Source: Escherichia phage vB_EcoM-ZQ1. Taken from it: DNA of 64,000 nt. This document shows, in pieces, positions 1 through 64,000 of the stretch. Within the stretch, counting starts at the first letter, position 1, and each line of letters opens with the position of its first letter. The stretch is taken from sequence record MW650886.1. One strand, written 5' to 3'. The notes under the pieces are model-generated. The model searched no databases and was not told where the DNA came from. It saw only the letters and a program-made list of their open reading frames with translations. The position numbers were made by a program, and so were the translations under genes.

Positions 1-502
1 TCGTTAGTAAGTCTACACCCATAACCTTCTGGGACAAAATGTTAACCGCCTCTTGGATGCTCTTCAGGGACATTGTCTCAACAAGTGACGATGCGTCATT
101 ATGCCGGTCGGTTAGGTACATATTGCGCAGATTGTTGTAGTTCGTGCGGTTGATGCACGCAGTGTTCAGTGCTATATTCAGGATATACATCATCTGTTCA
201 ATGGTTATATCCTTTGGTATAGCGTGGATGTAATAGATCGAGCCTTCAAAATAGACGTCTACCAGTTCATCTGGTATCTTGGCCCCACCACCGGCATAAT
301 CTTCGATCATCCTGAACAGAGACTCTGGTTGCTCGCTGGCGATCTTATGCGTAACAGTCGCCGAAAGACCGTCGCCCGGTTTAACAGGCCTGGTGTATTC
401 GGTAAGGAATACATTATGTCCGCCGCCGATGATGTGCTCGGCGAATTTGGAGGATGCCTGAGCAGCGTTCTCCGCATGGTATGAAACGACGACTGTAAAC
501 AT
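1..502 (-). CDS. hypothetical protein, 5' part only; gene runs off the window start
   Basis: Hand-translated open minus-strand frame from ATG at 502-500 (MFTVVVSYHAENAAQ...) with no stop before position 1; TAATG overlap with the stop of the upstream gene. Not in the ORF track because no stop lies in the window. Confidence 0.45.
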   Translation of the reverse strand, partial: MFTVVVSYHAENAAQASSKFAEHIIGGGHNVFLTEYTRPVKPGDGLSATVTHKIASEQPESLFRMIEDYAGGGAKIPDELVDVYFEGSIYYIHAIPKDITIEQMMYILNIALNTACINRTNYNNLRNMYLTDRHNDASSLVETMSLKSIQEAVNILSQKVMGVDLLT

Positions 503-1056
503 TAGAACTCCAGGGTCAGAGGGGTTTCTGCGGACTTGTCGTAATCCGCACCACCAGAAGCACGCAGACGATTGCGATCGTTCTTGCGTTTGTGTGCCAG
601 TATGTAAGTCTCAATGTCGATCTCCATATAAGAACACGCAGACGACAGGAAGAACATGAGAGTCTCAACGCAAGGATCGTTCATGAATTGCCCAAGGCGG
701 TACGTAACATTGCGATGCCCTACAACACCCAAAGCAGATGGGGTGAATTCGCGATTACTAAGGACTTCAAATTCTTCTTCGATCTCACCTTTGGTGCGGT
801 CCACAAGGATGAAGCACAACATGAAGTGTACCACGTCCACCAGCTCATAAACTGCGTTCGTATGGTCAAACCCGATGTCGTTGCCATAGACCTTCCAGTC
901 ACGGGTGGTTTCATCAAGGAACTCTGCCCACTCACGATAGATAGAGTTGATGACTGCGTTCTGACTCCATACATTCTTCCACTCTTCCCCAAAGTAGGCC
1001 ACGTTAGTGGCCTTTTGGAGTTCGAGCAGGCTTTTGATATGTCCTGCTGTGATCAT
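502..1056 (-). CDS. all-alpha NTP pyrophosphatase, dCTPase/dUTPase-like (T4 gp56-like)
   Basis: 184 aa; YELVDVVHFML resembles the ELVDIFHFVL motif recalled for T4 dCTPase; ATGA overlap with the dNMP kinase gene upstream. Confidence 0.5.
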   Translation of the reverse strand: MITAGHIKSLLELQKATNVAYFGEEWKNVWSQNAVINSIYREWAEFLDETTRDWKVYGNDIGFDHTNAVYELVDVVHFMLCFILVDRTKGEIEEEFEVLSNREFTPSALGVVGHRNVTYRLGQFMNDPCVETLMFFLSSACSYMEIDIETYILAHKRKNDRNRLRASGGADYDKSAETPLTLEF

Positions 1057-1622
1057 TTACGTTCTCCGTAGAATTTAACGAACGGTTCCCAACCATCAAA
1101 TGGATTGAGGAATTCGTAGTCCACTTTCATTTGGTCAATGAAAGCCTCTATATCGTCCTCTATGATACCAGCACGGTCGGCCTTTGAAATACGGGTGATA
1201 GGGCATTTCGTACTCAGCGCCCATTCATATTCCTGAGGGGTACGCAGATCACTCACGATATAATGGACGTGGGGGTTCTGCTCTACCAGAGGAAGCTGGA
1301 AGCGCTTGAAGAATGCCAGGAACAGATCGGGTTGTACGTAACGCAAGCCCGTATCGCTGCCTAGATGAAGCCAGATCTGCCGTGGAGTTAAGCCCTTGGG
1401 ATTATCAGGGTGCACGTAAGGAACGTCCTTCACGGCATCCTCTACCTCCGCTGGGAGCCATGGGTAGATGTAGTTGGCTACACGGCGCAGTTCATCAGAG
1501 AAAGAAAGGCGCTGTATGTCCATATCACCCTGTAAGTGGTGGTAACTGATCAGGGACTCCAAACAGAAGTCCTTACCGGAGCGCTTGCGCCCCGTAAAGA
1601 ATTCAAGATTTGGGTACATCAT
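1053..1622 (-). CDS. deoxynucleoside monophosphate kinase (T4 gp1-like)
   Basis: 189 aa; N-terminal FFTGRKRSGKDF P-loop matches T4 gp1 FLSGVKRSGKDT; YIVSDLRTPQEYEWA resembles YIVPDTRQDHEMDAA; start overlaps the stop of the next gene. Confidence 0.7.
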   Translation of the reverse strand: MMYPNLEFFTGRKRSGKDFCLESLISYHHLQGDMDIQRLSFSDELRRVANYIYPWLPAEVEDAVKDVPYVHPDNPKGLTPRQIWLHLGSDTGLRYVQPDLFLAFFKRFQLPLVEQNPHVHYIVSDLRTPQEYEWALSTKCPITRISKADRAGIIEDDIEAFIDQMKVDYEFLNPFDGWEPFVKFYGERK

Positions 1623-2665
1623 ACTACACCTTCCAGGAACTTAGGATCAATGATCTTGCGGTCAACCGGGGAATGGGTGAGCGCGGTGTTCAAGCCATGA
1701 TCCTGAATCAGGTCCAGGTTAATGAGCTTTTCGTTCAGTTTACAGTGCAGACAGTACGCCATCTGTACAATCAGGCCGCGATCCGCATCGTATTCCTTCA
1801 GGTGAGCAACCACAGTTTCCCACGGGCTACCGATATCACAGTGATGAAGCACACCAGTGAACAGATTGCGGATATGGTTCTGGTTGGTCACGTTCGTGAA
1901 GTGAATCATGGAGTTGATGAACCCAGCTTCTACTTTGGTGTCCTTCGTGATCTTTCCCAGCTGCTTCTGGCTGACTTCATTGTTGTAGTAATGAAGATTG
2001 TTAGAGAATAGCTTGTACTGACCGACATCAACATCCAGCACCCGAGCAATCACTTCCTGAAGAATAGAGAACTCAATGAAGTTAATTGAACTCATCCCCC
2101 ACAGAACATCCTGTGAGCGGTTGATGACCGTCAGGTTCAGACGACCTTCAACGATGGCGAACAACAGAGCCAGGTTACACACCATGTCCTTAGTCTTTGC
2201 TTCGCCGCTCTCGCTGAACTTCGCCAGACCAGCATCCGAATCTAGAGCCGGGTCATAGATGGTGAGGTACGCCTGGCGAGTGTTTGGGTTCTTGCGCAGG
2301 CGGTTGATAACGCTATCCAGCTGGCCATGGGCGTACAGACGCGGACCATAAGCAGCTCGCCATGTTACCCCATCATCCGAAAAGTTAGCAGCGCGAGGCA
2401 ATACGCGTGACAGGAACTTTATGTCGTTGCGACCTGACAACACCCAGAAGGTCTCGCCGATGGCAGCGATAGCCGATGAGTTGCGACCTTCAACGGAGAG
2501 CCAGCGGTCACGAATATCGGAAACAGTGATCGTCACACCATCAAGGAAGCGGGTGCTATCAGTATTGATTTCAGCATTACCAGGATCAGATTCGATCCCG
2601 AATTCACGGATAGCCAAGACAGCCTGCTTCAGCATGTCATTGTTGTTAATTGCTTTGATTTCCAT
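1619..2665 (-). CDS. thymidylate synthase family protein (possible deoxypyrimidine hydroxymethylase)
   Basis: 348 aa; core aligns to ThyA (VCNLALLF..RSQDVLWGMSSINFIEFSILQEV..SNNLHYYNNE versus [43 protein letters not shown]) with about 100 extra C-terminal residues; coupled to the flanking kinase genes. Confidence 0.6.
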   Translation of the reverse strand: MEIKAINNNDMLKQAVLAIREFGIESDPGNAEINTDSTRFLDGVTITVSDIRDRWLSVEGRNSSAIAAIGETFWVLSGRNDIKFLSRVLPRAANFSDDGVTWRAAYGPRLYAHGQLDSVINRLRKNPNTRQAYLTIYDPALDSDAGLAKFSESGEAKTKDMVCNLALLFAIVEGRLNLTVINRSQDVLWGMSSINFIEFSILQEVIARVLDVDVGQYKLFSNNLHYYNNEVSQKQLGKITKDTKVEAGFINSMIHFTNVTNQNHIRNLFTGVLHHCDIGSPWETVVAHLKEYDADRGLIVQMAYCLHCKLNEKLINLDLIQDHGLNTALTHSPVDRKIIDPKFLEGVV

Positions 2666-3324
2666 CAGATACTCCCAAAATCACGACAGAGGAATGCCAT
2701 CACAGCCTGGTCTACTGTTAGGCCGTGAGACTTCATCATACCCGCAGCCACCGTAGGGAACAAGTCTTTATGTCGTTGACGATGGTCATGAACTCTCTCC
2801 CACTTCTCGACCACCAGACTTTCATTGAAGTCCACACCGCCGTTACGTGATTTAACACGAGCGATACACGTTTCAAGAGGAGTGTCCATAAAGAGCACAA
2901 CCAATTCACGTGGTGGGCGTGTCAGACGGGGGATCCAAGAACTCAATAATGTGGATGGAATGATACCTTCGAAAATCACATCATATTTCAAGTATTCTGG
3001 TTGGTCAGCAATAGACAACGCGAACAACATCTGCTCAGTGTCCTTCAGGGAATCAACCCCCTTGGACTTCGACTTGTCATATTTACCGATACAGACCACG
3101 TTGAACGAAGGACAGACAGTCAGCATGACCTTGCCGTTATGGGTCACGACATACGCCTGAGGATCCCTCTCCGCCAGCTGAGACGGCACAGTGGATTTAC
3201 CGCTACCATTGGAGCCTTTGACGTAGTAGATTTGCCCTCGTGCTGGGTAGATCCCCTTTACGACGGGTGGTTTAAAGAATGTGTGGACGGGGCGCTTCAT
3301 CAGCCCCTTCAGGGAGTAGGACAT
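2665..3324 (-). CDS. P-loop kinase (nucleotide or DNA-base kinase candidate)
   Basis: Walker A GSNGSGKST; ATG re-set to MSYSLKG because the listed first codon is TTG and an SD (GGAG) precedes the ATG; its stop overlaps the TS-family gene start. Confidence 0.5.
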   Translation of the reverse strand: MSYSLKGLMKRPVHTFFKPPVVKGIYPARGQIYYVKGSNGSGKSTVPSQLAERDPQAYVVTHNGKVMLTVCPSFNVVCIGKYDKSKSKGVDSLKDTEQMLFALSIADQPEYLKYDVIFEGIIPSTLLSSWIPRLTRPPRELVVLFMDTPLETCIARVKSRNGGVDFNESLVVEKWERVHDHRQRHKDLFPTVAAGMMKSHGLTVDQAVMAFLCRDFGSI

Positions 3325-3333
3325 AAACTGCTC

Positions 3334-3368
3334 CAATAAACAAAAGGAGCTGCTATTATAGCAGCCCC
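3334..3368 (-). terminator. intrinsic terminator
   Basis: GCTGCTA-TTA-TAGCAGC hairpin followed on the minus strand by TTTTGTTTATT. Confidence 0.5.
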
Positions 3369-3399
3369 TTCATCTATTGAACAGTTTCTGAACTTAAAT

Positions 3400-4236
3400 T
3401 TACACAGCTTTCGCTTCAGCCAGAGCCTGTGGAAGCCATTCATTGATCGCCTTAACCAGAGACTCAGCATCAGACTCTTTGATCTTCTGACGTTTGGTGA
3501 AGGACTTGCCGTTCACATACAGACTGAAGCCCCAGCCACCGGAAACGATAGGCGCAACGTCGACATACGTATTGGTGCGGGCGTGAAGGTTTTCAGGGTT
3601 AGCCAGTTCGGTGACCGGGAACTGGAACCAACGCATGTCTGGGTTCACGTAGCTCAGGAACACGCTGGGAACAACACCAGCTTCAATCGCCGCCAAGACC
3701 GGACCGTGATCAGAAGCGCGAGCCACGTCAACCATTTCCTCACGTTTGGTGTGACGGCGTTTACGCTCTACCAGCGCCGCCTGCGGGGTCAGGGTCTTAC
3801 CCTTCGATGCTTCTTTCAACATAGAAGACGCCAAGGAACCGATTTTCGCGTCGGACGGCTGATTGCCTTCTTCCAGCGCCGCGTTGACTGCATCTTCAAC
3901 CGCGTCTACCGGGGCGTCGGACACTGAGGCTTCACATGCATCGGCAGAGATCGGTGCTTCAGCATCAATAGTTTCAGCGACTTTCAGGGATACTTCAGCT
4001 TGGGCTTGCTCTTGGGCTTGCGCCAGAGCCTGCTGAGTTTCTTCCTTCTCTTCGGCGCTCAGACCTTCAATCAGTTCGAAGCCGTTGGCAGCCTGAAGAA
4101 CACCTTCAACCATACGGCGCAGGGTAACGTTTCCGATGATCAGACCTGCTTCTTTGATTTCAGCCTGAATAGCAGCAACGTCTTTGCCTTCAATTTCAAT
4201 TTTGGTTCCAGAATCCACATGAAGAATATATGACAT
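3400..4236 (-). CDS. hypothetical protein (acidic, Ala/Glu-rich)
   Basis: 278 aa ORF with ATG and AAAGGG SD; sigma70-like promoter upstream; hairpin terminator downstream. Confidence 0.5.
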   Translation of the reverse strand: MSYILHVDSGTKIEIEGKDVAAIQAEIKEAGLIIGNVTLRRMVEGVLQAANGFELIEGLSAEEKEETQQALAQAQEQAQAEVSLKVAETIDAEAPISADACEASVSDAPVDAVEDAVNAALEEGNQPSDAKIGSLASSMLKEASKGKTLTPQAALVERKRRHTKREEMVDVARASDHGPVLAAIEAGVVPSVFLSYVNPDMRWFQFPVTELANPENLHARTNTYVDVAPIVSGGWGFSLYVNGKSFTKRQKIKESDAESLVKAINEWLPQALAEAKAV

Positions 4237-4305
4237 AATAAAAAACCCTTTCGTTATTAAGACCGTATCCGCGGCATATTGTTGTTCTGACTGTGTAGTG
4301 AGAAC

Positions 4306-4334
4306 ATAATATACTGCATTTTCATAGATGTAAA
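4306..4334 (-). promoter_or_regulatory. sigma70-like early promoter (-35 TTTACA, 17 nt, -10 TATTAT)
   Basis: Hexamers read directly on the minus strand upstream of the 3400..4236 gene. Confidence 0.4.
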
Positions 4335-4426
4335 CTACTTTTTATTGAAAAGAAAGTTAACACCTTAGTGTTATAAGGTGCGCGACCAAGCGGAGCGCGA
4401 ACTTGCGTGAATATTAACTTTCTACG

Positions 4427-4702
4427 TCAATATAGAAAAACCATTTCCGGCGGCCAACAATTTGTTAGCTCGACTTTTGCGAACCGTGGTTGGCAGTACG
4501 CATCAACCGACTCATCAAACAGACAGTGTTCTACATTTGCAATCATCAGATCATCACCCACCACTTCAACAGAATGGACAATGATCTTGTGGTCATACGT
4601 CAGGCAACCGTCTAAATGCATGTTGTCGGCGCGGAGGTGTTGCATGATGAAATACTCTATTATCGACTCAAGGACAGTCGTCAGCTTCAGATAACGTTTC
4701 AT
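4427..4702 (-). CDS. hypothetical protein
   Basis: Listed ORF starts on GTG; re-set to the ATG (MKRYLKL) preceded by GAGAGGTG. Confidence 0.4.
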   Translation of the reverse strand: MKRYLKLTTVLESIIEYFIMQHLRADNMHLDGCLTYDHKIIVHSVEVVGDDLMIANVEHCLFDESVDAYCQPRFAKVELTNCWPPEMVFLY

Positions 4703-4722
4703 ACACACCTCTCACAGTGGAG

Positions 4723-5472
4723 TTATTTGGACAGATAGAAGTTTGGAACTTCAGGGAAATGCTCTGGTAGATATTCCCCTAGAACATCCTGTTTCACCTT
4801 CCCTTCGATATCTTCGCGGATACGACGAATCACGTCTTCCTGTTGTTCTGCTGCCATCACTTCTTCCATGGCTGAGTACAAGTTTTCTAGAATGACACCT
4901 ACGTAGTTGTGGATGGCACGACAGGAGTTCTGATCATACTCCATATCCGGATGAATCGCCAGGTCGACCTGATCACGCCCTACCAGCAGATGTCCAGACA
5001 CCAGATTTATCGGGTATTTGAATACTTCACTAGATTTGACAGCAACTCCGTCGGCTTGCTTCAGCAGAAATTCGGTTTCAGAGAAGCGTTCAAGCAGTTC
5101 CGATGGGAATACCATATCGAGATTCTGACGCTTGCGACCAAAGAAGTATAGACAATGCGCCAGTTTCAGGCATGCATCGGTGGCCATCTTCATGTGTGCT
5201 TTAGCGTGTTCATAACCAGCGATCACATCACGGACATAATCGTACAGGTCGGAATGACCAAAACGGATGTCCTCTTCGAAGCGGATTGCTGTTTCACTGT
5301 CCGGTTTCACACCCAGAACATCGAAAATATTTTGTTCGCGAACGAATCTGCCGTTTCGATCGAAACCCAGAACACAACCTACTTCGAATCCACTCTTTTC
5401 AAAATTTGGGAGTTTCATATCAAGGCGAGCTGGGGTAAACTCTAACCCGAACATACGATAAATTTGTGACAT
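4723..5472 (-). CDS. hypothetical protein
   Basis: 249 aa; ATG with GAGG SD 8 nt upstream. Confidence 0.5.
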   Translation of the reverse strand: MSQIYRMFGLEFTPARLDMKLPNFEKSGFEVGCVLGFDRNGRFVREQNIFDVLGVKPDSETAIRFEEDIRFGHSDLYDYVRDVIAGYEHAKAHMKMATDACLKLAHCLYFFGRKRQNLDMVFPSELLERFSETEFLLKQADGVAVKSSEVFKYPINLVSGHLLVGRDQVDLAIHPDMEYDQNSCRAIHNYVGVILENLYSAMEEVMAAEQQEDVIRRIREDIEGKVKQDVLGEYLPEHFPEVPNFYLSK

Positions 5473-5534
5473 GTTATAGCCTCATCATTTAGGATTACCT
5501 GTTCACGAATTATCCCTCGGAACGGGTTATAGAA

Positions 5535-6239
5535 CTATTTCTTCTTATGCATACGACGTGCATCTTTCCACACAGACATCTGGCTCTGTTTCTGGAAGCG
5601 GGCAGTGCGCATGAAGAGAACGATCTCCCAGTACTGTGGCTCAATCTCGTAAAGCTGTGAACGGAACTGATCGGCGCGGTACAGCTTCACACAGTGATTG
5701 TACAGCGGATGGTTGGCGAAGCGCTTCAGGGCTTCCCAGGTGAGCTTCAGACGCGTCTTTGAGCGGTATGCCCGTTCGTTACGCAACTTGATCAGATCCT
5801 CAAACACCAACAGCCTGAGCTTCGGTGGCAGGTAGTGCATGTTGAGCCCCCAGAGGTATGTCACACCCTTCTCTCCAAAGGTGATACCATCACCCTTGAC
5901 AAAGTTGAAGAAGAACACCAGAGGGTACATATCCCAGTAGGGTAGTTCATTCTTCGTCAGAGCATCATATTTGAAATAGAACATGCGCCCGACTATATAC
6001 CGCACACCTTGTACCGGACGTTTGTGATCAGCAAACGCCTGTTTCATATGGTTGGGACTCAGGTTGGCGTCCTTAGACACACGCTCCATGAACCACACAT
6101 GCGAACGGCGGATGTTACGCTTCGCCTCTGGACCGAAGTGTTGACGGTACTTGCGGATGTAACGCTTGACCAGCTCGGGGGCGTCCATCTCGGCCGGAAA
6201 CAGCAACGGATCTTCTTCGCCAGCTGCATTCTTTGCCAT
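5535..6239 (-). CDS. hypothetical protein
   Basis: 234 aa; ATG with AGGAG SD. Confidence 0.5.
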   Translation of the reverse strand: MAKNAAGEEDPLLFPAEMDAPELVKRYIRKYRQHFGPEAKRNIRRSHVWFMERVSKDANLSPNHMKQAFADHKRPVQGVRYIVGRMFYFKYDALTKNELPYWDMYPLVFFFNFVKGDGITFGEKGVTYLWGLNMHYLPPKLRLLVFEDLIKLRNERAYRSKTRLKLTWEALKRFANHPLYNHCVKLYRADQFRSQLYEIEPQYWEIVLFMRTARFQKQSQMSVWKDARRMHKKK

Positions 6240-6250
6240 TTGTCAACTCC

Positions 6251-6258
6251 TATAAATA
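6251..6258 (+). promoter_or_regulatory. T4-type late promoter motif TATAAATA
   Basis: Exact TATAAATA 34 nt upstream of the start of the 6293 gene; gp55 is encoded in this window. Confidence 0.5.
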
Positions 6259-6292
6259 ATAACAGTTATTTTATTTAAGTGGAGTCCTCACC

Positions 6293-7237
6293 GTGGAAGA
6301 CTATCGCAATTTTATCACACAGATATTACAGCGGGGCTTGTCGCGCAAGAACCGCTTCAGAGTGACCATCCCTCTACCACCAGGGGTCTTTGACTCCAAC
6401 GCCACTCTGGCTAATGACGGAAAGGCGTACAGAACCAATTCATCTTTTGGTGACTTGTTTAAGCAGTCAGCCCGTATTGTAAACGCTTTCTTTGGAGGGA
6501 CAAACCAGACGTCCCGTTCCCTTCAGATGATGTGTATGGTTGCCTCATTGCCAGGGGTTGGTATCGACACCACTCCAATGACAAACAACGGTAATCACAT
6601 CAAGATGCCAAACAACAAGTCCAACGTCGACCTCGACTTGTCATTCTTATTAGCCAATGACTATTATGAGAAGTCTGTGATGGACAAGTGGAAGAGTCTG
6701 ATCTTTGATCCTCACACCACCAAAATGGGATATTACGAAGACTTCGTGACTGACATATGCATTGAACAGCTTGACACCGAAGATCAAGTGGTCCACCGCG
6801 TCTACATCGTCGAGGCTCACCCAATAAATTTCAGTTCTATTGAGCTGGATAAAGGCGCCACAGACCAGTTCAACCAGTACAACATTTCTTTCTCTTACAA
6901 CAAAGTGCTTTCGGAGACAGAATATGAAACACGCAGCCTTTCCAGCGATTTTCTTCCTCTCGGCATTGCTGACGCTCTTACCAGTGGTGACTGGGAAACT
7001 GCGGCCTCAAAAGCTGGACAGCTTTATCGCAAGGTGAAAGAAGGGAACTTCACAGGGGAGGCTCTCCTGGCTTACAAACAGCTTGACCAACTTGTAAACA
7101 ACCTGGCTGGGATAAGCATACAGGACTTCGAGCGCATCTCGGTAGGTATCTCTCGTGACATCATGGGCAACGATAACCTGACGGCGGCGGAGAAGACAAG
7201 CCTGTTGGGAATATTGCAAGACGTGATGGGAAAATAA
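6293..7237 (+). CDS. hypothetical protein, probable late gene
   Basis: 314 aa plus-strand ORF with GTG start and GGAG SD; TATAAATA late-promoter motif 34 nt upstream. Confidence 0.5.
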   Translation: MEDYRNFITQILQRGLSRKNRFRVTIPLPPGVFDSNATLANDGKAYRTNSSFGDLFKQSARIVNAFFGGTNQTSRSLQMMCMVASLPGVGIDTTPMTNNGNHIKMPNNKSNVDLDLSFLLANDYYEKSVMDKWKSLIFDPHTTKMGYYEDFVTDICIEQLDTEDQVVHRVYIVEAHPINFSSIELDKGATDQFNQYNISFSYNKVLSETEYETRSLSSDFLPLGIADALTSGDWETAASKAGQLYRKVKEGNFTGEALLAYKQLDQLVNNLAGISIQDFERISVGISRDIMGNDNLTAAEKTSLLGILQDVMGK

Positions 7238-7257
7238 AAAGCCATCCGAAGATGGCT
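7229..7257. terminator. intrinsic terminator between convergent genes (gene 32 and the 6293 gene)
   Basis: AGCCATC-CGAA-GATGGCT hairpin with a TTTTTATTTT tract on the minus strand; weaker T tract on the plus strand. Confidence 0.55.
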
Positions 7258-7263
7258 TGTTGA

Positions 7264-8274
7264 TCAGTTAGACTTGAGATACTGCTCGAATTCGTCAATG
7301 GAAGCCGTGTTTCTGGCATTCGGTTGAGCCTGAGCCTGCGACGGCGCGGCCTGTTGCTGTTTCAGGCTGTCTTGAGCAGTTGGCTGATGTGTAGTCTGGG
7401 TGCTAGGAGCATGAGCCATCGTGGCTGCACCACCTTCAACCAGAGGCTGGTCATCAGGGATTGCCAAAACTTTGCGCAGGCGCTTTTCCAGGGAGTCGTA
7501 GTCTTTGAAGTTAGCCGGATTGAAGAATTCAAACAGGCTGTGCTCGCGAGACCAGACGTCTTCCATATACGCTTCGTCATCACTCAGAGGGGCAGGGTTC
7601 TCCCACACCACCTTACTGAAGTTTGCCACCAGACCTTCCCAGTTCCCAAACTTCTTCTGCTCGCCAAAGAGCTTCAGGTTCAGGTTGGCACCTTCCCACA
7701 GATCGAACGGATCGAATTTAGGGTCGGTTGGGAACTTAGGATTCTGCGCCTGATCCAGGATTTTCTTGATGGCGTTACCAAATTCCAGCAGGAAGACCTT
7801 GCCGTTGTTTTCCGGTACGTTGACATCTTTGATCACCAGGATGTTAGCGTAGTATTTGGTGTCGGGTAGACGTTTCTTCAGGATGTCCTTCAGCTTTTCG
7901 TCGTTCGTTTCTTTCTGCTGTGTCCACAGCGGACGGTCATGGTCGCGCACCGGATCGTCGTTACCGAACGTCTGAGGTGAGTTCTCAATGTACCATCCAC
8001 CAGGTCCCTGGAACTGATGTTTCATGATCATGGCACAAGGGGTGAGGATCTGATCTTTATCGATCGTCCCTTCTTCCTGTGCCTTGAGGTCTACCAGCGG
8101 GACTGGCAGGAAGCGGATGATGTTCTCGGAGATACCATCTTTATTCCAAGTCCATTTCCAGATGCGAGGATCCTTCTGGAAACCGGACTTCTGGCCTTGC
8201 TGTGCAAGACGCGCCTGCATAGCTTCAGTTTGCTGGCCACGGGACGCTTTCAGACGATCGAATAAATTACCCAT
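7264..8274 (-). CDS. 32: single-stranded DNA-binding protein (T4 gp32-like)
   Basis: 336 aa; IRFLPVP, WYIE, YANILVIKD..PENNGKVFLLEFG and WEGANL match T4 gp32 (IRFLPS, WYIE, YIANILVVKD..PENEGKVFKYRFG, WEGANF); acidic Gln/Ala-rich C-terminus. Confidence 0.8.
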   Translation of the reverse strand: MGNLFDRLKASRGQQTEAMQARLAQQGQKSGFQKDPRIWKWTWNKDGISENIIRFLPVPLVDLKAQEEGTIDKDQILTPCAMIMKHQFQGPGGWYIENSPQTFGNDDPVRDHDRPLWTQQKETNDEKLKDILKKRLPDTKYYANILVIKDVNVPENNGKVFLLEFGNAIKKILDQAQNPKFPTDPKFDPFDLWEGANLNLKLFGEQKKFGNWEGLVANFSKVVWENPAPLSDDEAYMEDVWSREHSLFEFFNPANFKDYDSLEKRLRKVLAIPDDQPLVEGGAATMAHAPSTQTTHQPTAQDSLKQQQAAPSQAQAQPNARNTASIDEFEQYLKSN

Positions 8275-8342
8275 TTCTTGTTTTCCTATGTTTCCGCCCC
8301 TCAGGGCTATTCTGTTACATGTATTTTCAGTTTTCTACAAAG

Positions 8343-8360
8343 CGGGGTAATTATACCCCG
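8343..8360 (-). promoter_or_regulatory. 5' UTR hairpin of gene 32 (candidate translational operator structure)
   Basis: CGGGGTA-ATTA-TACCCCG hairpin followed on the mRNA by about 35 nt of AU-rich sequence before the SD. Confidence 0.4.
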
Positions 8361-8373
8361 ATCTTATATTGAA

Positions 8374-8613
8374 TTAACCTTTAAGCACTTGATTTGCTGG
8401 GTCAATTTCAATAATGTCGAACACGTCCGAAAACGTCTTCTTACCTTCGTCGTGCGTGTGATACTCAACGACATATGAGCGACCATCAGGGGTAACGTAA
8501 CGAATACGATCCGTCTGGTCGGCATTCTCGTTCAGACTACCCACACGCCAGCGCATGGAGCCAGGAAGGAACTCGGAGGCTTTCATTGCGCTGTAAATTG
8601 ATTCTTTGCTCAT
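8374..8613 (-). CDS. hypothetical protein
   Basis: 79 aa minus-strand ORF in the gene array. Confidence 0.4.
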   Translation of the reverse strand: MSKESIYSAMKASEFLPGSMRWRVGSLNENADQTDRIRYVTPDGRSYVVEYHTHDEGKKTFSDVFDIIEIDPANQVLKG

Positions 8614-8620
8614 AATAGAC

Positions 8621-8866
8621 CTACACTAATTTCTTGGACTTTAGCGCGTCTTTGATCAGGCGCGCATCGGAGCACTCAGCTGTCAATCGTGACAACAATG
8701 GTGCTGTAATCATCTTTTTGACTTTGGTCTCGTCTATGTCGTTCTCTTCACAGACAGATGCCAGAGTCTCAAGGATACTATCCTTGGTTTGGGCGGCGCG
8801 TAGTAGGACGATTTCAGAAAATAATTCTGGTGTCATCACAAGCGCTGGCTGTTTTTCGTCAGACAT
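8621..8866 (-). CDS. hypothetical protein
   Basis: 81 aa minus-strand ORF. Confidence 0.4.
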   Translation of the reverse strand: MSDEKQPALVMTPELFSEIVLLRAAQTKDSILETLASVCEENDIDETKVKKMITAPLLSRLTAECSDARLIKDALKSKKLV

Positions 8867-9104
8867 CGATTGTGTTCCCCTTACCCGAACCCTTCTTTAT
8901 CGTACGCAAGACGTCCTTGAAGCCGTCTGGAGCTGATTGTGGTCCCTTCACCCCAGAGACAATCTTGGGAGCACCCACGATCATTTTAATCTCCCCTCCG
9001 CACTCAGTGCAGGGGTTGGATTCAGGCTCGTGGCGATCTGCAATAGATTTACGCAGAGTCATCGCGTTACCACAGCCCTTGCATTGATAATCATACAGCG
9101 GCAT
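8859..9104 (-). CDS. zinc-ribbon protein (CxxC...CxxC)
   Basis: 81 aa; YDYQCKGCG...CTECGG; ATG with G-rich SD. Confidence 0.45.
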   Translation of the reverse strand: MPLYDYQCKGCGNAMTLRKSIADRHEPESNPCTECGGEIKMIVGAPKIVSGVKGPQSAPDGFKDVLRTIKKGSGKGNTIDV

Positions 9105-9405
9105 GGAACACCCCCACGGTTGTCAGTACGAAACGTACCATAATGATAACCAGCAACATCACTGTAGAAAACACTACACGCTTGATCATTTTATCGCGCA
9201 TGTGGATGAACTGATATGAGAGGATAGCCTCGGCCTGTTGATCGGCACGAACGTTCGTGTCACGATGTGGGGACAGTGTGTAGAAGTTGATCTGGTACAC
9301 ATACGCATGAACCAGAGTGAAGAACGACTTCACCCAGACCAAGACAACCACTAACAACAAAGCGAACGTCAGGAAGTTCGCCAACAACCAATAATCGACC
9401 ATCAT
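9091..9405 (-). CDS. small membrane protein
   Basis: 104 aa with hydrophobic segments at both ends; AGAGGT SD; start overlaps the stop of the upstream gene. Confidence 0.4.
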   Translation of the reverse strand: MMVDYWLLANFLTFALLLVVVLVWVKSFFTLVHAYVYQINFYTLSPHRDTNVRADQQAEAILSYQFIHMRDKMIKRVVFSTVMLLVIIMVRFVLTTVGVFHAAV

Positions 9406-9992
9406 ATACCTCTGTTGAAGTCTGGATTATTCTCAATGAAGTAAGAGCCACAAGCCATTATCGCAAACGAATCCACGAGGTCATCGATTGGCTTGGGATC
9501 CTTAACTTCCAACATATCCATTATACCGCGCATGCTAACATTGAACAGCGACTCGAAGTGAGCGATCATGGCGTGTTTATCCGCGTTGCCCTTGTCGGTG
9601 AACATCTTCTTCACATGGGATGGCGTCACGATCTGGAAGTCGAAATTGTTACGGCGCAGGGCTTGCTTCAATAGTGAGGTATTCTCTGCGGTCTGGCATA
9701 TGTTGTTGGAGTTCTTAGAGTTGCCCATAGCATACCCTTCAAGAGCGATCGCATCCGGCTTCTCAGTCAACAGAACAGCCTCAGCCCATTTACAGATATT
9801 ATAGAAGCGTTCTTCTGGGGTCTCCCACTTCGGTTGCTTCATGATAAGGATGTTCTGACGAATCTGAGTGCAATACTTCTCCACAGTATAATATGCGTAG
9901 AAGCGCAGATGATCAAAATCAAGAGGGTCTTTATCATCCCAGAAGCACAGGGATGGACAGCCATAGGAGTAGTCGATTCCGCAATATTTCAT
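9402..9992 (-). CDS. RuvC-like Holliday junction resolvase
   Basis: N-terminal MKYCGIDYSYG (RuvC GIDPG-like) and C-terminal DDLVDSFAIMACG (RuvC D..AD.LAIA-like); listed start is TTG, re-set to the internal ATG. Confidence 0.5.
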   Translation of the reverse strand: MKYCGIDYSYGCPSLCFWDDKDPLDFDHLRFYAYYTVEKYCTQIRQNILIMKQPKWETPEERFYNICKWAEAVLLTEKPDAIALEGYAMGNSKNSNNICQTAENTSLLKQALRRNNFDFQIVTPSHVKKMFTDKGNADKHAMIAHFESLFNVSMRGIMDMLEVKDPKPIDDLVDSFAIMACGSYFIENNPDFNRGI

Positions 9993-10043
9993 GTAAATAG
10001 CCCATAACAAAGTTTCATTGGTGTATGGGCTATTTACGCTGGG

Positions 10044-10535
10044 TTAACGAGTGATGATTTTGCTGTCAGGCAGGATCAGACCAGGGTGGTCCAGGTTCTT
10101 CTGCATCTGTTGGATACTCTGCAGGATCACGGTAGTGTCGATGTGGCGTTTCACTTTGCGCGCTTCATCACCGTAGGAGATCTGCCCCTGAGGATCGATG
10201 TAGTGGGCTGTCACAACCTGCAGATCATAACCACACTTGATCAGGTACTTAGCAATGTTGCTAACTTCGAGAGACAGGGACTCACCGTCCACACCAATGT
10301 TGGCTGAGTAGACGATTACGCCATTTTCTACTGCTTTCGGTTCAAACAAAACCATACCAGCGATCGTCTGGATCAAAGGAACTCCCTCGGTATCGAAAGC
10401 CACCTGATCGAACGCACCGATGAACTCATCCGGCACTTTACCTTCGGCATCAGAAACTGTGTGTTTCATAAGGTCCAGGACGTGTTGTTGTACTTCCTCA
10501 ATCGGAGCACGTTCAACGGGTTTTTCGTTTTGCAT
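10044..10535 (-). CDS. hypothetical protein
   Basis: Start re-set to MQNEKP, which has a GGAG SD 7 nt upstream; the longer listed ORF overlaps the upstream gene. Confidence 0.4.
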   Translation of the reverse strand: MQNEKPVERAPIEEVQQHVLDLMKHTVSDAEGKVPDEFIGAFDQVAFDTEGVPLIQTIAGMVLFEPKAVENGVIVYSANIGVDGESLSLEVSNIAKYLIKCGYDLQVVTAHYIDPQGQISYGDEARKVKRHIDTTVILQSIQQMQKNLDHPGLILPDSKIITR

Positions 10536-11037
10536 TACTTTTCTCCAGTTCATAATCGCGCTCCACAACGTATTGGTAGACACGCATCTTAATATAGTCA
10601 GCACTGCCTGCTGAAGACAGCACCATCCATCCACTACTAAGGGCATTCATCTTATATTGACCAACACCCTCTTGAAAATAACTTTTAATCTGTTCTAGCT
10701 TTCGAACACGATGATAATACGAGATGAGTTCGCCGATGACAATACAATCTGGATAATGCTTTTCCAATGTATTGATGTTGCGGTGAACATATACGGGTAG
10801 AACTTCTTCATCGTCGATAGGGCTGTAGTATGGGTCTACGATGACCACTTGTAGACCATAACGCAGCAGGTCTTTGACACCCAGCCGACAGAACTTATAA
10901 TCTTCGTGTTTCATTGCCACATGGAGGATATTCTCTTTCTTGGCATAATCGGTCAGGAAGATAAAGAAGTCTGTGTTGGGATCGGGATATTGTATAGACA
11001 GTTCTTTGCCTATTTCACTAAAACAAAATCCGCGCAT
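10513..11037 (-). CDS. hypothetical protein
   Basis: About 174 aa; start MRGFCF chosen for SD spacing; divergent from the plus-strand gene at 11087. Confidence 0.45.
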   Translation of the reverse strand: MRGFCFSEIGKELSIQYPDPNTDFFIFLTDYAKKENILHVAMKHEDYKFCRLGVKDLLRYGLQVVIVDPYYSPIDDEEVLPVYVHRNINTLEKHYPDCIVIGELISYYHRVRKLEQIKSYFQEGVGQYKMNALSSGWMVLSSAGSADYIKMRVYQYVVERDYELEKSNAKRKTR

Positions 11038-11086
11038 TTTCATTCCTCGTTATAATTACTCTTACAATATACCGTGGAGATACATT

Positions 11087-11893
11087 ATGAATTTACCATC
11101 ATTGCCCAGAACAGAAAAGACATATAAAAGCGACTTTTGGCCTACTGTGATCAAATATCGCGCCTTTACTGCAGGGCAACAAACTTTATTACTTCAGGTG
11201 TCAGATCCGCAAACGCCGATTGAAGAACGCGCGGCCATGATGGAGAGTCTCTTTAGCGAGTGTGTAAATGCAGGCGCACCTTTCAGTAAACTGCCAATCG
11301 GCGTTGTTGAGGAAGTGTTCATCCGCATGCGCATGATCTCCATCGGTGAATTGATGAAGATTCGCTATAAATGCAATAATCAGATTGAAGAAACGATCGA
11401 TCTGGGAGATGGTCAAGAAAAGCACCAGATGGTTCCCTGTGAGCAGGAACTGACTCTACCTATCCCGTTGAACAACGTCAAATGCATTGCTCAGGACGGC
11501 TTCCGGGAGACGTTTGACCTGCCAGGTGGATATCACCTCAAGATGCGCCAACCTTCCTTCTCGGACGCTACGGCACTGTCTGATGCTGCAAGCGTTGAGA
11601 TGATGCTGGCCACCTTTATCGACTGCCTGTACGATGATGACGGTCAGGTGTGGAAGGTTGAGAATCCTGAAGAAATCGGAATCACTCCGGAAGAGGCTAC
11701 TGAGCGCCGCCGTGTGAAAGAAGCGTTTGTTGAGTGGGTGAAGGATAACATCGAATCAGATGTTATTGACAGCATTACGAAGAACTTCTTCCACAAAATA
11801 CCGCGCATCCACTACAAGAGTTCGATCAAGTGTCCGAAATGTGGTAAGGATCACAAAATCGAATTCAATAGTATTAATGAAATTTTCATTTAA
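11087..11893 (+). CDS. hypothetical protein with C-terminal zinc ribbon, immediately upstream of the gp5-like spike gene
   Basis: ATG MNLPSLPRTEK preceded by GGAG; C-terminal CPKCGKDHK; the listed ORF starts earlier on a non-ATG codon. Confidence 0.5.
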   Translation: MNLPSLPRTEKTYKSDFWPTVIKYRAFTAGQQTLLLQVSDPQTPIEERAAMMESLFSECVNAGAPFSKLPIGVVEEVFIRMRMISIGELMKIRYKCNNQIEETIDLGDGQEKHQMVPCEQELTLPIPLNNVKCIAQDGFRETFDLPGGYHLKMRQPSFSDATALSDAASVEMMLATFIDCLYDDDGQVWKVENPEEIGITPEEATERRRVKEAFVEWVKDNIESDVIDSITKNFFHKIPRIHYKSSIKCPKCGKDHKIEFNSINEIFI

Positions 11894-12042
11894 TGTTTGA
11901 AACTGATTTATTATCCTACTTCGTGATGTGTGATGAATTGAAGTTACACGGCTATAGCATATTTGAAATCAACGAGTCGATGCCATGGCATCTTGACTTG
12001 TTAACCGAAGCCCTCAAGGTCAGGTTGTCTAAGAAACAGTAA
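11893..12042 (+). CDS. small hypothetical ORF (49 aa)
   Basis: TAATG-coupled to the previous gene (MFETDLLSYFVMCDELKLHGYSIFEINESMPWHLDLLTEALKVRLSKKQ), followed directly by an intrinsic terminator; below the ORF-track size cutoff. Confidence 0.25.
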   Translation: MFETDLLSYFVMCDELKLHGYSIFEINESMPWHLDLLTEALKVRLSKKQ

Positions 12043-12066
12043 TCCCGCTTCGGCGGGATTTTTATT
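12042..12066 (+). terminator. intrinsic terminator
   Basis: ATCCCGC-TTCG-GCGGGAT hairpin followed by TTTTTATT. Confidence 0.6.
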
Positions 12067-12112
12067 GTCTTAACTGCAAAATAGGTTAACACGCGTTCTC
12101 TTTACCTGAAAT

Positions 12113-12121
12113 TGCTATAAT
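12113..12121 (+). promoter_or_regulatory. possible extended -10 promoter (TGcTATAAT)
   Basis: TGCTATAAT in the long non-coding stretch upstream of the gp5-like gene; no clear -35. Confidence 0.25.
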
Positions 12122-12277
12122 GGGCTTGTTCCCGAGTCATTTGTTGGTGTTTGTCTGTTTTGAATCAGATTGTCAGTAAAATACCATTTTTCAAGGAGTG
12201 TTCTGGGGTGTACAGTTATTGCCTCGCCCTTATGCCTCCATGGCATTGGAATGGTGCTGCCCGCATAGGGCGGTTTG

Positions 12278-12296
12278 ATGAGCGAAGCGAATAGGA
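12278..12296. repeat. 19-mer shared with 54425..54443 in inverse orientation
   Basis: ATGAGCGAAGCGAATAGGA is the exact reverse complement of TCCTATTCGCTTCGCTCAT; each copy is flanked by ATAAAACAAATA. Confidence 0.55.
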
Positions 12297-12363
12297 TCGA
12301 ATAAAACAAATAAAATGAACGGAAGCAGAGCTTCCTATAGTATATAAGGCAAAATCAGCTGCG

Positions 12364-12371
12364 CATAAATA
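12364..12371 (+). promoter_or_regulatory. late-promoter-like motif CATAAATA
   Basis: 7/8 match to TATAAATA, 34 nt upstream of the gp5-like ATG; same spacing as the motif at 6251. Confidence 0.4.
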
Positions 12372-12405
12372 CCTTCAAATCCTTGTTTGACAACCGGAAC
12401 TCAAT

Positions 12406-14016
12406 ATGTTAGACAATATGAGATGGTTTTACGGCACCGTTGAAGATGTCAACGATCCAGACCAAAACGGGCGAGTTGCTGTTCGCATATATGGCGTACA
12501 CACCGACGATCCCGTCCTCCTGCCTACGGACAAACTCCCATGGGCGAAGGTACTGATGCCTGCTTCAAACGCCTCCTCTGCTGGTTTAGGTTGGTCTCCA
12601 ACGGGTATCATTCCTGGTACTGAGGTTATGGGGTTCGCCCTTGACGAAGCATACCAGAATTTACGCATCACCTGGACTTGGACTGGTTCAAGTCCTACTG
12701 ATGGTGCCGACACAAACCCACTGGCTCTCGGGCAGGTCGTTCAATCTGTGGAACGTCAGGCGTACAACGCCGTCACTGACGTTCCTGTGAAACAAGAAGA
12801 CGAACCACAACCAGATCCACAACCACCTGTTGGCGGGTATGATCCAGAGAAGTGGATGACAATCGCTCGTGGCGAATTGGGTATCAAGGAGTACGCTGGA
12901 AAGTTCAACAACAACCCGCGCATTATAGAATATCACAAGACAACCTCCCTTGGTGCTTCTGAAGATGAAGTGTCGTGGTGTGCGGCGTTCGTGGGTTGGG
13001 TTATGATACAGGCTGGATACACGTCTACACGCTCCGCTCTTGCCCGATCTTACCTTACATGGGGCACTCCACTGTCAGCACCACAATATGGCGCTATCGT
13101 AGTCTTCCGGCGTGGTAACAACCCTACATTTGGACACGTAGCGTTTGTGCAGAAGTTCGATGCAAACTATGTCTGGTGTATTGGTGGCAACCAATCCGAT
13201 TCAGTGAAGGTTAGTCGTTTCAGACGTTCTTCGGTCTTGGGATATCGTTGGCCTGGTCCTGCTAACACAGCCACAGCCGTGCCTGCGCAGCAGAATGGTA
13301 AATGGTCAGAACCTATCCCAGATCGTACTCCAAAGGAACAACCGACTCCGGCTCCTACTGGGCGAGTACAGGATATTGACAACACTGGAGAAACCATGGT
13401 TCCGGCTGCGGGTGGCTCCAAATACCCGTACAATAACGTCATGGTGTCCCGAGCTGGGCATATTATGGAAGTGGATGACACCCCTGGTGGTGAACGTCTT
13501 CATTGGATGCATAAGTCTGGGTCTTACAAGCAAATGTTGCCGGATGGTGATGTGGTCAACAAGTCCGTCAAAGACCACTATGACCTGACGATGTTCAACA
13601 AGCGTTATTATGTCGGCGGGGACCACAACCTGACGGTCAAAGGAACTGAAGTTCAGCGCAAGACAGGTGAGGTCTATCATTTGCATTCCAACAACTACTC
13701 AAATGTGGTTGCGGGCACAGCGCTGATGAAATTCAGTGACCTAGCGGAAATGCAAGCGCAGAATATTCTGCGCATTATCTGCGAGACTCTGGAGGTCGGC
13801 GGGACATTGAAGGTTCCTAAGATTCTAACGACTGAGATCATCGCTGACAAACTGACTGTCGCTCAGACGATCAATGGTAACATCATATATGCCGAAGGTG
13901 CTGGTCGCGCTTCTTCTCTGTCAGGTGCAACCCCTGCATCCCCTACGGGTCCGGGTGAGATTGACATCAAGGCAGAATTAAAAGACAATGGTGGTAATTT
14001 CGGCACCAAAGAGTAA
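12406..14016 (+). CDS. baseplate central spike protein (T4 gp5-like N-terminal OB domain) with cysteine peptidase (CHAP/NlpC-P60-like) domain
   Basis: WFYGTVEDVNDPDQNGRVAVRIYGVHTDDPVLLPTDKLPWAKVLMP matches the T4 gp5 N-terminus; internal SWCAAFVGWV...GHVAFVQ gives the Cys/His peptidase signature; Gly/Ser-rich C-terminus. Confidence 0.8.
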   Translation: MLDNMRWFYGTVEDVNDPDQNGRVAVRIYGVHTDDPVLLPTDKLPWAKVLMPASNASSAGLGWSPTGIIPGTEVMGFALDEAYQNLRITWTWTGSSPTDGADTNPLALGQVVQSVERQAYNAVTDVPVKQEDEPQPDPQPPVGGYDPEKWMTIARGELGIKEYAGKFNNNPRIIEYHKTTSLGASEDEVSWCAAFVGWVMIQAGYTSTRSALARSYLTWGTPLSAPQYGAIVVFRRGNNPTFGHVAFVQKFDANYVWCIGGNQSDSVKVSRFRRSSVLGYRWPGPANTATAVPAQQNGKWSEPIPDRTPKEQPTPAPTGRVQDIDNTGETMVPAAGGSKYPYNNVMVSRAGHIMEVDDTPGGERLHWMHKSGSYKQMLPDGDVVNKSVKDHYDLTMFNKRYYVGGDHNLTVKGTEVQRKTGEVYHLHSNNYSNVVAGTALMKFSDLAEMQAQNILRIICETLEVGGTLKVPKILTTEIIADKLTVAQTINGNIIYAEGAGRASSLSGATPASPTGPGEIDIKAELKDNGGNFGTKE

Positions 14017-14089
14017 GTTGGTATAAGTTTGGTGGTAGAGGGGCAGCACGTCTCTCTGCTCCTTATAGGCATCCTGAGAGGATCGCGAA

Positions 14090-14470
14090 ATGAAAGAGTA
14101 TAAAGATGTCGATCTGAAGTTCGGCATGCATCCAGTGACCAAAGATGTCACCATGAAATCAGGTGTGTATGCTGTCTTACAATCCGTGCGGAATATCGTC
14201 ATGTCTTCAGTCGGGGACTGGCCCACTTATCCTGGGATCGGCGCGGGGCTTTATGGGCTGCTGGGTGAAAACACGACACCGACTATCCAGGTAGATGTGA
14301 AGAACAAAGTAGAGGACGCCATCGCCCTGTATGAACCCAGAGCAGAGGTAGAAGAAGTCACGGTGAGTCTGTCAGAGGATTACCACTCTCTGGGCGTGAC
14401 CATCACATTCTATGTGGTCAACAATCCAGATCCAATAACAGACACCGTGTGGTTGAAAAGGACGAATTAG
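14090..14470 (+). CDS. baseplate wedge protein (T4 gp25 / GPW family)
   Basis: 126 aa; YEPR and NPDPI motifs and size match gp25; directly downstream of the gp5-like gene. Confidence 0.7.
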   Translation: MKEYKDVDLKFGMHPVTKDVTMKSGVYAVLQSVRNIVMSSVGDWPTYPGIGAGLYGLLGENTTPTIQVDVKNKVEDAIALYEPRAEVEEVTVSLSEDYHSLGVTITFYVVNNPDPITDTVWLKRTN

Positions 14471-14557
14471 AATTTCTTCCTGAATGCCGGAGCCACGACT
14501 AACATGAAGTGGGGACTGCCAGCTGCATGCCCAGCTCTTTGTAATCTTGCATGAGGA

Positions 14558-15019
14558 CTACTCCGCCAGGGTGATCACAACCATATTTAAGACTGTGTCG
14601 ATAGCTCGGCCTGTTTCCTCTTCATGGAGGGTTTCGGCGCGGAGGTGCACGTCGGTGATGAAATTGTCGATGTGCATTGAAGTCAGGTACGGGCGGTGCT
14701 GGGATAATGGACGGTTGGCCATCACATAATTGCGCAGTGTGTTGAAGTCCTGATGAGAGCATTCTGTGGTATCGATACGGAGGAAGCGTTCGTTGTGTCT
14801 TGTCTTCAACTCAGTTGCTTTCCCGAGGTAGACCAGAGGTCCATTGCGACCGATACGGAACATGACATCAACAACAGACTTGAAGATTTCGCGTTCAATC
14901 AGTGCGGTGGGTGACCAGCAGATCTCTTCTTTGTCGTCGGCGTACAGGGTGTCGATCACCAGAGGAAGCTGAATGTAACCGAAGTTGTGCAGTGGGTTGG
15001 TAAGTACCTTGTTTGTCAT
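14558..15019 (-). CDS. hypothetical protein (possible GIY-YIG endonuclease, EndoII-like)
   Basis: 153 aa; PLVYLGKATELKTRHNE resembles T4 EndoII ELVYIGKTKNLRKR; weak call; carries the conserved leader/start motif. Confidence 0.3.
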   Translation of the reverse strand: MTNKVLTNPLHNFGYIQLPLVIDTLYADDKEEICWSPTALIEREIFKSVVDVMFRIGRNGPLVYLGKATELKTRHNERFLRIDTTECSHQDFNTLRNYVMANRPLSQHRPYLTSMHIDNFITDVHLRAETLHEEETGRAIDTVLNMVVITLAE

Positions 15020-15068
15020 GATATAGTTCCCGCTTTCAATTTGTGGCGAATGCCAATGAATTACTGGG

Positions 15069-15097
15069 AAGTATAAGCGCAGGGATTATAGAAGTAA
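15069..15097 (-). promoter_or_regulatory. early promoter (-35 TTTACT, 17 nt, -10 TATACT) abutting a hairpin
   Basis: GGGGCTTTACTTCT...TATACTTC; same architecture as the cassettes at 27987 and 61083. Confidence 0.5.
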
Positions 15098-15117
15098 AGC
15101 CCCTCAATGAGGGGCTT
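15095..15117 (-). terminator. hairpin after nrdH (terminator element of a promoter-hairpin cassette)
   Basis: AAAGCCCCTCATTGAGGGGCTTT inverted repeat immediately followed by the TTTACT -35. Confidence 0.45.
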
Positions 15118-15124
15118 TGGCTTG

Positions 15125-15349
15125 TCAGCGTTTAAGGCTGGCGGCGAGTCCATTAACGTCGGTCACGGTCTGGTCAGCGAGAACGATTACAGGCATCGAC
15201 ACGCGCGGCTTACCTGTCAACTGCTGAAGTTCTTCCAGCCGGTAATCTTTGTCCAGCTTGAGGATCTTGTGTTCCAGCCCTTTCATTTTGCACAGATTTT
15301 CGGCTGTTACACACTGAGCGCAACCTTGTTTGGAATAGATCGTAATCAT
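15125..15349 (-). CDS. nrdH: glutaredoxin-like protein (NrdH-like)
   Basis: 74 aa; CAQC redox motif near the N-terminus; sits just downstream of nrdB; AAGGTG SD. Confidence 0.7.
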   Translation of the reverse strand: MITIYSKQGCAQCVTAENLCKMKGLEHKILKLDKDYRLEELQQLTGKPRVSMPVIVLADQTVTDVNGLAASLKR

Positions 15350-15358
15350 TTCTCACCT

Positions 15359-16462
15359 TTAAGCGAATTTGAGGCCATCGGATACCGAACCAGTCAGTAC
15401 ACCCATCAGATAATCAGGAGCTTCCGCTTCCTGCAACGCGTACTGCATTGCCTTATTATCTAGCCAGTCATTAATCCATGGGACTGGGTTCTCCTTGCGA
15501 GGTTCACCGGGATATGGATGCCCGATAGCGCCCATCCGGTGGGTTGCCAGCCAGTCTACCATCTGATGAAGGATCTTGGCGTTCAGCCCCAGGATGGAAC
15601 CGTCTTTGAATAGGTAGTTCGCCCACTCCTTCTCCTGATGGACCACGTCCAGGAACATCTGGGTCATCTCACCACGCAGTTCCTCACGGATGATTGCAAA
15701 GTCGGGGTCCATACCAGGCAGGCGGTTTAGAAGCGTCTGGGTCAGGATCAGGTGATCCTGCTCATCACGGGCGATCTGTCGAATGATTTTGGCATTGCCT
15801 TCCATCTTCTTCTGGAACTGTGTGAATGCCCAAGAGCATGCAAAGGACACGTAGAAGCGGATGCCTTCCAGTGTGTTGGCAGCAAACAGAGCACGCCAGA
15901 ATGCGCGTTTGGCATTCATCAGATCTTCTCGGGTGAAGATGCGTCCGGCCATACGCATGCCACTGTACTGTACCATGTCATCGTAGTACACACTGATCTG
16001 GTGAGCACAGTCCACGATCTCCACAACATCCAGTACGTGGTCAAACACGATACCTGGATCGTTCACAGTATTGCGCAAAATGTGGGTGTACGATAAAGAG
16101 TGAATGGCTTCCTGGCGCGTCCATTCAAGGACAGCAAACTGCATTTCAGGGGTAGACGCCCATGGACCAAACGCCTCGAACGGAGCCGCACCCTGGATAG
16201 AGTCCAGCATGGTCTGGCGCTTCAGGTTGCTGAAGTAGACATGTTTCTCTGCTTCGTTCAGAGTAGCGAAGTCTGCCTTGTCCTTGGTGATGTCCACCTC
16301 TTCAGGACGCCAGAACTGGCTGAGACCTTTCTCATACCACTTCTGTACGAATGGCCAGGCCACGACATCGTAACGCTGGATGCTCACTGGGTCACCGAAG
16401 AACGGTAGACCAGTGTTGTCCGAGCTTGGGTCGAATACGGAGAATTGTTTCTGTTCGCTCAT
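15359..16462 (-). CDS. nrdB: ribonucleotide reductase class Ia small subunit
   Basis: 367 aa; ferritin-like diiron protein with EAIHS-type motif; adjacent to nrdA. Confidence 0.85.
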   Translation of the reverse strand: MSEQKQFSVFDPSSDNTGLPFFGDPVSIQRYDVVAWPFVQKWYEKGLSQFWRPEEVDITKDKADFATLNEAEKHVYFSNLKRQTMLDSIQGAAPFEAFGPWASTPEMQFAVLEWTRQEAIHSLSYTHILRNTVNDPGIVFDHVLDVVEIVDCAHQISVYYDDMVQYSGMRMAGRIFTREDLMNAKRAFWRALFAANTLEGIRFYVSFACSWAFTQFQKKMEGNAKIIRQIARDEQDHLILTQTLLNRLPGMDPDFAIIREELRGEMTQMFLDVVHQEKEWANYLFKDGSILGLNAKILHQMVDWLATHRMGAIGHPYPGEPRKENPVPWINDWLDNKAMQYALQEAEAPDYLMGVLTGSVSDGLKFA

Positions 16463-16532
16463 GTTTCTTTCCTGATTAATAAGGGGTGATCTCTCACCCC
16501 TGATGATATAACGGTAGTAGGTTTAGACCAAT

Positions 16533-18815
16533 TTATACAATACAACTATCACAACCAGGTTCCTCAGCCTGCTTCAGCTCTTCGTCTTCCTTGGCGTCCT
16601 TGTTTGTGTTATAATACAGAGTCTTGCCACCCCACATATAGAACGACAAGATATCCTGCATCATCTTGGCGCGAGGGATCTTGCTGTCAGGATACTTCTC
16701 TGGGTCATACCACGTGTTGGTACTGATGGACTGGTCAACCCAGCGCTGGATGACAGCAGCGGTCTTCAGGTACTCAATACAGTCCAGGTCCCACTTGAGG
16801 TCATACATCGGCCCAAGGGTCTCAACGTCCGGGACGACCTGCTTATAAGTGCCGTCCTTGCTACCCTTGATGCTCACCAAGCCCTTCGGTGGCTCAATGC
16901 CGTTCGTTGCGTTGAGGACCTGTGAGGAGCTTTCGGTAGGGGCTACTGCCAGCAGGGTGGCGTTGCGGATACCATAGGTCTTCAGATTGTCCTTCAACTC
17001 ATCCCAATCCAGCCCATATGCCATCCCTTCTGGCTTCTTGCCATTTGGTAGGATATCAAGTGGAAGCGGCTGAAGGTCGGCGGTGACCTGCCCATTATTG
17101 TGGATGGTTCTGCGTTTACACGCCCCGAACTTCATAGCCAGACGGTTGGACGCCTTGACCAGATAGAAGTGCAGGTGTGCCATCCACGCATCTAGCATTT
17201 CAAGACCAGCTGGTGAGCCATAGCCCGTGAAGTTCTTGGCCAAGAAGTGAGCCACGTTCACGATACCAACACCCAGAGGACGATAGTCTTCAACAGCCTT
17301 GCGAGCCTGAATCGCTGGATAGTCCTGATATTCCAACAGCATGTCCAGCGCAGATACCAACACGAACGCCACGTCTTCCATTTCCGTAGGATCTTCGAAC
17401 GCCGTCAGGTTGAAGGAAGCCAGGGTGCACAGAGCCACGCGCCCGTTTTCATCGTTGTACTGCTCAAACTCACGGGTCGGCAGGGCGATTTCTAAACAAA
17501 GATTTGAAGAATAAATCGTGTCTAGGTTGAATGGACTGTATTCATTCATGTGATCGACAAACGCGATGTAGATGCGGCCTGTGTCTGAACGCTGGTCTAA
17601 CAGCATCTGGAACACCTCTTCTGCCTGCAACTTTTTAGCACGAACCAAACCAGCATCAGCGGCCTTGATCATGTTCTCATACAGAGTACGGAACTTGTCA
17701 ACGTCAGCGAAGTATGCTTCATACATTTCGCGGTTGTCTTTCGGGTCGAACAGATACAGAGGCTGCTTGGCAACAAGGCGCTCAAACATCACGCGGTTGA
17801 TCTGAATGCCATAGTCGATACGGCGTTCGCGGTTTTCTTCAGTACCACGGTTGTTCTTCAGAACAACGACGTCATCGAACTGGTAATGCCACAGAGGGAT
17901 GTACGCTGTTGCTGCACCACCACGAATGCCGCCCTGAGAGCACGATTTGAGTGCCCCAGTGAGATACTTGATGAACGGGATCAGGCCTGTGTGAACCATC
18001 TCTCCGCCGCGAATAGGACTACCAATCCCACGGATTGCCCCGACATCGAAGCCGATACCCGCACGTTTGGACACATAGTCAACGATGGTCTTGGCTGTTG
18101 CGTTGATAGAGTTCAGGGTGTCATCAGTCTTGATTAACACACAGGAACTGAACTGACGGGTAGGAGTACGAACACCTGCCATAATCGGGGTGGGAAGACT
18201 GAACTTGCCTGTGCTGGCATATTCATAGAACTTTTTCACCATCTCCAGGCGGCTGTCTTTGTCCCAGTTAGAGAACAACGCCATGGCGATGCCCATGTAC
18301 ATGACCTGAGGGGTTTCGTAGAAGATCTTGCTGTCTTTCTTGGAACGGTCGCGCAACAGGTACTTCTCAGTCAGCTGACCCATGGCCGCCCACGTGAAGT
18401 TCTTATCGCGTTTGTGATTGATAACATCGTTCAGCTCGTTGAACTCTTCGATCGTGTAGAGATCAAGGAACTCACGATCATACACGCGCTGTTTGATGTT
18501 CTTGATGAAGATGTCCAGCAGGTGAGGCGGCTTGTACTGGCCGTAGACAGCCTTGCGCAGATCATACGACTTCAGACGAGCAGCCACATATTGGTAATTG
18601 GGTTTGTCTACAGAGATCAGTGAAGCCGCAGCCTGGATGAGGATATCCTGAATGCGATCTGTTCTCATGTTGTCGGTGAACTGAATCTTCGATGCAGCGA
18701 TCACCTCTGACATTGACACACCAGACAGGCCATCACATGCGCGGTCTACGACCGTGTGTGGTTTCTCAATATCAAATGGGACAGAAGATCCGTCACGTTT
18801 TATAACGTTAATCAT
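16533..18815 (-). CDS. nrdA: ribonucleotide reductase class Ia large subunit
   Basis: 760 aa; ATP-cone-like N-terminus (VIKRDGSSVPFD), C-terminal redox Cys pair (CDSC). Confidence 0.9.
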   Translation of the reverse strand: MINVIKRDGSSVPFDIEKPHTVVDRACDGLSGVSMSEVIAASKIQFTDNMRTDRIQDILIQAAASLISVDKPNYQYVAARLKSYDLRKAVYGQYKPPHLLDIFIKNIKQRVYDREFLDLYTIEEFNELNDVINHKRDKNFTWAAMGQLTEKYLLRDRSKKDSKIFYETPQVMYMGIAMALFSNWDKDSRLEMVKKFYEYASTGKFSLPTPIMAGVRTPTRQFSSCVLIKTDDTLNSINATAKTIVDYVSKRAGIGFDVGAIRGIGSPIRGGEMVHTGLIPFIKYLTGALKSCSQGGIRGGAATAYIPLWHYQFDDVVVLKNNRGTEENRERRIDYGIQINRVMFERLVAKQPLYLFDPKDNREMYEAYFADVDKFRTLYENMIKAADAGLVRAKKLQAEEVFQMLLDQRSDTGRIYIAFVDHMNEYSPFNLDTIYSSNLCLEIALPTREFEQYNDENGRVALCTLASFNLTAFEDPTEMEDVAFVLVSALDMLLEYQDYPAIQARKAVEDYRPLGVGIVNVAHFLAKNFTGYGSPAGLEMLDAWMAHLHFYLVKASNRLAMKFGACKRRTIHNNGQVTADLQPLPLDILPNGKKPEGMAYGLDWDELKDNLKTYGIRNATLLAVAPTESSSQVLNATNGIEPPKGLVSIKGSKDGTYKQVVPDVETLGPMYDLKWDLDCIEYLKTAAVIQRWVDQSISTNTWYDPEKYPDSKIPRAKMMQDILSFYMWGGKTLYYNTNKDAKEDEELKQAEEPGCDSCIV

Positions 18816-18840
18816 GGTGTTCCTCGGGTTTGTTTACGCA

Positions 18841-18879
18841 GGTTTTATTATACGCCGCCCTCGTAGATTGAAGGCGGCG
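18841..18879 (-). terminator. hairpin after phoH
   Basis: CGCCGCC...GGCGGCG stem followed by TATAATAAAACC on the minus strand. Confidence 0.4.
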
Positions 18880-18898
18880 GGGAGGGTTGGTGAGTTAC

Positions 18899-19741
18899 TT
18901 AAATGTCGTACAGATCGTTGACTTCCAGCATCAGGCGGGTGAAGTCGCCGCGCCCGTTGCGGTCAGACTTGTCGAACTCGATGATACTGAAAGGCTGAAC
19001 CCATTCAGGGTACTCATCACCGACGCCAACACCATCGATCTTCAGGGTTCCGGCCTCCAGCTTGGCGTTGAAGTCGCGGAAGGAACTGACGTACTTTTCA
19101 AGGGCGCTGTCGCGCAGGCGCTTGTTGGACTGTTTGATGTCACCGTTGACAAAGATGTAAGTCGAGTCAGATGCGCGGGTCAGTAGGTTCTTCAGCTGCT
19201 CCATATCACATTCCTGCGCTTCTTCAATGATCAGGAAGGTGTCGTCGAAGGTCATCCCCTTGATGGTCTCCAGATCCTGGATCTCAATGATCCGCTTCTC
19301 CCACAGATAGTTGAAGAAACCGTCGCTACCTGTGTCAGTCTTCAGCACCTTCTTCAGCGTCTGAATCAGGGGCATCAGATATGGCATCAGTTTTTCGTAT
19401 GTGTCGCCAGGGCGGAAGCCTGCAGTCTGGCCTGTTGGCAGCGGAGAGCGCGTGATGACGATCTTACTGACCACTTTATCGATCAGGAGCTTGGCGGCGG
19501 CTGAGGCACCACAATACGATTTACCTGTGCCTGCCGGACCGATTGCGATGGTGAGGTTTTCTTCAAGAGCAGATTGATACGCGAGGTTCTGATTTTCTGA
19601 GAGGCCATTGAACGGAGCGATTCTGAAGTCACCTTTAGAGAACTTCATCCAGTCATCTTCTTTCTGGATTGTCTCTTTCTTGCGTGCTGACTTGGTCTTG
19701 CCCGCTGGCTTCTTACTTACAACTTTGGTGGCAGATTGCAT
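18899..19741 (-). CDS. phoH: PhoH-like ATPase
   Basis: 280 aa; Walker A GPAGTGKSY and overall PhoH architecture. Confidence 0.8.
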   Translation of the reverse strand: MQSATKVVSKKPAGKTKSARKKETIQKEDDWMKFSKGDFRIAPFNGLSENQNLAYQSALEENLTIAIGPAGTGKSYCGASAAAKLLIDKVVSKIVITRSPLPTGQTAGFRPGDTYEKLMPYLMPLIQTLKKVLKTDTGSDGFFNYLWEKRIIEIQDLETIKGMTFDDTFLIIEEAQECDMEQLKNLLTRASDSTYIFVNGDIKQSNKRLRDSALEKYVSSFRDFNAKLEAGTLKIDGVGVGDEYPEWVQPFSIIEFDKSDRNGRGDFTRLMLEVNDLYDI

Positions 19742-19810
19742 GGGAACCTTCCTATATCTCAGGGTGTCATCACCTCTAATTAAGGTGACAACCCCAGCAT
19801 ACCTGAGGAT

Positions 19811-19840
19811 TGGATAAAGAAAAGGCCGTTTCCGGCCTTT
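19811..19840 (-). terminator. intrinsic terminator after the endolysin gene
   Basis: AAAGGCCG-TTTC-CGGCCTTT hairpin followed by TTCTTTATCC. Confidence 0.5.
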
Positions 19841-19843
19841 GAG

Positions 19844-20638
19844 TTAACTGAAACTCTTGTATGCTGCTGCGAGCTTCTTGTCGTACTGGTTCTTGGCATA
19901 CGCCGGACCATTATAGCGCCGTGCAAATTCAGACCAGTTCTTGTCCTTCAGAGCCTTCCAGAGCTTGGCGTCAGCCTTGATGAACTTCACGAATGCCATC
20001 AAATGAGCACGTTCTCCTGTCAGGAAGTCGTTGAACATCTCCTTGGCGTTGGCATATCCACAGACCTGGCAGTTGAATCCCATGATCTGGAAGAGACCGT
20101 AAGAGGCGCTCTCGTACGCACAATCCTCATCGATGTTGATGGCCGCATGAAGTCGATCCAACTCCGCGTCGCCTCCCGTGTACCCGCCTGCGGAAGGACT
20201 GACCAACGTCGGGTACATATGTCCCATGGCATTCGCCCGAGCCTGTCCGAACTTCGCCATCAGCTTCTTATACATGATGTGACGCTCAAATAATGTCTTG
20301 ATCTTACCTGACTTGGTGAAGCCCGTGCCGCGCGACTCAACCTGATTCACCGCCTTGACAGAGGCAAGGTCAACACCCAGATCATTAGCAGCATCAATCA
20401 GGTCTGACTCAGTTAAATGATCCTGATGGGCGTCTCCGGCGTTGCGAATAGCATAGGAGGTCTTTGGACCCACGATACCATCAATGACAAGCCCCGCACC
20501 CGCCTGAACAGTCTTGACGGCGTTCTCTGTTGCCTTACCAAAGATGCCGTCAGCGACGAGGGTGAAGCCGATTTTGTTGAGGCTATCCTGAAGTGCCTTC
20601 ACTTCAGTACCACGGTTGCCAAATTTTAGAATGGCCAT
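19844..20638 (-). CDS. endolysin (N-terminal peptidoglycan-binding domain, C-terminal muramidase-like domain)
   Basis: PG_binding_1-like N-terminus (GNRGTEVKALQDSLNKIGF...DGIFGKATENAVK); listed start is TTG, re-set to ATG MAILKFG with GGAGG SD. Confidence 0.55.
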   Translation of the reverse strand: MAILKFGNRGTEVKALQDSLNKIGFTLVADGIFGKATENAVKTVQAGAGLVIDGIVGPKTSYAIRNAGDAHQDHLTESDLIDAANDLGVDLASVKAVNQVESRGTGFTKSGKIKTLFERHIMYKKLMAKFGQARANAMGHMYPTLVSPSAGGYTGGDAELDRLHAAINIDEDCAYESASYGLFQIMGFNCQVCGYANAKEMFNDFLTGERAHLMAFVKFIKADAKLWKALKDKNWSEFARRYNGPAYAKNQYDKKLAAAYKSFS

Positions 20639-20700
20639 AAGAAAATACCTCCACAATGAATGTAGAGGTATTTAAAGTGAAAGTGAACTGACTTTGAGGA

Positions 20701-21000
20701 TTACATGGTTTCCAGCATAGAATTCAGCTTAACGATCTGCATTTCAATATTTTTCTTTAGACTCAGATACGCTTCAACTGGGGAAGCGGTTGGGCCAGTC
20801 TGATATTTTCCTGCTTGAGCTGACCAACACCGAGTGGCTTTCCAATAAAAGAGGAATACAGTGGATTCAACGCTTTCTATTTCGATAGCACCAACACCGA
20901 GTGGGCAATATTTGCGTATACCGTATCTCCACTGCTTACCAGTCTCTTTTTCCAGGGCTTGGCAAGCAACTGAACCAATTTGTTCTAGAGTAAGTTTCAT
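20701..21000 (-). CDS. hypothetical protein
   Basis: 99 aa ORF. Confidence 0.4.
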   Translation of the reverse strand: MKLTLEQIGSVACQALEKETGKQWRYGIRKYCPLGVGAIEIESVESTVFLFYWKATRCWSAQAGKYQTGPTASPVEAYLSLKKNIEMQIVKLNSMLETM

Positions 21001-21185
21001 CGCACTACCACCACTGGCATGATTTCTCTGAATGACTCGCGCACCTCAGTGTCGTACCCGTATTTCTCAAGGATTGCCATCATCGCCTGCTCAAGTTCCT
21101 CTTGGAACTGAGGAAAGACTTTGTTCGGGATGCGTTCAACAACCCAGAGAGCGCCCGCAGACGCCTGAATGACTGCTCGTGCCAT
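20997..21185 (-). CDS. hypothetical protein
   Basis: 62 aa; stop overlaps the start of the downstream ORF. Confidence 0.35.
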   Translation of the reverse strand: MARAVIQASAGALWVVERIPNKVFPQFQEELEQAMMAILEKYGYDTEVRESFREIMPVVVVR

Positions 21186-21244
21186 GAGGATGGCCTCCTA
21201 CCAAAAACCTGAAAGGAGGGGAGTTGCCTCCCCCTTGCTACCGC

Positions 21245-21733
21245 TTATGCCAGTTTGCTCACCAGAGCTTCAACTGCGTCGGCGCTCAGTTTACCCATTT
21301 TGACGTACTGAGCTTTTGCTTCGCCACCAACAGCTTTCACGATGTCGGTGTTGTCGTACCCCTTCTTAGGGAAGACCATCACAGAGAAGGAACCGTTGTT
21401 CAGCGGGTTCAGCTGGATGCGACCTTTACCGACTACGATGGTGCCGTAAGTTTCGGTGCTTGCTTCGACAATGTGGATGTCGTGACCCAGGTTTTTCAGC
21501 ATACCAACTTTGTCGGCAGTCTTAGCAACCACAGCTTTATCAACCACAACCTGCTCTACCAGGGTGAAGCCGTTAGTCACTTTCACTTTACCGTTCAGCA
21601 GGTTCATGAAGGAAGTTTTACCACCAGTGAAGCCAGCTGCCTGAGCGATGCGGAACATTTCAACTTTAGCAACTTCGGTGTTCAGTTCGAAAGAGATGGT
21701 GCCGTTGGTGATCAGAGTTTTGGTAGTAGCCAT
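21245..21733 (-). CDS. hypothetical protein
   Basis: Start re-set to MATTKTL with AGGA SD; strong sigma70-like promoter upstream. Confidence 0.5.
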   Translation of the reverse strand: MATTKTLITNGTISFELNTEVAKVEMFRIAQAAGFTGGKTSFMNLLNGKVKVTNGFTLVEQVVVDKAVVAKTADKVGMLKNLGHDIHIVEASTETYGTIVVGKGRIQLNPLNNGSFSVMVFPKKGYDNTDIVKAVGGEAKAQYVKMGKLSADAVEALVSKLA

Positions 21734-21806
21734 GATGTAATTCCTCATAATGTAGTTGGTGCGTTTCACTTTTCATTCGGCGGTGTGTTGCCGCCCTATG
21801 TGAACT

Positions 21807-21835
21807 ATAATAGTGCATCATTATTGAAGAGTAAA
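21807..21835 (-). promoter_or_regulatory. early promoter (-35 TTTACT, 17 nt, -10 TATTAT)
   Basis: TTTACTCTTCAATAATGATGCACTATTAT upstream of the 21245..21733 gene. Confidence 0.45.
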
Positions 21836-21867
21836 GTCTTTTTCAATAATTTTTAAAAATTATTTTT

Positions 21868-21901
21868 GAAGTATTTTAAAAGGCCTCGTCGAATGAGGCC
21901 T
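21868..21901 (-). terminator. intrinsic terminator
   Basis: AGGCCTC-GTCGAAT-GAGGCCT hairpin followed by TTTTAAAATAC on the minus strand. Confidence 0.5.
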
Positions 21902-21929
21902 GGAGGGAAGTAATGTGAAGTAAAAAGTT

Positions 21930-22136
21930 TTAGTTCGGGCGAAATCTTACAAACTCGCGAGCCAATTCGGCTTGCTCATCACTGATGGGAACCCCATGGA
22001 AGTCCGCCTGACCATTCTTCCAGCCGTGGATGAAACTCGGAGATTCTTCCCCAGATAAGACATACCCCTCACGAGATTTCAAGTACCCCCGCACGATCTC
22101 TCCGTCGTCCAGTTTGTTCAGTTCTTCTAACGTCAT
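21930..22136 (-). CDS. hypothetical protein
   Basis: 68 aa; ATGA-coupled to the primase gene stop. Confidence 0.4.
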   Translation of the reverse strand: MTLEELNKLDDGEIVRGYLKSREGYVLSGEESPSFIHGWKNGQADFHGVPISDEQAELAREFVRFRPN

Positions 22137-23191
22137 CGCACTTTCCTCAGTTCAGCGAATTGTAATGATGCGGCCATACCTTGGTAAACGTTCTTGGCGA
22201 TCAGCTTCAGGAGGTCTTGTATGGACATGTTGCCCTTTGATGGCATGACCATGTCGTTGATATCCTTCCAAGGAACGTCTGGTGGGAACAGTACAACCTT
22301 GACACCTTTATCTATCATCTTCTGAATACCGTCACACACCTGCGGGTTCCGGTACTGATTATCAGGGATATAAATGTCACCCTTCACGCTCAGTAGATCA
22401 GCGTCGGCCGATGCAAGACAGTTGGGTAGGAACAGGCTGTCAATCGGACCTTCCACAACCAGCTTGGTCTTGTGAATGTTCACCCGGTCTTCACCATACA
22501 CCTTAGTGTCTTCATCCTTGGGCTTGACTGTTGCGTAGCGTAGTGCCGCATTCTTGTCGAATGCACGCCCCTGAACGATCTTCATGCGACCATCCTGAGT
22601 CCAGAACGGAATCACCAGCCGCTCGTCATCGGGGATCTTCAGCTGCTTCTCAGGGTTCGTTTCGAACTGGAGTAGATCCTGGCGGAAGTGTTGTGTGTAA
22701 TACAGGAGGGACAAAGTGCTCTCCGGCAGTCCACGCCACTGTACGTACTGTCGAGCCTTATGGTCAGGCGGTAGCAGATCAAGCCGTAGCATATTGCCGA
22801 GGAGGCTCTCGTCGCGTTTCGCCGCCACTGAGCCAATACGGGCGGTCTGTGTCAGCTTTGGCAGCGGCTTCAGGGAAGGAAGTGGTCTGCCCGACGTATC
22901 ACCCAGCAGACGGAACTTCTCCATGTTGTACTCTGTTGAGAGGCGTTCGTCGAACTTCTTCAGCCAGAACTCAAATGACCAGCCATTCATGTTATGGCAA
23001 TTGTGACATTTAAACCGGAAGCAGTCATTATCTCGATCGAAGAAAAAATAACCTCGTCGCTTATTAGCACTTTTGAGAGAATCTCCACACAGGGGACAAC
23101 GGAAGTTTGCGACAGCACCAACGCGCTCCCACTTGAATTTATCGAGTCTGGGAGCAACGTAATTTATGAATTGTTCATCAAGAAATTTCAT
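22133..23191 (-). CDS. 61: DNA primase (T4 gp61-like)
   Basis: RCPLCGDSLKS..FKCHNCH zinc ribbon matches T4 gp61 RCPVCGDSKTD..IHCYNC; TOPRIM VVEGPIDSLF matches VLEGPIDSLF. Confidence 0.85.
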   Translation of the reverse strand: MKFLDEQFINYVAPRLDKFKWERVGAVANFRCPLCGDSLKSANKRRGYFFFDRDNDCFRFKCHNCHNMNGWSFEFWLKKFDERLSTEYNMEKFRLLGDTSGRPLPSLKPLPKLTQTARIGSVAAKRDESLLGNMLRLDLLPPDHKARQYVQWRGLPESTLSLLYYTQHFRQDLLQFETNPEKQLKIPDDERLVIPFWTQDGRMKIVQGRAFDKNAALRYATVKPKDEDTKVYGEDRVNIHKTKLVVEGPIDSLFLPNCLASADADLLSVKGDIYIPDNQYRNPQVCDGIQKMIDKGVKVVLFPPDVPWKDINDMVMPSKGNMSIQDLLKLIAKNVYQGMAASLQFAELRKVR

Positions 23192-23435
23192 TAGATCTTC
23201 TGCCTCTGGAACACTTCGGTCACAGTATAGTCTACATCACGACTTTGAGCTATACACAGTGCTCGACAAGCCCTCTATACAAAATATTTGTTTACCAGCC
23301 GTGTTGTGTTCGAAGTGGGCGAAGCTGTCCAAGAGATTCATGTAGCTGCGCATGTGACGGGGTAAAGATTTTGCTCATTGTCCTTTCCTTTCGGTGGATA
23401 ATGAGCAAAATTATATGCCTTTATTTTGTATTGAC

Positions 23436-23789
23436 TTACGACAGCTGCTTCAGTTTGTAGATCGTCTGATAGCACAGCGTCTTGATTTCATCAAGTGTGT
23501 TCTGAAGGTGGGAGTCACACTGCTTGTAGATGCCATCTACGTCTATCACCACACTGTTAATATAGGAGATAGGGTCTGGGTTGTACAATTTGATATTCTC
23601 GAATGATGGAACATACTGGCCACCCGCACCGATGTATGCTTCGGTAAACGTGTCCAGCAAGTCCTCTAGATCCCCGTAGAACTCCCCGAGTGCCTTGTGC
23701 TTGGCATAGGACGTTGTAACGAAGTGTAAGGCATGAGAGTGGGCTATAGCAAGCAGTCCACGGTTGATGAAAATACTCGCATTGACCAT
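23436..23789 (-). CDS. hypothetical protein
   Basis: Listed start is GTG; re-set to ATG MVNASIF with GAGGA SD; terminator hairpin upstream. Confidence 0.45.
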   Translation of the reverse strand: MVNASIFINRGLLAIAHSHALHFVTTSYAKHKALGEFYGDLEDLLDTFTEAYIGAGGQYVPSFENIKLYNPDPISYINSVVIDVDGIYKQCDSHLQNTLDEIKTLCYQTIYKLKQLS

Positions 23790-23799
23790 GATGTTGTCC

Positions 23800-23834
23800 T
23801 CAGAAAAAGAAATCCCCCTGTATTTAAGGGGGAT
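23800..23834 (-). terminator. intrinsic terminator
   Basis: ATCCCCC...GGGGGAT hairpin followed by TTCTTTTTCT. Confidence 0.5.
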
Positions 23835-23874
23835 TGTAATCACTGCTTGACAAGAACCATCTTGATGGTTTCAC

Positions 23875-24180
23875 TTAGTCTTTGTCGGCAGACTTGCCAA
23901 AGAAGAATTCGAAACCGTCATGGACAGCAACGACTTCCTGACCTTGGGAGATACCGTGAGTCTGGTCTGGGGTCAGCTTCACCTTGATGGTGTTGCCATC
24001 GGTTAACTCCAGGTTGTAGACATCCGCCTGATTGTCAGGAGTGATCTGGGTCACGGTAGCGCCGGAACACCACTGAGTGCCATCAGCTTGTTTGGTGATG
24101 GATACGGTCTTACCCTGGACACCAGCATGGGTCTGAGGTTTAGCGGCTTGTTCTTTAAAATATTCGATAAACGGTTTCAT
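23875..24180 (-). CDS. hypothetical protein, probable late gene
   Basis: 101 aa; TATAAATA 24 nt upstream of the ATG plus GAGGAG SD. Confidence 0.45.
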   Translation of the reverse strand: MKPFIEYFKEQAAKPQTHAGVQGKTVSITKQADGTQWCSGATVTQITPDNQADVYNLELTDGNTIKVKLTPDQTHGISQGQEVVAVHDGFEFFFGKSADKD

Positions 24181-24204
24181 CTTAATCTCCTCGGGGATTT
24201 AAGT

Positions 24205-24212
24205 TATTTATA
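24205..24212 (-). promoter_or_regulatory. T4-type late promoter motif TATAAATA (minus strand)
   Basis: Reverse complement of TATTTATA, 24 nt upstream of the 23875..24180 ATG, directly after a terminator hairpin. Confidence 0.45.
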
Positions 24213-24229
24213 AGCCCCCGAAGGGGCTT
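24212..24229 (-). terminator. hairpin after the 1096-aa gene
   Basis: AAGCCCC-CGAA-GGGGCTT stem-loop 8 nt past the stop; followed by the late-promoter motif. Confidence 0.45.
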
Positions 24230-24236
24230 TTGATGA

Positions 24237-27200
24237 TCAGATCTTAATCTGCATGTTGCCACCCAGGGACTGCTCGTACTCGCTGTATGCGCCTTCCCCG
24301 TAGTCTCGTGCCCACTGGTCAGACTGCTGGGCGCTATCCAGAGTCATCAGGTTTGGTTCAGTCGGGTTGTAACCCTTGGACTTCGCATCCCGGTACAGAG
24401 TCTGCAGGTACTGGTTGGCGCGGTCAATCTGAGCTTTGAACTCGCGATATGCCCCTTCAGTTGTGTTGCGGCGGAAGGTGATATCCCAGTCCACGTTCAG
24501 AGTCTGACCATCACGGCTTGCATAGATCTGCCAATCCAGGTCGCGGCCTTTTGGTGCGTTGTCGCGGATGGAGTCGGCGTATGCCGCAAGGTCGTCCTTC
24601 GGATTGTGCGACGTGCTTTTCAGAAGTAGTGCATGACCCATACCACCGTTTGGCTCAAGAGACCATTTTCCTGTTTCTCTTCCCAGGCGTTCTATGTTGT
24701 TGAGTTGGTTTATCGACAATTCAGAAGAGTCAAATAATACCACATCACGTTTTTTGGGGGTTCTCACATAAGGGGTGAGATCAATGTCGATCATCCGGTT
24801 TATAAATTCTACCACTTCAGCTTGTTTCTTTGGCAATGTGGTATTGATATCCGGCTTGTTTGCCACTTTCTCTAGGCGTTTATTTTCTGCGCTTATCATG
24901 GACAGCATAATTTGTGTAACTTTGCCGTCAGACAAGTTGTAATCATTCCAAATCACTTCACCTTTATCCGTGATGGTTATATCGTTCAAGAACACCTGGT
25001 TTGGGTTGTATGACTGACTTTTCAACTGTTGGAGGTTTCTGGAAAGATATACCATTTTTGATGAAATCTCATCAATCACACTCTGGACCATATCTTTGTT
25101 TAAAGGAAGTTCATATGTCTTCGGATTGTTCAGGGTACGCCCTTTCTGAGAGACAATTGGGGTGAATGCAACTTTACCTTTGTCGTAGTAATAGGTCACG
25201 TTGGTTATCATAGAAGTACCGGCGTATTTTCCCGTTTCGGGGAAATTGACATCCCACCGAATGGACATGCCGTTGACAGTCTCACCAAACACCATGGCGT
25301 TGCTTGGTATCTTCAGGGTTCCAGAGTTGACCAGATCAGCGCCTTGGGCATTCAGGTCGATAGAACCATAGATAGCCCCGGTAATACGATCTTTCAACAT
25401 CAGGGTCTTGTCGCCCTTCTCTGGGATGATTTCCAGCGGGTGCTTGCCACGCGGAGGTTCTTTGATGAGTTCCAGTAGAGCAGTTTTCCCTGGTTTCACA
25501 CGATTCAGGACAGCGTCGGACACTGTCAGAGTCCAGTTTGCGGTTTCCACATAACCCCAGCCCCGAGAACGGCGAATGGCTTTGATAGGATATGGAGCGC
25601 TTGTTGGCACTGCGCTAATTTCCCATTTGCCAGTGTACTGGGTCTTGGCAACCTCAAAGATGGACGCAATTACTGCATTGGCGACGTCACGGGCGCTACC
25701 TTTGGCCACGTTCTCCTCTTCAGCAATTTCGCTGAAAACTGAGTATTGAACGAAACCAGCGAGGACGTTTGTGAAGTTGACAACGATAACCAACCCGCCT
25801 GCTGTCGTGTAACGACCAGCGCCCACACGACGGATGTTTTCACCAGGAAGAATAGAAGTGTCCAACCCAACGTTGGTATCAATGATACCCAGAACACGAG
25901 CGATGAAACCACTGTCACGTAATTGATCAACACTGGTTGCACCCTCGGTCGAATCCGATGCGGATTTAGACACTTTGTTCAACTTGATAGAGACAAGGGT
26001 TTCCCCGTTGACACCGATGATATCCCATTCAGTACCCTGCTCGTTCGAGGTGCGGGCAATCTTGCGCTTTGAATTGATGGCACCTTCGTAACGCCCGTTC
26101 TTGACCACAACAGAGGCAGTAGCAGCATCAGTCGCACTTGCTGCATTTGAAAAGTCTGGGTCAGAAATACTGATGTCGACGTCACCGTTTTGAGAACGCA
26201 TGCGAACACCGTTTTTGAATCGTTCAACGTTTACTTCTCGAGCACCAAGTCGTTTGGCATCAATAACAGCAGTTCCAGAACCGATAATGTTGGCTGGGTT
26301 ATTTCTGTCTGAACTGTTTTGAGAACCTTTCCAAAATTTTGTAGACGCCATGGTGAAATCATTCAGGATATTGATAGGGACTTGCGGTAATTTCAACTGA
26401 CGAGCAATGAAATCAGCACTTTGCCCACGCACAGGTTTCTCATTCATGTATGCGCCAACATACACGCCCGGCTCATTGTAGTGGGGAGCGATATTTGCCG
26501 TGTTCGTGCGGCCTCTCTCCTTACCAGCCCATAACAACATGGGCTGATCCCCGTTTGAAGTTAATTTCCATCCGTTGCCATTGCTGGTGTCATTGCTGGT
26601 GTCATTGCTGGTGTCAACGTCCACCACCAGAATTATCTGAGCACCTTTCTTGAAAGTGTACTGATCGTACATACCTTTCTTCTGTTTGGTCATGGACGCA
26701 CCGACCAAGTCTTGGTTGGTGAAGCCGCGCTTCATATTCCAAGATACCTCAGTCCCGTCTGGATATTTGTCAAAATCATAACCATAGAATGTGGCTACTT
26801 CTTTCGAACCGCTTATCAGACGGACGTAATTTCCACGAATCGGGTCTCGCCCGCTCTTCAACTCCAGACCAGTGTCCGAGCTGTTGTACCACTCGCGGTT
26901 GACTTCTATTTCAGAAGAACCAGCCCCAACTCCCACATCCGGAGTATTGTTCTGAACCGGAACGTCACCGACTTTGTCTGGATCATCCCAGGTGATACCC
27001 TGCATCTTCGGACCGTCGAATACCTGAGCCGGATCTTTACCCTTACGAACTAGCCACACATAACCACGGTCAGGAACAGGCGCGTAGGTCAGGTCCATGA
27101 CGTTCAGTTTCTGCTTCAGGCCGGACTGGCGGATGATCTTAGGAATCAGGGTCATACCGCGATCCAGCGCTTTCTTAGAGAAGTTGACAGCAAAGCCATC

Positions 27201-27527
27201 GATGGTCTTACCCAGAGGGGTCGCCATGAATTGTTTGGTCGCTTCGATCATGGAAGCGATAACGCGCATTGGGTTCTTGAAGCGAGCGATGGCGTCAGGA
27301 TAGACGGAGCCGCGCTTCTGGCCGATGAAAACCTGACGAACGCTCTTGCCCAGCCCCTGAGGAGTATAGAACTGAATGCGGTATTCCTTATCATCTTCGT
27401 CGACGAAGGTAAAGAACACATCGCCTGCGTTCTTCTTACCCATGGTCAGCTCATACGGAGCGGAGTTGAACGCTTCGTCTAACTGATCTCTTTCCTGCAT
27501 GAACTGGAGGAAACTTAGCTTTGACAT
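24237..27527 (-). CDS. large hypothetical protein (1096 aa) with internal (DTSN)x3 repeat
   Basis: Long uninterrupted ORF with AGGAGA SD; no family recognised. Confidence 0.6.
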   Translation of the reverse strand: MSKLSFLQFMQERDQLDEAFNSAPYELTMGKKNAGDVFFTFVDEDDKEYRIQFYTPQGLGKSVRQVFIGQKRGSVYPDAIARFKNPMRVIASMIEATKQFMATPLGKTIDGFAVNFSKKALDRGMTLIPKIIRQSGLKQKLNVMDLTYAPVPDRGYVWLVRKGKDPAQVFDGPKMQGITWDDPDKVGDVPVQNNTPDVGVGAGSSEIEVNREWYNSSDTGLELKSGRDPIRGNYVRLISGSKEVATFYGYDFDKYPDGTEVSWNMKRGFTNQDLVGASMTKQKKGMYDQYTFKKGAQIILVVDVDTSNDTSNDTSNGNGWKLTSNGDQPMLLWAGKERGRTNTANIAPHYNEPGVYVGAYMNEKPVRGQSADFIARQLKLPQVPINILNDFTMASTKFWKGSQNSSDRNNPANIIGSGTAVIDAKRLGAREVNVERFKNGVRMRSQNGDVDISISDPDFSNAASATDAATASVVVKNGRYEGAINSKRKIARTSNEQGTEWDIIGVNGETLVSIKLNKVSKSASDSTEGATSVDQLRDSGFIARVLGIIDTNVGLDTSILPGENIRRVGAGRYTTAGGLVIVVNFTNVLAGFVQYSVFSEIAEEENVAKGSARDVANAVIASIFEVAKTQYTGKWEISAVPTSAPYPIKAIRRSRGWGYVETANWTLTVSDAVLNRVKPGKTALLELIKEPPRGKHPLEIIPEKGDKTLMLKDRITGAIYGSIDLNAQGADLVNSGTLKIPSNAMVFGETVNGMSIRWDVNFPETGKYAGTSMITNVTYYYDKGKVAFTPIVSQKGRTLNNPKTYELPLNKDMVQSVIDEISSKMVYLSRNLQQLKSQSYNPNQVFLNDITITDKGEVIWNDYNLSDGKVTQIMLSMISAENKRLEKVANKPDINTTLPKKQAEVVEFINRMIDIDLTPYVRTPKKRDVVLFDSSELSINQLNNIERLGRETGKWSLEPNGGMGHALLLKSTSHNPKDDLAAYADSIRDNAPKGRDLDWQIYASRDGQTLNVDWDITFRRNTTEGAYREFKAQIDRANQYLQTLYRDAKSKGYNPTEPNLMTLDSAQQSDQWARDYGEGAYSEYEQSLGGNMQIKI
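26579..26614. repeat. in-frame 12-nt x3 perfect tandem repeat inside the 1096-aa gene
   Basis: CATTGCTGGTGT x3 on the plus strand, encoding DTSNDTSNDTSN on the minus strand. Confidence 0.7.
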
Positions 27528-27602
27528 TTTATATCTCCTGATTGAATTAATGGCGGTTTCTTCTAATTAGCGAAACCAAAAGGGAGCGTCAGCCCCCTTA
27601 TC

Positions 27603-27938
27603 TTATTTTTGAACTTGGGCTACAGACATCGCCCAGAGCGGGAGGGTGTGGGGGTCCAGGGCTTCCAGTAGATATTCGACGCGCTCTGACATGATACCTT
27701 CAGGGAAGTTTACTTCTTCTGGTTCGTTGTTGGCCGTCCAACCCAATGTCAGTCCTTCAGCGTGATGGATGATATAAACGAAGTCGTCTGGTTCGTAGTC
27801 CTTTTCCATCAGGGCGAAGAAATCTTCCATTTCTTCGTCGGAGAAGTAGTAGATGCGAGGTACAGAGCCGTCAGCAAAGTGCTCAGCACCCTGGAAGGCA
27901 AACATGTCATCGGCGGTGAAGTTCTTGAGTTGTGTCAT
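27603..27938 (-). CDS. hypothetical protein
   Basis: Start MTQLK preceded by the conserved leader TTGAAAAGCAGGAACTATATCATG. Confidence 0.45.
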   Translation of the reverse strand: MTQLKNFTADDMFAFQGAEHFADGSVPRIYYFSDEEMEDFFALMEKDYEPDDFVYIIHHAEGLTLGWTANNEPEEVNFPEGIMSERVEYLLEALDPHTLPLWAMSVAQVQK

Positions 27939-27986
27939 GATATAGTTCCTGCTTTTCAAGTTGGTGTCGTACTGCTTATGGAATGA

Positions 27987-28015
27987 AGTATAGGAAAGGA
28001 TATTGAAGAAGTAAA
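27987..28015 (-). promoter_or_regulatory. early promoter (-35 TTTACT, 17 nt, -10 TATACT) within a promoter-hairpin cassette
   Basis: TTTACTTCTTCAATATCCTTTCCTATACTTCATTCCATAAGCAG, near-identical to the cassette at 61083. Confidence 0.5.
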
Positions 28016-28031
28016 GGGGCGAAAGCCCCTT
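28014..28031 (-). terminator. hairpin (terminator element of a promoter-hairpin cassette)
   Basis: AAGGGGC-GAAA-GCCCCTT; T-rich on both sides. Confidence 0.45.
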
Positions 28032-28044
28032 TTATTGAATTATT

Positions 28045-28683
28045 TTACGGCGTCGGATTCACAACCGGAATGTGGGATCGAATACCTGCGATGATGTCCT
28101 TCAGCCGAGGATTCCATCCACCCACCAAACGGGGGAGAGCGATAGCGCCAGGCTGGACCAAAATGATGTCGCTGCCTGTGATATTGTGCTGAGGGAACTG
28201 AGCAAGGTACTGCTCCATGGCGACACCCTCATCAATCAGAACAGGACCGACATCAGATGACGCGTAGGTTGCACCCAGACCGTCAACGCCCCATGCCAAG
28301 ATACCCCAGTCAGGGATGTTGGCTTCAGATGTGATGGTGAATCCAAACACGGTGTTCAGCGAAGTAAAGGAATAGACATCGTGGGTGATGTCATACACCA
28401 GATACCCCTTGGCCAGCATATCGGCAAAGATCGCGTCCGTATCGCCAACAGCCGGAGTCGGCACAGTAAACAACAGCTCGCCATCAGGAGGAGCAGGATA
28501 CGTGCCGAGGGCATAGAGGCACCATGCATCAATGCACTTCTTAATGAACGCCTCTGGCGCGACATAATCAGCAAGGCGAACCGTACCTGAGTACTCTGAT
28601 ACGATAATGCCTTCCTTCGCACCCTGTAGAGCAATGAAGACCAAGATATGTTCATATCCGGCCTGAGATGGAGTGATGTTCAT
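28045..28683 (-). CDS. hypothetical protein
   Basis: Start re-set to MNITPSQ (TAATG overlap with the upstream gene). Confidence 0.45.
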   Translation of the reverse strand: MNITPSQAGYEHILVFIALQGAKEGIIVSEYSGTVRLADYVAPEAFIKKCIDAWCLYALGTYPAPPDGELLFTVPTPAVGDTDAIFADMLAKGYLVYDITHDVYSFTSLNTVFGFTITSEANIPDWGILAWGVDGLGATYASSDVGPVLIDEGVAMEQYLAQFPQHNITGSDIILVQPGAIALPRLVGGWNPRLKDIIAGIRSHIPVVNPTP

Positions 28684-29297
28684 TATCTTGTCCTCTTCAG
28701 TTTCTCTATTGTGTGCTTGTTCATGGCGATCACCTGAGGATCTACCTCGGAGATGGTCCGGCCTTCGAAAGACACACATTTCTGAAGATATTTAGCTTTC
28801 TTCACGACGTCGGCAGCATAAGCGTTCGATGCAGGATTACGGGCGAAGCCAGCATTGTAAGAGGAGAGGGATTTGCGGATATTCTGATTGTGATAGGTCA
28901 GCCAGAACTGCATCTCATCGAGGGCGGCTTGCGCGGCATATTCTTGGTCGGTCAGCAACTTTATGGCGACATTGGCATAGCACTTGCGATTCTTACAACC
29001 TTCGCGATCACCAACTGTCTTCACCTTGTTCTGAAAGGCTCCCATGTTGGCCGCCTTGAGACCGTATCGCATTGACACTACATCTTCACCAGCGCGGCTC
29101 TCTCGCCAAGATATGGCGGCCAGAGTGTAGCCAAGATCTTGTGTCTTGCCTACGTGATAGGCGGTTGCCATCGTATTAAGTTGTTGCTCGGAGAAATTAT
29201 AAACACATTGACTTGTATTTTGGGAAGCGTGCACATTCCCGCTGGCAATGGTAAAGGTCACGGACAAGGCCATGGCCTTCAACGTTGTCATCGTCAT
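28683..29297 (-). CDS. secreted lytic transglycosylase-like protein (SLT domain)
   Basis: Signal peptide MTMTTLKAMALSVTFTIASGNVHA; AISWRESRAG...GAFQ resembles the SLT catalytic ES...GLMQ motif. Confidence 0.45.
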   Translation of the reverse strand: MTMTTLKAMALSVTFTIASGNVHASQNTSQCVYNFSEQQLNTMATAYHVGKTQDLGYTLAAISWRESRAGEDVVSMRYGLKAANMGAFQNKVKTVGDREGCKNRKCYANVAIKLLTDQEYAAQAALDEMQFWLTYHNQNIRKSLSSYNAGFARNPASNAYAADVVKKAKYLQKCVSFEGRTISEVDPQVIAMNKHTIEKLKRTR

Positions 29298-29393
29298 GAT
29301 GGCGTTCCTTATGTTTGTCGACTTGCAGCTCGATTGAGCCTCCTGACAGGGGTTAAAAGATAAAGGGCACGTGATATTTAGTGCCCTTCAGCC

Positions 29394-29678
29394 TCATTCG
29401 TAGATGAGGTGGTAGGATTCCTCGATACACTCCAGCCAGCCATAGACGAACTGTAGAGGGTCATCCCATGCCGTCTTGGTCGCGACGGTAAAGTTGCCGT
29501 CCAGGATCTGCATATCTTGGTACTTGTTGAAAGCGAGTACAGCATCAACCACAATCAGGCCGCCCTGCTCAAGATAACGATTCGGAGTGACGGCCACTTG
29601 GTAACGAGGATTCCTGTGATTCCATATCTCCACAGCAATGTCACAGGAATCCTGAATTTCATCTTTGGTTTCTGACAT
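29394..29678 (-). CDS. hypothetical protein
   Basis: 94 aa ORF at the end of the gp55-gp47-gp46 operon-like array. Confidence 0.4.
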   Translation of the reverse strand: MSETKDEIQDSCDIAVEIWNHRNPRYQVAVTPNRYLEQGGLIVVDAVLAFNKYQDMQILDGNFTVATKTAWDDPLQFVYGWLECIEESYHLIYE

Positions 29679-29988
29679 ACGTTTGTCTCAGGTGTTCAGT
29701 AAAGGATTTACCCAGCTTGCGGAATAGTTTAATACGACCAATGACTTTGACGTAAACATCTCCGTGGCAGGGGCGTGGCTTACACCAGCACCCCAATACC
29801 TTCCCGTCAAGCTCAAGGAGTTCATCCTCGGTGATATCCCCTTCAATCAGGCGCACATACAGGTCTTCTTCAAACAGTTCGATACAGACGCCTCGTCCAT
29901 GGTCTTTGACCTCAAATGGGTTCCCCCATTTACCAGGCCGACCAATGTAGACGTCATATGGCTCCTTCTTGAAGTGGACGACTTTCAT
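29659..29988 (-). CDS. hypothetical protein (DUF4326-like, GNPF / CWCKP..CHGD motifs)
   Basis: 109 aa; YIGRPGKWGNPF and LGCWCKPRPCHGD; family name recalled from memory. Confidence 0.4.
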   Translation of the reverse strand: MKVVHFKKEPYDVYIGRPGKWGNPFEVKDHGRGVCIELFEEDLYVRLIEGDITEDELLELDGKVLGCWCKPRPCHGDVYVKVIGRIKLFRKLGKSFTEHLRQTYVRNQR

Positions 29989-30149
29989 TTCAGGATTTGA
30001 CCTGCAAGTAGATAACAGAACCAGACAGAGAACCCGAGATACCCCAGTGCTTTCAGGTAGTTTTTCCTTTCGACTTCACGAGAAAATGCAATGATGTCAA
30101 TGATGCATGCAAAGACCAGGATTGCGAGTTTAATTTGTTCGTAGTTCAT
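29985..30149 (-). CDS. small membrane protein (54 aa), not in ORF track
   Basis: Hand translation MNYEQIKLAILVFACIIDIIAFSREVERKNYLKALGYLGFSVWFCYLLAGQILK; starts 2 nt after the gp46-like stop and ATGA-overlaps the next gene. Confidence 0.4.
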   Translation of the reverse strand: MNYEQIKLAILVFACIIDIIAFSREVERKNYLKALGYLGFSVWFCYLLAGQILK

Positions 30150-30151
30150 GA

Positions 30152-32497
30152 TCAATCCTTCTTGATAACTTCAGTCAGGCCGTTTCGCAGGCCGTAGCGA
30201 ATGTTGTGTTGGAAGTATTCCTGGAACTCCTGTTCGCGCTGGCTAATAACAAACAGGTTGTTCCCGCCGAACTTATGCTTCAACATCTCAACCGATTCCT
30301 GCACCCCGCGCTCGCTCATGTTCTCAAGGATCTCGTCCAGCACGAACAGGTTACATTGTACAGACGCCTTGAGGTTAGCCACATCGCGCAGAGCTAATGT
30401 CACAGCCAGGTTCAGACGACTGCGCTGGCCAGTAGACAGGGAGAAGATACTCTGTCCTTTGCGGCCTGCTGCGCTCATGGTGATCTCAAAGGTATCGTCA
30501 ACAACGATGTCCAGGAACATGTTGAGGGCTTCAAGATACTCGTTGATCTTGCTATTGAGGAATGGCAGATACAGGGCGATGATACGCGCCTTGGTCTGGT
30601 CATCTTTCAAGAAGAACAGCAGGTGCTGTAAGTCCTGGAGTTCTTGGTCGGCATCCTCGCGGCGCTGGTATAGATCCTCCAGTTCACCTTCCAACGCAGC
30701 GATGGAGTTCTCCAGGTCGGTGGTAGGTGTTGGCTTTACAGCCAGTTTACGCTCCAGATCGGCAATAGACGCCACGAGAGGAGCACGACGGGCTTTCAGC
30801 TCGGCGATCTTATCATCGACGGCTTTAATCCCGCTAACGGCATTCTCTCGCGTCTGTTGCAGCGACGCAGTGATGTCTTCAAAACGAACGTTCATTGCCT
30901 TACGGATGTCAAGGATCTTCTGTTGGCATTCACGGTTCAGCGAATTACACTCAATCGTGGCGACATCATGAAAACCTTGAATATCACGGCGCAGCTGCTT
31001 GATGTTGTCAACGATTTCGTCGGCCTGCTTGCGCATTGCATCAAGTTCAGCATCCAACACAGCAATGTCAGCAACCAGCTTGTCGTCCTGGGCTTTGTGG
31101 TCATCGATCAACACAGTGACTTCGGCGGTGACTTTATCCAGCTGGTCCAGCTTCGCCTGTAGATCCTGAATCCGAGGATTGTACTCGCTTTCAATGCGCG
31201 CCTTGGTATCGTCGGACACCAGTTGGGTACATGTTGGGCAAGTCCCCATGTCGTGGAAGCGCTTGATGGCCGACTGATGCCCCTCCATTTCAGTCTGGAA
31301 CTTGATACGGAAGTTCTCACCCTGCTGGCGGCGCTGAATAGCAGCGTTCAGGGTGTCCAGGTTTGTGTTGCGCTTGGTGAGCAGGGTGTTCTTGCGTTCG
31401 GCCACTGTAAAGGCGCGGTCACGCAAGACCTGAAGTTCATGCTCCGCAGTAGACACTTCGATGCGCTCATAATCATCGGCCTTTTCCTGAGCGGCATCCT
31501 TCACCGCCTGGATCTTGGCATCAAAGTCTTTCTTGACAGCCTCGATCTCTACCATGGATTCATCATGCAGGCGGCTTTCCACCGTCTTCATTTCCTGGGT
31601 GGCTTCAAACTCCACAGCCGTGAGGCGGGTGCGCTCCTCATTCTGCGCGGCAATGTCAGCATCCAGGGAATTCAGGGCTTCCTGTTGCTGTACAAGGATA
31701 TCGGCCGACTGCTGTTGGATCAGGGCGTTGGATTGCTCGATCTGCTGAAGCTGCGTCTTCTTGTTGGTGTGGTCAACAACCTTCAGTGCGCATTCGTTAG
31801 ATATAGAGTCCAGAGTTGCATTTGTCCTTTTGATGGCGGCCTTGACATCTTCGTTCATCAGGCTGAAGAAGCCCAAGTCCCAGATAGTCTCCACCATGGC
31901 GCGGCGGTCGGCTGTGTACATCTCCGTGAACGGAATGAACTTCTCTTTACCCAACACCAGAGAGTTCTCAAACATCTTCTGGTCTACACCGATGAGGTTC
32001 ACGATGTACTTGTTCATGTCGGCTTTGGCTGCTTCGTTATCGATCTGCAACCACTTGCCGTCCACCATCTGGTAGACTTCAACAAAGTCAGGTTTAATGC
32101 CACGGCGAACCTTCCATTCGCTACCACGGCAGGCAAACTCCACCTCACCCACACATTCCTTGCGGCTCTGTGAGTTAACCAGGCCTGCCTTCTTCTCCTT
32201 CTTGCTGTATGTGTCGTTGTACAGTACGAAAAACAGCAGCCATACCAGCATCGTGGATTTACCCGCGCCGTTGTCATCAGACGTGACAAGGGTGGCCGGG
32301 TTGCGCTGATAATCAATCTCCATGAACTGATTGCCGATGGAGCGGAAGTTCTTGGCGCGGCCTTTGCGGAAGGTCAGTTTGTGTGTAACAACGTTACGCA
32401 CTTCAAATGGGACTTCAACCTCGACCGGGGCGTCGGCTTCCTTCAAAAGATTACCAAATTTGGTCAAGATATCTGTGCTCTGAGTCATGTTATGCAT
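30152..32497 (-). CDS. 46: recombination nuclease ATPase subunit (T4 gp46 / SbcC-Rad50-like)
   Basis: Walker A GAGKSTML; long coiled-coil with CPTC zinc hook (MGTCPTCTQL versus T4 GGLCPTCLSQ); the start could instead be the ATG 9 nt downstream. Confidence 0.8.
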   Translation of the reverse strand: MHNMTQSTDILTKFGNLLKEADAPVEVEVPFEVRNVVTHKLTFRKGRAKNFRSIGNQFMEIDYQRNPATLVTSDDNGAGKSTMLVWLLFFVLYNDTYSKKEKKAGLVNSQSRKECVGEVEFACRGSEWKVRRGIKPDFVEVYQMVDGKWLQIDNEAAKADMNKYIVNLIGVDQKMFENSLVLGKEKFIPFTEMYTADRRAMVETIWDLGFFSLMNEDVKAAIKRTNATLDSISNECALKVVDHTNKKTQLQQIEQSNALIQQQSADILVQQQEALNSLDADIAAQNEERTRLTAVEFEATQEMKTVESRLHDESMVEIEAVKKDFDAKIQAVKDAAQEKADDYERIEVSTAEHELQVLRDRAFTVAERKNTLLTKRNTNLDTLNAAIQRRQQGENFRIKFQTEMEGHQSAIKRFHDMGTCPTCTQLVSDDTKARIESEYNPRIQDLQAKLDQLDKVTAEVTVLIDDHKAQDDKLVADIAVLDAELDAMRKQADEIVDNIKQLRRDIQGFHDVATIECNSLNRECQQKILDIRKAMNVRFEDITASLQQTRENAVSGIKAVDDKIAELKARRAPLVASIADLERKLAVKPTPTTDLENSIAALEGELEDLYQRREDADQELQDLQHLLFFLKDDQTKARIIALYLPFLNSKINEYLEALNMFLDIVVDDTFEITMSAAGRKGQSIFSLSTGQRSRLNLAVTLALRDVANLKASVQCNLFVLDEILENMSERGVQESVEMLKHKFGGNNLFVISQREQEFQEYFQHNIRYGLRNGLTEVIKKD

Positions 32498-33605
32498 CCA
32501 GTTTGTTCAGGCGTTGTTGGGCAGCATTATAGAAGTGCTCTGCCAGTTTACAGACATTGTCGGGGCGCTGAATGTTGTTCCCTGCGCGGATATCCTTCTT
32601 CAGGACTTCCACCGCATCGGTCGCCACCATCTCTTCGGTGACCTCAACCTTCTCGGCAGCAACAGTAATCGTCCGGTCGATGAAGTTGTAGTCGATACAC
32701 TTGCAGCGCTTCATGGCATCACAGAACTTTTCATAATGCTTAGCATTGTCGCGGTTCTGTACAATAACCTTAACGATTTGCCCTTCAATACCCAAGCCTG
32801 TGTTCAACCATTCCGGGTCGATCCAATTACCTTCTTCATCAGAGGACAACTTGGTGTAATCATATTCCACATAGCGGAACAGCGTCTGGTGCTCGGCGTT
32901 CGGGATAAAGATCTCACCACCACGCATGTCGTCTACATAGAAGCCACGGTTAGTGCCGTCTTTGTAGTCTTCCCAGTTCAGGTGATATGGAGTCCCAATA
33001 TATTGAATGTTACCTTCCATCGAACGGGTATGGAAATGCCCCGTGTCGACCCTGGTAAACTTGGAAAGCAGAGCAACGTCGATCTGACCGTGATCACAAG
33101 TAGAAGACTGGTACATTTTGAACCCCGCCAGCTCCAGATGCGCAAAACAGTACTCGGCGTCTGTATCTTGTATCGCTTTAATAGACGCATCATAGTTCTC
33201 CTTGTTGATCCAAGGTAGCAGTAGAGTCTTGACACCCTCGATCATCACTTCGGTCGGTTCGCTGTAATAGCAGTACACATCCGGGTCGAGTTCGTTCAGG
33301 TAGGATGGCCAGTTGATGCGGTTGGACTCTTCCAGGGTGATGTCATGGTTGCCCACGATGCCATTCCACTTGATACCAGCCGCTTTCAATGCAGGGGTGA
33401 GTTCATCCTTCAGCCAGTCTTTGTCACGACCGTACATGAATTTGCGGACATCAAACGTATCACCGAACTGCCAGACCTCTTTGATATCAGAGTCGGCAAG
33501 TTCAGGAATGAAATAATTGATGAGATAGTTCTTGATGAAGTCGCGAACGTATCGAGAACCATTACGGCTCCCGATATGCAGATCACCAATTTTAGCAATC
33601 GCCAT
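32490..33605 (-). CDS. 47: recombination nuclease subunit (T4 gp47 / SbcD-Mre11-like)
   Basis: GDLHIG, GDTFDVRK and IVGNHD phosphoesterase motifs match T4 gp47 (GDWHLG, GDIFDVRK, IVGNHD). Confidence 0.85.
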   Translation of the reverse strand: MAIAKIGDLHIGSRNGSRYVRDFIKNYLINYFIPELADSDIKEVWQFGDTFDVRKFMYGRDKDWLKDELTPALKAAGIKWNGIVGNHDITLEESNRINWPSYLNELDPDVYCYYSEPTEVMIEGVKTLLLPWINKENYDASIKAIQDTDAEYCFAHLELAGFKMYQSSTCDHGQIDVALLSKFTRVDTGHFHTRSMEGNIQYIGTPYHLNWEDYKDGTNRGFYVDDMRGGEIFIPNAEHQTLFRYVEYDYTKLSSDEEGNWIDPEWLNTGLGIEGQIVKVIVQNRDNAKHYEKFCDAMKRCKCIDYNFIDRTITVAAEKVEVTEEMVATDAVEVLKKDIRAGNNIQRPDNVCKLAEHFYNAAQQRLNKLDA

Positions 33606-34333
33606 TATTCTGTTTCTCCTTCGGTTTCGTCTAGGCCGAATTGGGTATTGCCGAAGTCCTGATCTAAATTTTCTTCGGCCTGCGCTGGTGTCGTATTCTT
33701 AGCCTGCGCCATGTATTGAAGTATACCTTTCGCAATCTTTTTATTCGATTCTGCGAGACGAGCTGCCTCCACCTTCTCTCGTTCCTTCTGCCTTTGAGCG
33801 TCCTTTTTGTTCTCAAAGTTGCCGATACGTTCACGGAAGTCCATGCCAATTCCTGTAGCATCAACAAAGATCTCTTGTTGGAAGTCGGGGTCATCTGCCA
33901 GGCCTGCGAACCCACCCGCCTCTTCAAATGAGCGCAATTTAATGTACGTGTGCTCTTCTTCGATGTTCAGTTTACGAGCAAATGAGCGATCAGCACACAT
34001 GGTCACCCAAGAAAAGAAGTTGATCTTCCCTTTCTTACCGATGTGGTCGACGTCAAAGGTGTGGAGGTAACGCAGGATGTTGACGATTGCTTCAGAGACC
34101 ATGTCTTCACGGAAGGGATAATCGCGATAGTTGTAGCGGGTACTCATCTTGGTGATGATGCGCTGGACCTGCAGAGCAACATAGTTGGGGATCTTTGGAA
34201 GCCTGGTGCCCTCAGCAAGTGCTTTCTTGCGGGCGGGGATCCAATCACGAAGGATACTAATGACACGCTCGTTGTCTTCGTCCGTGAAATATTTGACGAC
34301 ATTCTCCCCTCTGTCCACGAAGTTCATTCCCAT
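33605..34333 (-). CDS. 55: late-transcription sigma factor (T4 gp55-like)
   Basis: RYNYRDY..EDMVSEAIVN..YLHTFD resembles T4 gp55 RFNFSGY..EMIADGIEA..GLHNFD; directly upstream of gp47/gp46 as in T4; acidic C-terminal extension. Confidence 0.6.
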   Translation of the reverse strand: MGMNFVDRGENVVKYFTDEDNERVISILRDWIPARKKALAEGTRLPKIPNYVALQVQRIITKMSTRYNYRDYPFREDMVSEAIVNILRYLHTFDVDHIGKKGKINFFSWVTMCADRSFARKLNIEEEHTYIKLRSFEEAGGFAGLADDPDFQQEIFVDATGIGMDFRERIGNFENKKDAQRQKEREKVEAARLAESNKKIAKGILQYMAQAKNTTPAQAEENLDQDFGNTQFGLDETEGETE

Positions 34334-34344
34334 TATGATAGCCC

Positions 34345-34872
34345 TCAGATACCGATAAATTCATCAAAAGATCCAACAACCTTCTTCACCGAGATCTTGT
34401 CATTCTCAATCAGGAAGTTGCTGTCGTTTTTGGCTGCTGTAGCCCAGTCATCGGCAAGTTCGTTGCCTTCGTGCCCCGCATGACCCTTAACCCATTTTAG
34501 TTCAACATCACAAATTGAACAAACGAGATCATAGATTCTGAACAGATCTTTGATGAGTTCAACGTTCTTTTCTGGGAAACCCTGATACTCCCACTTCGTT
34601 CGCCATTCAGTGACACTCTTGATGGCATATTGACTGTCAGACCAAATTGTTGCCTTTGGTATTCTGCGCTCACCCTTTCCTGAGAATGCCCACAGTAGCT
34701 TCAATGCGTTGGTCACACCCAACAACTCGGCGATATTGTTAGTGGACGGGGGAGGTAGATGACCGAAGAACACCTTCCATTGCATACCCGTTATTGGCCT
34801 GATGACAAATGCCCAGCCTGCGGCCTGGTTGGTCTTCGGGTTAGAACCCCCGTCAGAATAAATTTCTATCAT
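34345..34872 (-). CDS. rnhA: ribonuclease HI (bacterial RnhA-type)
   Basis: IEIYSDGGSNP...AGWAFVI and C-terminal WVKGHAGHEGNELADDWA match the RNase HI catalytic core; start re-set to MIEIYSD. Confidence 0.8.
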   Translation of the reverse strand: MIEIYSDGGSNPKTNQAAGWAFVIRPITGMQWKVFFGHLPPPSTNNIAELLGVTNALKLLWAFSGKGERRIPKATIWSDSQYAIKSVTEWRTKWEYQGFPEKNVELIKDLFRIYDLVCSICDVELKWVKGHAGHEGNELADDWATAAKNDSNFLIENDKISVKKVVGSFDEFIGI

Positions 34873-34874
34873 GA

Positions 34875-34882
34875 TATAAATA
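34875..34882 (+). promoter_or_regulatory. T4-type late promoter motif TATAAATA
   Basis: Exact TATAAATA 35 nt upstream of the ATG at 34918. Confidence 0.5.
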
Positions 34883-34917
34883 TCCCAAACTGGTTTTATA
34901 GAAAGAGGAATGAAACT

Positions 34918-35685
34918 ATGGCACCCCGCGCATATCGTTTCAGTCTCACCGCCCCGCAGATTGAGCAATTGCTCCTCTCTATCTATGATGCTATCAAGTC
35001 AGAAGATATCATCTATGATTATGCTGCAGGTGGGACTGCTGGACAAGTCGCAGCAGCGTCTGCTGTCAAGAACATGTGGTTGAAGCTCAACGAGATGGTG
35101 ACAGGCCAAGGTCTCAAAGATGCCATCAACGATGCAGAAGACAGCAACGTGTTCACCGACTATTATAAGTCTTTACTGGATCGCGAAGGCTGGAAATTTA
35201 TTGGATCGCCAGCAGATGAACTTCAGCGAGGCGACATCGATACCTCGAACTTCAAAGGTGGTGAGGTCATTCTACTTCAGAAGAACGCTTCGGGCAACCC
35301 AGAATTCCAATACTGGAAGCGAACCCCTGTTGCTGGGGGTGATCCTACCTTTGCATGGGCTTCGGTCTATGAAGGGAACTCCAATGATTCCAGCATAGAG
35401 ATTCCCGTGGTTGGCACCAGCGTACTCAAGGACATCCCCAAGGCACTCTTCCATATGATCGAGTTCAGAGTACATGTCTACGATGAGACACTGGGTCATT
35501 GGCAAGACACCGACGGGAAGGTAGGGTATCGTGGCGAGGATCTGATCTACAGTGTCTACAACCATATTCAGACCAAACCTCTCGCCACCATTGACTTCAG
35601 CCAAGATACGGACAATATGACGGTTTCTGTGACGTCGTTGGAACCGAATGTCAAGTGCCGTCTGTCCTTCGTTGCGGGTTACTAA
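34918..35685 (+). CDS. hypothetical protein, probable late gene
   Basis: ATG MAPRAYRF with AAGAGGAA SD; TATAAATA 35 nt upstream; the longer listed ORF begins inside the divergent RNase H gene. Confidence 0.5.
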   Translation: MAPRAYRFSLTAPQIEQLLLSIYDAIKSEDIIYDYAAGGTAGQVAAASAVKNMWLKLNEMVTGQGLKDAINDAEDSNVFTDYYKSLLDREGWKFIGSPADELQRGDIDTSNFKGGEVILLQKNASGNPEFQYWKRTPVAGGDPTFAWASVYEGNSNDSSIEIPVVGTSVLKDIPKALFHMIEFRVHVYDETLGHWQDTDGKVGYRGEDLIYSVYNHIQTKPLATIDFSQDTDNMTVSVTSLEPNVKCRLSFVAGY

Positions 35686-37400
35686 ACCTCAAACACGGCA
35701 TCAGTGAACCAAGCGGGGAAGAACTCTGGGTTGCGCATCATCAGTGATTCAAAAGAAGAATCAAGGATGTACGTCGCAGCCCAGTCATTCACGCCCCTGA
35801 CCGAACGCCCACACATCTGAACGATACGCAGTACCGCCATCCTGAAGTACGCCGATGGGTCCACACTGTTGACGTGGGCCACCAGAGGATCACCAAGGTA
35901 ATCGTATGGCACCTTGATCAAGATCTGAAATCGACTATAATCGCCTTTGAAGTCATACCCCTCTTCCATGGCCGGACTGGCGATGACACAAGGCGTCTTC
36001 GTCCTGAACGCGTGTTCCATGATGTCCATCAGAGCCTTACGAGTACGAGGAACGTGAATCATATTCCGGTACTTACTGAACTTTTGTAGAGCCAGGGCGC
36101 GGTCATAACTGACTGTGTGAATGATGCCAGACTGTCCAGGGTGGAACGCGATAATTTCATCCACGTATTCAGCCAGCTTCTTCATCTCGTAGTCACCCAT
36201 GTTCGCTGTCATCTTCATGATGGGCATGTAGTTGACTTTCCGGTTCTCAATCGGGATAGGGTTGCCGATCTGTATCTTGTGGTACTCACCCTCGCGGATA
36301 CCCAGTGACCGGGCGTACGAGTCAATCCCACAAATGGTAGCCGACATGTGAACGTGGTAGTCACCCTTGCGGAACAGGCCGAACTGGGATACATCAGAGG
36401 CGATGACAGGCTTGAACTGAATCATACCCTTGTCCTTCTCCTGTACGATGAAAGTGCTGGCGTTGGTCTGCCCCATGATACCGCAGTAGTCACTGAGGTT
36501 GTGAAGAGTATCAATAATATCAGACAGCTTCATCACCTGGGCTTCAGTCAGGCGCTCGTCCTCTACCAGTTCCTCAAGAGTTTCCAACAGGGCTTCAACC
36601 TTGCCGTGCAGTTCATCAAATATCGCATGCATCTCACCAGACAGGGAATACAGCTTGCCCAATTCATAGTTCTCTGTGCGGATGATGATATCCTTGATGG
36701 TCTCCACGATAGACACTCCCTCGGGGATCGTAAGCAACCCTTCCACAGCCTTTATGTTGTATTCCATGATAGTATGCTCTAGGAGCGTAGAGGGCATTTT
36801 ATGACACTCGTCAAGGATCAGCATATCGGCGCGGTTTTCCGGCTTCATACAGATCGTCGTGCACATCTCCACCATCATGGCGGCGTTGGTGCAGCGCAGG
36901 GAGGAGACGTCGGTCCACTGTCGACGCGCCTGAACATATGGGCAACGATTCTTACTACAGTGGCCATCACGGCATGCCATACGGCACTGAATGGCGTTGT
37001 AGTATAGGTCGGGACTGATGTGGCAACGATAGTTCTTCTTGCCCTTCAGGATGTCTATCGCCACGGCTTTCTCTGCTGCATACTGATCCTGTAAACCTTT
37101 GGTCGGCGTCGTGATAGACGTGCGGAACTGACCATACGGGTTGTGCTCAAGAACCAAATGGCGAAGCACGTTATGGATGGTAGTGCCGATGAGGGATTTA
37201 CCTACACCAGTCGGAGCCTCGATGATCACGTGTTTGAATTTCTTATTCACAAGGGCATCAATGGCTTCAACGATGCATTCCATCTGGCCGGGGTTGGCGG
37301 TGTCATACGGGAAGAACTCAGTGGCAAGAGACTTGATGCGGTCTATGCTGACTGGTCCGACGCCGTCAAGCGCCTTGGTATATTGGTTGAATGCTGTCAC
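35682..37400 (-). CDS. DinG/XPD-like (Rad3 family) DNA helicase with Fe-S cluster cysteines
   Basis: Walker A PTGVGKS, DECH box (LILDECHKM), four-Cys cluster CRMACRDGHCSKNRC; GTG start with strong SD AGGAGGAAG. Confidence 0.7.
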   Translation of the reverse strand: MTAFNQYTKALDGVGPVSIDRIKSLATEFFPYDTANPGQMECIVEAIDALVNKKFKHVIIEAPTGVGKSLIGTTIHNVLRHLVLEHNPYGQFRTSITTPTKGLQDQYAAEKAVAIDILKGKKNYRCHISPDLYYNAIQCRMACRDGHCSKNRCPYVQARRQWTDVSSLRCTNAAMMVEMCTTICMKPENRADMLILDECHKMPSTLLEHTIMEYNIKAVEGLLTIPEGVSIVETIKDIIIRTENYELGKLYSLSGEMHAIFDELHGKVEALLETLEELVEDERLTEAQVMKLSDIIDTLHNLSDYCGIMGQTNASTFIVQEKDKGMIQFKPVIASDVSQFGLFRKGDYHVHMSATICGIDSYARSLGIREGEYHKIQIGNPIPIENRKVNYMPIMKMTANMGDYEMKKLAEYVDEIIAFHPGQSGIIHTVSYDRALALQKFSKYRNMIHVPRTRKALMDIMEHAFRTKTPCVIASPAMEEGYDFKGDYSRFQILIKVPYDYLGDPLVAHVNSVDPSAYFRMAVLRIVQMCGRSVRGVNDWAATYILDSSFESLMMRNPEFFPAWFTDAVFEV

Positions 37401-37449
37401 TTTCTTCCTCCTATGGGATTCGCCTATAGTTTACCCGATCCCCAAGAAC

Positions 37450-37478
37450 GAAAAAGCCGGAGCATTGTACTCCGGCTT
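37450..37478 (-). terminator. intrinsic terminator after the HU gene
   Basis: AGCCGGAG-CATTGTA-CTCCGGCT hairpin followed by TTTTTC. Confidence 0.55.
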
Positions 37479-37529
37479 TCTCTTTTGCCATGCCCTGTAA
37501 TGCAGAGCCTGGCCGCGCGTCAGATAGAA

Positions 37530-37808
37530 TTACTTGCCGTTGGCAGCGTTCTTCAGACCTTCGCCCACTTTGAATTTCACAACGTTTTTCGCCGCGATCT
37601 GAATGGTCTGGCCATTCAGAGGGTTGCGACCTTCACGCGCTTCTTGGTGTTTCACTTCGAACGCACCGAAGCCGACCAGCTGTACAGATGCGCCTGCAGC
37701 AACTGCAGTTTTAACACCGTCGATAAAGGATGCCACTACTTTCTCCGCTTCGCCTTTGGTGATGTTCTGGGTCGAAGCAATGTGGGCAACAAATTCAGTA
37801 CGATTCAT
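37530..37808 (-). CDS. HU/IHF-family DNA-binding protein
   Basis: 92 aa; GFGAFEVKHQEAREGRNPLNGQTIQIAAKNVVKFKVG is typical of HU. Confidence 0.8.
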   Translation of the reverse strand: MNRTEFVAHIASTQNITKGEAEKVVASFIDGVKTAVAAGASVQLVGFGAFEVKHQEAREGRNPLNGQTIQIAAKNVVKFKVGEGLKNAANGK

Positions 37809-37933
37809 CTGGATTTCTCCGTTGAGTTAATGTTTACTTTCATGTTCACTACAAGAGGACTACATCTTACCTAACAAAACATATTGAATAAAGCGAAATT
37901 ATTAGCCTTTCACCACGATTACAGTCTTTGTGC

Positions 37934-38374
37934 TCATATTTGCTCCGTTTGTTTCTCAACGCCCAGTGCGGCGGCATAGATACCACGAGCCATGCGATCA
38001 TCACAAAATCCATGCGTGAATAATCCAGCAATGGCATCAAGGCGTTCCTGTGTTGGTGTGACAGGCACAGACACCGTTTGAACTTCAGTCTTTTCGGTGC
38101 CTTCCGGCTTCATCAAGACCTCCATTTCTTGACGGCTAACAATAATGGTTTCTACCTTATCTTCATCGATCAACATTTCGTTCAGAAGATCGTATCCCAA
38201 CACTTGTGTATCGCCGATATATGTCTTCGCGTTCAGTTGTGCTTCGATACTTAACACCCTCTGAGCTGTAAGACCACCAGAGGAGAACGGTACTGGATAG
38301 AAGGCGGAACGCACTTGGGCACACCCATTTACGCTGTAACGAACCAGCAAGACATCACACCATACGCCAGCCAT
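37934..38374 (-). CDS. hypothetical protein
   Basis: 146 aa; GGAGGTG SD. Confidence 0.45.
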   Translation of the reverse strand: MAGVWCDVLLVRYSVNGCAQVRSAFYPVPFSSGGLTAQRVLSIEAQLNAKTYIGDTQVLGYDLLNEMLIDEDKVETIIVSRQEMEVLMKPEGTEKTEVQTVSVPVTPTQERLDAIAGLFTHGFCDDRMARGIYAAALGVEKQTEQI

Positions 38375-38375
38375 A

Positions 38376-39038
38376 TTACACCTCCACCGCGTGAGACTTC
38401 AGGAGTTCATCAATCTCTTTCTGTCCCATGTATGAGAACGGGGTGCGCTGGTAGAACGCCCAGAGTACTAACTGGACAACAGCACGGGAACGGGTTTCGG
38501 CCGTCATCACCAGGCCACTGAAATGAGGAGACTCAGCTGTCCATTGTATATCTTCGCCCAGGTCTTGATTACAGGTCACCGAGATGCGGAACTTGTTGCA
38601 CAGATTGTCGACTTCTTTGTACGCATCGGTAGACACACGAAGTTGTTCCGCATGTACCCACGGAGTTGTGATGATTCTTTCACCCAACGTCTTTTCTGAA
38701 ACGAACCAATCAATAGATTGGGTAAACTCGCTGAAATGGTCGATACGATAAATGCAGTCTCCCCCTTCCATAGAACGCATGGCATGATAGCGAGCGTCGA
38801 TTTCGTTGTTGTGCATCGCGTTGAAGTCGATGAACACGCGACGCGCCAGCACAACATCTTCTGGTTGAAGTGCCAGGAAATCGTTCAGGCGGCTATAATG
38901 GAGGATATTGGAACCGTCGTGGCCACGTGTGCAATATGCGTAATGGCTACCGATACGGGCGTGGGCAATATAAGACAACGGGGCGAAGAATAATCCGTCA
39001 GGATCAGGACCGACGATAATAGAATAAAGTTTTTCCAT
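38376..39038 (-). CDS. hypothetical protein
   Basis: Start re-set to MEKLYSII, preceded by the conserved ACTATATCATG start context. Confidence 0.45.
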   Translation of the reverse strand: MEKLYSIIVGPDPDGLFFAPLSYIAHARIGSHYAYCTRGHDGSNILHYSRLNDFLALQPEDVVLARRVFIDFNAMHNNEIDARYHAMRSMEGGDCIYRIDHFSEFTQSIDWFVSEKTLGERIITTPWVHAEQLRVSTDAYKEVDNLCNKFRISVTCNQDLGEDIQWTAESPHFSGLVMTAETRSRAVVQLVLWAFYQRTPFSYMGQKEIDELLKSHAVEV

Positions 39039-39094
39039 GATATAGTCACTCAAATGAAAGGGCAGCTTTATGATAAGCCGCCCGAGGTTATTGA

Positions 39095-39964
39095 TTATTG
39101 GAAATCGCCAACATACATGTTCAGCTTGTCGTCCCAATTCAGAACGACACGGATCGTTCCGGTATCTTCTGGGAAGGTCAGTTTGTCGCACATGGCGCGA
39201 TTAACATAAGTCCCACTCTGGTTCACGTTGTAGTCCTTGCCTTGCATGATACCGAAACGCTTGAAGTCGCGAGTGACCATCATGTTCAGAGTTGTCCAAG
39301 GGATTGCATCGCGCAGGGCTTTGCACAGGACGATCTTGCCATCCGACCTGAACGACACAAACAGCTCGTTGGCGACACGACGGCGAGTAGGCGGTTCAAG
39401 TTCACGCAGGGAAATGAATTGTGAATTCTTTACCTTTTCTGCCAGCGCCTGTACTTCTGTTGGATCCGGCTTGAACGGCTCCACTGAAGAGTCAGACTTC
39501 ATCACAACGTCACCCTTGCGCTTCTCAACCAATTGCTCCACAGCCTTTTGACTCACGGGCGGGAGGTATTTGGACTCAGGAACAACCGCTGGCTTGATGA
39601 CAGGGCTTGCATCTGGTTTCGCCTTTGGGGTACTCCGAGCCGCACGCAGCTTTTCCTGGGCTTCCAGAATGCGCTCTTGACGAGAAAGTGGAGCCTTTGG
39701 GGTGATCTTCGTACTGAAGTCAGAAACGCCGACCCAGTCACCCTGGTCATTACGCTTGGCGACCAGAGTCAGTTTGTGAATGATACCCTGAAGTTTGCTC
39801 TCACGTAAGTTGTCGGCATACCAGAACTTCGCGCCCATCTCGAACTTCTCGGCGAAGATCACGCGAGCGTCTTCGTGTACCAACATAACTTTGGCTGCGT
39901 TGGGGGCAAAAGCCTTATTCTTTTCGATAATCGCCGCAGCGATTGTTTTGGTCAGGAGCATCAC
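39095..39964 (-). CDS. hypothetical protein
   Basis: 289 aa ORF. Confidence 0.5.
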   Translation of the reverse strand: MMLLTKTIAAAIIEKNKAFAPNAAKVMLVHEDARVIFAEKFEMGAKFWYADNLRESKLQGIIHKLTLVAKRNDQGDWVGVSDFSTKITPKAPLSRQERILEAQEKLRAARSTPKAKPDASPVIKPAVVPESKYLPPVSQKAVEQLVEKRKGDVVMKSDSSVEPFKPDPTEVQALAEKVKNSQFISLRELEPPTRRRVANELFVSFRSDGKIVLCKALRDAIPWTTLNMMVTRDFKRFGIMQGKDYNVNQSGTYVNRAMCDKLTFPEDTGTIRVVLNWDDKLNMYVGDFQ

Positions 39965-40000
39965 GGTGTATTCCTTCAGTTCACAATGTAGGGCTAAATT

Positions 40001-40330
40001 TTAACCCGAAACTTTATTTTGAAATCCGACAAAGTCCTGGGCAATCCCCCGGCAATACATCAGGTCTTTCTTCGTTTGTGGACTGTTGTCAGCCGCAGTC
40101 AGCATCATGGGAAGGTCCAGCGCATTCTCTATCTGATCAACACTGAACAGATCAAGGCGCTTCAGCTCTCCCTCGAAGTCAGACAGTAGGATAGATGTGT
40201 CTTTGTCATCTGGGTGGAACTGCTGATACGTCTCCATCCATGCCACACATGTGTTCAGTTTGGACGGTGGCGCGGCGTTTACACACCCGGCTATCAGTAC
40301 CAACAAGAGCAGGATTTTACATTTCATCAC
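40001..40330 (-). CDS. lipoprotein
   Basis: N-terminal MMKCKILLLLVLIAGC lipobox; ATGA-coupled to the upstream gene. Confidence 0.5.
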   Translation of the reverse strand: MMKCKILLLLVLIAGCVNAAPPSKLNTCVAWMETYQQFHPDDKDTSILLSDFEGELKRLDLFSVDQIENALDLPMMLTAADNSPQTKKDLMYCRGIAQDFVGFQNKVSG

Positions 40331-41013
40331 TCGTTCTCCTTCATCATATTGTCGCAGTCAACACGAGTCTGCTGGAGTTCGCGCGACATGCGGGGATCAT
40401 CAAGGTTCACGCTCAGATTCGTGGCCAGGTCTTTCAGACCGTTCTGAACCCTGTCTTCAAAGTAATAATCGTTCTCAACCAGCCAGGCTCTGAGACCAAG
40501 AGCGCGGGTGCGCCATTCCTTCTTCAGGACGCGATCAGAGGTCTGCGTAGCGCTGTATTCGAATACTTTGACGCACTGGTTGCCATCGTTGATGAGGTTC
40601 AGGTGGCGGCGACCAACCTGCACACCCTTCTGTAATGCCGGAGAAGGGAGCGAACGGCACTGTCTTACGGTCATTCGGCCTTGGGTGCCCATTCGGCCAG
40701 TCATGATTAAATCGCCAGCCTCCATGCCTCCACGGTTAAATTCGTCGTCATTGAGGTAGCCCTTGAGGTTATAGGCTCCCTGTTTGTAACGGTTGAACTC
40801 AATTCCGGCATTGACGACAGCAGTGGAGACGTTGCCTGTGTTCCAGAGTTCAGCGAAGTTCTCTATGGAACCAGACTTGTCGATGGCAACCGCCTGGGAG
40901 AACCCAGCACAATAGGAAAGGTCGGACCACAGTTTATCACCTGTGGAGTTCAGCTTGGCAGCGGCGGGTAATGCCAGACCAGCCAGCACAACCCCGAGGA
41001 TTAAACGTTTCAT
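40327..41013 (-). CDS. secreted protein (signal peptide)
   Basis: Start re-set to MKRLILGVVLAGLALPAAA with AGGAGA SD. Confidence 0.5.
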   Translation of the reverse strand: MKRLILGVVLAGLALPAAAKLNSTGDKLWSDLSYCAGFSQAVAIDKSGSIENFAELWNTGNVSTAVVNAGIEFNRYKQGAYNLKGYLNDDEFNRGGMEAGDLIMTGRMGTQGRMTVRQCRSLPSPALQKGVQVGRRHLNLINDGNQCVKVFEYSATQTSDRVLKKEWRTRALGLRAWLVENDYYFEDRVQNGLKDLATNLSVNLDDPRMSRELQQTRVDCDNMMKENE

Positions 41014-41092
41014 GGCGATTCTCCTTATTTCATTGGATGAAATGATAGGCGGCTCACCATGATGAGTAAAGGGATTCAATAAACTATCGTAT

Positions 41093-41542
41093 TCAGAAAC
41101 GGGTATCGCTGACCGTTCTGTATCGCACACCCTGAAACTGTTTAGCGAGTCTAACAAATTCCATCGCTGGTAAATCAACTTTGTAGACCTTCATGCGCTG
41201 TTTGCCGTCCATGTTCAACGCAGCGACAAATCGGTGAGAACCGTCAACAACGTAATTGTCAGAAGACACCCAAACTCGACCCATAGGTTTCTTATTTCTG
41301 ATCTGCTTCATAATCTTCCAGACCTTCATTTTATTGATTTCGTTCTGGGTAAGACGAAGCATTTTGATGGGCACTTGCGCAGCATCTATGGACACGCCGT
41401 TGTCTTCAAGATATTTGTGAAAATCTTCTTGTTTGTCGGCATCGATTTGCGGCATAGAAGAACGAGAAAGCCCGAGGTTCCCAACAGGGATCCTCAGGCC
41501 GTTAATGATGTTCAACCAGTCAATAAAGGATGTAAGGAACAT
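41093..41542 (-). CDS. ParB/sulfiredoxin-like nuclease domain protein
   Basis: 149 aa; NYVVDGSHRFVAA resembles the ParB-like DGxHR motif; GAGGTG SD. Confidence 0.4.
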   Translation of the reverse strand: MFLTSFIDWLNIINGLRIPVGNLGLSRSSMPQIDADKQEDFHKYLEDNGVSIDAAQVPIKMLRLTQNEINKMKVWKIMKQIRNKKPMGRVWVSSDNYVVDGSHRFVAALNMDGKQRMKVYKVDLPAMEFVRLAKQFQGVRYRTVSDTRF

Positions 41543-41574
41543 GACACACCTCGGGATATAGGGTTATCCCTTAG

Positions 41575-41766
41575 TTAGCGCATCCATCGATCCTTTCTCT
41601 CTTTCTCCTTGCGTTCGCGACGTTTCTGGTCGGATCGGAATAACCAATAGAAGAAGTTCCCACCCAAGATGAAAACCACCGCGATTATTACTAGGACACC
41701 CTTCACAATTTCCCAAACCAATTCTTTATCCAAATTATACCTCGTCTTCTTCAGGTCCACCGTCAA
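41575..41766 (-). CDS. small membrane protein
   Basis: 63 aa; one hydrophobic helix followed by a basic tail. Confidence 0.35.
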   Translation of the reverse strand: MTVDLKKTRYNLDKELVWEIVKGVLVIIAVVFILGGNFFYWLFRSDQKRRERKEKERKDRWMR

Positions 41767-42022
41767 TCAGGATACGAGCGGTGTCGAAAGTTTCCCCGCC
41801 CGTGTTCAGCAGCTTGGTTAGATCATCAAGAGTACCGACAGGGCCAAGATCAGATGACCGCGATATAAACTCCAGCATGCCATACAACGCTGTTTGGAAT
41901 CGGCTGTTGTCGATATCGTTCTTTATTACCATCAGGCGCAAGATGTTCTCTGACTGAGTATGGCCAACACACGCCTTGTCTCTGATCATCTCCTTGATAG
42001 AACTTCTCTCTGATGGTGTCAT
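41735..42022 (-). CDS. hypothetical protein
   Basis: 95 aa ORF. Confidence 0.35.
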   Translation of the reverse strand: MTPSERSSIKEMIRDKACVGHTQSENILRLMVIKNDIDNSRFQTALYGMLEFISRSSDLGPVGTLDDLTKLLNTGGETFDTARILIDGGPEEDEV

Positions 42023-42393
42023 AACGTACCCCCGACAGAGATCAAGAACTCTTCTTGCATGGTCTTGACCGGGTGGTGGTTGCGGGTTTCGAACATGAAG
42101 CCCCAGCCACCGTCGGCGACGTTACCAAAGGTCTTGACACCAAAGGACTTCGTCCCGTTGGAGCAGGAATAGATGTCCAGGACGTATGGGCTACCCTGAT
42201 TGTCGATCCCACGATTCACGTCGTCTGATACACAGCGCTCAATCATCTTCCCGTTCTTATACAGAACGAGGTCTTGACCATACGCCTTGAAAGCATAAAC
42301 ACCGTTGGTAGACACTCCGGTGATGACAGGAGGGGCGGAAACAGCAGCAAAGGAAGCGCCTAGCAGGGCAACAGCGAGGATTAACTTTTTCAT
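42019..42393 (-). CDS. secreted protein (signal peptide)
   Basis: Start MKKLILAVALLGASFAAVSA preceded by the conserved leader motif. Confidence 0.45.
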   Translation of the reverse strand: MKKLILAVALLGASFAAVSAPPVITGVSTNGVYAFKAYGQDLVLYKNGKMIERCVSDDVNRGIDNQGSPYVLDIYSCSNGTKSFGVKTFGNVADGGWGFMFETRNHHPVKTMQEEFLISVGGTL

Positions 42394-42445
42394 GATATAG
42401 TCTCTTGGTTTCAAATGGGCGGGGTATGATTACCCCGCCGTGGGT

Positions 42446-42952
42446 TTATAGGGTAACAAGTGATACGGTAAAAACCATCGTCCCGTCTGTTGCCATTTTT
42501 CTTGAAACTGGTATGACGCGAGGCTGGCAGAATATCCATTCTTTCTCCATGGACGCCAAGTCCAGCATATCCATTTCTGATTCATCGCCTTTGTTCACAA
42601 ATTTTTCTAGAGAACCATAGACATTAAGCCCCTCCGGGAGTCTGTTTCGATGTTTGTAACAAATGCGGGCAACAGCTTTGGTTCCGTACGATTTAGAAAA
42701 TTTTTTGGCCACATGCTTCAGTTCACTGAAGCTAAGACAAGAATCCCATGTCTGGAACATGTCGCCTCGTTCAAACATCATCTCTAAACGCGCAACGTCC
42801 TCTTTAGGCAGCCCGCGATAAAGTGTGGTCGTCTGTGGTTCGCGCAATTCTTGCACCAGATCACGGACGGCAGGGGAAACAGTACCGGGGCGCATGATGT
42901 GGGACTTATCATGGACGAGGTAAAATAAATCTTGAATTTGTTGATCAGTCAT
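42446..42952 (-). CDS. hypothetical protein
   Basis: Start MTDQQIQ with AGGAACTATATCATG context. Confidence 0.45.
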   Translation of the reverse strand: MTDQQIQDLFYLVHDKSHIMRPGTVSPAVRDLVQELREPQTTTLYRGLPKEDVARLEMMFERGDMFQTWDSCLSFSELKHVAKKFSKSYGTKAVARICYKHRNRLPEGLNVYGSLEKFVNKGDESEMDMLDLASMEKEWIFCQPRVIPVSRKMATDGTMVFTVSLVTL

Positions 42953-43011
42953 GATATAGTTCCTGCATTTCAAATAGACGGGGTAATCATACCCCGCCCA
43001 AAGTTATAGAA

Positions 43012-43251
43012 TTAGCTGATATGCTTCAGAAGAGCGAAGAGGATCACGGCCTTGGCCTTTACCTTTCCTACGATGCCTGTCTCGACATCAACTTCTTCAG
43101 CAACCCACTCTTTTCCCTTCTTGCTGATGATAACGTCACGACGCTGTGCGTAGACTTCTTTGGTCGCATACACACGACGGAACCCTTTAGCGCGGAGCAA
43201 TCCCCAATTGCGATCAATCTCTACTGAAGTTTCGACCATTTTGTTCTTCAT
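43012..43251 (-). CDS. hypothetical protein
   Basis: 79 aa; promoter-hairpin cassette upstream. Confidence 0.4.
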   Translation of the reverse strand: MKNKMVETSVEIDRNWGLLRAKGFRRVYATKEVYAQRRDVIISKKGKEWVAEEVDVETGIVGKVKAKAVILFALLKHIS

Positions 43252-43302
43252 GATATAATCTTACCTTTCAACCCGGTGAACCCATCGTTCGCCAGTTATT
43301 GA

Positions 43303-43331
43303 ATAATAGGACATTCCTTAGAGGAAGTAAA
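43303..43331 (-). promoter_or_regulatory. early promoter (-35 TTTACT, 17 nt, -10 TATTAT) after a repeat hairpin
   Basis: GGGGTTTACTTCCTCTAAGGAATGTCCTATTAT. Confidence 0.45.
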
Positions 43332-43367
43332 CCCCTAAAAGTAAAAATCCCCAACGTTTGTTGGGGA
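43324..43367. repeat. 44-bp direct repeat, copy 1 (contains an 11-bp-stem hairpin)
   Basis: GAAGTAAACCCCTAAAAGTAAAAATCCCCAACGTTTGTTGGGGA, identical to 43683..43726. Confidence 0.7.
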
Positions 43368-43384
43368 TTTAATAAAAGTTATGC

Positions 43385-43609
43385 CTATTTAATTTCTCGG
43401 CTTGAATTTTCTAGTTCTAATTTTCTTATAGCAGAAATTCTGCCTTCATCAGTTGCGGGAAACTCCCAAACAGCACGACGCCCGTTGTTGGTATCACAAC
43501 TTGCCAGCCAGCAGAAATTAGAGGGGTCCTTAAACAAGACCAATTTAGGGTTAGCAATATTGTTCAGGCAAAATGGGGTGAGGTCAACAACACATGATAT
43601 AGCAGACAT
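43385..43609 (-). CDS. hypothetical protein
   Basis: 74 aa; promoter-hairpin cassette upstream. Confidence 0.4.
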   Translation of the reverse strand: MSAISCVVDLTPFCLNNIANPKLVLFKDPSNFCWLASCDTNNGRRAVWEFPATDEGRISAIRKLELENSSREIK

Positions 43610-43668
43610 AATATATACCTTCTTTCAATGAACGGGAACGCCCCGCTCTATGAATTCAATAATACGCA

Positions 43669-43697
43669 TTTACATTATAGAAGTAAACCCCTAAAAG
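43669..43697 (-). promoter_or_regulatory. early promoter (-35 TTTACT, 17 nt, -10 TATTAT) after a repeat hairpin
   Basis: GGGGTTTACTTCTATAATGTAAATGCGTATTAT. Confidence 0.45.
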
Positions 43698-43726
43698 TAA
43701 AAATCCCCAACGTTTGTTGGGGACTT
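43683..43726. repeat. 44-bp direct repeat, copy 2
   Basis: Identical 44-mer 359 bp downstream of copy 1; each copy precedes a small gene. Confidence 0.7.
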
Positions 43727-43729
43727 CTG

Positions 43730-44053
43730 TTATTTGCGCAGGGCAACCACGAGTTCAGCGAGTTCACCCATGGTCGGGTCATCGCCTTTACTACCCAGCC
43801 AACCGTCGTCGATTTCGACCTGAAACTCTTCTTCTAGTTCCATTACGATTTCGATGGCATCCAGTTCGTCACCACCGAGGTCTTTCTTGGTACGGAGGCC
43901 AGCCAGCTTGTCCAGGGCGTCCTCGTTCTGAGATGCCACGTCGTCCAGCAATTTGCGCTTGTCATCGTCACGCCACAGATCCATATTCAGATTGTCAGTG
44001 GCGTACTGAGCCAGATGACGCATGACTTCAACATATGTTGGTTTACTGCTCAT
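43730..44053 (-). CDS. acyl carrier protein-like protein with Ser-to-Glu at the phosphopantetheine site
   Basis: DLGGDELDAIEIVMELEEEFQVEIDD aligns with E. coli ACP [26 protein letters not shown]; the DSL serine is Glu here. Confidence 0.55.
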   Translation of the reverse strand: MSSKPTYVEVMRHLAQYATDNLNMDLWRDDDKRKLLDDVASQNEDALDKLAGLRTKKDLGGDELDAIEIVMELEEEFQVEIDDGWLGSKGDDPTMGELAELVVALRK

Positions 44054-44060
44054 GTTATTA

Positions 44061-44086
44061 CTCCAAAGAAAGGCGGGTTGCCCCGC
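44061..44086 (-). terminator. hairpin after the vWA gene
   Basis: GGCGGG-TTGC-CCCGCC followed by TTTCTTTGG. Confidence 0.45.
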
Positions 44087-44094
44087 CCGTTGGA

Positions 44095-46296
44095 TTAGAT
44101 TTTGATTTCTTTCTCTGTCAGTTCGGCAGTGACCTTGTACTTCACGCCATCCACTTCAACTTCCATGGTGGACTCTTCCAGGTCGAGATCGGTGAACCAG
44201 CCATGGCCAGCAACGATACCATAAACCACTTTAGACAGCGTCTTGTTCAGGGCACGGACTTCGGTGATGGCCGCCTTGGCAGCAGCGTCGATCCAGTTTT
44301 CGATCAGCTGTTTCTGTAAGGCTTCAGGCACGGCAGTGATCATAGGAGACTTCACGAATGCTTCGTACTCCTTCAGCGCATTGGCGATGAACAAGTCACC
44401 AGCATTGAGTTTCTTGTTCTCGGCAATCTTCTTCTGTACCGCTGCGATAGACGGTAGAGATGAAGCGCCAGCGATCTTCACGTTCAGCTCACGGCTCATG
44501 TAGAAGTCGGTAGACTCTTTGGTCTCAGTCTTCGGTGAGAATCCGTAATCGCGGATGCCGTAGGAGGACAGGAACTCGGCCGCCTCAGCGCCGTACTGTA
44601 CTGCCAGGCCTTTGGCGTTACCCTTACCAACCAGGGCGTCTCGATAGAACTTCAGCACCTTCTGCTTGCCTTTCAGGGCTTCCAGACGGACATTATCCGC
44701 AAAGAACTGAGCAGCACTGATGTTCTTGACCATGGCGCGGTTGACCAGCGGTACGCTTTCCAGGTTCAGGACAAACACTTCCGGACCACCAAACACGTGG
44801 ACGCCCATTTCGATCAGCTTCTGTACAACTTCGATATCAGCCTTGAACGGTAGAGTCTTCACGTTAATGATACCGTCTTTGACGATGGTGTAGTTGCGCC
44901 ACTGGAAAGTATCCAGTTCTTCAGGCAGGCCAAACTTCTTCTGTGCGAATTCAGGCACAGCCACAGTACCGTGTTGAATTGTACGCACGCTGATGTTCGG
45001 GCGCTCGGAGTTATAGACCAAATCGCTGATTGGCACAACACCCAGGTCGTTGGTAGGTTCGAACGTCGGGTTCCACTCTTCGTGTTCTGCCAGCTTGAGA
45101 GCCAGGGCTTTACGCTCTTCTTTGGACTGAGCATTCGCGATCTGTTCTGCCAGCTTGTCTTCGGTGTCGTCGGTTTTCTGCACAGTACCGCGCCCGATGC
45201 TCTTATAGGAGAACATCGGATGCTTGGTAGCAACAGGCACACCAGCTTCAGCCAGGTACGTCAGCACGTCAACGACGGTCGTCGCATCTTCAGCCGGAAC
45301 CAGGTCATAGTCAATACCGTCAACGCCGCGCAGCTGGTCATCAACGATGGCCTGGGTCAGATCGTTCTTGATGTTGGAGTAGTCCTGCTTGGTGAAGCAG
45401 TTGCTGTACTGTTTGATGAAGCGAACGTCGCCCGTCTTCTTCAGCGCAGCCCAAACCAGATCTGCGTCCATAGTGTGTACGCCGTAGAACGCCAGCACAT
45501 ATGCCGCCTGGATGTCCGTCAGGCTATCCATCTGGTCGATCATGTTGGGGTTTACAACCCACAGCTTGGTGACGCTCTCAGGGATGCTCACGTGGCCGAT
45601 AGGATGGTCTTCATCCGGCTGTACCGCCAGCACAGTTGCTACGCCGTTTTCAACATAGATGGCGTGGGTGTATAGCAGAGGCACATCAACAACCACCTTC
45701 GGCACTGATGACTTCAGCACGTTTTCCAGTTCGGTCTGGTATTCGGTCTGACCTTCGGCAAACACGTGAGTTGCGCCAGAGCGCTCGGACATCTGCGCCA
45801 GCAGTTCACGGTTACAGTGCCAGCCGTATTCGATGAAAGTAATGTTATCGAACGCGGAAGGAAGTTTTTCGGCGGTATCCAGGATTTCATTGGAGTGCCA
45901 GCAGTTGTCATAACCATCGGTCATGAATGCCAGGTTGTTGACGTAGCCAGGTTTCTTCAGGTCACGCGCAGTATCCATCGCCAGTTTCAAAGGCTCAACA
46001 AAGCCAGTACATCCGGACGGTTGCAGGAAGCGATCGATCAGTTTGTTCAGCTCGCTCAGGTCAGACGCAGCACTAACCTGGCGGCCAGCGAACACAGTAC
46101 CAAAGTCTCCTTTGGAGGAGAAATACAGAACGCTCACAGTGTCTTCCGGTTTCACCAGGGAAGGCAGGTTCTCCTTCAGATGCTTACGGACTTCAGGGAG
46201 CGCACGGTACATAGAGCCGGAAATGTCTACAACGATTACATGGTTGGACGGAGCAGCAGTCGCAACCGCATTCTTAAATTCTAATGATTCAATCAT
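44095..46296 (-). CDS. von Willebrand factor A (vWA, MIDAS) domain protein
   Basis: N-terminal VIVVDISGSMY (DxSxS MIDAS) ... MTDGYDN; start re-set to MIESLEF. Confidence 0.6.
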   Translation of the reverse strand: MIESLEFKNAVATAAPSNHVIVVDISGSMYRALPEVRKHLKENLPSLVKPEDTVSVLYFSSKGDFGTVFAGRQVSAASDLSELNKLIDRFLQPSGCTGFVEPLKLAMDTARDLKKPGYVNNLAFMTDGYDNCWHSNEILDTAEKLPSAFDNITFIEYGWHCNRELLAQMSERSGATHVFAEGQTEYQTELENVLKSSVPKVVVDVPLLYTHAIYVENGVATVLAVQPDEDHPIGHVSIPESVTKLWVVNPNMIDQMDSLTDIQAAYVLAFYGVHTMDADLVWAALKKTGDVRFIKQYSNCFTKQDYSNIKNDLTQAIVDDQLRGVDGIDYDLVPAEDATTVVDVLTYLAEAGVPVATKHPMFSYKSIGRGTVQKTDDTEDKLAEQIANAQSKEERKALALKLAEHEEWNPTFEPTNDLGVVPISDLVYNSERPNISVRTIQHGTVAVPEFAQKKFGLPEELDTFQWRNYTIVKDGIINVKTLPFKADIEVVQKLIEMGVHVFGGPEVFVLNLESVPLVNRAMVKNISAAQFFADNVRLEALKGKQKVLKFYRDALVGKGNAKGLAVQYGAEAAEFLSSYGIRDYGFSPKTETKESTDFYMSRELNVKIAGASSLPSIAAVQKKIAENKKLNAGDLFIANALKEYEAFVKSPMITAVPEALQKQLIENWIDAAAKAAITEVRALNKTLSKVVYGIVAGHGWFTDLDLEESTMEVEVDGVKYKVTAELTEKEIKI

Positions 46297-46459
46297 CGTT
46301 ATTGCCTTCTTCAGGGTTGTCTTCGGCCTCACCTTCCGGCTTGGCCAGCATATATTCAAGGAAGTCGCGATTGAGTTCAATCTGACTCATCAGCGTTTCG
46401 CTCGGTTTAAAGCTGAGGTCGATGGTGTCTAGACCAGCTTTCTTGAATGGTTCTGTCAT
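46289..46459 (-). CDS. small acidic hypothetical ORF (56 aa)
   Basis: Hand translation MTEPFKKAGLDTIDLSFKPSETLMSQIELNRDFLEYMLAKPEGEAEDNPEEGNNDD; stop overlaps the vWA start; below the ORF-track cutoff. Confidence 0.25.
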   Translation of the reverse strand: MTEPFKKAGLDTIDLSFKPSETLMSQIELNRDFLEYMLAKPEGEAEDNPEEGNNDD

Positions 46460-46552
46460 GGTTAGTCGACCTTCACTTCAGTAACACCAGGTATTTCACG
46501 GACATGGGCCAGGCCTCTGTTTGTTAGTCATGGCGTATTATACTGCGAAGGG

Positions 46553-46798
46553 TTAATTGAAACGCCCAGCATTTACGCTGGACGTTATTGATATTGAAAA
46601 GGTTTTGACAAACTCAGGATTTGGAGGAAGCACCCTTCCATGTCTGCCGTCGCCATGGGCATGGCAACCGACACGGGCATCACATGGAGTGCACACCCAG
46701 AACTTCAGATTGCGGAGGTCAGGGCGATGAGGGTAGAGAACATCACCACCGACGAATTCGGCTGGGAGGCCACAGTAATCACATATAACAGGTTTCAT
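46553..46798 (-). CDS. zinc-ribbon protein
   Basis: CDYCG...CTPCDARVGCH; start MKPVICDY chosen because the longer listed ORF begins inside the upstream terminator hairpin. Confidence 0.4.
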   Translation of the reverse strand: MKPVICDYCGLPAEFVGGDVLYPHRPDLRNLKFWVCTPCDARVGCHAHGDGRHGRVLPPNPEFVKTFSISITSSVNAGRFN

Positions 46799-46804
46799 AT
46801 TCTT

Positions 46805-46836
46805 TGTCCAAAAGAAACCCCGCACATGGCGGGGTT
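46805..46836 (-). terminator. intrinsic terminator
   Basis: AACCCCGC-ACATG-GCGGGGTT followed by TTCTTTTGG. Confidence 0.5.
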
Positions 46837-46858
46837 GCTCAGGCCGAGGCCAACAGGG

Positions 46859-47230
46859 TTATTTCAGCAGCGCTTCCAGTTCTTCAACAGATTTGCTTTC
46901 CAGCTCTTGCTGTTTCTTACGCTGGATCAGCTCCAGGATAATCTGGTTGTTCGCCTTACGCTCTGCCGCTTCTCTGCTGTCGTCACGTTCTTTCAGCTTA
47001 ACGCCGATGATGTGCTTGACAACGTCGAAGCGCAGCTGCAGTTCGGAGTCAACGTTGCTTTTGGTGCCAATGAAATCTTCTTCATCGGTTTCTGCTGCTT
47101 TCACCTGACGGCTCAGACCTTTCGCCATTTCGTTCAGGGCAGTCAGGCTCAGGTCCCAGACCTGCTCAACAGACAGCAGACCTTTGTTAGACTCGAAGCG
47201 CAGTTTCATACGGGTTGCTTTATCAAACAT
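46859..47230 (-). CDS. hypothetical protein
   Basis: 123 aa charged helical protein; GAGGA SD. Confidence 0.5.
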   Translation of the reverse strand: MFDKATRMKLRFESNKGLLSVEQVWDLSLTALNEMAKGLSRQVKAAETDEEDFIGTKSNVDSELQLRFDVVKHIIGVKLKERDDSREAAERKANNQIILELIQRKKQQELESKSVEELEALLK

Positions 47231-47274
47231 TTTACTATCCTCAATGATGAATGGGTTACAATTTCAAATCAGGT

Positions 47275-49293
47275 TTAGAACACAACTTTCACAGTGCGGT
47301 TGAACGAACCGCTCACCTTCACGAACACGTGGTTGCGTTGGGTGGTAGAGAAGCCCAGACCGGACAGCTGCTCAGTGCTTGGCTGTACTTTAATCTTACC
47401 ACCTAACATTTCAAAAACCTTGCGGTGTTTATCAAGTTCCGGCTTCAGATATTCGTTATAGAAACCACGGGTGCCGACAGGGTTAGCACAACCTTCCAGG
47501 ATGAAGAACACGTGCTTGTTGCCAGTCTGCTCGCCGTCCCAATGGTTTGGTGAGTTCAGAACCAGCTGTACCTTCTGGAAGACGGAGGTCTTGATACCCC
47601 AGATTTCCTGAGAGCGAGCGTCGTCTTTCAGGGTAGAACTGATGTCAACCACCTGACCAGCGCGAACCTGAACCACAACAGCCAACGTGCGATCTTTGTT
47701 ACCCAGGCCAGGGTGTGAGAAGCGCTTAGTCTGACCTTTGTATTCAACTTCGATTTCGAAACCAACGTCACAGGTTTCACGCTTGTTGAAGTTGGTGACA
47801 TAGAACTCATAATTCCCGTCGCGCAGCTTGCTTTCATCGCTAAAGAAGATGTTCTCCACCGGACGGCGGTTTGGATCAATGCCGTCCATACCGTTCATGT
47901 CGATGTCCAGAGTTGCGCCAGTTGACGAACGACGGTTGCGAAAATATACGTGGTTGTGAAGAGGATCGTTCATGCTCAGATCCAGGTCGTCGTTGTTATG
48001 CCAAGCCAGTGACACGCGGAGGAAGCTGTCGACATTGCCGCCTGCGGTCTTCACGCGCTCTTTGATGGAGTCGGCCACTTCGCCATTGTACGACCAGCTG
48101 AAGCCGTTGTTCCACTTGAACAGGTTAGGAGCGCCTGCGGTAGCCGGAGCGATCAGGGACATCAGGTTGCCAATGTGAGAGTTTTCAACCAGTACTTCCA
48201 GGGAATGCGCCTTTGGCAACACGTTGGTCAGGAAGTCGTCGATCGTGATCTCTTCAACCTTGTCCAGGGACTTGGTCGGAGTCTTCACTTCAGACGCCAG
48301 CTGAGCAAACGGGTCCATCTTCTTCTGAGCTGCCAAATCGGCGAACAGAACGTTGTTGATGGTCAGATCGTCATACACGGCATAACGGCGACCCAGTGAA
48401 TCAGTCAGACCCAGCGCTTCGACTTCTTTCTGCGCGTTTTCAATCATCGACTTCGTGACCAGCGCGGTTGGGCGCTTGTAGTTCGTCGGAGCGACTTTGG
48501 CTTCAAAGGACTTCACGGCGGTTTCCAGATCCCGGCCTTCATTGAGGTCTACCAGCAGAGAGCCAATCACGGTATTACGAATGCCGTGAGGGATATGACC
48601 GTTTGCACGGTAGCCAGTGCGCCAAGCCCACAGAGCGCGTTTCTCTTCTGCAGTTTGTTCGTACAGGGTCTTGTTCACCACGAACGCCTGCACTGCCGCT
48701 TTGTGCTCTTCACCGCGATACAGAGAATTCTGGTCAATCAATTCCAGAACGATTTCAGCCGATTCCAGAGACAGTTCACGCAGGCCGCGCTCAAACACTT
48801 CAATCGCCTGGCGGATTTCACCCTTCTTAGAAGCGATGGTATCTGCCCGCAGAACATAGCTACCCAGCAGGTCGGTGTGGAAGTGGTTGTAGGTGCGGAC
48901 AATACCGTCTTTCATTTCGTGATTCGACCCAACACCAACTTTCTTGGTGTCGTTGAAGTACACATCGACGATTGCGTGCTGCTTAACATATGCTGACAGC
49001 GCCGCAGCGACAACGTCGTATTCGTTACCCAACTGAATGTTATCCCAGATAGAGATCACGTTCAGGTCGGAGTCGATGGTGACCACACCGCCGATATTAC
49101 GGATGAATTGTTTACAGCAGGTACAGTCGTGCTCGGTACGCTCACGATAAAGCGGGTTAGTGCCAGCAGGGAAAGAAGACAGATACAGATCCCACAGAGC
49201 ATCTTTATCGATGTTGGTCATGAACAGACCAGTTGCTGACATGGCCAGCACGTTATTGTTGACAGCTACTGCGAAGGGCTTAAAATCTGACAT
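47275..49293 (-). CDS. large hypothetical protein (672 aa)
   Basis: Long ORF with GGAAG SD; no family-B polymerase motifs (DxxSLYPS, YGDTDS) seen on inspection. Confidence 0.6.
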   Translation of the reverse strand: MSDFKPFAVAVNNNVLAMSATGLFMTNIDKDALWDLYLSSFPAGTNPLYRERTEHDCTCCKQFIRNIGGVVTIDSDLNVISIWDNIQLGNEYDVVAAALSAYVKQHAIVDVYFNDTKKVGVGSNHEMKDGIVRTYNHFHTDLLGSYVLRADTIASKKGEIRQAIEVFERGLRELSLESAEIVLELIDQNSLYRGEEHKAAVQAFVVNKTLYEQTAEEKRALWAWRTGYRANGHIPHGIRNTVIGSLLVDLNEGRDLETAVKSFEAKVAPTNYKRPTALVTKSMIENAQKEVEALGLTDSLGRRYAVYDDLTINNVLFADLAAQKKMDPFAQLASEVKTPTKSLDKVEEITIDDFLTNVLPKAHSLEVLVENSHIGNLMSLIAPATAGAPNLFKWNNGFSWSYNGEVADSIKERVKTAGGNVDSFLRVSLAWHNNDDLDLSMNDPLHNHVYFRNRRSSTGATLDIDMNGMDGIDPNRRPVENIFFSDESKLRDGNYEFYVTNFNKRETCDVGFEIEVEYKGQTKRFSHPGLGNKDRTLAVVVQVRAGQVVDISSTLKDDARSQEIWGIKTSVFQKVQLVLNSPNHWDGEQTGNKHVFFILEGCANPVGTRGFYNEYLKPELDKHRKVFEMLGGKIKVQPSTEQLSGLGFSTTQRNHVFVKVSGSFNRTVKVVF

Positions 49294-49407
49294 GATGTAA
49301 TCTTCCTGTTTCAGTTCAAATGTGCGCCCCGTTTGCCAGGGCGCTTCGTTTAAGTGAGGTCAATATACGCTGGATTGAGTTATTGAAGAACGAAGTAAAG
49401 GGAATCT

Positions 49408-50628
49408 TTATTCAGGTTTCTTCAAACGGTCCAGCAAATTGACGGAACCACGTTTGAGCACGACTTCATCACAGCGCTTTTTGTATTCCCCACCGCCGTC
49501 ATATCCAACCTTCCCGCGCGGTTTTTTACCTTGCTGTATGGCCTCTACACAACGAGTATATTTCGACAATTCACAAAAGTGGTTTTCTAATTGTTGAACA
49601 TTCATACACTGATCCCAAGGCTCTTCCGCAGACCAAAATTCTTCCCTGTTATACCCAAGAGGGCCATAAACCGCGTCCTGATTGTCCCGCAACCAGAAGA
49701 TGCATTCTTCATGCGTCATGCCATCTTTGTCCTGGAACATCAGGTCGATCCCTGCGCGACAGCCTGGTCCAGCAACCGTGAAGTGGTTCTCACTGAAAGG
49801 ATATTCAGGAATGTAAGTGAAGTCAACCCATATCTGATAGGCCAGGAATGGGCCAAGCCCTTCGATGTCGTCATACATGCGCTGGTATACTTCCAAAGGA
49901 GTACCAAGGCGCAGCAGGTCATGGAAATAATTTGGATACTTGTTGACGAATGCCTTCAGGGAGCGGATGACACGCATTGGCATGTACGGTTCCCAACCTT
50001 CGATGGTGTAGAAGTCCGGCTCTGCTTCGGCTATCGCCTTGGCTTCTTTATAATCCATGTTCTGGGTTGAACCGTCTTTACAGATCAGATTCACCATCAT
50101 CCCACCGAAGCGCTGCTCCTTGTGGTTGACAACCATCTCAGGGAAAGCCAGGCATTGCTTCAGGCCGCCCGTGTTGAAGGCATTGGTGAATACCTTACCA
50201 CCGTCGGCCTCGAACTTCTGAAGTCGTTCGCGGGTTGCATCGAGGTTGATCTCGGCGAATTCTTTGATCGTCATCGCGCCGCCGATAGCCTGGATTGGAT
50301 CCCAGAGGTTGAACATGCGGAACAACACGCAGTTGAACATCTTGTCGGCCATACCCAGAGCATCATTCTTGGCGATGTTGTTGATCAGGTTGAGAGACTG
50401 CCTGTCGTGCTCTCTCCGGACGTTACAGAATTTAACCTGGCGTAGTATGGGATTATCAGTCCAAGGAGCAGGAAGGCGCTGGACGTCCTTCTTGACGTGG
50501 ATCTGATAACGATCGCGCATCCATTCGTAAGACAGGCGGGTATGGGTCGGGCTGAGAACCGGTTTGGCCGACTTTATCTTTTCTTCACGGACACCGCAGT
50601 ACGGGACGTCCAGGGCTTTATCTTTCAT
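49408..50628 (-). CDS. hypothetical protein (406 aa)
   Basis: AAGAGGA SD; terminator hairpin just upstream. Confidence 0.55.
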   Translation of the reverse strand: MKDKALDVPYCGVREEKIKSAKPVLSPTHTRLSYEWMRDRYQIHVKKDVQRLPAPWTDNPILRQVKFCNVRREHDRQSLNLINNIAKNDALGMADKMFNCVLFRMFNLWDPIQAIGGAMTIKEFAEINLDATRERLQKFEADGGKVFTNAFNTGGLKQCLAFPEMVVNHKEQRFGGMMVNLICKDGSTQNMDYKEAKAIAEAEPDFYTIEGWEPYMPMRVIRSLKAFVNKYPNYFHDLLRLGTPLEVYQRMYDDIEGLGPFLAYQIWVDFTYIPEYPFSENHFTVAGPGCRAGIDLMFQDKDGMTHEECIFWLRDNQDAVYGPLGYNREEFWSAEEPWDQCMNVQQLENHFCELSKYTRCVEAIQQGKKPRGKVGYDGGGEYKKRCDEVVLKRGSVNLLDRLKKPE

Positions 50629-50640
50629 GGTATCCTCTTA

Positions 50641-50673
50641 GAATACGAAAACAGAGGCCATTATAGCCTCTGT
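50641..50673 (-). terminator. intrinsic terminator (loop contains TATAAT)
   Basis: ACAGAGGC-CATTATA-GCCTCTGT followed by TTTTCGTATTC. Confidence 0.5.
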
Positions 50674-50696
50674 TGTTTAGTGAATAACCGTATATC

Positions 50697-51569
50697 TTAA
50701 TCGATACGGGTCAGTTGGGTGATAGATGATTGCACTGGGCTGGCCACATAGATACGGACGTTGGCTTTCCATTCACCCCAGATCAACGGTAGAGTTGGGA
50801 AGTTGTCTTCATTGAAAACAAACACGGGAATGTAGCTCTCGACTGTTTCGCCAGAGAACGCCTGGAAGCCCATCTTGGTGTATCCCATGATCTCGTCAAT
50901 AAAATCGAACGGCGCGTAGGCAACACCAGCATGTTCGTTGCATCCGAGTCGACCTGGGGTAGCCGTGCCTGTCAGAATGATTTCGGTGATCTGGCGCTTA
51001 GGCTCGGTGGTCAACATATCAGAGAAGTCAGGCTCTTTGAAGGTTGCCATGTTCTTCAGGAACTTGCCAGCCGGGTATTCTTTACCGTCGACGGTGATGG
51101 TGTCTACTACTTTGATGCACGCCTGAGGGAATTCCCCTTCGATGCGCAGACTTTCGCGTGGGAAGCCTTTGTTGTAGTAGTAATCCAGTGCTGGCACAAC
51201 TTCACCTTCATTACGGATGAACTTGCTCATGTTAGAGGCATACACGCGCTGTAGGCATTCGTCACCGTCGAAACCAGCAATATGAGCCACGCCGTCGTTG
51301 ACTGTTGTGATGTCACCCTGGGCATCCATGATCTGGCGCATAATGTCTTTGATGTCGACAACAACGGGTTCTTTCAGGACTCGCGGAGATGCAGTGAACT
51401 CAATTTTCACCTCGTGGTCGAAATACGCCGCTTCCAGCAGTTCACGGGTTTCTTCCAGCACCAGTTTCGCCTGATTGCGGATCTTACCAAAGTCGGGCGA
51501 TGTGACGTCGCCCTTTGCATTACCGAAAGCCAGATTCAGATTCACGTTCTTGGAAAATGTAGTTGTCAT
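50697..51569 (-). CDS. hypothetical protein (290 aa)
   Basis: GGAG SD; directly downstream of regA, where T4 carries gene 43. Confidence 0.5.
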   Translation of the reverse strand: MTTTFSKNVNLNLAFGNAKGDVTSPDFGKIRNQAKLVLEETRELLEAAYFDHEVKIEFTASPRVLKEPVVVDIKDIMRQIMDAQGDITTVNDGVAHIAGFDGDECLQRVYASNMSKFIRNEGEVVPALDYYYNKGFPRESLRIEGEFPQACIKVVDTITVDGKEYPAGKFLKNMATFKEPDFSDMLTTEPKRQITEIILTGTATPGRLGCNEHAGVAYAPFDFIDEIMGYTKMGFQAFSGETVESYIPVFVFNEDNFPTLPLIWGEWKANVRIYVASPVQSSITQLTRID

Positions 51570-51585
51570 GATTTAGCGACTCCAG

Positions 51586-52050
51586 TTATTCGCTTTTTGC
51601 CTTCGTAGGCCGGATGATGTATTTTGGAACCAGTTTCCATTCAGGAACCTGATCGTGTTTAACCACTTTAATGCGAGACATATCGGCTGCTTCAGTGACC
51701 TGCTCAGGATGAATGACCTTCACCATGTTCCACTGCTCCAGCAGCTTGATGATGCGGTTCATCCTCAGGACATCTTCGCGGTTAAATCCGTTGTAATGCC
51801 CGTCCAGCATAAATAGATGCTTAAAGTGGACGATATAATACTTACCACACTTATGAAGAATATGGCAAGTCTGATACAGAGTATTCGGCTCTTGGCGCGT
51901 GTTTACCCCAATTCGACTCAGTGTTTCCTTGATCCCCAGGAATATACCTGGCCGATCTTGGTTCAATTGAACTTCAACCATACAATCAACGATGCTGGCC
52001 TCATCGTTGACTGCTGAAATATTCAATATGTCTAGCGTATTACGCGCCAT
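51586..52050 (-). CDS. regA: translational repressor RegA
   Basis: LYQTCHILHKCGKYYIVHFKHLFMLDG and EWKLVPKYII match T4 RegA (LYQSCHILQKKGLYYIVHFKEM, EWKLVPKYTI); the start may be the internal MVEVQL. Confidence 0.7.
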   Translation of the reverse strand: MARNTLDILNISAVNDEASIVDCMVEVQLNQDRPGIFLGIKETLSRIGVNTRQEPNTLYQTCHILHKCGKYYIVHFKHLFMLDGHYNGFNREDVLRMNRIIKLLEQWNMVKVIHPEQVTEAADMSRIKVVKHDQVPEWKLVPKYIIRPTKAKSE

Positions 52051-52079
52051 GACTCATTCCCCTTTTACAATAGTTTGAA

Positions 52080-52502
52080 CTATTTAGCCTTGCGCGGTTT
52101 CGCTTTGGCGTTCAGCTCAGTGCGTCTCATCTTCTCGCGTATCTCGGCCAGGACTTCCTTCGGCAAGAAACGGACGTACTCCGATGCCTTCTCCATGCTG
52201 ATGTAGAAGTACTCTGAGAGTAACTTCACGTCAGGATCAATCGGACCTTTCTTAGACCATTTGTCGTAGCGTTTCCGAGCCGGAATGGTGTAAAAGGCAT
52301 ATGACCATTGCATCCATGGAGTGATAGCATGTAGCTTATTCATCTGTTGCGCAGCCACTAGAGTGTCTTTGCTCTGAGCTAAACCACGCCGCGTCATAAA
52401 CGGGTCGAATCCTTTCAACACTTCTGGGTCATCAGACCGCAAAAGGTTTTCTTTGCTGCTGTTCAGAGCAGCCAGGTAATCGAACAATCCAAGGGCGGCC
52501 AT
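52080..52502 (-). CDS. 62: clamp loader small subunit (T4 gp62-like)
   Basis: PARKRYDKWSKK resembles T4 gp62 PRGKRYGKWAK; sits between gp44 and regA as in T4; start re-set to MAALGLF with GGAAGTGA SD. Confidence 0.6.
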   Translation of the reverse strand: MAALGLFDYLAALNSSKENLLRSDDPEVLKGFDPFMTRRGLAQSKDTLVAAQQMNKLHAITPWMQWSYAFYTIPARKRYDKWSKKGPIDPDVKLLSEYFYISMEKASEYVRFLPKEVLAEIREKMRRTELNAKAKPRKAK

Positions 52503-52506
52503 AATA

Positions 52507-53493
52507 TCACTTCCACTTGATGTTGAGCATGACATTGGTCAGGAAAAACACAGCATGCAGCCAGACATCGCCGACTTGACGGTGTTCAATCTGAGACTGA
52601 CCACATACGCATACCAGATCCGGGATAGACTCATTCTGAACCAACATTTGCTTCTCTTTATCCTGTGGTACACAGAACTGGAAGAAGCGGGAATAGAAGT
52701 CTTCAGTGATATAGTTCTGGTTGTCGGTCACCCACTGCTTCATCCCAGCCCAGTCATTATCCTTCAACATATTCACCAACATACCCATATCGGCCGATTT
52801 TAACACAGCCAGTGCACGTTCGTCGATCTTGCCGTAAGTGGTGACGTTATCCTGTAGAACACCCATGATGCGGCGGTTATCAGGGAAATGGCGCTTGACA
52901 ATAGCAGCCAACACAGGAGGGTCATACTCAACACCTTCGCAGCGAAGGATTTCAGCACAGCGGCGCATGAACTGAAGTTTTACCTCATCAGCCTCAGCCT
53001 CATTCCAGATAAAGTCGATTTCACGGCAACGAGAGCGCAGAGGTTCGTTCACACGTTGCTTGGCGTTGGTGGTCAGGATGAATGAACAGTTCTTGGAGAC
53101 CTTCTCCACAATACCCTTCAGCGACTCCTGTGCCGCCATAGACAGACGCTCTACTTCGTCGAGGATAACGACTTTGCGACCACCGAATACGCTCACACCA
53201 GTAGAGTACTGAATCACGCGGTCACGGATAACGTCGATGCTGTTGTCCAGGGATGCGTTGATCATCAGTGGTTGCTTACAACCGATTTCATTACACACGG
53301 CCAGGGCGGAGGTAGTCTTGCCAGTACCAGGCTGAGGGGAGTAGAACAGCATAGACGGGATGTTGCCGTTGCCGCTGGTGATGTAGCCATGGATTTTAGC
53401 GCGGACGTCTTGAGGGATGATAATCTCGTCCAGGTTGTCAGGGCGGTACTTGTTTTCCCATGCGTACTGGTCGGAAACGATAGTAATATTAGA
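52507..53493 (-). CDS. 44: clamp loader ATPase subunit (T4 gp44-like, AAA+)
   Basis: ENKYRPDNLDEII, PGTGKTT, ILDEVERL and SRC motifs match T4 gp44; start re-set to MSNITIV. Confidence 0.85.
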   Translation of the reverse strand, partial: SNITIVSDQYAWENKYRPDNLDEIIIPQDVRAKIHGYITSGNGNIPSMLFYSPQPGTGKTTSALAVCNEIGCKQPLMINASLDNSIDVIRDRVIQYSTGVSVFGGRKVVILDEVERLSMAAQESLKGIVEKVSKNCSFILTTNAKQRVNEPLRSRCREIDFIWNEAEADEVKLQFMRRCAEILRCEGVEYDPPVLAAIVKRHFPDNRRIMGVLQDNVTTYGKIDERALAVLKSADMGMLVNMLKDNDWAGMKQWVTDNQNYITEDFYSRFFQFCVPQDKEKQMLVQNESIPDLVCVCGQSQIEHRQVGDVWLHAVFFLTNVMLNIKWK

Positions 53494-53576
53494 CATTTCA
53501 GCCTCGTGTAGAAGAATCATTTCAAATAGGCGGGGAACGCCCCGCCCACACATTATAGCATCAGGCTGGAGATTGA

Positions 53577-54245
53577 TTACTCAATCTGTGCGCCGACGAA
53601 GTAATTGATCGTCGCGTCGGATGATTGGAAGTTCACCATCTGTAGATCAGCACAGGCACGCAAAGTGTAGTTGCCTTCGATCATTTTCAGGTTGGCAACA
53701 TCCAGCGGCATTACGAAGTCCGGCAGCGCGGTTTCGCCCAGCTCAACAGTGTAGTTGTTGGAGTTGTCCAGGGTAGTAGTGGTTGCAACCAGGCGAGTTT
53801 TGCCACCCTGAGCAACCAGGCGCACAGTCTTATGTCCGAGGGTAGAACAGGCGCGGGTCAGTTCTTTCATCTTCTCTGGAGTGATGATCGCTTCAAAGTC
53901 GACAGACGGCAGTTCAATAGTATCAGCCGGGACAACCGTGAGTTCTTTAGCAGAACGCCAGAATTGCAGCTGAGAACTTTCGCCCTTCAACAGGATGTAG
54001 TCCTGATGGAATTCGGCTTTGGCACCTTTAAAGGAAGGTAGGCGCTGGATAGCCAGAAGTTTGGTCAGGTCCAGAATCGGGAACTCAAACGGGAAGTCTT
54101 CTTCGATCTGCGCCACGGCGATCACAGTAGAAGAATCATTAATACTGCGCAGCATCTTGCCCGGTGTCAGAACGATAGATGGGTTGATGGTCTCAAAGTT
54201 GGCCAGCAACTGAAGTGTACGTTCGGAGAGAGTGATCTCTTGCAT
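53577..54245 (-). CDS. 45: sliding clamp (T4 gp45-like)
   Basis: 222 aa, the size of gp45; two-domain beta-rich protein directly upstream of gp44/gp62/regA in T4 order. Confidence 0.8.
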   Translation of the reverse strand: MQEITLSERTLQLLANFETINPSIVLTPGKMLRSINDSSTVIAVAQIEEDFPFEFPILDLTKLLAIQRLPSFKGAKAEFHQDYILLKGESSQLQFWRSAKELTVVPADTIELPSVDFEAIITPEKMKELTRACSTLGHKTVRLVAQGGKTRLVATTTTLDNSNNYTVELGETALPDFVMPLDVANLKMIEGNYTLRACADLQMVNFQSSDATINYFVGAQIE

Positions 54246-54377
54246 TTGTATGTATCCTCAAAATATAGTGGGGGTTCAAGTCATGTTTGACGCAATCTAG
54301 TATCGCTGTGTTTTGCTTATAGAACAAGTGGCAAATTGCGCTACGCGTTATTAATAAATGCCTTCGGCATTTATGGA

Positions 54378-54424
54378 CTTTATTAAAGATAATAACCTTT
54401 ATTAAAGATAATAATCTTTATTAA
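54378..54424. repeat. tandem repeat, about 2.5 copies of a 19-bp AT-rich unit
   Basis: CTTTATTAAAGATAATAA(C/T) repeated in the divergent gp45 upstream region. Confidence 0.6.
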
Positions 54425-54443
54425 TCCTATTCGCTTCGCTCAT
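54425..54443. repeat. 19-mer TCCTATTCGCTTCGCTCAT
   Basis: Exact match to the reverse complement of 12278..12296. Confidence 0.55.
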
Positions 54444-54457
54444 AAAACAAATACTCG

Positions 54458-54487
54458 TTGTTCGCTAACGCTCACAACTCGTATAAT
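54458..54487 (+). promoter_or_regulatory. sigma70-like promoter (-35 TTGTTC, 18 nt, -10 TATAAT)
   Basis: Read directly on the plus strand upstream of the 54607 gene. Confidence 0.4.
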
Positions 54488-54606
54488 ACCACGCCATTGT
54501 TCAACAAGAAAGCAGTTTTTATTCAACAGCAAAATTAATTTATTTGGTCTAAACATGCACGCGAAATAATATGTATGTCATGTTAACCAACATACGAGAG
54601 TAATAT

Positions 54607-54978
54607 ATGAAACAGTTCGTAGGATTATACGCAGTTGGGTGTAGTAAACCAGACGCCAAGCTCACCACAGATCAATTTACCACAGGCACCCCAGTTTATC
54701 TGACACAGCTGGCGTCAGACAAGAACTTACCATCGGAGCCGCGATTTGTCCCTCTGGGGTTGATGACAGGTCTGAAAGTTGGTCTGTATGTCGGTGTGGT
54801 GACGTTTGAAAATGGCGTCGAAGCGAAAGTTCTGCCATTCAAATTGGGCAGCGAAGAAATGCTGAAGGATACGATCAGTGAACACCTGAACTCACAATGT
54901 CTGGCTTCTCTGGACAAATTGTTCGGTGTAGTAACTGATGAAGGCGAGGCCACCCCCGCCTATGTGAATCAAGATTAA
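54607..54978 (+). CDS. hypothetical protein
   Basis: 123 aa plus-strand ORF, divergent from gene 45; sigma70-like promoter about 120 nt upstream. Confidence 0.45.
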   Translation: MKQFVGLYAVGCSKPDAKLTTDQFTTGTPVYLTQLASDKNLPSEPRFVPLGLMTGLKVGLYVGVVTFENGVEAKVLPFKLGSEEMLKDTISEHLNSQCLASLDKLFGVVTDEGEATPAYVNQD

Positions 54979-56483
54979 TCGTGATTACCCAGCGCCACCT
55001 TCATGAACTCCACAGGGTGGCGCTCTGCCAGGTAAAACTTGTAACGCTCGTGAGAGTGCCTAAGAGCGTGGTTCGTGCTGGCGTTGTACGATGCATCATC
55101 CACTAAGTCCCATATCCACGCGACGTCCTTAGAGGAGTGCTGACGCATCAGACGACCCAATGTCTGTATGACGCGGATATATGACTTGCTCGGGTGTGCC
55201 AGTACAAGGTGGTGTAGCTTCTTGATCGACACTCCCTGCTGCATTGTCCCGTATGAAGCCAACAACGTGATATCTTCTCCATCCTCCATCGCTTTCTGTA
55301 TGCGGCGGCGGTCTTCGATCTTCACTTCCCCGTTGATGACAAACACGTTGGGCTTGACTGCGCTCAGCATATCGTACACAACCATCATGTGGGCGTCAAT
55401 ACGCTCGAACATGATGGCCACGTTCCCTTTCAGATTCAGTGCCATCTTGGCGATCAGTTCGTTGCGGGACTGGTGTGTGATAAGGTATTCTATTTCCTTG
55501 GAATAATCCCCGTCCAGACCAACAGCATCCGCCGGAGTGTGCTTCAGCTGAATCATCTTCACTTTGATGTCAGTGGCGTATCCGAGATTGATAAGATCGC
55601 GAGCCGTGATGATCTTATGGTACGCCCCGAAGTGAGCCACCACCTGAAGCCCGGCAACTTTGGTATTCGCCAGCGTACCTGTAACCCCCAAGCGCTGGTC
55701 GGCATAGATGCAGTTGTTTAGGATGTAAGACAGTTTCTCAGACTTGGAGGTGTGCACTTCATCCACCACGATATCACCGAACTGGTGGAACCATTCCTTC
55801 GGTTGATCTTGAATGCCTTGCCATGTACTGATGACGATTGGTTTGCTGATCTCCTTTGTCGCGCCCTCAAAAATCAGCTGGGTGTTAACAACGGGCTTCC
55901 AATCACTGCCATGCGCATACTCTTCGAAGTTGTCGTACAGCTGAGTGACTAAGTGGATTGACGGCACCACGATAAGCGTCTTCAGAGGACTTTCGAGAGC
56001 TTCTCTGCGCCGCCTGTAGTACCGCGCCATGACATACAGAATAAAGGACTTACCGGCACTCGTAGCCAGTTCACAGACGCATCTGGTTTGACGCATAGCC
56101 TTGGCGATGGTGTCGTACTGGTAGTCACGAGTCTCGGCATCGATATATTCGTGATTTTCGGTGCGGATCTTTGGATGCAGACTGTCGATGAAGTCACGGA
56201 TTTCTTCATCTGGGATGTCCTGAATGTACTTCAGCGCCGGATCCAGTTCAATGGTGTATCCGTTGTTCTTACAGAACTTAAATACCTCAAACAGCAGACC
56301 GATATCGATTAGACCAGATGACTTGGTAAATAGGCGGACAACCCCGTCCCATTTAGAGAAGGGGTTGGGAACGAAGTTCGGGTCTTCGAATTTGAAGTAG
56401 TCATTAAGTTCTTCCCTGATAGAAAGATCTGCGATGCAACGCATGCGGACTTCGTTAACCTTAACAATCTGAATGTCTGCCAT
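54975..56483 (-). CDS. uvsW: UvsW-like SF2 helicase
   Basis: N-terminal VKVNEVRMRCIADLSIREELNDYFKFEDPNF..WDGVVRLF and ATSAGKS resemble T4 UvsW; length about 502 aa from ATG MADIQ (GGGAGA SD). Confidence 0.8.
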   Translation of the reverse strand: MADIQIVKVNEVRMRCIADLSIREELNDYFKFEDPNFVPNPFSKWDGVVRLFTKSSGLIDIGLLFEVFKFCKNNGYTIELDPALKYIQDIPDEEIRDFIDSLHPKIRTENHEYIDAETRDYQYDTIAKAMRQTRCVCELATSAGKSFILYVMARYYRRRREALESPLKTLIVVPSIHLVTQLYDNFEEYAHGSDWKPVVNTQLIFEGATKEISKPIVISTWQGIQDQPKEWFHQFGDIVVDEVHTSKSEKLSYILNNCIYADQRLGVTGTLANTKVAGLQVVAHFGAYHKIITARDLINLGYATDIKVKMIQLKHTPADAVGLDGDYSKEIEYLITHQSRNELIAKMALNLKGNVAIMFERIDAHMMVVYDMLSAVKPNVFVINGEVKIEDRRRIQKAMEDGEDITLLASYGTMQQGVSIKKLHHLVLAHPSKSYIRVIQTLGRLMRQHSSKDVAWIWDLVDDASYNASTNHALRHSHERYKFYLAERHPVEFMKVALGNHD

Positions 56484-56511
56484 ACAAAATCTCCCAAGGA
56501 TTATGGGGTAT

Positions 56512-57258
56512 TTAGTGATCCGGCCAGACTCCGTTTTGTTCTTTATCCATGCGATGATACAGACGAACACGCTCAAACATCTTTGTCAGAATGTCATCAC
56601 GGTTGAACTCAATGACGGTTGGTAGAGGGGAAGACTCGTTGGCAATCACGTTGATGAGGCGGGTGATCTTGACGCCGAACATCTGCTGGAACATGACCGA
56701 ATATAAGCACAGCTGGATACTGTAATCCTCGATCATGCCCCGCGTCTTCATGGTGTTCGATGTCTTGAAGTCGATGACAGCAGGTTTACCCTCATAAACC
56801 CCGATAAGGTCTACACGACCTGCAAGACCAAGCACCTCGCTATATAATGGGATCTCCTGAGCATAGATCTTTGTCATCTTGTTCAGGTAAGGGAACAGCT
56901 GCTTGAACATGAACATGTATTCGCCAGCCGCTTCCAACACTTCTTTCATTGGGCGGTTCTTTAGATACAGTTCACACGCAAGGTGCAGCTTCTCCCCTCG
57001 GTCAGCACAGCGCATGGTCTCAAGGTCAGCGGCTTCTGCGCCCAGCTTCTTCCTCCAAGACTCAAGCCATTCATGATCTCCAGTGCGTCCCAGCATAGTC
57101 GTGACGGATGTCAGTTTAACACCAGACGGTGAAACATAATGACGACCATTCTCCGTCGTAACACATTCCAGTTCCTTATGAGGAAGTTCGTATTGCTGGA
57201 ATGTGTAATGGCGGTTTTCGAAGTCATTCAGCTTGCGTAGATCCTGGAGAGATGCCAT
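56512..57258 (-). CDS. PD-(D/E)xK family nuclease (RecB/Cas4-like)
   Basis: VDLIGVYEGKPAVIDFKTS and QLCLYS resemble the D...E.K / QxxxY nuclease core. Confidence 0.45.
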   Translation of the reverse strand: MASLQDLRKLNDFENRHYTFQQYELPHKELECVTTENGRHYVSPSGVKLTSVTTMLGRTGDHEWLESWRKKLGAEAADLETMRCADRGEKLHLACELYLKNRPMKEVLEAAGEYMFMFKQLFPYLNKMTKIYAQEIPLYSEVLGLAGRVDLIGVYEGKPAVIDFKTSNTMKTRGMIEDYSIQLCLYSVMFQQMFGVKITRLINVIANESSPLPTVIEFNRDDILTKMFERVRLYHRMDKEQNGVWPDH

Positions 57259-57273
57259 TATGTGTGATCCTCG

Positions 57274-57726
57274 TTATACACCATCAATATATTTTCTCCA
57301 CTCAATAGCATTTTTCACTTCGTATCCCAGTTTGTTCAGGCGATCCAAACAAGTCTCTATGAACTTGACTTTTGCTTTTTGTTCTTGTAACAGAACAGAC
57401 AACTCCACATAGTCATCGTCTGCTTTGACCCATGTATCTAGGTCAGACTTCAGGGGGCGAACCTTCAGGGGGCGCTCTGCGTAGATGTTAGGGGGTAACT
57501 CCCCTGCATAGTAGCGGCGCAGATAGAGATCGATCTGGCGGAAGCGCCCGTTGAGAAATTCAAGATAACGTCCCTCGCGCAGATAATGCCGCTGTACAGC
57601 CATCCAAGAGCGCCCGATTTTCAGTGAGATCTGGTCAAGGTTCATGTCTTCTGGGTCCACTGTGATCAGCGGCTCCAGTTCGTTCATGATGTCCTCGGTA
57701 GCCATTGTCTGTAGTTGTTCTTTCAT
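57274..57726 (-). CDS. hypothetical protein (possible UvsY-like recombination mediator)
   Basis: 150 aa, next to uvsW as in T4; weak resemblance only (LRRYYAGE versus LDYYSG). Confidence 0.3.
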   Translation of the reverse strand: MKEQLQTMATEDIMNELEPLITVDPEDMNLDQISLKIGRSWMAVQRHYLREGRYLEFLNGRFRQIDLYLRRYYAGELPPNIYAERPLKVRPLKSDLDTWVKADDDYVELSVLLQEQKAKVKFIETCLDRLNKLGYEVKNAIEWRKYIDGV

Positions 57727-57768
57727 AAAATATCCCAGCTTGTCAATGTCATAGAATTATACCGCATT

Positions 57769-58269
57769 TCATGGATTAGAATCAATCGCCTTCCCACCAG
57801 ATAGTGGAACCAGCTGTTGGAACTTGAAGGTCACTGTTGTCACCAGCTGAGGTACAGCCGCGTCTACGTCCACCAGTACGTTGTCCAAAGCAGTCGGGCG
57901 GGCTTCCTCCAGCACGAGAGTGAGGCCAATCGGTCGGTTGAGGTTATCCAGCAATTCAATGGTAATGTCCTTGCTGACAGGCAAATCCTTGCCGACGTTG
58001 CTGGTAATCCATTGGTGGATCTGTAACCATGATTTCCAGTCCTCGTCTATAACGAAAGTAAATACGACGGGATCATAGGTTAAACGCTCTGAAGGTATAG
58101 AAACCAACACGTCACCAGGAGACGGACCATCGATGCCTTCGGAGTACACTCCTGGTATACTGAAGTCGTGGATGTTACGGGTTAGGAGTACAAGGTCTCC
58201 GATAGTCAGACGCCACTTATCGGACGCCGCGAAATTAGGGTTTTCGTTCTTGAATTGTACGTTGGACAT
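57769..58269 (-). CDS. hypothetical protein (possibly tail-tube/baseplate-tube family)
   Basis: Start re-set to MSNVQFKNE with AAAGGTG SD; 166 aa, close to T4 gp19 size; DEDW...HQW pattern weakly resembles it. Confidence 0.3.
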   Translation of the reverse strand: MSNVQFKNENPNFAASDKWRLTIGDLVLLTRNIHDFSIPGVYSEGIDGPSPGDVLVSIPSERLTYDPVVFTFVIDEDWKSWLQIHQWITSNVGKDLPVSKDITIELLDNLNRPIGLTLVLEEARPTALDNVLVDVDAAVPQLVTTVTFKFQQLVPLSGGKAIDSNP

Positions 58270-58468
58270 AATAGCACCTTTGCTGTGGAGATATTTTGTG
58301 ACCCTGATGCGCGGGATCAGTAGATTGTTGTTGGCATGCTCGATGCTCTTGTTTACGAGCTGTCGAATCTTTGTCACGCCAATAATTTCTGTTTCCGAAT
58401 TCTGGAACCCAGAAGTGCGCACTGTACCTGTGACGTTGTCGGCCAGCGTTCCCACTTGTAACAAGGGT

Positions 58469-58948
58469 ATGCTGGACATCATCGTGCAAGAGTTCCAGCC
58501 CTTCCAGAAGCTCGTACCTTTAGGTTGCTTTGATGAGAACATGAGCACCCTCAAGCCATACTGGAAGACCACAATTCCTCTCCTGCGGCATGGCGATGAA
58601 GGGAAGATTCCATACATTTCAGCAAGTATTTATTACTCTCAGAACAACAGCATCATTATCACTTTTAATCCATCATTCTACGCCAAGCTGAAGCAACAAA
58701 TGGTTGGACGATTGGGTGCAACATCGGATATAATCGTGACGTTCAAGATCATGAATGACACAGATAAACCAGTACGAATCGCAACTCAGAGTGTGTTCGT
58801 CAACAATGACGCGGTTGGAAATGGGATGAGCATCTTTGAAGTTAACCCAGGGGGAACGATCTTGATCAGACTGAGTAATGTGGGTGTGAACTCCCTGCTG
58901 TTGGATGGCATCGAACCAGTGGGAGTTCTTCCGGCGCGGGAGCACTGA
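58469..58948 (+). CDS. hypothetical protein (coding strand uncertain)
   Basis: Plus-strand ORF in a gap between minus-strand ORFs; convergent stop with the downstream minus-strand gene; weak SD. Confidence 0.3.
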   Translation: MLDIIVQEFQPFQKLVPLGCFDENMSTLKPYWKTTIPLLRHGDEGKIPYISASIYYSQNNSIIITFNPSFYAKLKQQMVGRLGATSDIIVTFKIMNDTDKPVRIATQSVFVNNDAVGNGMSIFEVNPGGTILIRLSNVGVNSLLLDGIEPVGVLPAREH

Positions 58949-59674
58949 TTACTTCAGCGCGTTCTTCAGATTATCGGAACCGATGCTGTTGATGACACCT
59001 CCGGCGCAGATATCTTTCGCCCACTCTGAGATCACGTTGGCAAAAGAGAAGTTAAGACACTTACCAACCATGTCTTGGATATGGGCTAACTCTGCTGCAA
59101 TACCGTTCGTGATGTCTTGAGCAATAGAGGCTACTGATGCGACAGCAGTGTCGATGGCTTGAGTAACTTCAGCAGCCAGTGCCCGAATAGCATCAAGACC
59201 AGCACTGACACCCTGAGCTACCAACTCAGCCAGCTCATTCATCTTGTTTGTGATAGTTGTGAGAACACTTTGCATGGTGTTGATCCACTGTTTGCCGAGG
59301 TTCTGAATAACCCCAAATGCATTATTGATCAGATCACAGTTGTTCGGTTCTCGACCTATAGACTTCAGGGCGGACTTATAAGACACAGATGTACCGATGC
59401 GGGAATATGCCTCGTTCACTGACTGGTCGCCATAGTTGTTCAAAGTAGTGATGCTGTTGTTGGCTGAGTTGAACATTGCTGTAGATTCGTTGAGTTTGGC
59501 TGTAGTCAACCCACCTGCCGTCAGCGCTTCCTGAATCTGCGCATTTCCGGTGTTAGCCAGTGACGCTGTAGTCGCCTTACCACTGGTGATTAACCCCTGT
59601 GAGGCGCTGCTGAGGGACGGGAGAGGATTGGTAAATGCGTTGCCCTGCGATAGGGCGTCATAGATCTGTGCGTT
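58949..59674 (-). CDS. hypothetical protein (Ala/Asn/Thr-rich)
   Basis: Start taken at MNAQIYD, downstream of an 11-bp-stem hairpin; the listed longer start lies inside that hairpin. Confidence 0.4.
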   Translation of the reverse strand, partial: NAQIYDALSQGNAFTNPLPSLSSASQGLITSGKATTASLANTGNAQIQEALTAGGLTTAKLNESTAMFNSANNSITTLNNYGDQSVNEAYSRIGTSVSYKSALKSIGREPNNCDLINNAFGVIQNLGKQWINTMQSVLTTITNKMNELAELVAQGVSAGLDAIRALAAEVTQAIDTAVASVASIAQDITNGIAAELAHIQDMVGKCLNFSFANVISEWAKDICAGGVINSIGSDNLKNALK

Positions 59675-59676
59675 CA

Positions 59677-59705
59677 TAAGAAAATACCCCCATGGATGAT
59701 GGGGG
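59677..59705 (-). terminator. hairpin with 11-bp stem
   Basis: AAATACCCCCA-TCATCCA-TGGGGGTATTT followed by TCTT. Confidence 0.4.
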
Positions 59706-59715
59706 TATTTAGGGA

Positions 59716-59925
59716 TCATGGTAGTTTGTAAACGAAGTTGGACCAGAACTTACGAACAAACTTCTTGACATAAACCATTCGGTTGGCGTATTCCCCATCC
59801 TTCAGGTCATTGTAGGTCTCGATCCCTACCGCGCCCAAGAAGTACGCCGTGAAGATATAGCAGAACAGATTGATGACGACAAACATGATGTATCTCCGCT
59901 GTGTGTTGAGTTTAATAAATACCAT
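59716..59925 (-). CDS. small membrane protein
   Basis: 69 aa hydrophobic ORF; uncertain. Confidence 0.3.
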   Translation of the reverse strand: MVFIKLNTQRRYIMFVVINLFCYIFTAYFLGAVGIETYNDLKDGEYANRMVYVKKFVRKFWSNFVYKLP

Positions 59926-59966
59926 ACAATGTTTTCCGCGAACCAGAAGCCGAACGGGTAGTCACA

Positions 59967-60350
59967 CTACAGGTGTCCCTCCGGAGCTTTCTTGCAACGG
60001 TTGATCATGTCCAGGGTGCCAGTGGACGAACCATCCCACATCGCAATCGGATACACTTCCAGCTTGGTCTGTCTGACGAGATCCAATGCCTTGTCTAACA
60101 TGTCCTGATTGCGTTTGTTGCCCATCCCTTTCCCATACTTTTCATAATAGCTCGGAGGGATCGGCATGGGGGTGATATGAACATAATTGATTTCAGCCCA
60201 GTCACGGCAAATCTTGTCTACACCAGAGGCTTCACCCTCAATCAGTGTATAGACTTCATGAGGATCGAGGAGTTCGTCCAGCTTGGCGAATACCTTATCC
60301 CGCTCGGTGATTGAGCGGGAACCCGTAATGAGAACGATATACTTCTTCAT
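59967..60350 (-). CDS. hypothetical protein (possible SLOG/DUF2493-like Rossmann protein)
   Basis: MKKYIVLITGSRSI N-terminus resembles the GSR motif of SLOG-family proteins. Confidence 0.3.
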   Translation of the reverse strand: MKKYIVLITGSRSITERDKVFAKLDELLDPHEVYTLIEGEASGVDKICRDWAEINYVHITPMPIPPSYYEKYGKGMGNKRNQDMLDKALDLVRQTKLEVYPIAMWDGSSTGTLDMINRCKKAPEGHL

Positions 60351-60355
60351 AGAAC

Positions 60356-60700
60356 TCACAGCGCCCCAAGATTGCCGATTACGTACAGGGAGCACAGAGG
60401 AGTGCCTGACGAACGCGGTTCGATCGTCATCCCGCTCAGGCGGATCAGTTCCAGTAAGCCGTCAGTGGTCTGATACGCGCGTGTCGAGCCGTTCGGTCGA
60501 TATAGCTCCAGCTCAGTTCGCCCTTCCTTTATTGCATTTCGAATGCGAGTGAACACGCTGTGGTCGCCGAACTTCTGTTTCAGAATATCCAGTTTGGTGG
60601 TCAGGCAGCGCGTTTTGCGTGGCTTGCGCTCACTCGGCTTTTCGAATTTGACGATGTGGGGGATCTCCACGGATTTGTTCAGTTTGGTGTCTGCTGCCAT
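60356..60700 (-). CDS. hypothetical protein
   Basis: 114 aa; GAGGA SD. Confidence 0.4.
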   Translation of the reverse strand: MAADTKLNKSVEIPHIVKFEKPSERKPRKTRCLTTKLDILKQKFGDHSVFTRIRNAIKEGRTELELYRPNGSTRAYQTTDGLLELIRLSGMTIEPRSSGTPLCSLYVIGNLGAL

Positions 60701-60759
60701 GGTAAAGTCCTCTATTTGTAGGGGATAGGGTATGCGGTTAACATACCCCGTTCAAAGGT

Positions 60760-61041
60760 TTAGAACAAATGCTCGCCTTCCACATGGTATGCTAACACGC
60801 CGTCAGAACATTCAAAATACATGTTATCATATTCCCACAGAGCGGTGATTTCTTCACCCTGGCAAACCACCGAAAACTTCGGCTGGCTGGCCTTAACTGG
60901 AAATTTTTCAGGGGAAGAGATTGGGGTGAATTTGGCATTTCTGACGGCCATACCAACAAATTGCTGCAATGTTACTTTGTAACGAGAGTGGGTGATAGTG
61001 CCAGCATTCAGGGCTTCGATCAATTGCGCTTTAGTTGTCAT
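60760..61041 (-). CDS. hypothetical protein
   Basis: 93 aa; conserved leader/start motif and promoter-hairpin cassette upstream. Confidence 0.4.
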   Translation of the reverse strand: MTTKAQLIEALNAGTITHSRYKVTLQQFVGMAVRNAKFTPISSPEKFPVKASQPKFSVVCQGEEITALWEYDNMYFECSDGVLAYHVEGEHLF

Positions 61042-61082
61042 GATATAGTTCCTTCATTTCAGAGTCAGTGTTGTGCTGCTTA

Positions 61083-61110
61083 TGGAATGAAGTATACGGG
61101 GTTTATTGAA
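61083..61110 (-). promoter_or_regulatory. early promoter (-35 TTTACT, 16 nt, -10 TATACT) embedded in a hairpin
   Basis: ACGGGGTTTACTTCTTCAATAAACCCCGTATACTTCATTCCATAAGCAG. Confidence 0.5.
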
Positions 61111-61143
61111 GAAGTAAACCCCGTATTCAACTTTTTATTGAAT

Positions 61144-61380
61144 TTATTTAAAACGGTCAGGAAGGGTGTCGTGAACCTCGGCGCTCAGCACCAGAAACTT
61201 ACCATCCGTCGTTGGGAAGCAATAGTCTTTCTTGATGTGACGCAAGTGTTCAGCTACAGCTGCCACGCAGTCATCTGTCACGTCGGTCTTCTCACCAACC
61301 CACATGCTGGTTTTGGTGTTCAACCTGCCCTGGAATATAGTACCAGTGAGAGGACTTGCGCCGATCTTTTTGATAATCAT
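61144..61380 (-). CDS. hypothetical protein
   Basis: 78 aa; GAGG SD. Confidence 0.4.
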   Translation of the reverse strand: MIIKKIGASPLTGTIFQGRLNTKTSMWVGEKTDVTDDCVAAVAEHLRHIKKDYCFPTTDGKFLVLSAEVHDTLPDRFK

Positions 61381-61388
61381 GTTTGACC

Positions 61389-61829
61389 TCAGTTGTTAAC
61401 GCGGAATGCCGCCGGATACCCACCTGGATGCCCTTCTCCGGTCACGAAGACCTCGTACCGGGCACCTTTAACCAAACCGGGCAAATTGCCTGAGTCGAGT
61501 AGATATCGGATTTTATCCATAGTCTCCATCCAGGACTTAGCAGGTTCAGCTTCAGCCTCCCCACGGTTGATTTTGATCACACCCTCTGAATAATACTTCC
61601 CACTGTCCTTCATGTAGTACAGCTTGACGTCGATAAACTGTGGGGATGGAACTTCTGTCCAACCCTCATCGTTCAAATCCTGGCGATCATTGTCGAAACT
61701 CTGAAAATCAACATCACCGCATGCCAGGCGATAATCTTTGAATTTACGGAAACCTTCCGCCTTGTCCCCAACGGAGCTACGGAAGAACTGTTTCTTGGCG
61801 GGACTAATGAAAATGAAATTCTTGTCACA
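61389..61829 (-). CDS. hypothetical protein
   Basis: Start MCDKNFIF with AGGATCTATATCATG context. Confidence 0.45.
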   Translation of the reverse strand, partial: CDKNFIFISPAKKQFFRSSVGDKAEGFRKFKDYRLACGDVDFQSFDNDRQDLNDEGWTEVPSPQFIDVKLYYMKDSGKYYSEGVIKINRGEAEAEPAKSWMETMDKIRYLLDSGNLPGLVKGARYEVFVTGEGHPGGYPAAFRVNN

Positions 61830-61849
61830 CATGATATAGATCCTTCCTT

Positions 61850-62074
61850 TCAAAGAATGTTGTGTTCGTCGATATCGGACTGCGTTGCAATCTCCCAGCG
61901 GACGATGTTCTCGGTTGTGATGAAATCACGGTTCAGGTGAGAGGCTGGAACATACACCATCGTGTCGACCATGAAGTAACACTGCTCATTGTTACAAGAA
62001 TCAACGTAAACCTCGATGAGGCACACCTCGGCAACACCGGCTTTCGGCTTCTTCACGATCTTTTTCAAGTACAT
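61850..62074 (-). CDS. hypothetical protein
   Basis: Start MYLKK with GAGGG SD. Confidence 0.4.
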   Translation of the reverse strand: MYLKKIVKKPKAGVAEVCLIEVYVDSCNNEQCYFMVDTMVYVPASHLNRDFITTENIVRWEIATQSDIDEHNIL

Positions 62075-62137
62075 GGTACAACCCTCGGATAGTAGACGGG
62101 GCAATAATACCTCTCGCCCCGTTATTGAAATGTTCTT

Positions 62138-63610
62138 TTAGTTCAAGACATATTTGATCAGTCCACAATTCCAAATCCTGACCAACCCGGCTTCGGTTGC
62201 TAACTGGCTTTCTGTTTTGCCTTCTACGTCATACCCCATGCGAGCAAATGAACCTTTTCTGAAACCGAATTTGTGCTCACGCATAAATGTGCCAGGCTTG
62301 TGATATTTGTAGTCTGGCTTCTGTACTTCCTCTTCTACGAATCCGTGGGATAGGTAAATGTTGGACAACCTGCTTACAACACACCTATCCCCAAAGGAAT
62401 AGATTTTGGTGTCGGCAAATTTTCTTCTGAAGTGTGAAAGAAGTTTACTGAATGCCCCGTGGCAATCATTAGAGGCAAATCTGACTAATTCCAGGCCATC
62501 TTTCCTTTTAGTGAATAGCATCACGGCTTGTATGACCTCACTCTTGTCAATTAACGACAAATGGTGGGTAGAAGAAACGGAACCTTGTATGTGGTGGTTG
62601 TCTAAAAACTCCCTCAAGCCGCTTATATTCCCCCAAACGACTTTGTGTTGGCGAGCATATGACGCAGGCGTTTTAATGCCAAGTTTAGCTTTCAGAAGAG
62701 ATTTTACCACTTCCTGTTTCTCAACCCATTCATCTTCCCAGATGTGGACCAACTGGATACCCTGAGATTCACATATTTCAGTCTTTTCCAGGTGATAATG
62801 TTTCTCTTTAAAAACTTCTGAATGCCAGTACAGGCCATTAAATTCAATCGCCAATTTGTGTTCAGGGCAATAGATATCCAGTTGTTTACCGGATAATATA
62901 CTGTAATCAGAAACAGTGTTTACAACTCCCATTGAGGTGAGAAACTCGGATATTTCCTTTTCATAAGAAGATTTCTTGTTCCTGATAGAACCATTGCTGA
63001 ACAACGCACGTTTTAGTATGTTCGAGTTTTTCATAGGGTTGTCAACACCATAACGTTCTTGTAACGTTGCCAACGCCTTCTCCCTCACACCAGGTAATTG
63101 TAGTGTGGAGCAGCTTCCGTATTTGGATATATTCGAAGTCTCTATGGCTTTCCGACCAATACCACCTTTACACATAGAAACCTGATAACATTCTTCAGAA
63201 CAATATGTTCTGTAATCTTTATTATTGATGTAAAAGTTGGTTTCCTTGGAACACACCGGGCATATTTTCACGGTTCTATTGTACATCCAAGCTGTGACTT
63301 TACAAGCCAAATCTTGTAGGGTGTTGTGGGCATTGGCGAACACTAAAAGGTCTACATTGATGTGCTTCATAAGCAGTTCAGATTTGCATTTTTGGATATC
63401 CAATTTGTTGTTCTTGGTAAACATATATTTGTAGAAAAATTGGCGATATGATTCCTCGTCAGACAATTCATTCACTGCTTCAAGGAAACCTTCCGGGAGG
63501 TTCTTTAGGGTGTTCGATGCGAAGGTCTTGCAAGCATCTGAACAAAATTTCTTATCTTTCCTGGATGCTTTGAACTGTTCATGGCAGACACTACAGATTA
63601 CCTGATACAT
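62138..63610 (-). mobile_element. putative freestanding homing endonuclease gene (zinc ribbons plus Vsr/DUF559-like nuclease domain)
   Basis: 490 aa; two CxxC pairs (CSVCHEQ..CSDAC and CPVCSKE..CSEEC); KLAIEFNGLYWHSE resembles the Vsr-like AIFVDGCFWH core; the gene looks more AT-rich than its neighbours. Confidence 0.4.
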
Positions 63611-63660
63611 AATTATTCTCCTCCATATGGTATCTAGTATAACCTGTTCGATAATATGAA

Positions 63661-63689
63661 CAAATAAAAACCCCGCCGAAGCGGGGTTT
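63661..63689 (-). terminator. intrinsic terminator
   Basis: AAACCCCGC-CGAA-GCGGGGTTT followed by TTTTTATTTG on the minus strand. Confidence 0.55.
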
Positions 63690-63715
63690 GTTTAGGGTTA
63701 AGGACAACTGTTCTA

Positions 63716-64000
63716 TTAGAACAGGCCTTTGATCAGCCCTTTACGGAAATATACGTTGGTGTCCTTGGCGATACCATCCGCAGTCACATAGACCTGTGGA
63801 TCCTGGTTCGCTGGGATCTGAACGAATGGGTTAGCACAAATCCCGTAGCGGGTCTTGAATGCCATACGTGGTGCGAAGGTGGTTTCACCCTGGGTGCGGT
63901 ACATTTCCAGCGGTACATACGGTGCGAAGAAGATACCAGCGTCCAGTGCGGTTGCGCCTTTGTATGCTAGGGTGATGTATTCTGCTACTGCATACGGGTC
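63716..64000 (-). CDS. hypothetical protein, 3' end only; gene starts beyond the window end
   Basis: Open minus-strand frame continues to the window edge; the listed 62-aa ORF is its C-terminal tail. Confidence 0.45.
   Translation of the reverse strand, partial: DPYAVAEYITLAYKGATALDAGIFFAPYVPLEMYRTQGETTFAPRMAFKTRYGICANPFVQIPANQDPQVYVTADGIAKDTNVYFRKGLIKGLF

Follow-up and report, generated by a model that had tools for sequence, protein, structure and literature searches.

A sequence shared by two gene deserts of an Ackermannviridae phage belongs to a family of three paralogous structured elements, probably protein-bound RNA modules

Why should two long non-coding stretches of one phage genome share an identical sequence in inverted orientation? 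The question arose in 64,000 nucleotides of Escherichia phage vB_EcoM-ZQ1 (MW650886.1; the whole of this stretch is called the window below), for which an original prediction had proposed replication origins, a shared protein-binding site or, with least stress, small RNAs. The window comes from an Ackermannviridae (Aglimvirinae) phage whose nearest complete genome is that of Escherichia phage RPN242, 99.4% identical across the site 1 spacer. We compared three lineages (Aglimvirinae, Kuttervirus and Taipeivirus) and ran full-genome motif searches on RPN242 (complete, 154,840 bp). Throughout, site 1 is the region upstream of gp45, site 2 the region upstream of gp5, and site 3 the region upstream of gp6, which lies outside the window. 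Both regions in the window had been described as non-coding, and this was borne out for the spacers at 54246–54606 and 12043–12405:

From the gp45 start codon (54243–54245, minus strand) to the ORF at 54607 (plus strand): site 1 spacer, non-coding.
12043–12405: site 2 spacer, between a 49-aa ORF with its terminator and gp5, non-coding.

All three gene deserts are kept in about 270 records from the three lineages, with 70–79% identity across genera, and the site 1 spacer is without annotation in nearly all of 273 related records. Small peptide genes were rejected as an explanation, since indels of 1–2 nt between lineages disrupt every frame.

The 19-mer TCCTATTCGCTTCGCTCAT lies at 54425–54443 (plus strand) and, as predicted, its exact reverse complement is found at 12278–12296 (minus strand). 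The exact match is one base longer, i.e., the 20-mer ATCCTATTCGCTTCGCTCAT at 54424–54443, with its reverse complement at 12278–12297. No further match to the 19-mer occurs in the window at up to 3 mismatches (chance expectation 0.01), and two matches were seen in 0 of 100 shuffles. The original prediction had expected the 19-mer to be rare genome-wide, and RPN242 holds two copies only; for the 20-mer, too, there are exactly two, with nothing else within 5 mismatches, a count on which we rejected it as a general promoter motif. A 12-mer, ATAAAACAAATA, had been noticed next to both copies and is indeed present at 54442–54453 and 12301–12312. It stands in direct orientation at both places, whereas the 20-mer is inverted, and occurs only twice in the whole genome at up to 1 mismatch.

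As judged from comparison across lineages, the 19 shared bases are a small conserved hairpin, one module of larger elements:

54424–54448, minus strand: short hairpin of site 1, 5'-GUUUU-AUGAGC-GAA-GCGAAU-AGGAU-3'.
12278–12297, plus strand: short hairpin of site 2, 5'-AUGAGC-GAA-GCGAAU-AGGAU-3'.

Across the three lineages the consensus is 5'-A-Y-GA-GC-[loop]-GC-GA-R-U-3', with a compensatory Y-R pair and a symmetric tandem G.A/A.G internal loop. The core pairs at site 1 are C-G, G-C, the tandem A.G/G.A, U-A and A-U, and the AGGAU flank lengthens this stem via U.G pairs. Computed folding favors one strand at each place, with −4.2 kcal/mol on the minus strand vs 0 on the plus strand at site 1, and −5.6 on the plus strand vs −1.1 on the minus strand at site 2. 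The two lineage differences within the 20-mer (T to C and A to G) amount to one compensatory pair: the closing pair is CG in 15 and UA in 3 of the site 1 orthologues, and CG in 15 and UA in 4 sequences of sites 2 and 3, all cells being paired (columns 170/183 of the site 2 alignment have CG 13, UA 5). Since Limestonevirus has U-A at sites 1 and 2 vs C-G at site 3, the identity of this pair is not required. Loop length is equally free (3, 4, 13 or 18 nt among copies): loops read GAA, GUA, AAA, UUCA, AAC or AUA, or consist of 13- or 18-nt inserts, with an inserted helix at site 3. Contig 2974547325 has the loop GUA at all three sites, its relative Magnus GAA, AAC and GAA; such sharing within one genome would reflect either exchange between copies or a common partner. 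A genome search for further G.A hairpins was uninformative (128 matches vs about 96 in shuffles). The window's UUGAUGA-GC-GAA-GC-GAAU resembles the CUGAUGA-stem II-GAAA of a hammerhead ribozyme, a candidate we ruled out, as Kuttervirus (GUUACGA...GAGU) does not retain the core and Rfam gives no match.

These patterns bear on the idea of a shared protein-binding DNA site. Under that reading, the 20-mer would be a double-stranded operator or part of a phage-specific "middle" promoter, controlling ORF 54607 and gp5. At site 1 the 20-mer does lie 40–60 bp upstream of the plus-strand −10 box, and the −35/spacer of that promoter is overlapped by a related box; partial dyad symmetry would suit a dimeric protein, and the annotators of LIMEstone1 put a putative middle promoter on this very sequence. 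LIMEstone promoters are pattern matches to T4 consensus sequences (PMC3296691). Against an operator, the half-sites are spaced by 3, 4, 13 or 18 nt rather than by a fixed distance, 4 of 6 positions are symmetric per half, G.U-type changes are strand-specific, site 3 has the same hairpins without an opposite-strand promoter, and a promoter motif would be expected at many places rather than two. We consider this reading very unlikely, and the originally proposed protein-binding site fits poorly, the lineage differences being compensatory within each element. A MotA-dependent middle promoter was likewise rejected, the motif occurring twice per genome and ViI-like phages lacking MotA and AsiA (PMC3184105). 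Antisense pairing in trans between site 1 and site 2 transcripts was discarded as well: their sense strands carry identical, not complementary, sequence, and the lineage changes are compensatory within each hairpin.

The short hairpin is accompanied by further helices:

54451–54484, minus strand: long hairpin, 5'-AUAC-GA-GUUGU-GA-GC-GUUA-GC-GA-ACAAC-GA-GUAU-3', with two tandem G.A motifs.
12232–12254, plus strand: pseudoknotted hairpin of site 2, AUGCC-UCCAU-GGCAU, whose loop pairs with a downstream AUGG (H-type pseudoknot).
12256–12274, plus strand: third helix of site 2, GCUGCCC-GCAUA-GGGCGGU, with two pairs changed on both sides.
54497–54512, unstranded: conserved block TTGTTCAACAAGAAAG, which RNAalifold, in the minus sense, pairs with the 5' half of the short hairpin.

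The long hairpin folds at −12.8 kcal/mol (z = −3.0) on the minus strand vs −8.2 on the opposite strand, and its pattern was found exactly twice per genome in 19 genomes. When it is aligned with its site 3 paralogues, 99 of 99 cells are paired, with both sides changed in 4 of 11 pairs, a covariation score reached by 0 of 500 shuffles. The core common to sites 2 and 3 comprises 19 pairs, for which 361 of 361 cells are paired and 6 pairs, including the pseudoknot pair, are changed on both sides; again, 0 of 500 shuffles reach the score. Controls in which the pairing was slid along gave 25–52% paired cells for this core and 22–62% over both alignments. Within the pseudoknotted hairpin, stem pairs switch between paralogues (AU 10 / CG 9 and UA 10 / AU 9), while the pseudoknot pair itself is AU in 13 and CG in 6 sequences, the CG form being that of Taipeivirus at sites 2 and 3, with all cells paired. 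Overall, 10 pairs are changed on both sides in the two alignments together, a number drawn from few independent events (three lineages by three paralogues) and one whose apparent covariation could be inflated by intragenomic exchange. With a profile of site 2, site 3 is recovered at E = 5e-13, site 1 only weakly. The helix of the block at 54497–54512 is an alternative to the short hairpin, the two being mutually exclusive; its pairs are conserved with none changed on both sides, which leaves it unproven.

Strand specificity points the same way. The long hairpin has a U.G pair in 5 of 9 sequences, where the opposite strand would have a C.A mismatch, and the hairpin at 12256–12274 has a U.G pair in 17 and a G.U pair in 11 of 19 sequences, which fixes its sense strand. 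U.G or G.U pairs are thus present in a majority of sequences; on the opposite strand they would be C.A mismatches, and the G.A pairs would become C.U. As for that third helix, a mimic of CRISPR repeats was rejected, with no CRISPR-DR match at E ≤ 10 and with stem and loop varying between lineages; we take it to resemble a type I-F repeat, and most hosts presumably carry other CRISPR types.

Both compensatory pairing and strand specificity are thus found in these elements, as expected of a conserved structured RNA element, and what is conserved is pairing rather than sequence. Covariation, strand asymmetry, variable loop and pseudoknot indicate a single-stranded structure, most likely of RNA, although the same helices could form in single-stranded DNA. 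What looked like a shared protein-binding site would instead be a compensated RNA-type helix. One could also suppose that the shared sequence does nothing by itself and survives from an old duplication, its copies having been kept alike by gene conversion in a highly recombinogenic phage. Loops and flanks are homogenized within genomes, and the site 3 module of the RPN242 lineage is 94% identical to that of Kuttervirus vs about 80% to other Aglimvirinae, a clear sign of exchange with Kuttervirus. Gene conversion, however, cannot account for compensatory changes with 100% pairing across lineages and paralogues, and it leaves both the pseudoknot covariation and the cross-genus identity of the three non-coding regions unexplained; of all the readings considered, we regard this one as the most improbable.

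We conclude that the shared sequence is probably the top of a hairpin in three paralogous structured non-coding elements, likely protein-bound RNA modules. The elements, ~200–250 nt each, number three per genome in every enterobacterial Ackermannviridae genome examined, and each reads in the same direction as its downstream gene (gp45, gp5 or gp6). The site 1 and 2 copies are inverted on the genome because each element reads toward its gene. The longer double-G.A hairpin occurs at sites 1 and 3, the pseudoknotted hairpin with its further helix at sites 2 and 3; toward the 3' side come an A/U-rich tract and another hairpin, and then the promoter of the gene itself. Transcription is presumed to run in the sense of these structures. 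They would form in RNA, which at site 1 may belong to the uvsW transcript, as its 3' end, or be transcribed separately, and at sites 2 and 3 may start from a dedicated −10-type promoter. The G.A platform could then be the recognition site of one common RNA-binding partner, a phage or host protein, and the three elements ribonucleoprotein modules that set the fate (termination, processing, stability) of transcripts approaching gp45, gp5 and gp6. Perfect identity of the 20-mer would reflect common descent together with intragenomic exchange between copies. No candidate partner was identified, and the neighboring 123-aa ORF has no recognizable fold. A protein-bound structured RNA seems the most likely reading; of the three answers originally proposed, small RNAs fit best, in the sense of a structured element that is most likely RNA.

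The surroundings of site 2 comprise the following features:

12044–12066, plus strand: intrinsic terminator of the gp26 operon.
12113–12121, plus strand: extended −10-like box TGCTATAAT, the presumed start of the site 2 transcript.
12298–12335, plus strand: A-rich tract containing the 12-mer (12301–12312), then the hairpin GGAAGC-AGA-GCUUCC (12321–12335).
12364–12371, plus strand: late-promoter-like box CATAAATA, upstream of gp5 (start codon at 12406).

The −10-like box reads TATAAC in several to many lineages, and a promoter scan tool found none at site 2, the presumed element promoters being weak matches. The hairpin at 12321–12335, called terminator-like by the scan tool on the minus strand only, reads GGAUGC...GCAUCC in Taipeivirus, a compensatory change. 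The box at 12364–12371 is an annotated late promoter in LIMEstone1 and is conserved in three lineages; its counterpart at site 3 is CTAAATA upstream of gp6.

At site 1 we found:

54299–54327, minus strand: putative sigma-70-like promoter of gp45 (TTGTTC, 17 nt, GATACT).
54354–54374, unstranded: terminator-like hairpin ATAAATGCC-TTC-GGCATTTAT, with 9-bp arms and a 3-nt loop, between the element and the gp45 promoter.
54378–54424, unstranded: tandem repeat CTTTATTAAAGATAATAAY (Tandem Repeats Finder: period 19, 2.5 copies, 96% matches).
54458–54487, plus strand: putative promoter P1 (TTGTTC, 18 nt, TATAAT), overlapping the long hairpin.
54544–54572, plus strand: putative promoter P2 (TTGGTC, 17 nt, TAATAT), proximal to ORF 54607.
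54607–54978, plus strand: 123-aa ORF, convergent with uvsW, PHROG 4255 (unknown function).

The hairpin at 54354–54374 had been predicted as perfect and is present, with the loop TTC instead of the claimed TTCG, which has one G too many. It is terminator-like in both directions with tails only moderately U-rich each way; the terminator scan placed it on the plus strand (9 pairs, 3 of them G-C), with a regional count of sites not above that of shuffles. Kuttervirus keeps it with another loop (TGAC), Taipeivirus has the unrelated palindrome AATAGATTAATCTATT at this position, and Vibrio phage K469 has a similar hairpin between its uvsW and gp45 genes. That distant relative (gp45 36% identical) has a hairpin and an A/T-rich spacer upstream of gp45; CGAG hairpins are absent there.

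The hexamers of the gp45 promoter are invariant in three lineages while the 17-nt stretch between them varies, and P2 likewise keeps its hexamers with a variable spacer in three lineages; the LIMEstone1 annotators placed a −10 at the P2 location on the opposite strand. The −10 of P1 is TATAAT, TATATT or TATAGT across lineages. Because the site 3 homologue of the long hairpin has no P1-type −10 on its opposite strand, conservation of the long hairpin is independent of P1. The 123-aa ORF belongs to no Pfam family, its AlphaFold model (pLDDT 79.5) has no PDB fold match at E ≤ 0.001, and no paralogy was found between the divergent ORFs beside sites 1 and 3.

The tandem repeat sits in the A/U-rich tract 3' of the short hairpin (minus sense). 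About 2.5 AT-rich 19-bp copies had been predicted here, in agreement with Tandem Repeats Finder, and the unit, each copy of which includes the inverted repeat TTATTA-AAGA-TAATAA, is unique in the genome to this locus. Full units number two (2.5 copies) in the clade of the window, one (1.5 copies) in LIMEstone1, P46FS4 and contig 142553, and none in Kuttervirus and Taipeivirus, in which the spacer is otherwise conserved. On this distribution the repeat is, as we read it, a recent duplication and not an iteron array, arising perhaps by slippage in the A/U-rich tract and without a conserved role. An iteron-type origin, for which the array would have to be conserved, was therefore rejected, as its copies go from 2.5 to 1.5 to 0 across clades despite conserved flanks; the suggestion that iterated AT-rich repeats mark origins did not hold up, two full units being confined to the window's own clade. 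A repeat expansion (1.5 to 2.5 copies) like that of type III toxin-antitoxin systems was also dismissed, the unit being too short and without structure of its own.

Origins of another type can be considered. The three elements might be R-loop-type origins as in T4, at which the structured transcript of an early promoter, hybridized near the A/T-rich tract, primes the leading strand; the conserved hairpins would then help the hybrid to form or to be processed, as in ColE1 RNA II. In T4, oriE is located between genes 5 and 6, and oriF beside uvsW/uvsY, i.e., in the gene neighborhoods of the present sites. Every element combines a −10-like box and a structured region with an A/T-rich tract; the tracts have 16–28% G+C, but they lie 150–200 nt from the presumed start, and the −10-like boxes are putative. 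Site 3 falls at the global minimum of the cumulative GC skew and sites 1 and 2 at local strand switches, a coincidence confounded by the tendency of skew in this genome to track gene orientation. On the sense strand, G exceeds C at site 1 (GC skew +0.30) and site 2 (+0.19), whereas the skew at site 3 is merely +0.03. In T4, oriF and oriG consist of a promoter and a downstream unwinding region, oriE needs an early promoter, and active origins lie near strand-switch regions with skew shifts (PMC3016281). T4 origins also have no common motif and no known conserved RNA structure (PMC3016281), which, with the lack of conservation of the 19-bp repeat array, speaks against such origins here. We consider R-loop origins unlikely, none of our tests having favored them specifically.

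A role in processive antitermination, as at lambda nutL/nutR or HK022 putL/putR, seems to us somewhat less likely still. A promoter-proximal RNA hairpin would modify RNA polymerase so that it reads through the next terminator-like hairpin into the operon. Consistent with this, copies are few in a genome and follow the sense of local transcription, which is why they appear inverted on the map; downstream of every copy come a terminator-like hairpin (54374–54354; 12321–12335) and a long co-directional gene block; and loops and 3' flanks common to the copies of one genome would suit a co-evolving partner. For ViI-like phages, which lack MotA and AsiA, antitermination has been suggested to time delayed-early genes (PMC3184105). 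On the other side, no N-like protein was identified and no N homologue stands among the RPN242 annotations, the terminator-like hairpins are weak, and, since gp5 and gp6 each have a late promoter 3' of the element, there is no evident need for read-through. A lambda-type nut site, with boxA 5' of the hairpin, was rejected: the boxA-like GCTCATAAAACAA next to the 20-mer lies on the wrong strand, at site 1 only and in the clade of the window only, and is absent in Kuttervirus.

More broadly, it is possible, and we put it forward tentatively, that these elements supply the cis-acting control points so far missing from the ViI-like program, either as origins with a structured primer RNA or put/nut-like antitermination RNAs. 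The tandem-G.A hairpin would then be the recognition element of the protein that operates them, and, in the case of antitermination, the elements would time expression of the replication and baseplate blocks without the MotA/AsiA middle mode of T4. The founding genome paper could not identify early promoters, and the family lacks MotA and AsiA (PMC3184105).

Returning to the preferred reading of three probable RNA modules, Rfam gave 0 matches at gathering thresholds across the whole window and, at E ≤ 10, sub-threshold matches only, none covering the element cores. Our literature search found no transcriptome and no report of non-coding RNA for Ackermannviridae, and neither annotation nor literature describing the elements. 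Three gene deserts per genome, without annotation in about 270 deposited records, thus contain one family of structured elements, previously undescribed, in phages (ViI-, CBA120- and LIMEstone-like) that are widely used biocontrol and therapeutic candidates. The "middle promoter" annotation on the LIMEstone1 hairpin is corrected accordingly, and experiments are given concrete targets, namely three sites, a few base pairs and one hairpin as bait for a binding protein, with which to study the timing of gene expression or the start of replication in these phages.

Compared with known systems, the elements resemble T4 oriF(uvsY), oriG(34) and oriE in being promoter-proximal non-coding regions with an A/T-rich segment, several per genome (PMC3016281), near strand-switch points and near similar genes (uvsW/uvsY, baseplate genes). 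They differ in sharing both a sequence motif and an RNA-type structure, neither of which is common to T4 origins, and in that the 12-nt iterons of oriE are kept among relatives whereas the 19-bp repeat is clade-specific. With the iteron arrays of plasmid and phage origins they have in common that non-coding, A/T-rich DNA carries direct repeats some 19 bp long, but there are only 2.5 copies here, 1.5 in sister clades and 0 in other genera, and no initiator gene is recognizable near the repeat.

The likeness to lambda nut boxB and HK022 put lies in a short RNA hairpin, in very few copies, oriented with local transcription and upstream of terminator-like hairpins, whose stems are conserved while loops differ between copies and lineage variants are common to the copies of one genome. 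Unlike nut and put, there are three copies rather than two, loop length varies freely between 3 and 18 nt, the stem has a tandem G.A internal loop in place of a GNRA-like pentaloop, there is no conserved boxA or recognizable N protein, and the hairpin sits within a larger pseudoknot-bearing structure.

The T4 gene 32 translational operator consists of a 5' pseudoknot followed by an unstructured A/U-rich tract. In the present elements, too, a pseudoknot is followed some tens of nucleotides on by an A/U-rich tract that contains UAAA-type repeats and precedes a gene; the downstream genes, however, are gp45, gp5 and gp6, extra hairpins intervene, promoters lie between the tract and the ribosome-binding sites, and no Rfam family is matched. 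Finally, tandem sheared G.A motifs are protein-recognition platforms in RNA, as in box C/D and L7Ae/L30 kink-turns or the symmetric 5'-CGAG-3' mismatch. The short hairpin has no 3-nt bulge and is therefore not a kink-turn by definition; like those platforms, it places two adjacent G.A / A.G pairs between Watson-Crick pairs, with 5'-CGAG-3' on both strands in most copies.

Two spacers of the window, in a phage of the Ackermannviridae (subfamily Aglimvirinae), share an inverted sequence: site 1, upstream of the sliding-clamp gene gp45, and site 2, upstream of the baseplate hub gene gp5. A third spacer (site 3) was found outside the window, in the nearest complete genome, Escherichia phage vB_EcoM-RPN242 (154,840 bp).

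12043-12405: site 2 spacer, bounded by gp5 and by the gp26 operon, which comprises gp26, a 49-aa ORF and a strong terminator
54246-54606: site 1 spacer, between gp45 (minus strand; start codon 54243-54245) and a 123-aa ORF (plus strand; 54607-54978)
54327-54299, minus strand: putative gp45 promoter, TTGTTC-17-GATACT, with invariant hexamers and a variable spacer
54484-54451, minus strand: long hairpin, AUAC-GA-GUUGU-GA-GC-loop-GC-GA-ACAAC-GA-GUAU
54482-54487, plus strand: -10 of a distal promoter-like site proposed from conservation, overlapping the long hairpin
54544-54572, plus strand: putative ORF-proximal promoter proposed from conservation, TTGGTC-17-TAATAT
RPN242 132,740-133,105, minus strand: site 3, a ~370-bp gene desert directly upstream of a gp6-like baseplate wedge gene

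In sensitive searches with the spacer alone as query, sites 1 and 2 each matched ~270 records, nearly all without annotation in these regions. The site 1 spacer is 99.4% identical to RPN242, and the 1.4 kb around it shares 90-98% identity with other Agtrevirus and Limestonevirus genomes; at both sites, spacer identity is ~77-79% in Kuttervirus and ~70% in the Klebsiella/Serratia Taipeivirus group. On these alignments, both sites are non-coding DNA conserved family-wide, and cross-genus identity of ~70-79% in gene deserts demands an explanation in terms of function.

The original prediction described a 19-mer at site 1 with its reverse complement at site 2, and this observation is confirmed: the two copies are the sole window matches at ≤3 mismatches (0.01 expected), and the shared identity spans 20 bases (54424-54443; reverse complement 12278-12297), one more than noted. 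For a whole-genome motif search, we pieced together the complete RPN242 genome from four parts. There, the 20-mer occurs exactly twice with nothing else within 5 mismatches, the 12-mer ATAAAACAAATA at sites 1 and 2 only, and a 19-bp repeat unit at site 1 only. The ~2.5 tandem copies predicted for this unit were recovered by Tandem Repeats Finder (period 19, 2.5 copies), and a predicted site 1 hairpin is real, with 9-bp arms, but has a loop of 3 nt rather than 4. The LIMEstone1 record carries a "putative middle promoter" over the 19-mer; promoters in that genome were consensus matches to T4 (PMC3296691), and ViI-like phages lack MotA and AsiA (PMC3184105). Because the motif occurs only twice per genome, this annotation is untenable.

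We then compared the motif at sites 1 and 2 extracted from some twenty genomes. It reads A-T-TCGC ... GCTC-A-T in Aglimvirinae and A-C-TCGC ... GCTC-G-T in Kuttervirus and Taipeivirus, i.e., the lineage differences are coordinated, and the central 3-4 nt vary freely. In the site 2 alignment, RNAalifold pairs the motif with itself: read on the plus strand as 5'-A-Y-G-A-G-C-loop-G-C-G-A-R-U-3', a single base pair (CG 13, UA 5) accounts for both the T/C and the A/G difference, the variable middle is the hairpin loop, and the two unpaired positions on each side are symmetric tandem G.A / A.G, which on the complementary strand would become C.U / U.C. Folding energies are -4.2 kcal/mol on the minus strand vs 0 on the plus strand at site 1, and -5.6 on the plus strand vs -1.1 on the minus strand at site 2. 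Since this short hairpin folds poorly or not at all on the opposite strand, its functional sense is plus at site 2 and minus at site 1, in each case the direction of the following gene (gp5 and gp45, respectively); the copies are inverted on the map because each points along its downstream gene. A double-stranded DNA operator, as in the protein-binding site first proposed, is disfavoured because the spacing of the conserved halves is variable and the changes are strand-specific. A close match to the Kuttervirus site 2 hairpin, ACGAGTTCAGCGAGT, lies in coding sequence at RPN242 76,248 (plus strand, within a minus-strand gene) and probably arose by chance.

The tandem repeat has a much narrower distribution. 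The 19-bp unit lies in an A/U-rich tract 3' of the short hairpin (minus sense). Two full units are restricted to the window, RPN242 and a single metagenomic contig; there is one unit in LIMEstone1, P46FS4 and another Agtrevirus contig, and none in Kuttervirus or Taipeivirus. Judged by this distribution, the repeat is a recent slippage duplication, and the initial reading as iterons of a replication origin is not supported, as the array is not conserved. The exact 12-mer is likewise confined to the window's clade; it sits on opposite sides of the hairpin at the two sites (5' of it, in a U-rich flank, at site 1; 3' of it, in an A-rich flank, at site 2) and may be what is left of a once longer A-U stem.

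Site 3 emerged when the site 2 alignment profile was run against the whole of RPN242 (E=5e-13, alongside site 2 itself); the site 1 profile also matches it, weakly, and it is conserved in 270 records. It contains, in order, a long double-G.A hairpin as in site 1, a pseudoknotted hairpin and a third helix as in site 2, the short hairpin, an A/U-rich tract and a late-promoter-like box. The site 3 copies of the short hairpin tell the most: the hairpin is a triloop in Limestonevirus and Taipeivirus, has its loop replaced by an 18-nt inserted helix in Kuttervirus, and carries a 13-nt insert in P46FS4. In Limestonevirus genomes the variable pair is U-A at sites 1 and 2 and C-G at site 3, which indicates that pairing is required rather than base identity. 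In the RPN242/window lineage, site 3 is closer to Kuttervirus (94% identity; Det7 and others) than to Agtrevirus P46FS4 (~80%) or Limestonevirus (~79%), a pattern that points to a recombinant baseplate/tailspike-side module.

The other helices also show compensatory changes. In the long hairpin, which has two tandem G.A motifs, the pair closing the loop is C-G but has become U-A in LIMEstone1, and another pair alternates between U.G and U-A. At site 2, the loop of the hairpin AUGCC-UCCAU-GGCAU can pair with a downstream AUGG (pseudoknot), and the helix GCUGCCC...GGGCGGU has two compensatory pairs along with obligatory U.G and G.U pairs. Combining sites 2 and 3 (19 distinct sequences; 19 pairs in four helices including the pseudoknot), 361 of 361 cells are paired and six pairs changed on both sides; for the long hairpin at sites 1 and 3 (nine distinct sequences, 11 pairs), the figures are 99 of 99 and four; and among 18 site 1 orthologues (24 pairs, three helices) both CGAG hairpins are 100% paired, all these counts resting on three lineages and three paralogues, with few independent events, some of which could be coupled by inter-copy exchange. 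None of 500 shuffles matched the score of any alignment, and slid controls were 25-52%, 22-62% and 24-44% paired, respectively. Both-side changes are few among the site 1 orthologues because these hardly vary. The pseudoknot pair is A-U in 13 sequences and C-G in six, the Taipeivirus copies at sites 2 and 3, and the terminator-like hairpin nearer gp45 (54354-54374) gives way in the Taipeivirus site 1 sequences to another palindrome at that position.

Further pairings were seen in these spacers. RNAalifold pairs the block CUUUCUUGUUGA (54497-54512) with 54432-54445, the 5' half of the short hairpin (minus sense), in a helix that would surround the long hairpin and could not coexist with the short one; its pairs are conserved, with none changed on both sides. 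The hairpin GGAAGC-AGA-GCUUCC (12321-12335) has a compensatory change in Taipeivirus and was scored as a terminator on the minus strand only, where a U-rich run follows, with no obvious minus-strand transcript to terminate. At sites 1 (54335-54350) and 3, on the sense strand in all lineages, the A/U-rich tract is followed by a few alternating C and G residues (CGCGCG, with variations) just before the downstream promoter.

Other observations concern the neighboring genes. The gp45 5' leader GCGUCAAACAUGACUUGAACCCCCACUAUAUUUUGAGGAUAC (54246-54300, minus strand) is near-invariant in three lineages, beyond ribosome-binding-site needs, and may be an operator for a RegA-like translational repressor encoded downstream. 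Boxes CATAAATA (gp5; 12364-12371) and CTAAATA (gp6; RPN242 site 3) lie ~35 nt upstream of the start codons, each with YCTTCAA after it, and resemble a family-specific form of the T4 late promoter TATAAATA; as of 2011, the late motif had not been identified (CBA120 paper, PMC3184105). The 49-aa ORF after gp26 (11893-12042, plus strand) matches its own PHROG 9633 and, weakly, a "baseplate hub assembly catalyst" PHROG (E=4e-4). In the window, uvsW (54975-56576) is one uninterrupted ORF; in LIMEstone1, the intron-encoded endonuclease I-LimI splits it. Convergent with uvsW, the 123-aa ORF had no family or fold match; among its residues, the segment SLDKLFG is conserved and the C-terminal GEATPAYVNQ is invariant. 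We take SLDKLFG to resemble the T4 gp43/gp55/gp33 peptides that bind the sliding clamp, and such a peptide would fit a gene next to gp45.

Across IMG/VR, the exact long-hairpin pattern occurs twice per genome, in constant mutual orientation, in 19 Ackermannviridae genomes and one fragment, and nowhere else. Vibrio phage K469, a distant relative (gp45 36% identical), has none of the modules between uvsW and gp45, where a hairpin and an A/T-rich stretch are present; the layout there (positions 1190-1500 of the K469 sequence) is a strong uvsW terminator, the hairpin ACAAATGGCG-TC-GCCATTTGT, the A/T-rich stretch, a good sigma-70-type promoter, and gp45. As K469 shares the general layout without the CGAG hairpins, the layout is older than these hairpins. 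With the whole window as query, Rfam returned nothing at gathering thresholds, and the element cores had no match at E≤10; our literature search found neither a paper on these regions nor a transcriptome for the family.

Taken together, the three sites are paralogous elements with helices kept by compensation, on a defined strand, each aimed at its downstream gene, and they form a set of structured non-coding elements that spans the family and had not been described before. Among the readings of the original prediction, small RNAs, suggested in passing, fit best. Symmetric G.A platforms are a common protein-recognition feature in RNA, and we infer that the structures form in RNA and that the platform binds one common partner; the elements would then most likely act as ribonucleoprotein modules on transcripts nearing gp45, gp5 and gp6. 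Contig 2974547325 has an unusual GUA loop at all three sites (GAA/AAC/GAA in Magnus), and a loop shared by all copies of one genome could reflect either a partner common to them or gene conversion within the genome.

Two known systems offer more specific, though less likely, roles. The elements may be R-loop-type replication origins as in T4, where an origin consists of a promoter plus an unwinding region and lies near a strand switch (PMC3016281): site 3 lies at RPN242's main strand switch and coincides with the global GC-skew minimum, although this coincidence is confounded by gene orientation. Alternatively, they may be antitermination sites like lambda nut or HK022 put, in line with the antitermination suggested for phages without a middle-mode system (PMC3184105).

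Follow-up and report, generated by a model that had tools for sequence, protein, structure and literature searches.

T4-like phages exclude superinfecting phage by means of Spackle (gp61.3) and Imm, which reside in the periplasm or a membrane; Spackle, a small helical protein that is soluble in the periplasm, is made early. T5 Llp and the Cor proteins of the phi80/N15/T1 type are phage lipoproteins of the outer membrane whose role is to block FhuA as a receptor (Braun et al. 1994, cited in PMC9409062). Here we analyze a 64,000-nucleotide stretch of Escherichia phage vB_EcoM-ZQ1 (MW650886.1; hereafter the window), an Agtrevirus-like phage of the Ackermannviridae, which encodes a predicted outer-membrane lipoprotein of an already known family, DUF7424 (PHROG 3832). 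LIMEstone1 ORF128, Ag3 gp146, Det7 gp25, and the 'putative lipoprotein' of Salmonella phages maane, barely, and Mansal resemble this protein in length, lipobox, coding strand, and synteny with gp3, and there is no material difference: they are the same gene.

Like Llp and Cor, the DUF7424 protein is a phage-encoded, predicted outer-membrane lipoprotein that is apparently not part of the virion and is encoded in its own orientation beside tail genes, and its homologs include accessory genes of tail modules and immunity regions. In contrast to Llp and Cor, it is ~3 times larger, with a mature part of 195 residues compared with ~60 to 80, has no detected sequence or fold similarity to them, and is conserved across phages of Vibrio, Aeromonas, and Enterobacterales. 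Conservation over such different hosts argues against a host-specific receptor as its target. The parallel with Spackle is that a predicted exported envelope protein is again encoded by a relative of T4, one whose tail lysozyme hub, of the gp5 type, is encoded in the same window. By analogy with Spackle, the family-wide conservation of DUF7424 would be explained if its target were on the conserved tail tip of the phage itself. However, the DUF7424 protein differs from Spackle: it is predicted to be a lipoprotein, its fold is beta-rich, and its expression is possibly late, and no homology between the two was found.

The interval consists of two real genes, gp3 on the minus strand and the DUF7424 gene on the plus strand, which diverge over a 28-bp gap (Table 1). 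Gene order is constant in relatives: UvsW, exonuclease, UvsY, gp3 (-), DUF7424 (+), and DUF7217 (-). The lipoprotein gene and the DUF7217 gene meet stop-to-stop at 58948/58949, so that the convergence on a downstream minus-strand gene that had been proposed from the sequence is seen here. The product of gp3, which bears this name in the annotations of relatives, is placed in the tail-tube-fold terminator family by PHROG 45 homology, and the LIMEstone1 ortholog, ORF127, is present in virions. As the original prediction held, its ATG at 58269 (MSNVQFKNE) has a good Shine-Dalgarno sequence, with AAAGGTGCTATT preceding the ATG. For the DUF7217 protein, the match to PF23854 begins at residue 15 of the open reading frame (ORF) and the gene probably starts at Met15 (59677); the LIMEstone1 counterpart, ORF129, is a structural protein of 242 residues. 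Mass spectrometry of LIMEstone1 virions detected ORF127 and ORF129, while ORF128, the DUF7424 protein, was not listed (PMC3296691). We also considered 'gp215' of Salmonella phage Sajous1, which lies beside a 'tail completion protein gp214', as virion proteomics for this gene (PMC10892097), but dropped it, as gp214-217 in GenBank are another locus with a 795-residue protein and small neighbors. Taken as a whole, the locus is very likely best explained by a divergent pair of gp3 and a plus-strand DUF7424 lipoprotein gene, with accidental ORF extensions and a proposed role for the lipoprotein in the envelope.

Table 1 Genes and sequence elements of the gp3-DUF7424-DUF7217 interval (positions refer to the window).
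Feature	Position	Strand	Basis or remark
Tail completion / sheath stabilizer CDS, T4 gp3-like, 166 aa, ATG 58269	57769..58269	-	PHROG 45, E = 8.7e-33
Weak candidate late-promoter box GTAAATAC for lipoprotein gene	58059..58064	+	Antisense in gp3 codons V69-F70, about 233-239 nt 5' of GTG
5' extension of 271-aa plus-strand ORF, non-coding	58133..58297	+	Antisense to gp3 5' end and 28-bp gap; codon score -0.485
5' extension of 282-aa minus-strand ORF, non-coding	58270..58617	-	Antisense to lipoprotein gene; not conserved, codon-usage score negative
Shine-Dalgarno sequence GGAG, 7 nt 5' of GTG start	58287..58290	+	GGAGA kept before conserved GTG in 8 enterobacterial lineages
DUF7424 lipoprotein precursor CDS, 216 aa, GTG start, TGA stop 58946-58948	58298..58948	+	Pfam PF24199, PHROG 3832
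Predicted signal peptide and lipobox MTLMRGISRLLLACSMLLFTS|C; Cys22 codon TGT 58361-58363, Arg at +2	58298..58363	+	PROSITE PS00013-type rule
Candidate T4-type late promoter GTAATAAATACT, TAAATA 58632..58627	58625..58636	-	In lipoprotein codons S110-I111-Y112-Y113
DUF7217 virion protein CDS, 242 aa, ORF runs on to 59719	58949..59677	-	Pfam PF23854, E = 1.1e-91
Late-promoter box CCCTAAATACCCCC for DUF7217 gene	59706..59711	-	TAAATA 28 nt 5' of 59677

The long overlapping ORFs that made the coding strand appear ambiguous are real. A 282-residue ORF on the minus strand (57769..58617) and a 271-residue ORF on the plus strand (58133..58948), both opening with ATG, overlap by 485 bp (58133-58617), and within 58270-58948, counting minus-strand ORFs that fall there entirely or for the most part, the longest have 90 residues (58673..58945, GTG) and 84 residues (58235..58489, TTG), in line with the limit of 90 residues originally given. 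Upstream of the conserved start, the plus frame stays open for 73 codons in the window, compared with 8 in Ag3, 11 in 0507-KN2-1, and 4 in phiEa2809. The minus frame stays open for 120 codons ahead of the gp3 ATG in the window, compared with 16 in Ag3, 9 in Det7, and 4 in Serratia phage 3M. The double-ORF appearance is therefore due to accidental upstream extensions that are specific to the clade of the window.

The plus-strand frame is a genuine and ordinary phage gene, already annotated in related phages: LHE287, LIMEstone1 (ORF128), Ag3 (gp146), Det7 (gp25), and 0507-KN2-1 (orf120) each have it as a CDS. To assign the strand we combined stop codons with the ranking of pN/pS between frames, and rejected periodicity alone because an antisense frame that shares third positions mimics a low pN/pS. 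The plus frame is open in 15 of 15 related phages from at least nine genera or lineages, with no stops and the lowest pN/pS (0.19-0.39), and its variability is 0.41, 0.28, and 0.81 at the three codon positions. Across the relatives, other frames have 3-22 stops, with 3-15 in minus frames. The codon-usage and GC3 comparison suggested in the original prediction gives the plus frame as the best of the six, with a GC3 of 0.58 against 0.60 for the genome; the codon-usage score of the gene is at the low end for this genome (0.064 vs 0.39 +/- 0.12). The suggested homology search of both products found family matches for the plus frame and none for the minus-strand ORFs of the region, and a tblastn search with the plus-strand protein found 293 phage records with identity down to 25%. 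The finding that had been named as fatal to the plus-strand gene, homologs for a minus frame only, is thus the reverse of what is seen, with homologs existing only for the plus frame.

Two other gene models can be weighed against these data. In one, the minus strand is coding, with gp3 in a 282-residue form that starts at ATG 58617, or with the 90- or 84-residue ORF filling 58270-58948, and the plus ORF is a shadow. The 282-residue ORF is indeed present, its extension raises the PHROG 45 score slightly (from 114.9 to 120.8 bits), and pN/pS is lowish (0.25-0.47) in the minus frame whose third positions fall on those of the plus frame. However, each genome has 5-10 stops in that minus frame, where pN/pS invariably exceeds the plus-frame value, the extension shrinks to the few codons given above for Ag3, Det7, and 3M, the 90- and 84-residue ORFs lack family matches, and all curated annotations begin gp3 at the ATG equivalent to that of MSNVQ. 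The comparative data effectively refute minus-strand coding, which we regard as hardly credible. In the other model, the plus-strand gene is real but begins either at ATG 58133, giving 271 residues and an overlap with the 5' end of gp3, or at ATG 58469, giving 159 residues. Both ATGs are in frame and a TAAATA box lies 68 nt 5' of ATG 58133, but in most relatives the upstream extension has no ATG and is closed by stops, and it scores poorly in codon usage (Table 1). A start at ATG 58469 would remove residues 25-57 of the conserved DUF7424 domain together with the family-wide lipobox, and the AAGGGT before this ATG abuts it, leaving no Shine-Dalgarno spacing. Either of these starts is very improbable.

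We therefore retain the start at GTG 58298. The PHROG 3832 match begins at the Met at residue 59 of the 271-residue ORF, three codons past this GTG. The original proposal of a plus-strand gene lying within a minus-strand array was right, but the 159-residue ORF given for it, which opens at ATG 58469 (MLDIIVQEF), is the 159-codon remainder of a gene of 216 codons. The 57 residues that this shorter model drops contain the signal peptide and lipobox cysteine, so that its product, having no signal peptide, would be cytoplasmic. With the plus-strand gene real and its correct start at 58298, the annotation question is settled. The same ambiguity of strand and start lies behind errors in public records: in Serratia phage 3M only the last 102 codons of the DUF7424 gene are annotated, in Vibrio phage K476 its start is placed inside the signal peptide, and in Erwinia phage phiEa2809 the gene is missing and gp3 is truncated.

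Compared with the curated DUF7424 gathering threshold of 27 bits and a demand for full-length coverage, the product of the gene scores 195.1 bits (PF24199; E = 1.4e-57), with residues 25-215 aligned to positions 2-196 of the 196-position profile, and it matches PHROG 3832 with E = 1.4e-94. Its N terminus was compared with the lipoprotein rule of PROSITE PS00013 / PS51257, which calls for a positively charged n-region, a hydrophobic h-region, and {DERK}(6)-[LIVMFWSTAG](2)-[LIVMFYSTAGCQ]-[AGS]-C with the cysteine at 15-35. The protein has MTLMRGISRLLLACSMLLFTS|C with the cysteine at position 22 and positively charged residues R5 and R9, and its strongest hydrophobic window covers residues 10-30. 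A PS00013-type lipobox occurs in 34 of 39 family members, 29 of which have Arg or Lys at +2, and C22, C54, and C77 are each at least 90% conserved in the family. The AF2 model (pLDDT 87, pTM 0.81) has a beta-rich mature domain of ~195 residues; this mature part has no transmembrane segment (maximum Kyte-Doolittle mean over 19 residues of 1.2) and ends in ...GIEPVGVLPAREH. By established rules, it is highly probable that the protein is exported and carries a lipid at Cys22, that Lol delivers it to the outer membrane, in whose inner leaflet it sits, and that it is absent from virions; the predicted outer-membrane sorting is based on the absence of Asp at +2, where the residue is Arg23.

Family-level matches of the lipoprotein are limited to DUF7424 and PHROG 3832/37762. 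Sequence searches of PDB, NCBIfam, and PADLOC with the lipoprotein gave zero matches, the names of the proteins retrieved by profile from a set of 5.8 billion were uninformative, and in fold searches the only matches were to DUF7424 members or to generic beta-sandwiches, none of known function. Literature searches found no paper that mentions DUF7424, neither experiments nor transcript data on the gene, and no Ackermannviridae transcriptome.

We tentatively propose that the lipoprotein is an accessory protective factor that acts in the cell envelope. It would bind a conserved envelope component or an incoming tail tip, and in this way would exclude superinfecting phage or spare progeny from loss on infected cells and debris, as a functional analog of T5 Llp, phi80/N15 Cor, and T4 Spackle without homology to them. 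Envelope-level superinfection exclusion is suggested by distant homologs in accessory ('moron') positions, with bona fide DUF7424 homologs (E = 1e-30 to 1e-38) found at accessory sites in other mobile elements. One homolog (L021) is directly 3' of a CI-like repressor gene, co-oriented with it and divergent from Cro, in a place that corresponds to the slot occupied by rexAB in lambda. Another (L012) comes after an S24 peptidase fragment, a third (L020) lies between the tape measure and Dit genes of a prophage tail module, and further homologs are on elements with resolvases and toxin-antitoxin genes. Against exclusion, the homologs in these contexts are only 20-25% identical and possibly differ in function, and the family-wide conservation, with 55-60% identity between genera, is more like that of a core function than of an accessory gene. 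In addition, the DUF7424 gene, if really expressed late, would depart from the usual timing of exclusion genes in lytic phages, of which imm and sp of T4 are early. PADLOC, NCBIfam, PDB, and fold searches revealed no sequence or structural likeness to Llp, Cor, or Spackle.

Other functions in the envelope were weighed with the same evidence. A lysis protein, acting as an unconventional outer-membrane disruptor in place of the as yet undetected spanins of Vi01-like phages, would fit a predicted outer-membrane lipoprotein conserved throughout a phage family in which experts found no spanins, and some lineages have late-type TAAATA boxes ahead of the gene. As in the Rz1-type o-spanin of lambda and the T1 gp11-type u-spanin, an N-terminal lipoprotein signal is combined with predicted outer-membrane sorting. 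However, the mature 195 residues are globular and beta-rich with 7.2% Pro, in contrast to the short, Pro-rich, largely unstructured domain of an Rz1-like o-spanin, and despite the lipobox there is no C-terminal transmembrane segment as in a T1 gp11-like u-spanin. No i-spanin-like gene is adjacent or overlapping, the neighbors in all lineages being gp3 and the DUF7217 virion protein, and the annotated peptidoglycan-binding (endolysin-type) gene is tens of kb away, which places the lipoprotein gene outside a lysis cassette. Further, DUF7424 homologs are co-oriented with CI repressors, unlike Rz1-type o-spanins, and a lysis gene behind a CI repressor would kill the lysogen. Rz-like and i-spanin genes are also annotated elsewhere in Vi01-like genomes (PMC10892097). 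Taken together, these observations make a lysis protein quite improbable. Another periplasmic or envelope role, such as inhibiting an enzyme of the host envelope or setting the time of lysis, is possible but on the doubtful side: neither fold nor sequence matches indicate a particular function, the strong family-wide conservation suggests a conserved partner, and nothing specific speaks against such a role, but the accessory contexts of the homologs fit protective cargo better than host takeover. Whichever role applies, this is a family-wide, well-folded lipoprotein of phages that serve in biocontrol of Salmonella, E. coli O157, Klebsiella, and Dickeya, and exclusion or envelope remodeling by it, if true, would matter for the design of phage cocktails.

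A T4-type late promoter was taken as a gp55/gp33-dependent, TATAAATA-like box whose TAAATA core keeps its position ahead of a late gene, in a phage with genes for gp55 and gp33; homologs of gp55 and gp33 are annotated in the syntenic region of LHE287. The DUF7424 gene is probably expressed late; canonical TAAATA boxes precede it in Vibrio phage K476 and a metagenomic relative (contig L015), where they are intergenic, 38 and 57 nt before the ATG, respectively. In the phage studied here there is no canonical promoter near the lipoprotein start, the box at 58059 being the nearest plus-strand TAAATA, and a scan for sigma-70 promoters found none upstream of 58298. The 58059 box has counterparts at -233 to -249 in nine enterobacterial lineages, and the gp3 codons V69 and F70 are two of just four invariant codons in 64 columns, with an adjacency that alone has P ~ 0.09. 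On the opposite strand, the TAAATA at 58627-58632 is 357 nt from the gp3 ATG and may serve gp3. Among 41 columns with invariant residues in seven lineages, the only invariant codons are the four consecutive ones at 58625-58636 (P ~ 1.5e-5 for random placement); in Serratia phage 3M this site is lost and the same 10-mer, AATAAATACT, occurs elsewhere in its CDS. A more far-reaching proposal, which we consider unlikely, is that DUF7424 is a new class of outer-membrane lipoprotein that, as a functional analog of Llp, Cor, or Spackle, protects the carrier cell or progeny at the envelope in lytic Ackermannviridae, temperate phages, and other mobile elements, and that its gene forms a head-to-head unit with gp3 in which the late promoter of each gene is inside the CDS of the other (58059, plus strand; 58632, minus strand). 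In such a unit, the mRNAs of the two genes would be complementary over ~570 nt at their 5' ends, with possible mutual regulation.

At the convergent junction, a scan for intrinsic terminators found none, and the small hairpin that spans both stop codons, a stem-loop in the Ag3 annotation, shows no better folding than shuffled sequence does. Of the 24 TAAATA boxes in the window, 11 lie 24-38 nt before long ORFs, and LIMEstone1 has a putative late promoter annotated at the site equivalent to the box upstream of the DUF7217 gene.

Two long overlapping open reading frames (ORFs), one on each strand, had been described at 58133-58948, with the suggestion that a real plus-strand gene is embedded here in a minus-strand array. 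Both ORFs were recovered at their reported lengths, with 485 bp in common, and sequence comparison assigns the region to the plus strand. Among 15 genomes (the window, Escherichia phage LHE287, LIMEstone1, Ag3, Det7, Klebsiella phage 0507-KN2-1 [KN2-1], Serratia phage 3M, Erwinia phage phiEa2809, Vibrio phage K476, Aeromonas phage TSW001, and five metagenomic relatives), a single plus-strand frame is open over 205–242 codons in every one, and the longest minus-strand stop-free stretches vary in frame, position, and length. When six enterobacterial lineages are aligned by codon, this plus frame contains no stops and has the lowest pN/pS in each pair (0.19–0.39). The antisense frame with which it has third positions in common gives 0.25–0.47, always above the plus frame, with 5–10 stops per genome; its low ratio is the expected mimicry of constraint through those common positions. 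The remaining frames are at ~1 or above (0.81–2.2) and carry 3–22 stops. Variable columns per plus-frame codon position 1, 2, and 3 amount to 0.41, 0.28, and 0.81, the codon-usage score of the plus frame is the best of the six (+0.064, with the others at −0.17 to −0.91), and its GC3 (0.58) agrees with that of the genome (0.60). A tblastn search with the plus-frame product reached 293 phage records at identities down to 25%, and family profile searches, including Pfam and PHROG, gave no matches for minus-strand ORFs of 90 and 84 aa. The predicted strand is upheld, and it was also correct that 58270-58948 lacks a minus-strand ORF longer than 90 aa and that the ATG at 58269 (MSNVQFKNE), the start of the T4 gp3-like tail-completion gene (gp3), has a good Shine-Dalgarno sequence (AAAGGTGCTATT-ATG).

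By comparison with relatives, the extensions that create the overlap are accidents, because they shrink elsewhere: that of the plus ORF over gp3 from 73 codons in the window to 8 in Ag3, 11 in KN2-1, and 4 in phiEa2809, and that of the gp3 ORF over the plus gene from 120 codons to 16 in Ag3, 9 in Det7, and 4 in 3M. Both extensions score negatively for codon usage. The real genes do not overlap, and the 28-bp gap between them holds the Shine-Dalgarno sequences of both. The plus gene converges on a minus-strand gene, as proposed, with the DUF7217 virion-protein gene abutting it stop-to-stop at 58949. The original prediction was right in strand and wrong in start: its 159-aa model from ATG 58469 drops the signal peptide and 33 conserved-domain residues. 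The alignment places the start at GTG 58298. All enterobacterial lineages keep an aligned GTG and an upstream GGAGA; Det7 is among them, although it lacks an ATG where the nearby Met lies. In the homologues from Vibrio and Aeromonas phages, the corresponding start codon is ATG. A plus-strand CDS of 216–217 aa is present in the curated records of LHE287, LIMEstone1 (ORF128, with the remark 'putative signal peptide present'), Ag3 (gp146), Det7 (gp25), and KN2-1 (orf120). The feature is an already annotated, Pfam-classified gene. Elsewhere, public annotation is inconsistent (Table): the 3M record has only the last 102 codons, the phiEa2809 record lacks the gene and shortens gp3 to 105 aa, and the K476 record begins it within the signal peptide and places a spurious 30-aa minus-strand ORF over it.

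Coordinates of the features
Feature	Sequence	Position (strand)	Detail
gp3 gene	window	57769..58269 (-)	
gp3 long ORF	window	57769..58617 (-)	282 aa
Plus-strand long ORF	window	58133..58948 (+)	271 aa
GGAG before GTG	window	58287-58290	
DUF7424 lipoprotein gene	window	58298..58948 (+)	216 aa
Nearest plus-strand box	window	58059-58064 (+)	GTAAATAC; 233 nt before GTG; within gp3 codons V69-F70
S110-I111-Y112-Y113 codons	window	58625-58636 (+)	AGT ATT TAT TAC
Embedded box	window	58632..58627 (-)	GTAATAAATACT; 357 nt upstream of gp3 ATG
DUF7217 ORF	window	58949-59719 (-)	256 aa
Late box in DUF7217 ORF	window	59711..59706 (-)	CCCTAAATACCCCC
Small-protein gene	window	59716-59886 (-)	56 aa
Plus ORF in minus-strand array	window	34759-35685 (+)	308 aa
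Box before ~34918	window	34875-34882 (+)	TATAAATA
DNA helicase gene	window	35682..37400 (-)	
Boxes 24–38 nt before long ORFs	window	6253+, 12366+, 34877+, 6277-, 10036-, 20674-, 23826-, 24210-, 52086-, 56514-, 59711-	
Boxes antisense within UvsW gene	window	56279-56284 (+), 56327-56332 (+)	one a good CTTAAATACCTC
Region with DUF7424 homologue behind CI-type repressor	L021	3045-4669	
Region with DUF7424 homologue after S24 peptidase fragment	L012	3688-4681	
Region with DUF7424 homologue in prophage tail module	L020	1842-5483	between tape measure and Dit genes
YadA_anchor gene	L017	4021-4869 (+)	282 aa
Inconsistent public annotation	L006	1477-2142	
Inconsistent public annotation	L007	1492-2163, 972-1457	
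Inconsistent public annotation	L008	1989-2579	

The 216-aa product matches Pfam DUF7424 (PF24199; E = 1.4e-57, residues 25-215) and PHROG 3832 (E = 1.4e-94). Its N-terminus, MTLMRGISRLLLACSMLLFTS followed by C-R, is a lipobox by the PROSITE rule, as are those of 34 of the 39 aligned family members. At position +2, 29 of those 34 have R or K, which predicts outer-membrane sorting under the Lol rule of E. coli. Conservation of Cys54 and Cys77 is likewise at least 90%, suggesting a periplasmic disulfide. The mature part (195 aa, 21.6 kDa, 7% Pro) has no transmembrane segment. The 39-sequence alignment yielded a confident AlphaFold model (pLDDT 87, pTM 0.81), which is mostly beta. A Foldseek search of the PDB with this model returned nothing at E ≤ 0.001, with listed matches at TM ~0.2, and a BFVD fold search found only DUF7424 proteins, from Serratia, Enterobacter, Aeromonas, and Vibrio phages. 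Searches of PDB sequences, NCBIfam, and PADLOC likewise yielded no significant matches. The family is small, with just 30 representative clusters in 1.84 billion proteins. Taken together, these comparisons establish a real gene that encodes a predicted lipoprotein-type precursor conserved across the family.

Across the 2.3 kb around the ORF pair, the window is 99.1% identical to LHE287 and 84–89% identical to Shigella phage Ag3, Salmonella phage SKML-39, and Dickeya phage LIMEstone1, identities that mark it as an Agtrevirus-like Ackermannviridae genome. The order UvsW, exonuclease, UvsY, gp3 (all minus), DUF7424 (plus), DUF7217 (minus) is conserved in genomes ranging from Agtrevirus out to metagenomic relatives with 37% identity, and phages of Vibrio and Aeromonas also keep the divergent gp3/DUF7424 pair. 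The virion proteome of LIMEstone1 includes ORF127 (gp3) and ORF129 (DUF7217), and its list of 39 virion proteins lacks ORF128 (PMC3296691); from this one proteome, the lipoprotein appears to be non-structural. In an Ackermannviridae-like metagenomic contig (L017), a gene with a YadA_anchor domain (the membrane anchor of trimeric autotransporters) lies just past the DUF7217 gene; as an outer-membrane protein, its product is unusual in a lytic phage.

What remains of interest is the function of DUF7424 and a promoter-like element embedded in its gene. Bona fide homologues outside Ackermannviridae (Pfam E = 1e-30 to 1e-38) occupy typical accessory-gene positions (Table). In one comparison locus, L021, the homologue follows directly on a CI-type repressor (HTH_3, Peptidase_S24, and Phage_CI_repr domains), points in the same direction as it, and is divergent from a P22-type Cro. 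In lambda, the slot behind the CI repressor is held by rexAB, and the homologue thus sits in the equivalent of the rexAB slot. Further homologues occur in elements carrying resolvases and RelB/YafQ genes, and a single one is chromosomal. Such positions are typical of exclusion or lysogenic-conversion genes, and the contexts fit protective cargo. We tentatively propose that the outer-membrane-anchored periplasmic protein could provide envelope-level exclusion or protect progeny, a possibility that falls somewhat short of an even chance. Conservation across hosts suggests a conserved partner, which would be a component of the envelope or the tail tip of the phage itself. The main competing explanation, that the lipoprotein is a non-canonical outer-membrane disruptor, draws on two genome announcements for Vi01-like phages in which neither a holin nor a spanin was found, but it is improbable: by the features that define the two classes, the protein qualifies neither as an o-spanin nor as a u-spanin, spanin-like genes are annotated elsewhere in Vi01-like genomes (PMC10892097), and no gene that is expressed together with a repressor can serve in lysis.

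The annotation of the syntenic LHE287 region includes homologues of gp55, the late sigma factor of T4, and of its co-activator gp33. The window has 24 TAAATA boxes, close to the base-composition expectation, so that position rather than abundance is informative; 11 of them precede the start of a long ORF on their own strand by 24–38 nt, with gp54-like, gp5-like, gp2-like, UvsW, and DUF7217 genes among those behind them. Judged from these positions and the gp55/gp33 homologues, TAAATA(C) is probably a working late-promoter signature in this phage, with short leaders as the norm, and the 11 positions provide a usable map of candidate late promoters. Upstream of the lipoprotein gene we found neither a sigma-70-like promoter nor a nearby TAAATA box. 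In nine enterobacterial lineages the nearest one on the plus strand is found again, at −233 to −249, and V69 and F70 are two of just 4 of 64 codons with frozen synonymous sites, a clustering that alone is not significant (P ~0.09). Canonical boxes (CTCCTAAATACC and CTCCTTAAATAC) are intergenic in K476 and in the metagenomic contig L015, at 38 and 57 nt before the ATG. Because of these upstream boxes, the lipoprotein gene is probably late. No intrinsic terminator was found between the convergent lipoprotein and DUF7217 genes.

Within the lipoprotein gene, a synonymous-site test over seven lineages covered 41 non-start columns with an invariant, degenerate amino acid. The codon is invariant in just four, the consecutive S110-Y113 (P ~1.5e-5 for a run of four under random placement), which read on the minus strand as a T4-type late box. 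In 3M the residues are SLYY and the box is lost, with an identical 10-mer (AATAAATACT) elsewhere in its CDS; minus-strand boxes occur at one place or another of the gene in other divergent lineages as well. The simplest reading is that the 58632 box may be a late promoter of gp3, embedded antisense in the lipoprotein gene, and we keep this as a hypothesis because the leader would be atypically long. If the 58059 (+) and 58632 (-) boxes both act, head-to-head transcripts would overlap by ~570 nt. The two plus-strand boxes within UvsW have no plus-strand ORF within 120 nt after them, and may be chance occurrences; alternatively, they may give rise to antisense RNA across the exonuclease, UvsY, and gp3 genes.

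Met15 (59677) is the probable start of the DUF7217 gene, giving 242 aa: residue 15 of the longer ORF is where the family profiles begin, the late box lies within that ORF, and LIMEstone1 ORF129 has 242 aa; the LHE287 record gives the longer form. Immediately upstream, the 56-aa small protein has a single N-terminal hydrophobic segment (MFVVINLFCYIFTAYFLGAVG...), and relatives keep a hypothetical protein of 55–60 aa. No holin has been identified to date in the phage family of the window. Another plus gene within the minus-strand array ends just before the DNA helicase gene; the actual gene is probably 255 aa with a start at ~34918, 35 nt after a late-type box, and LHE287 annotates a matching 255-aa CDS.
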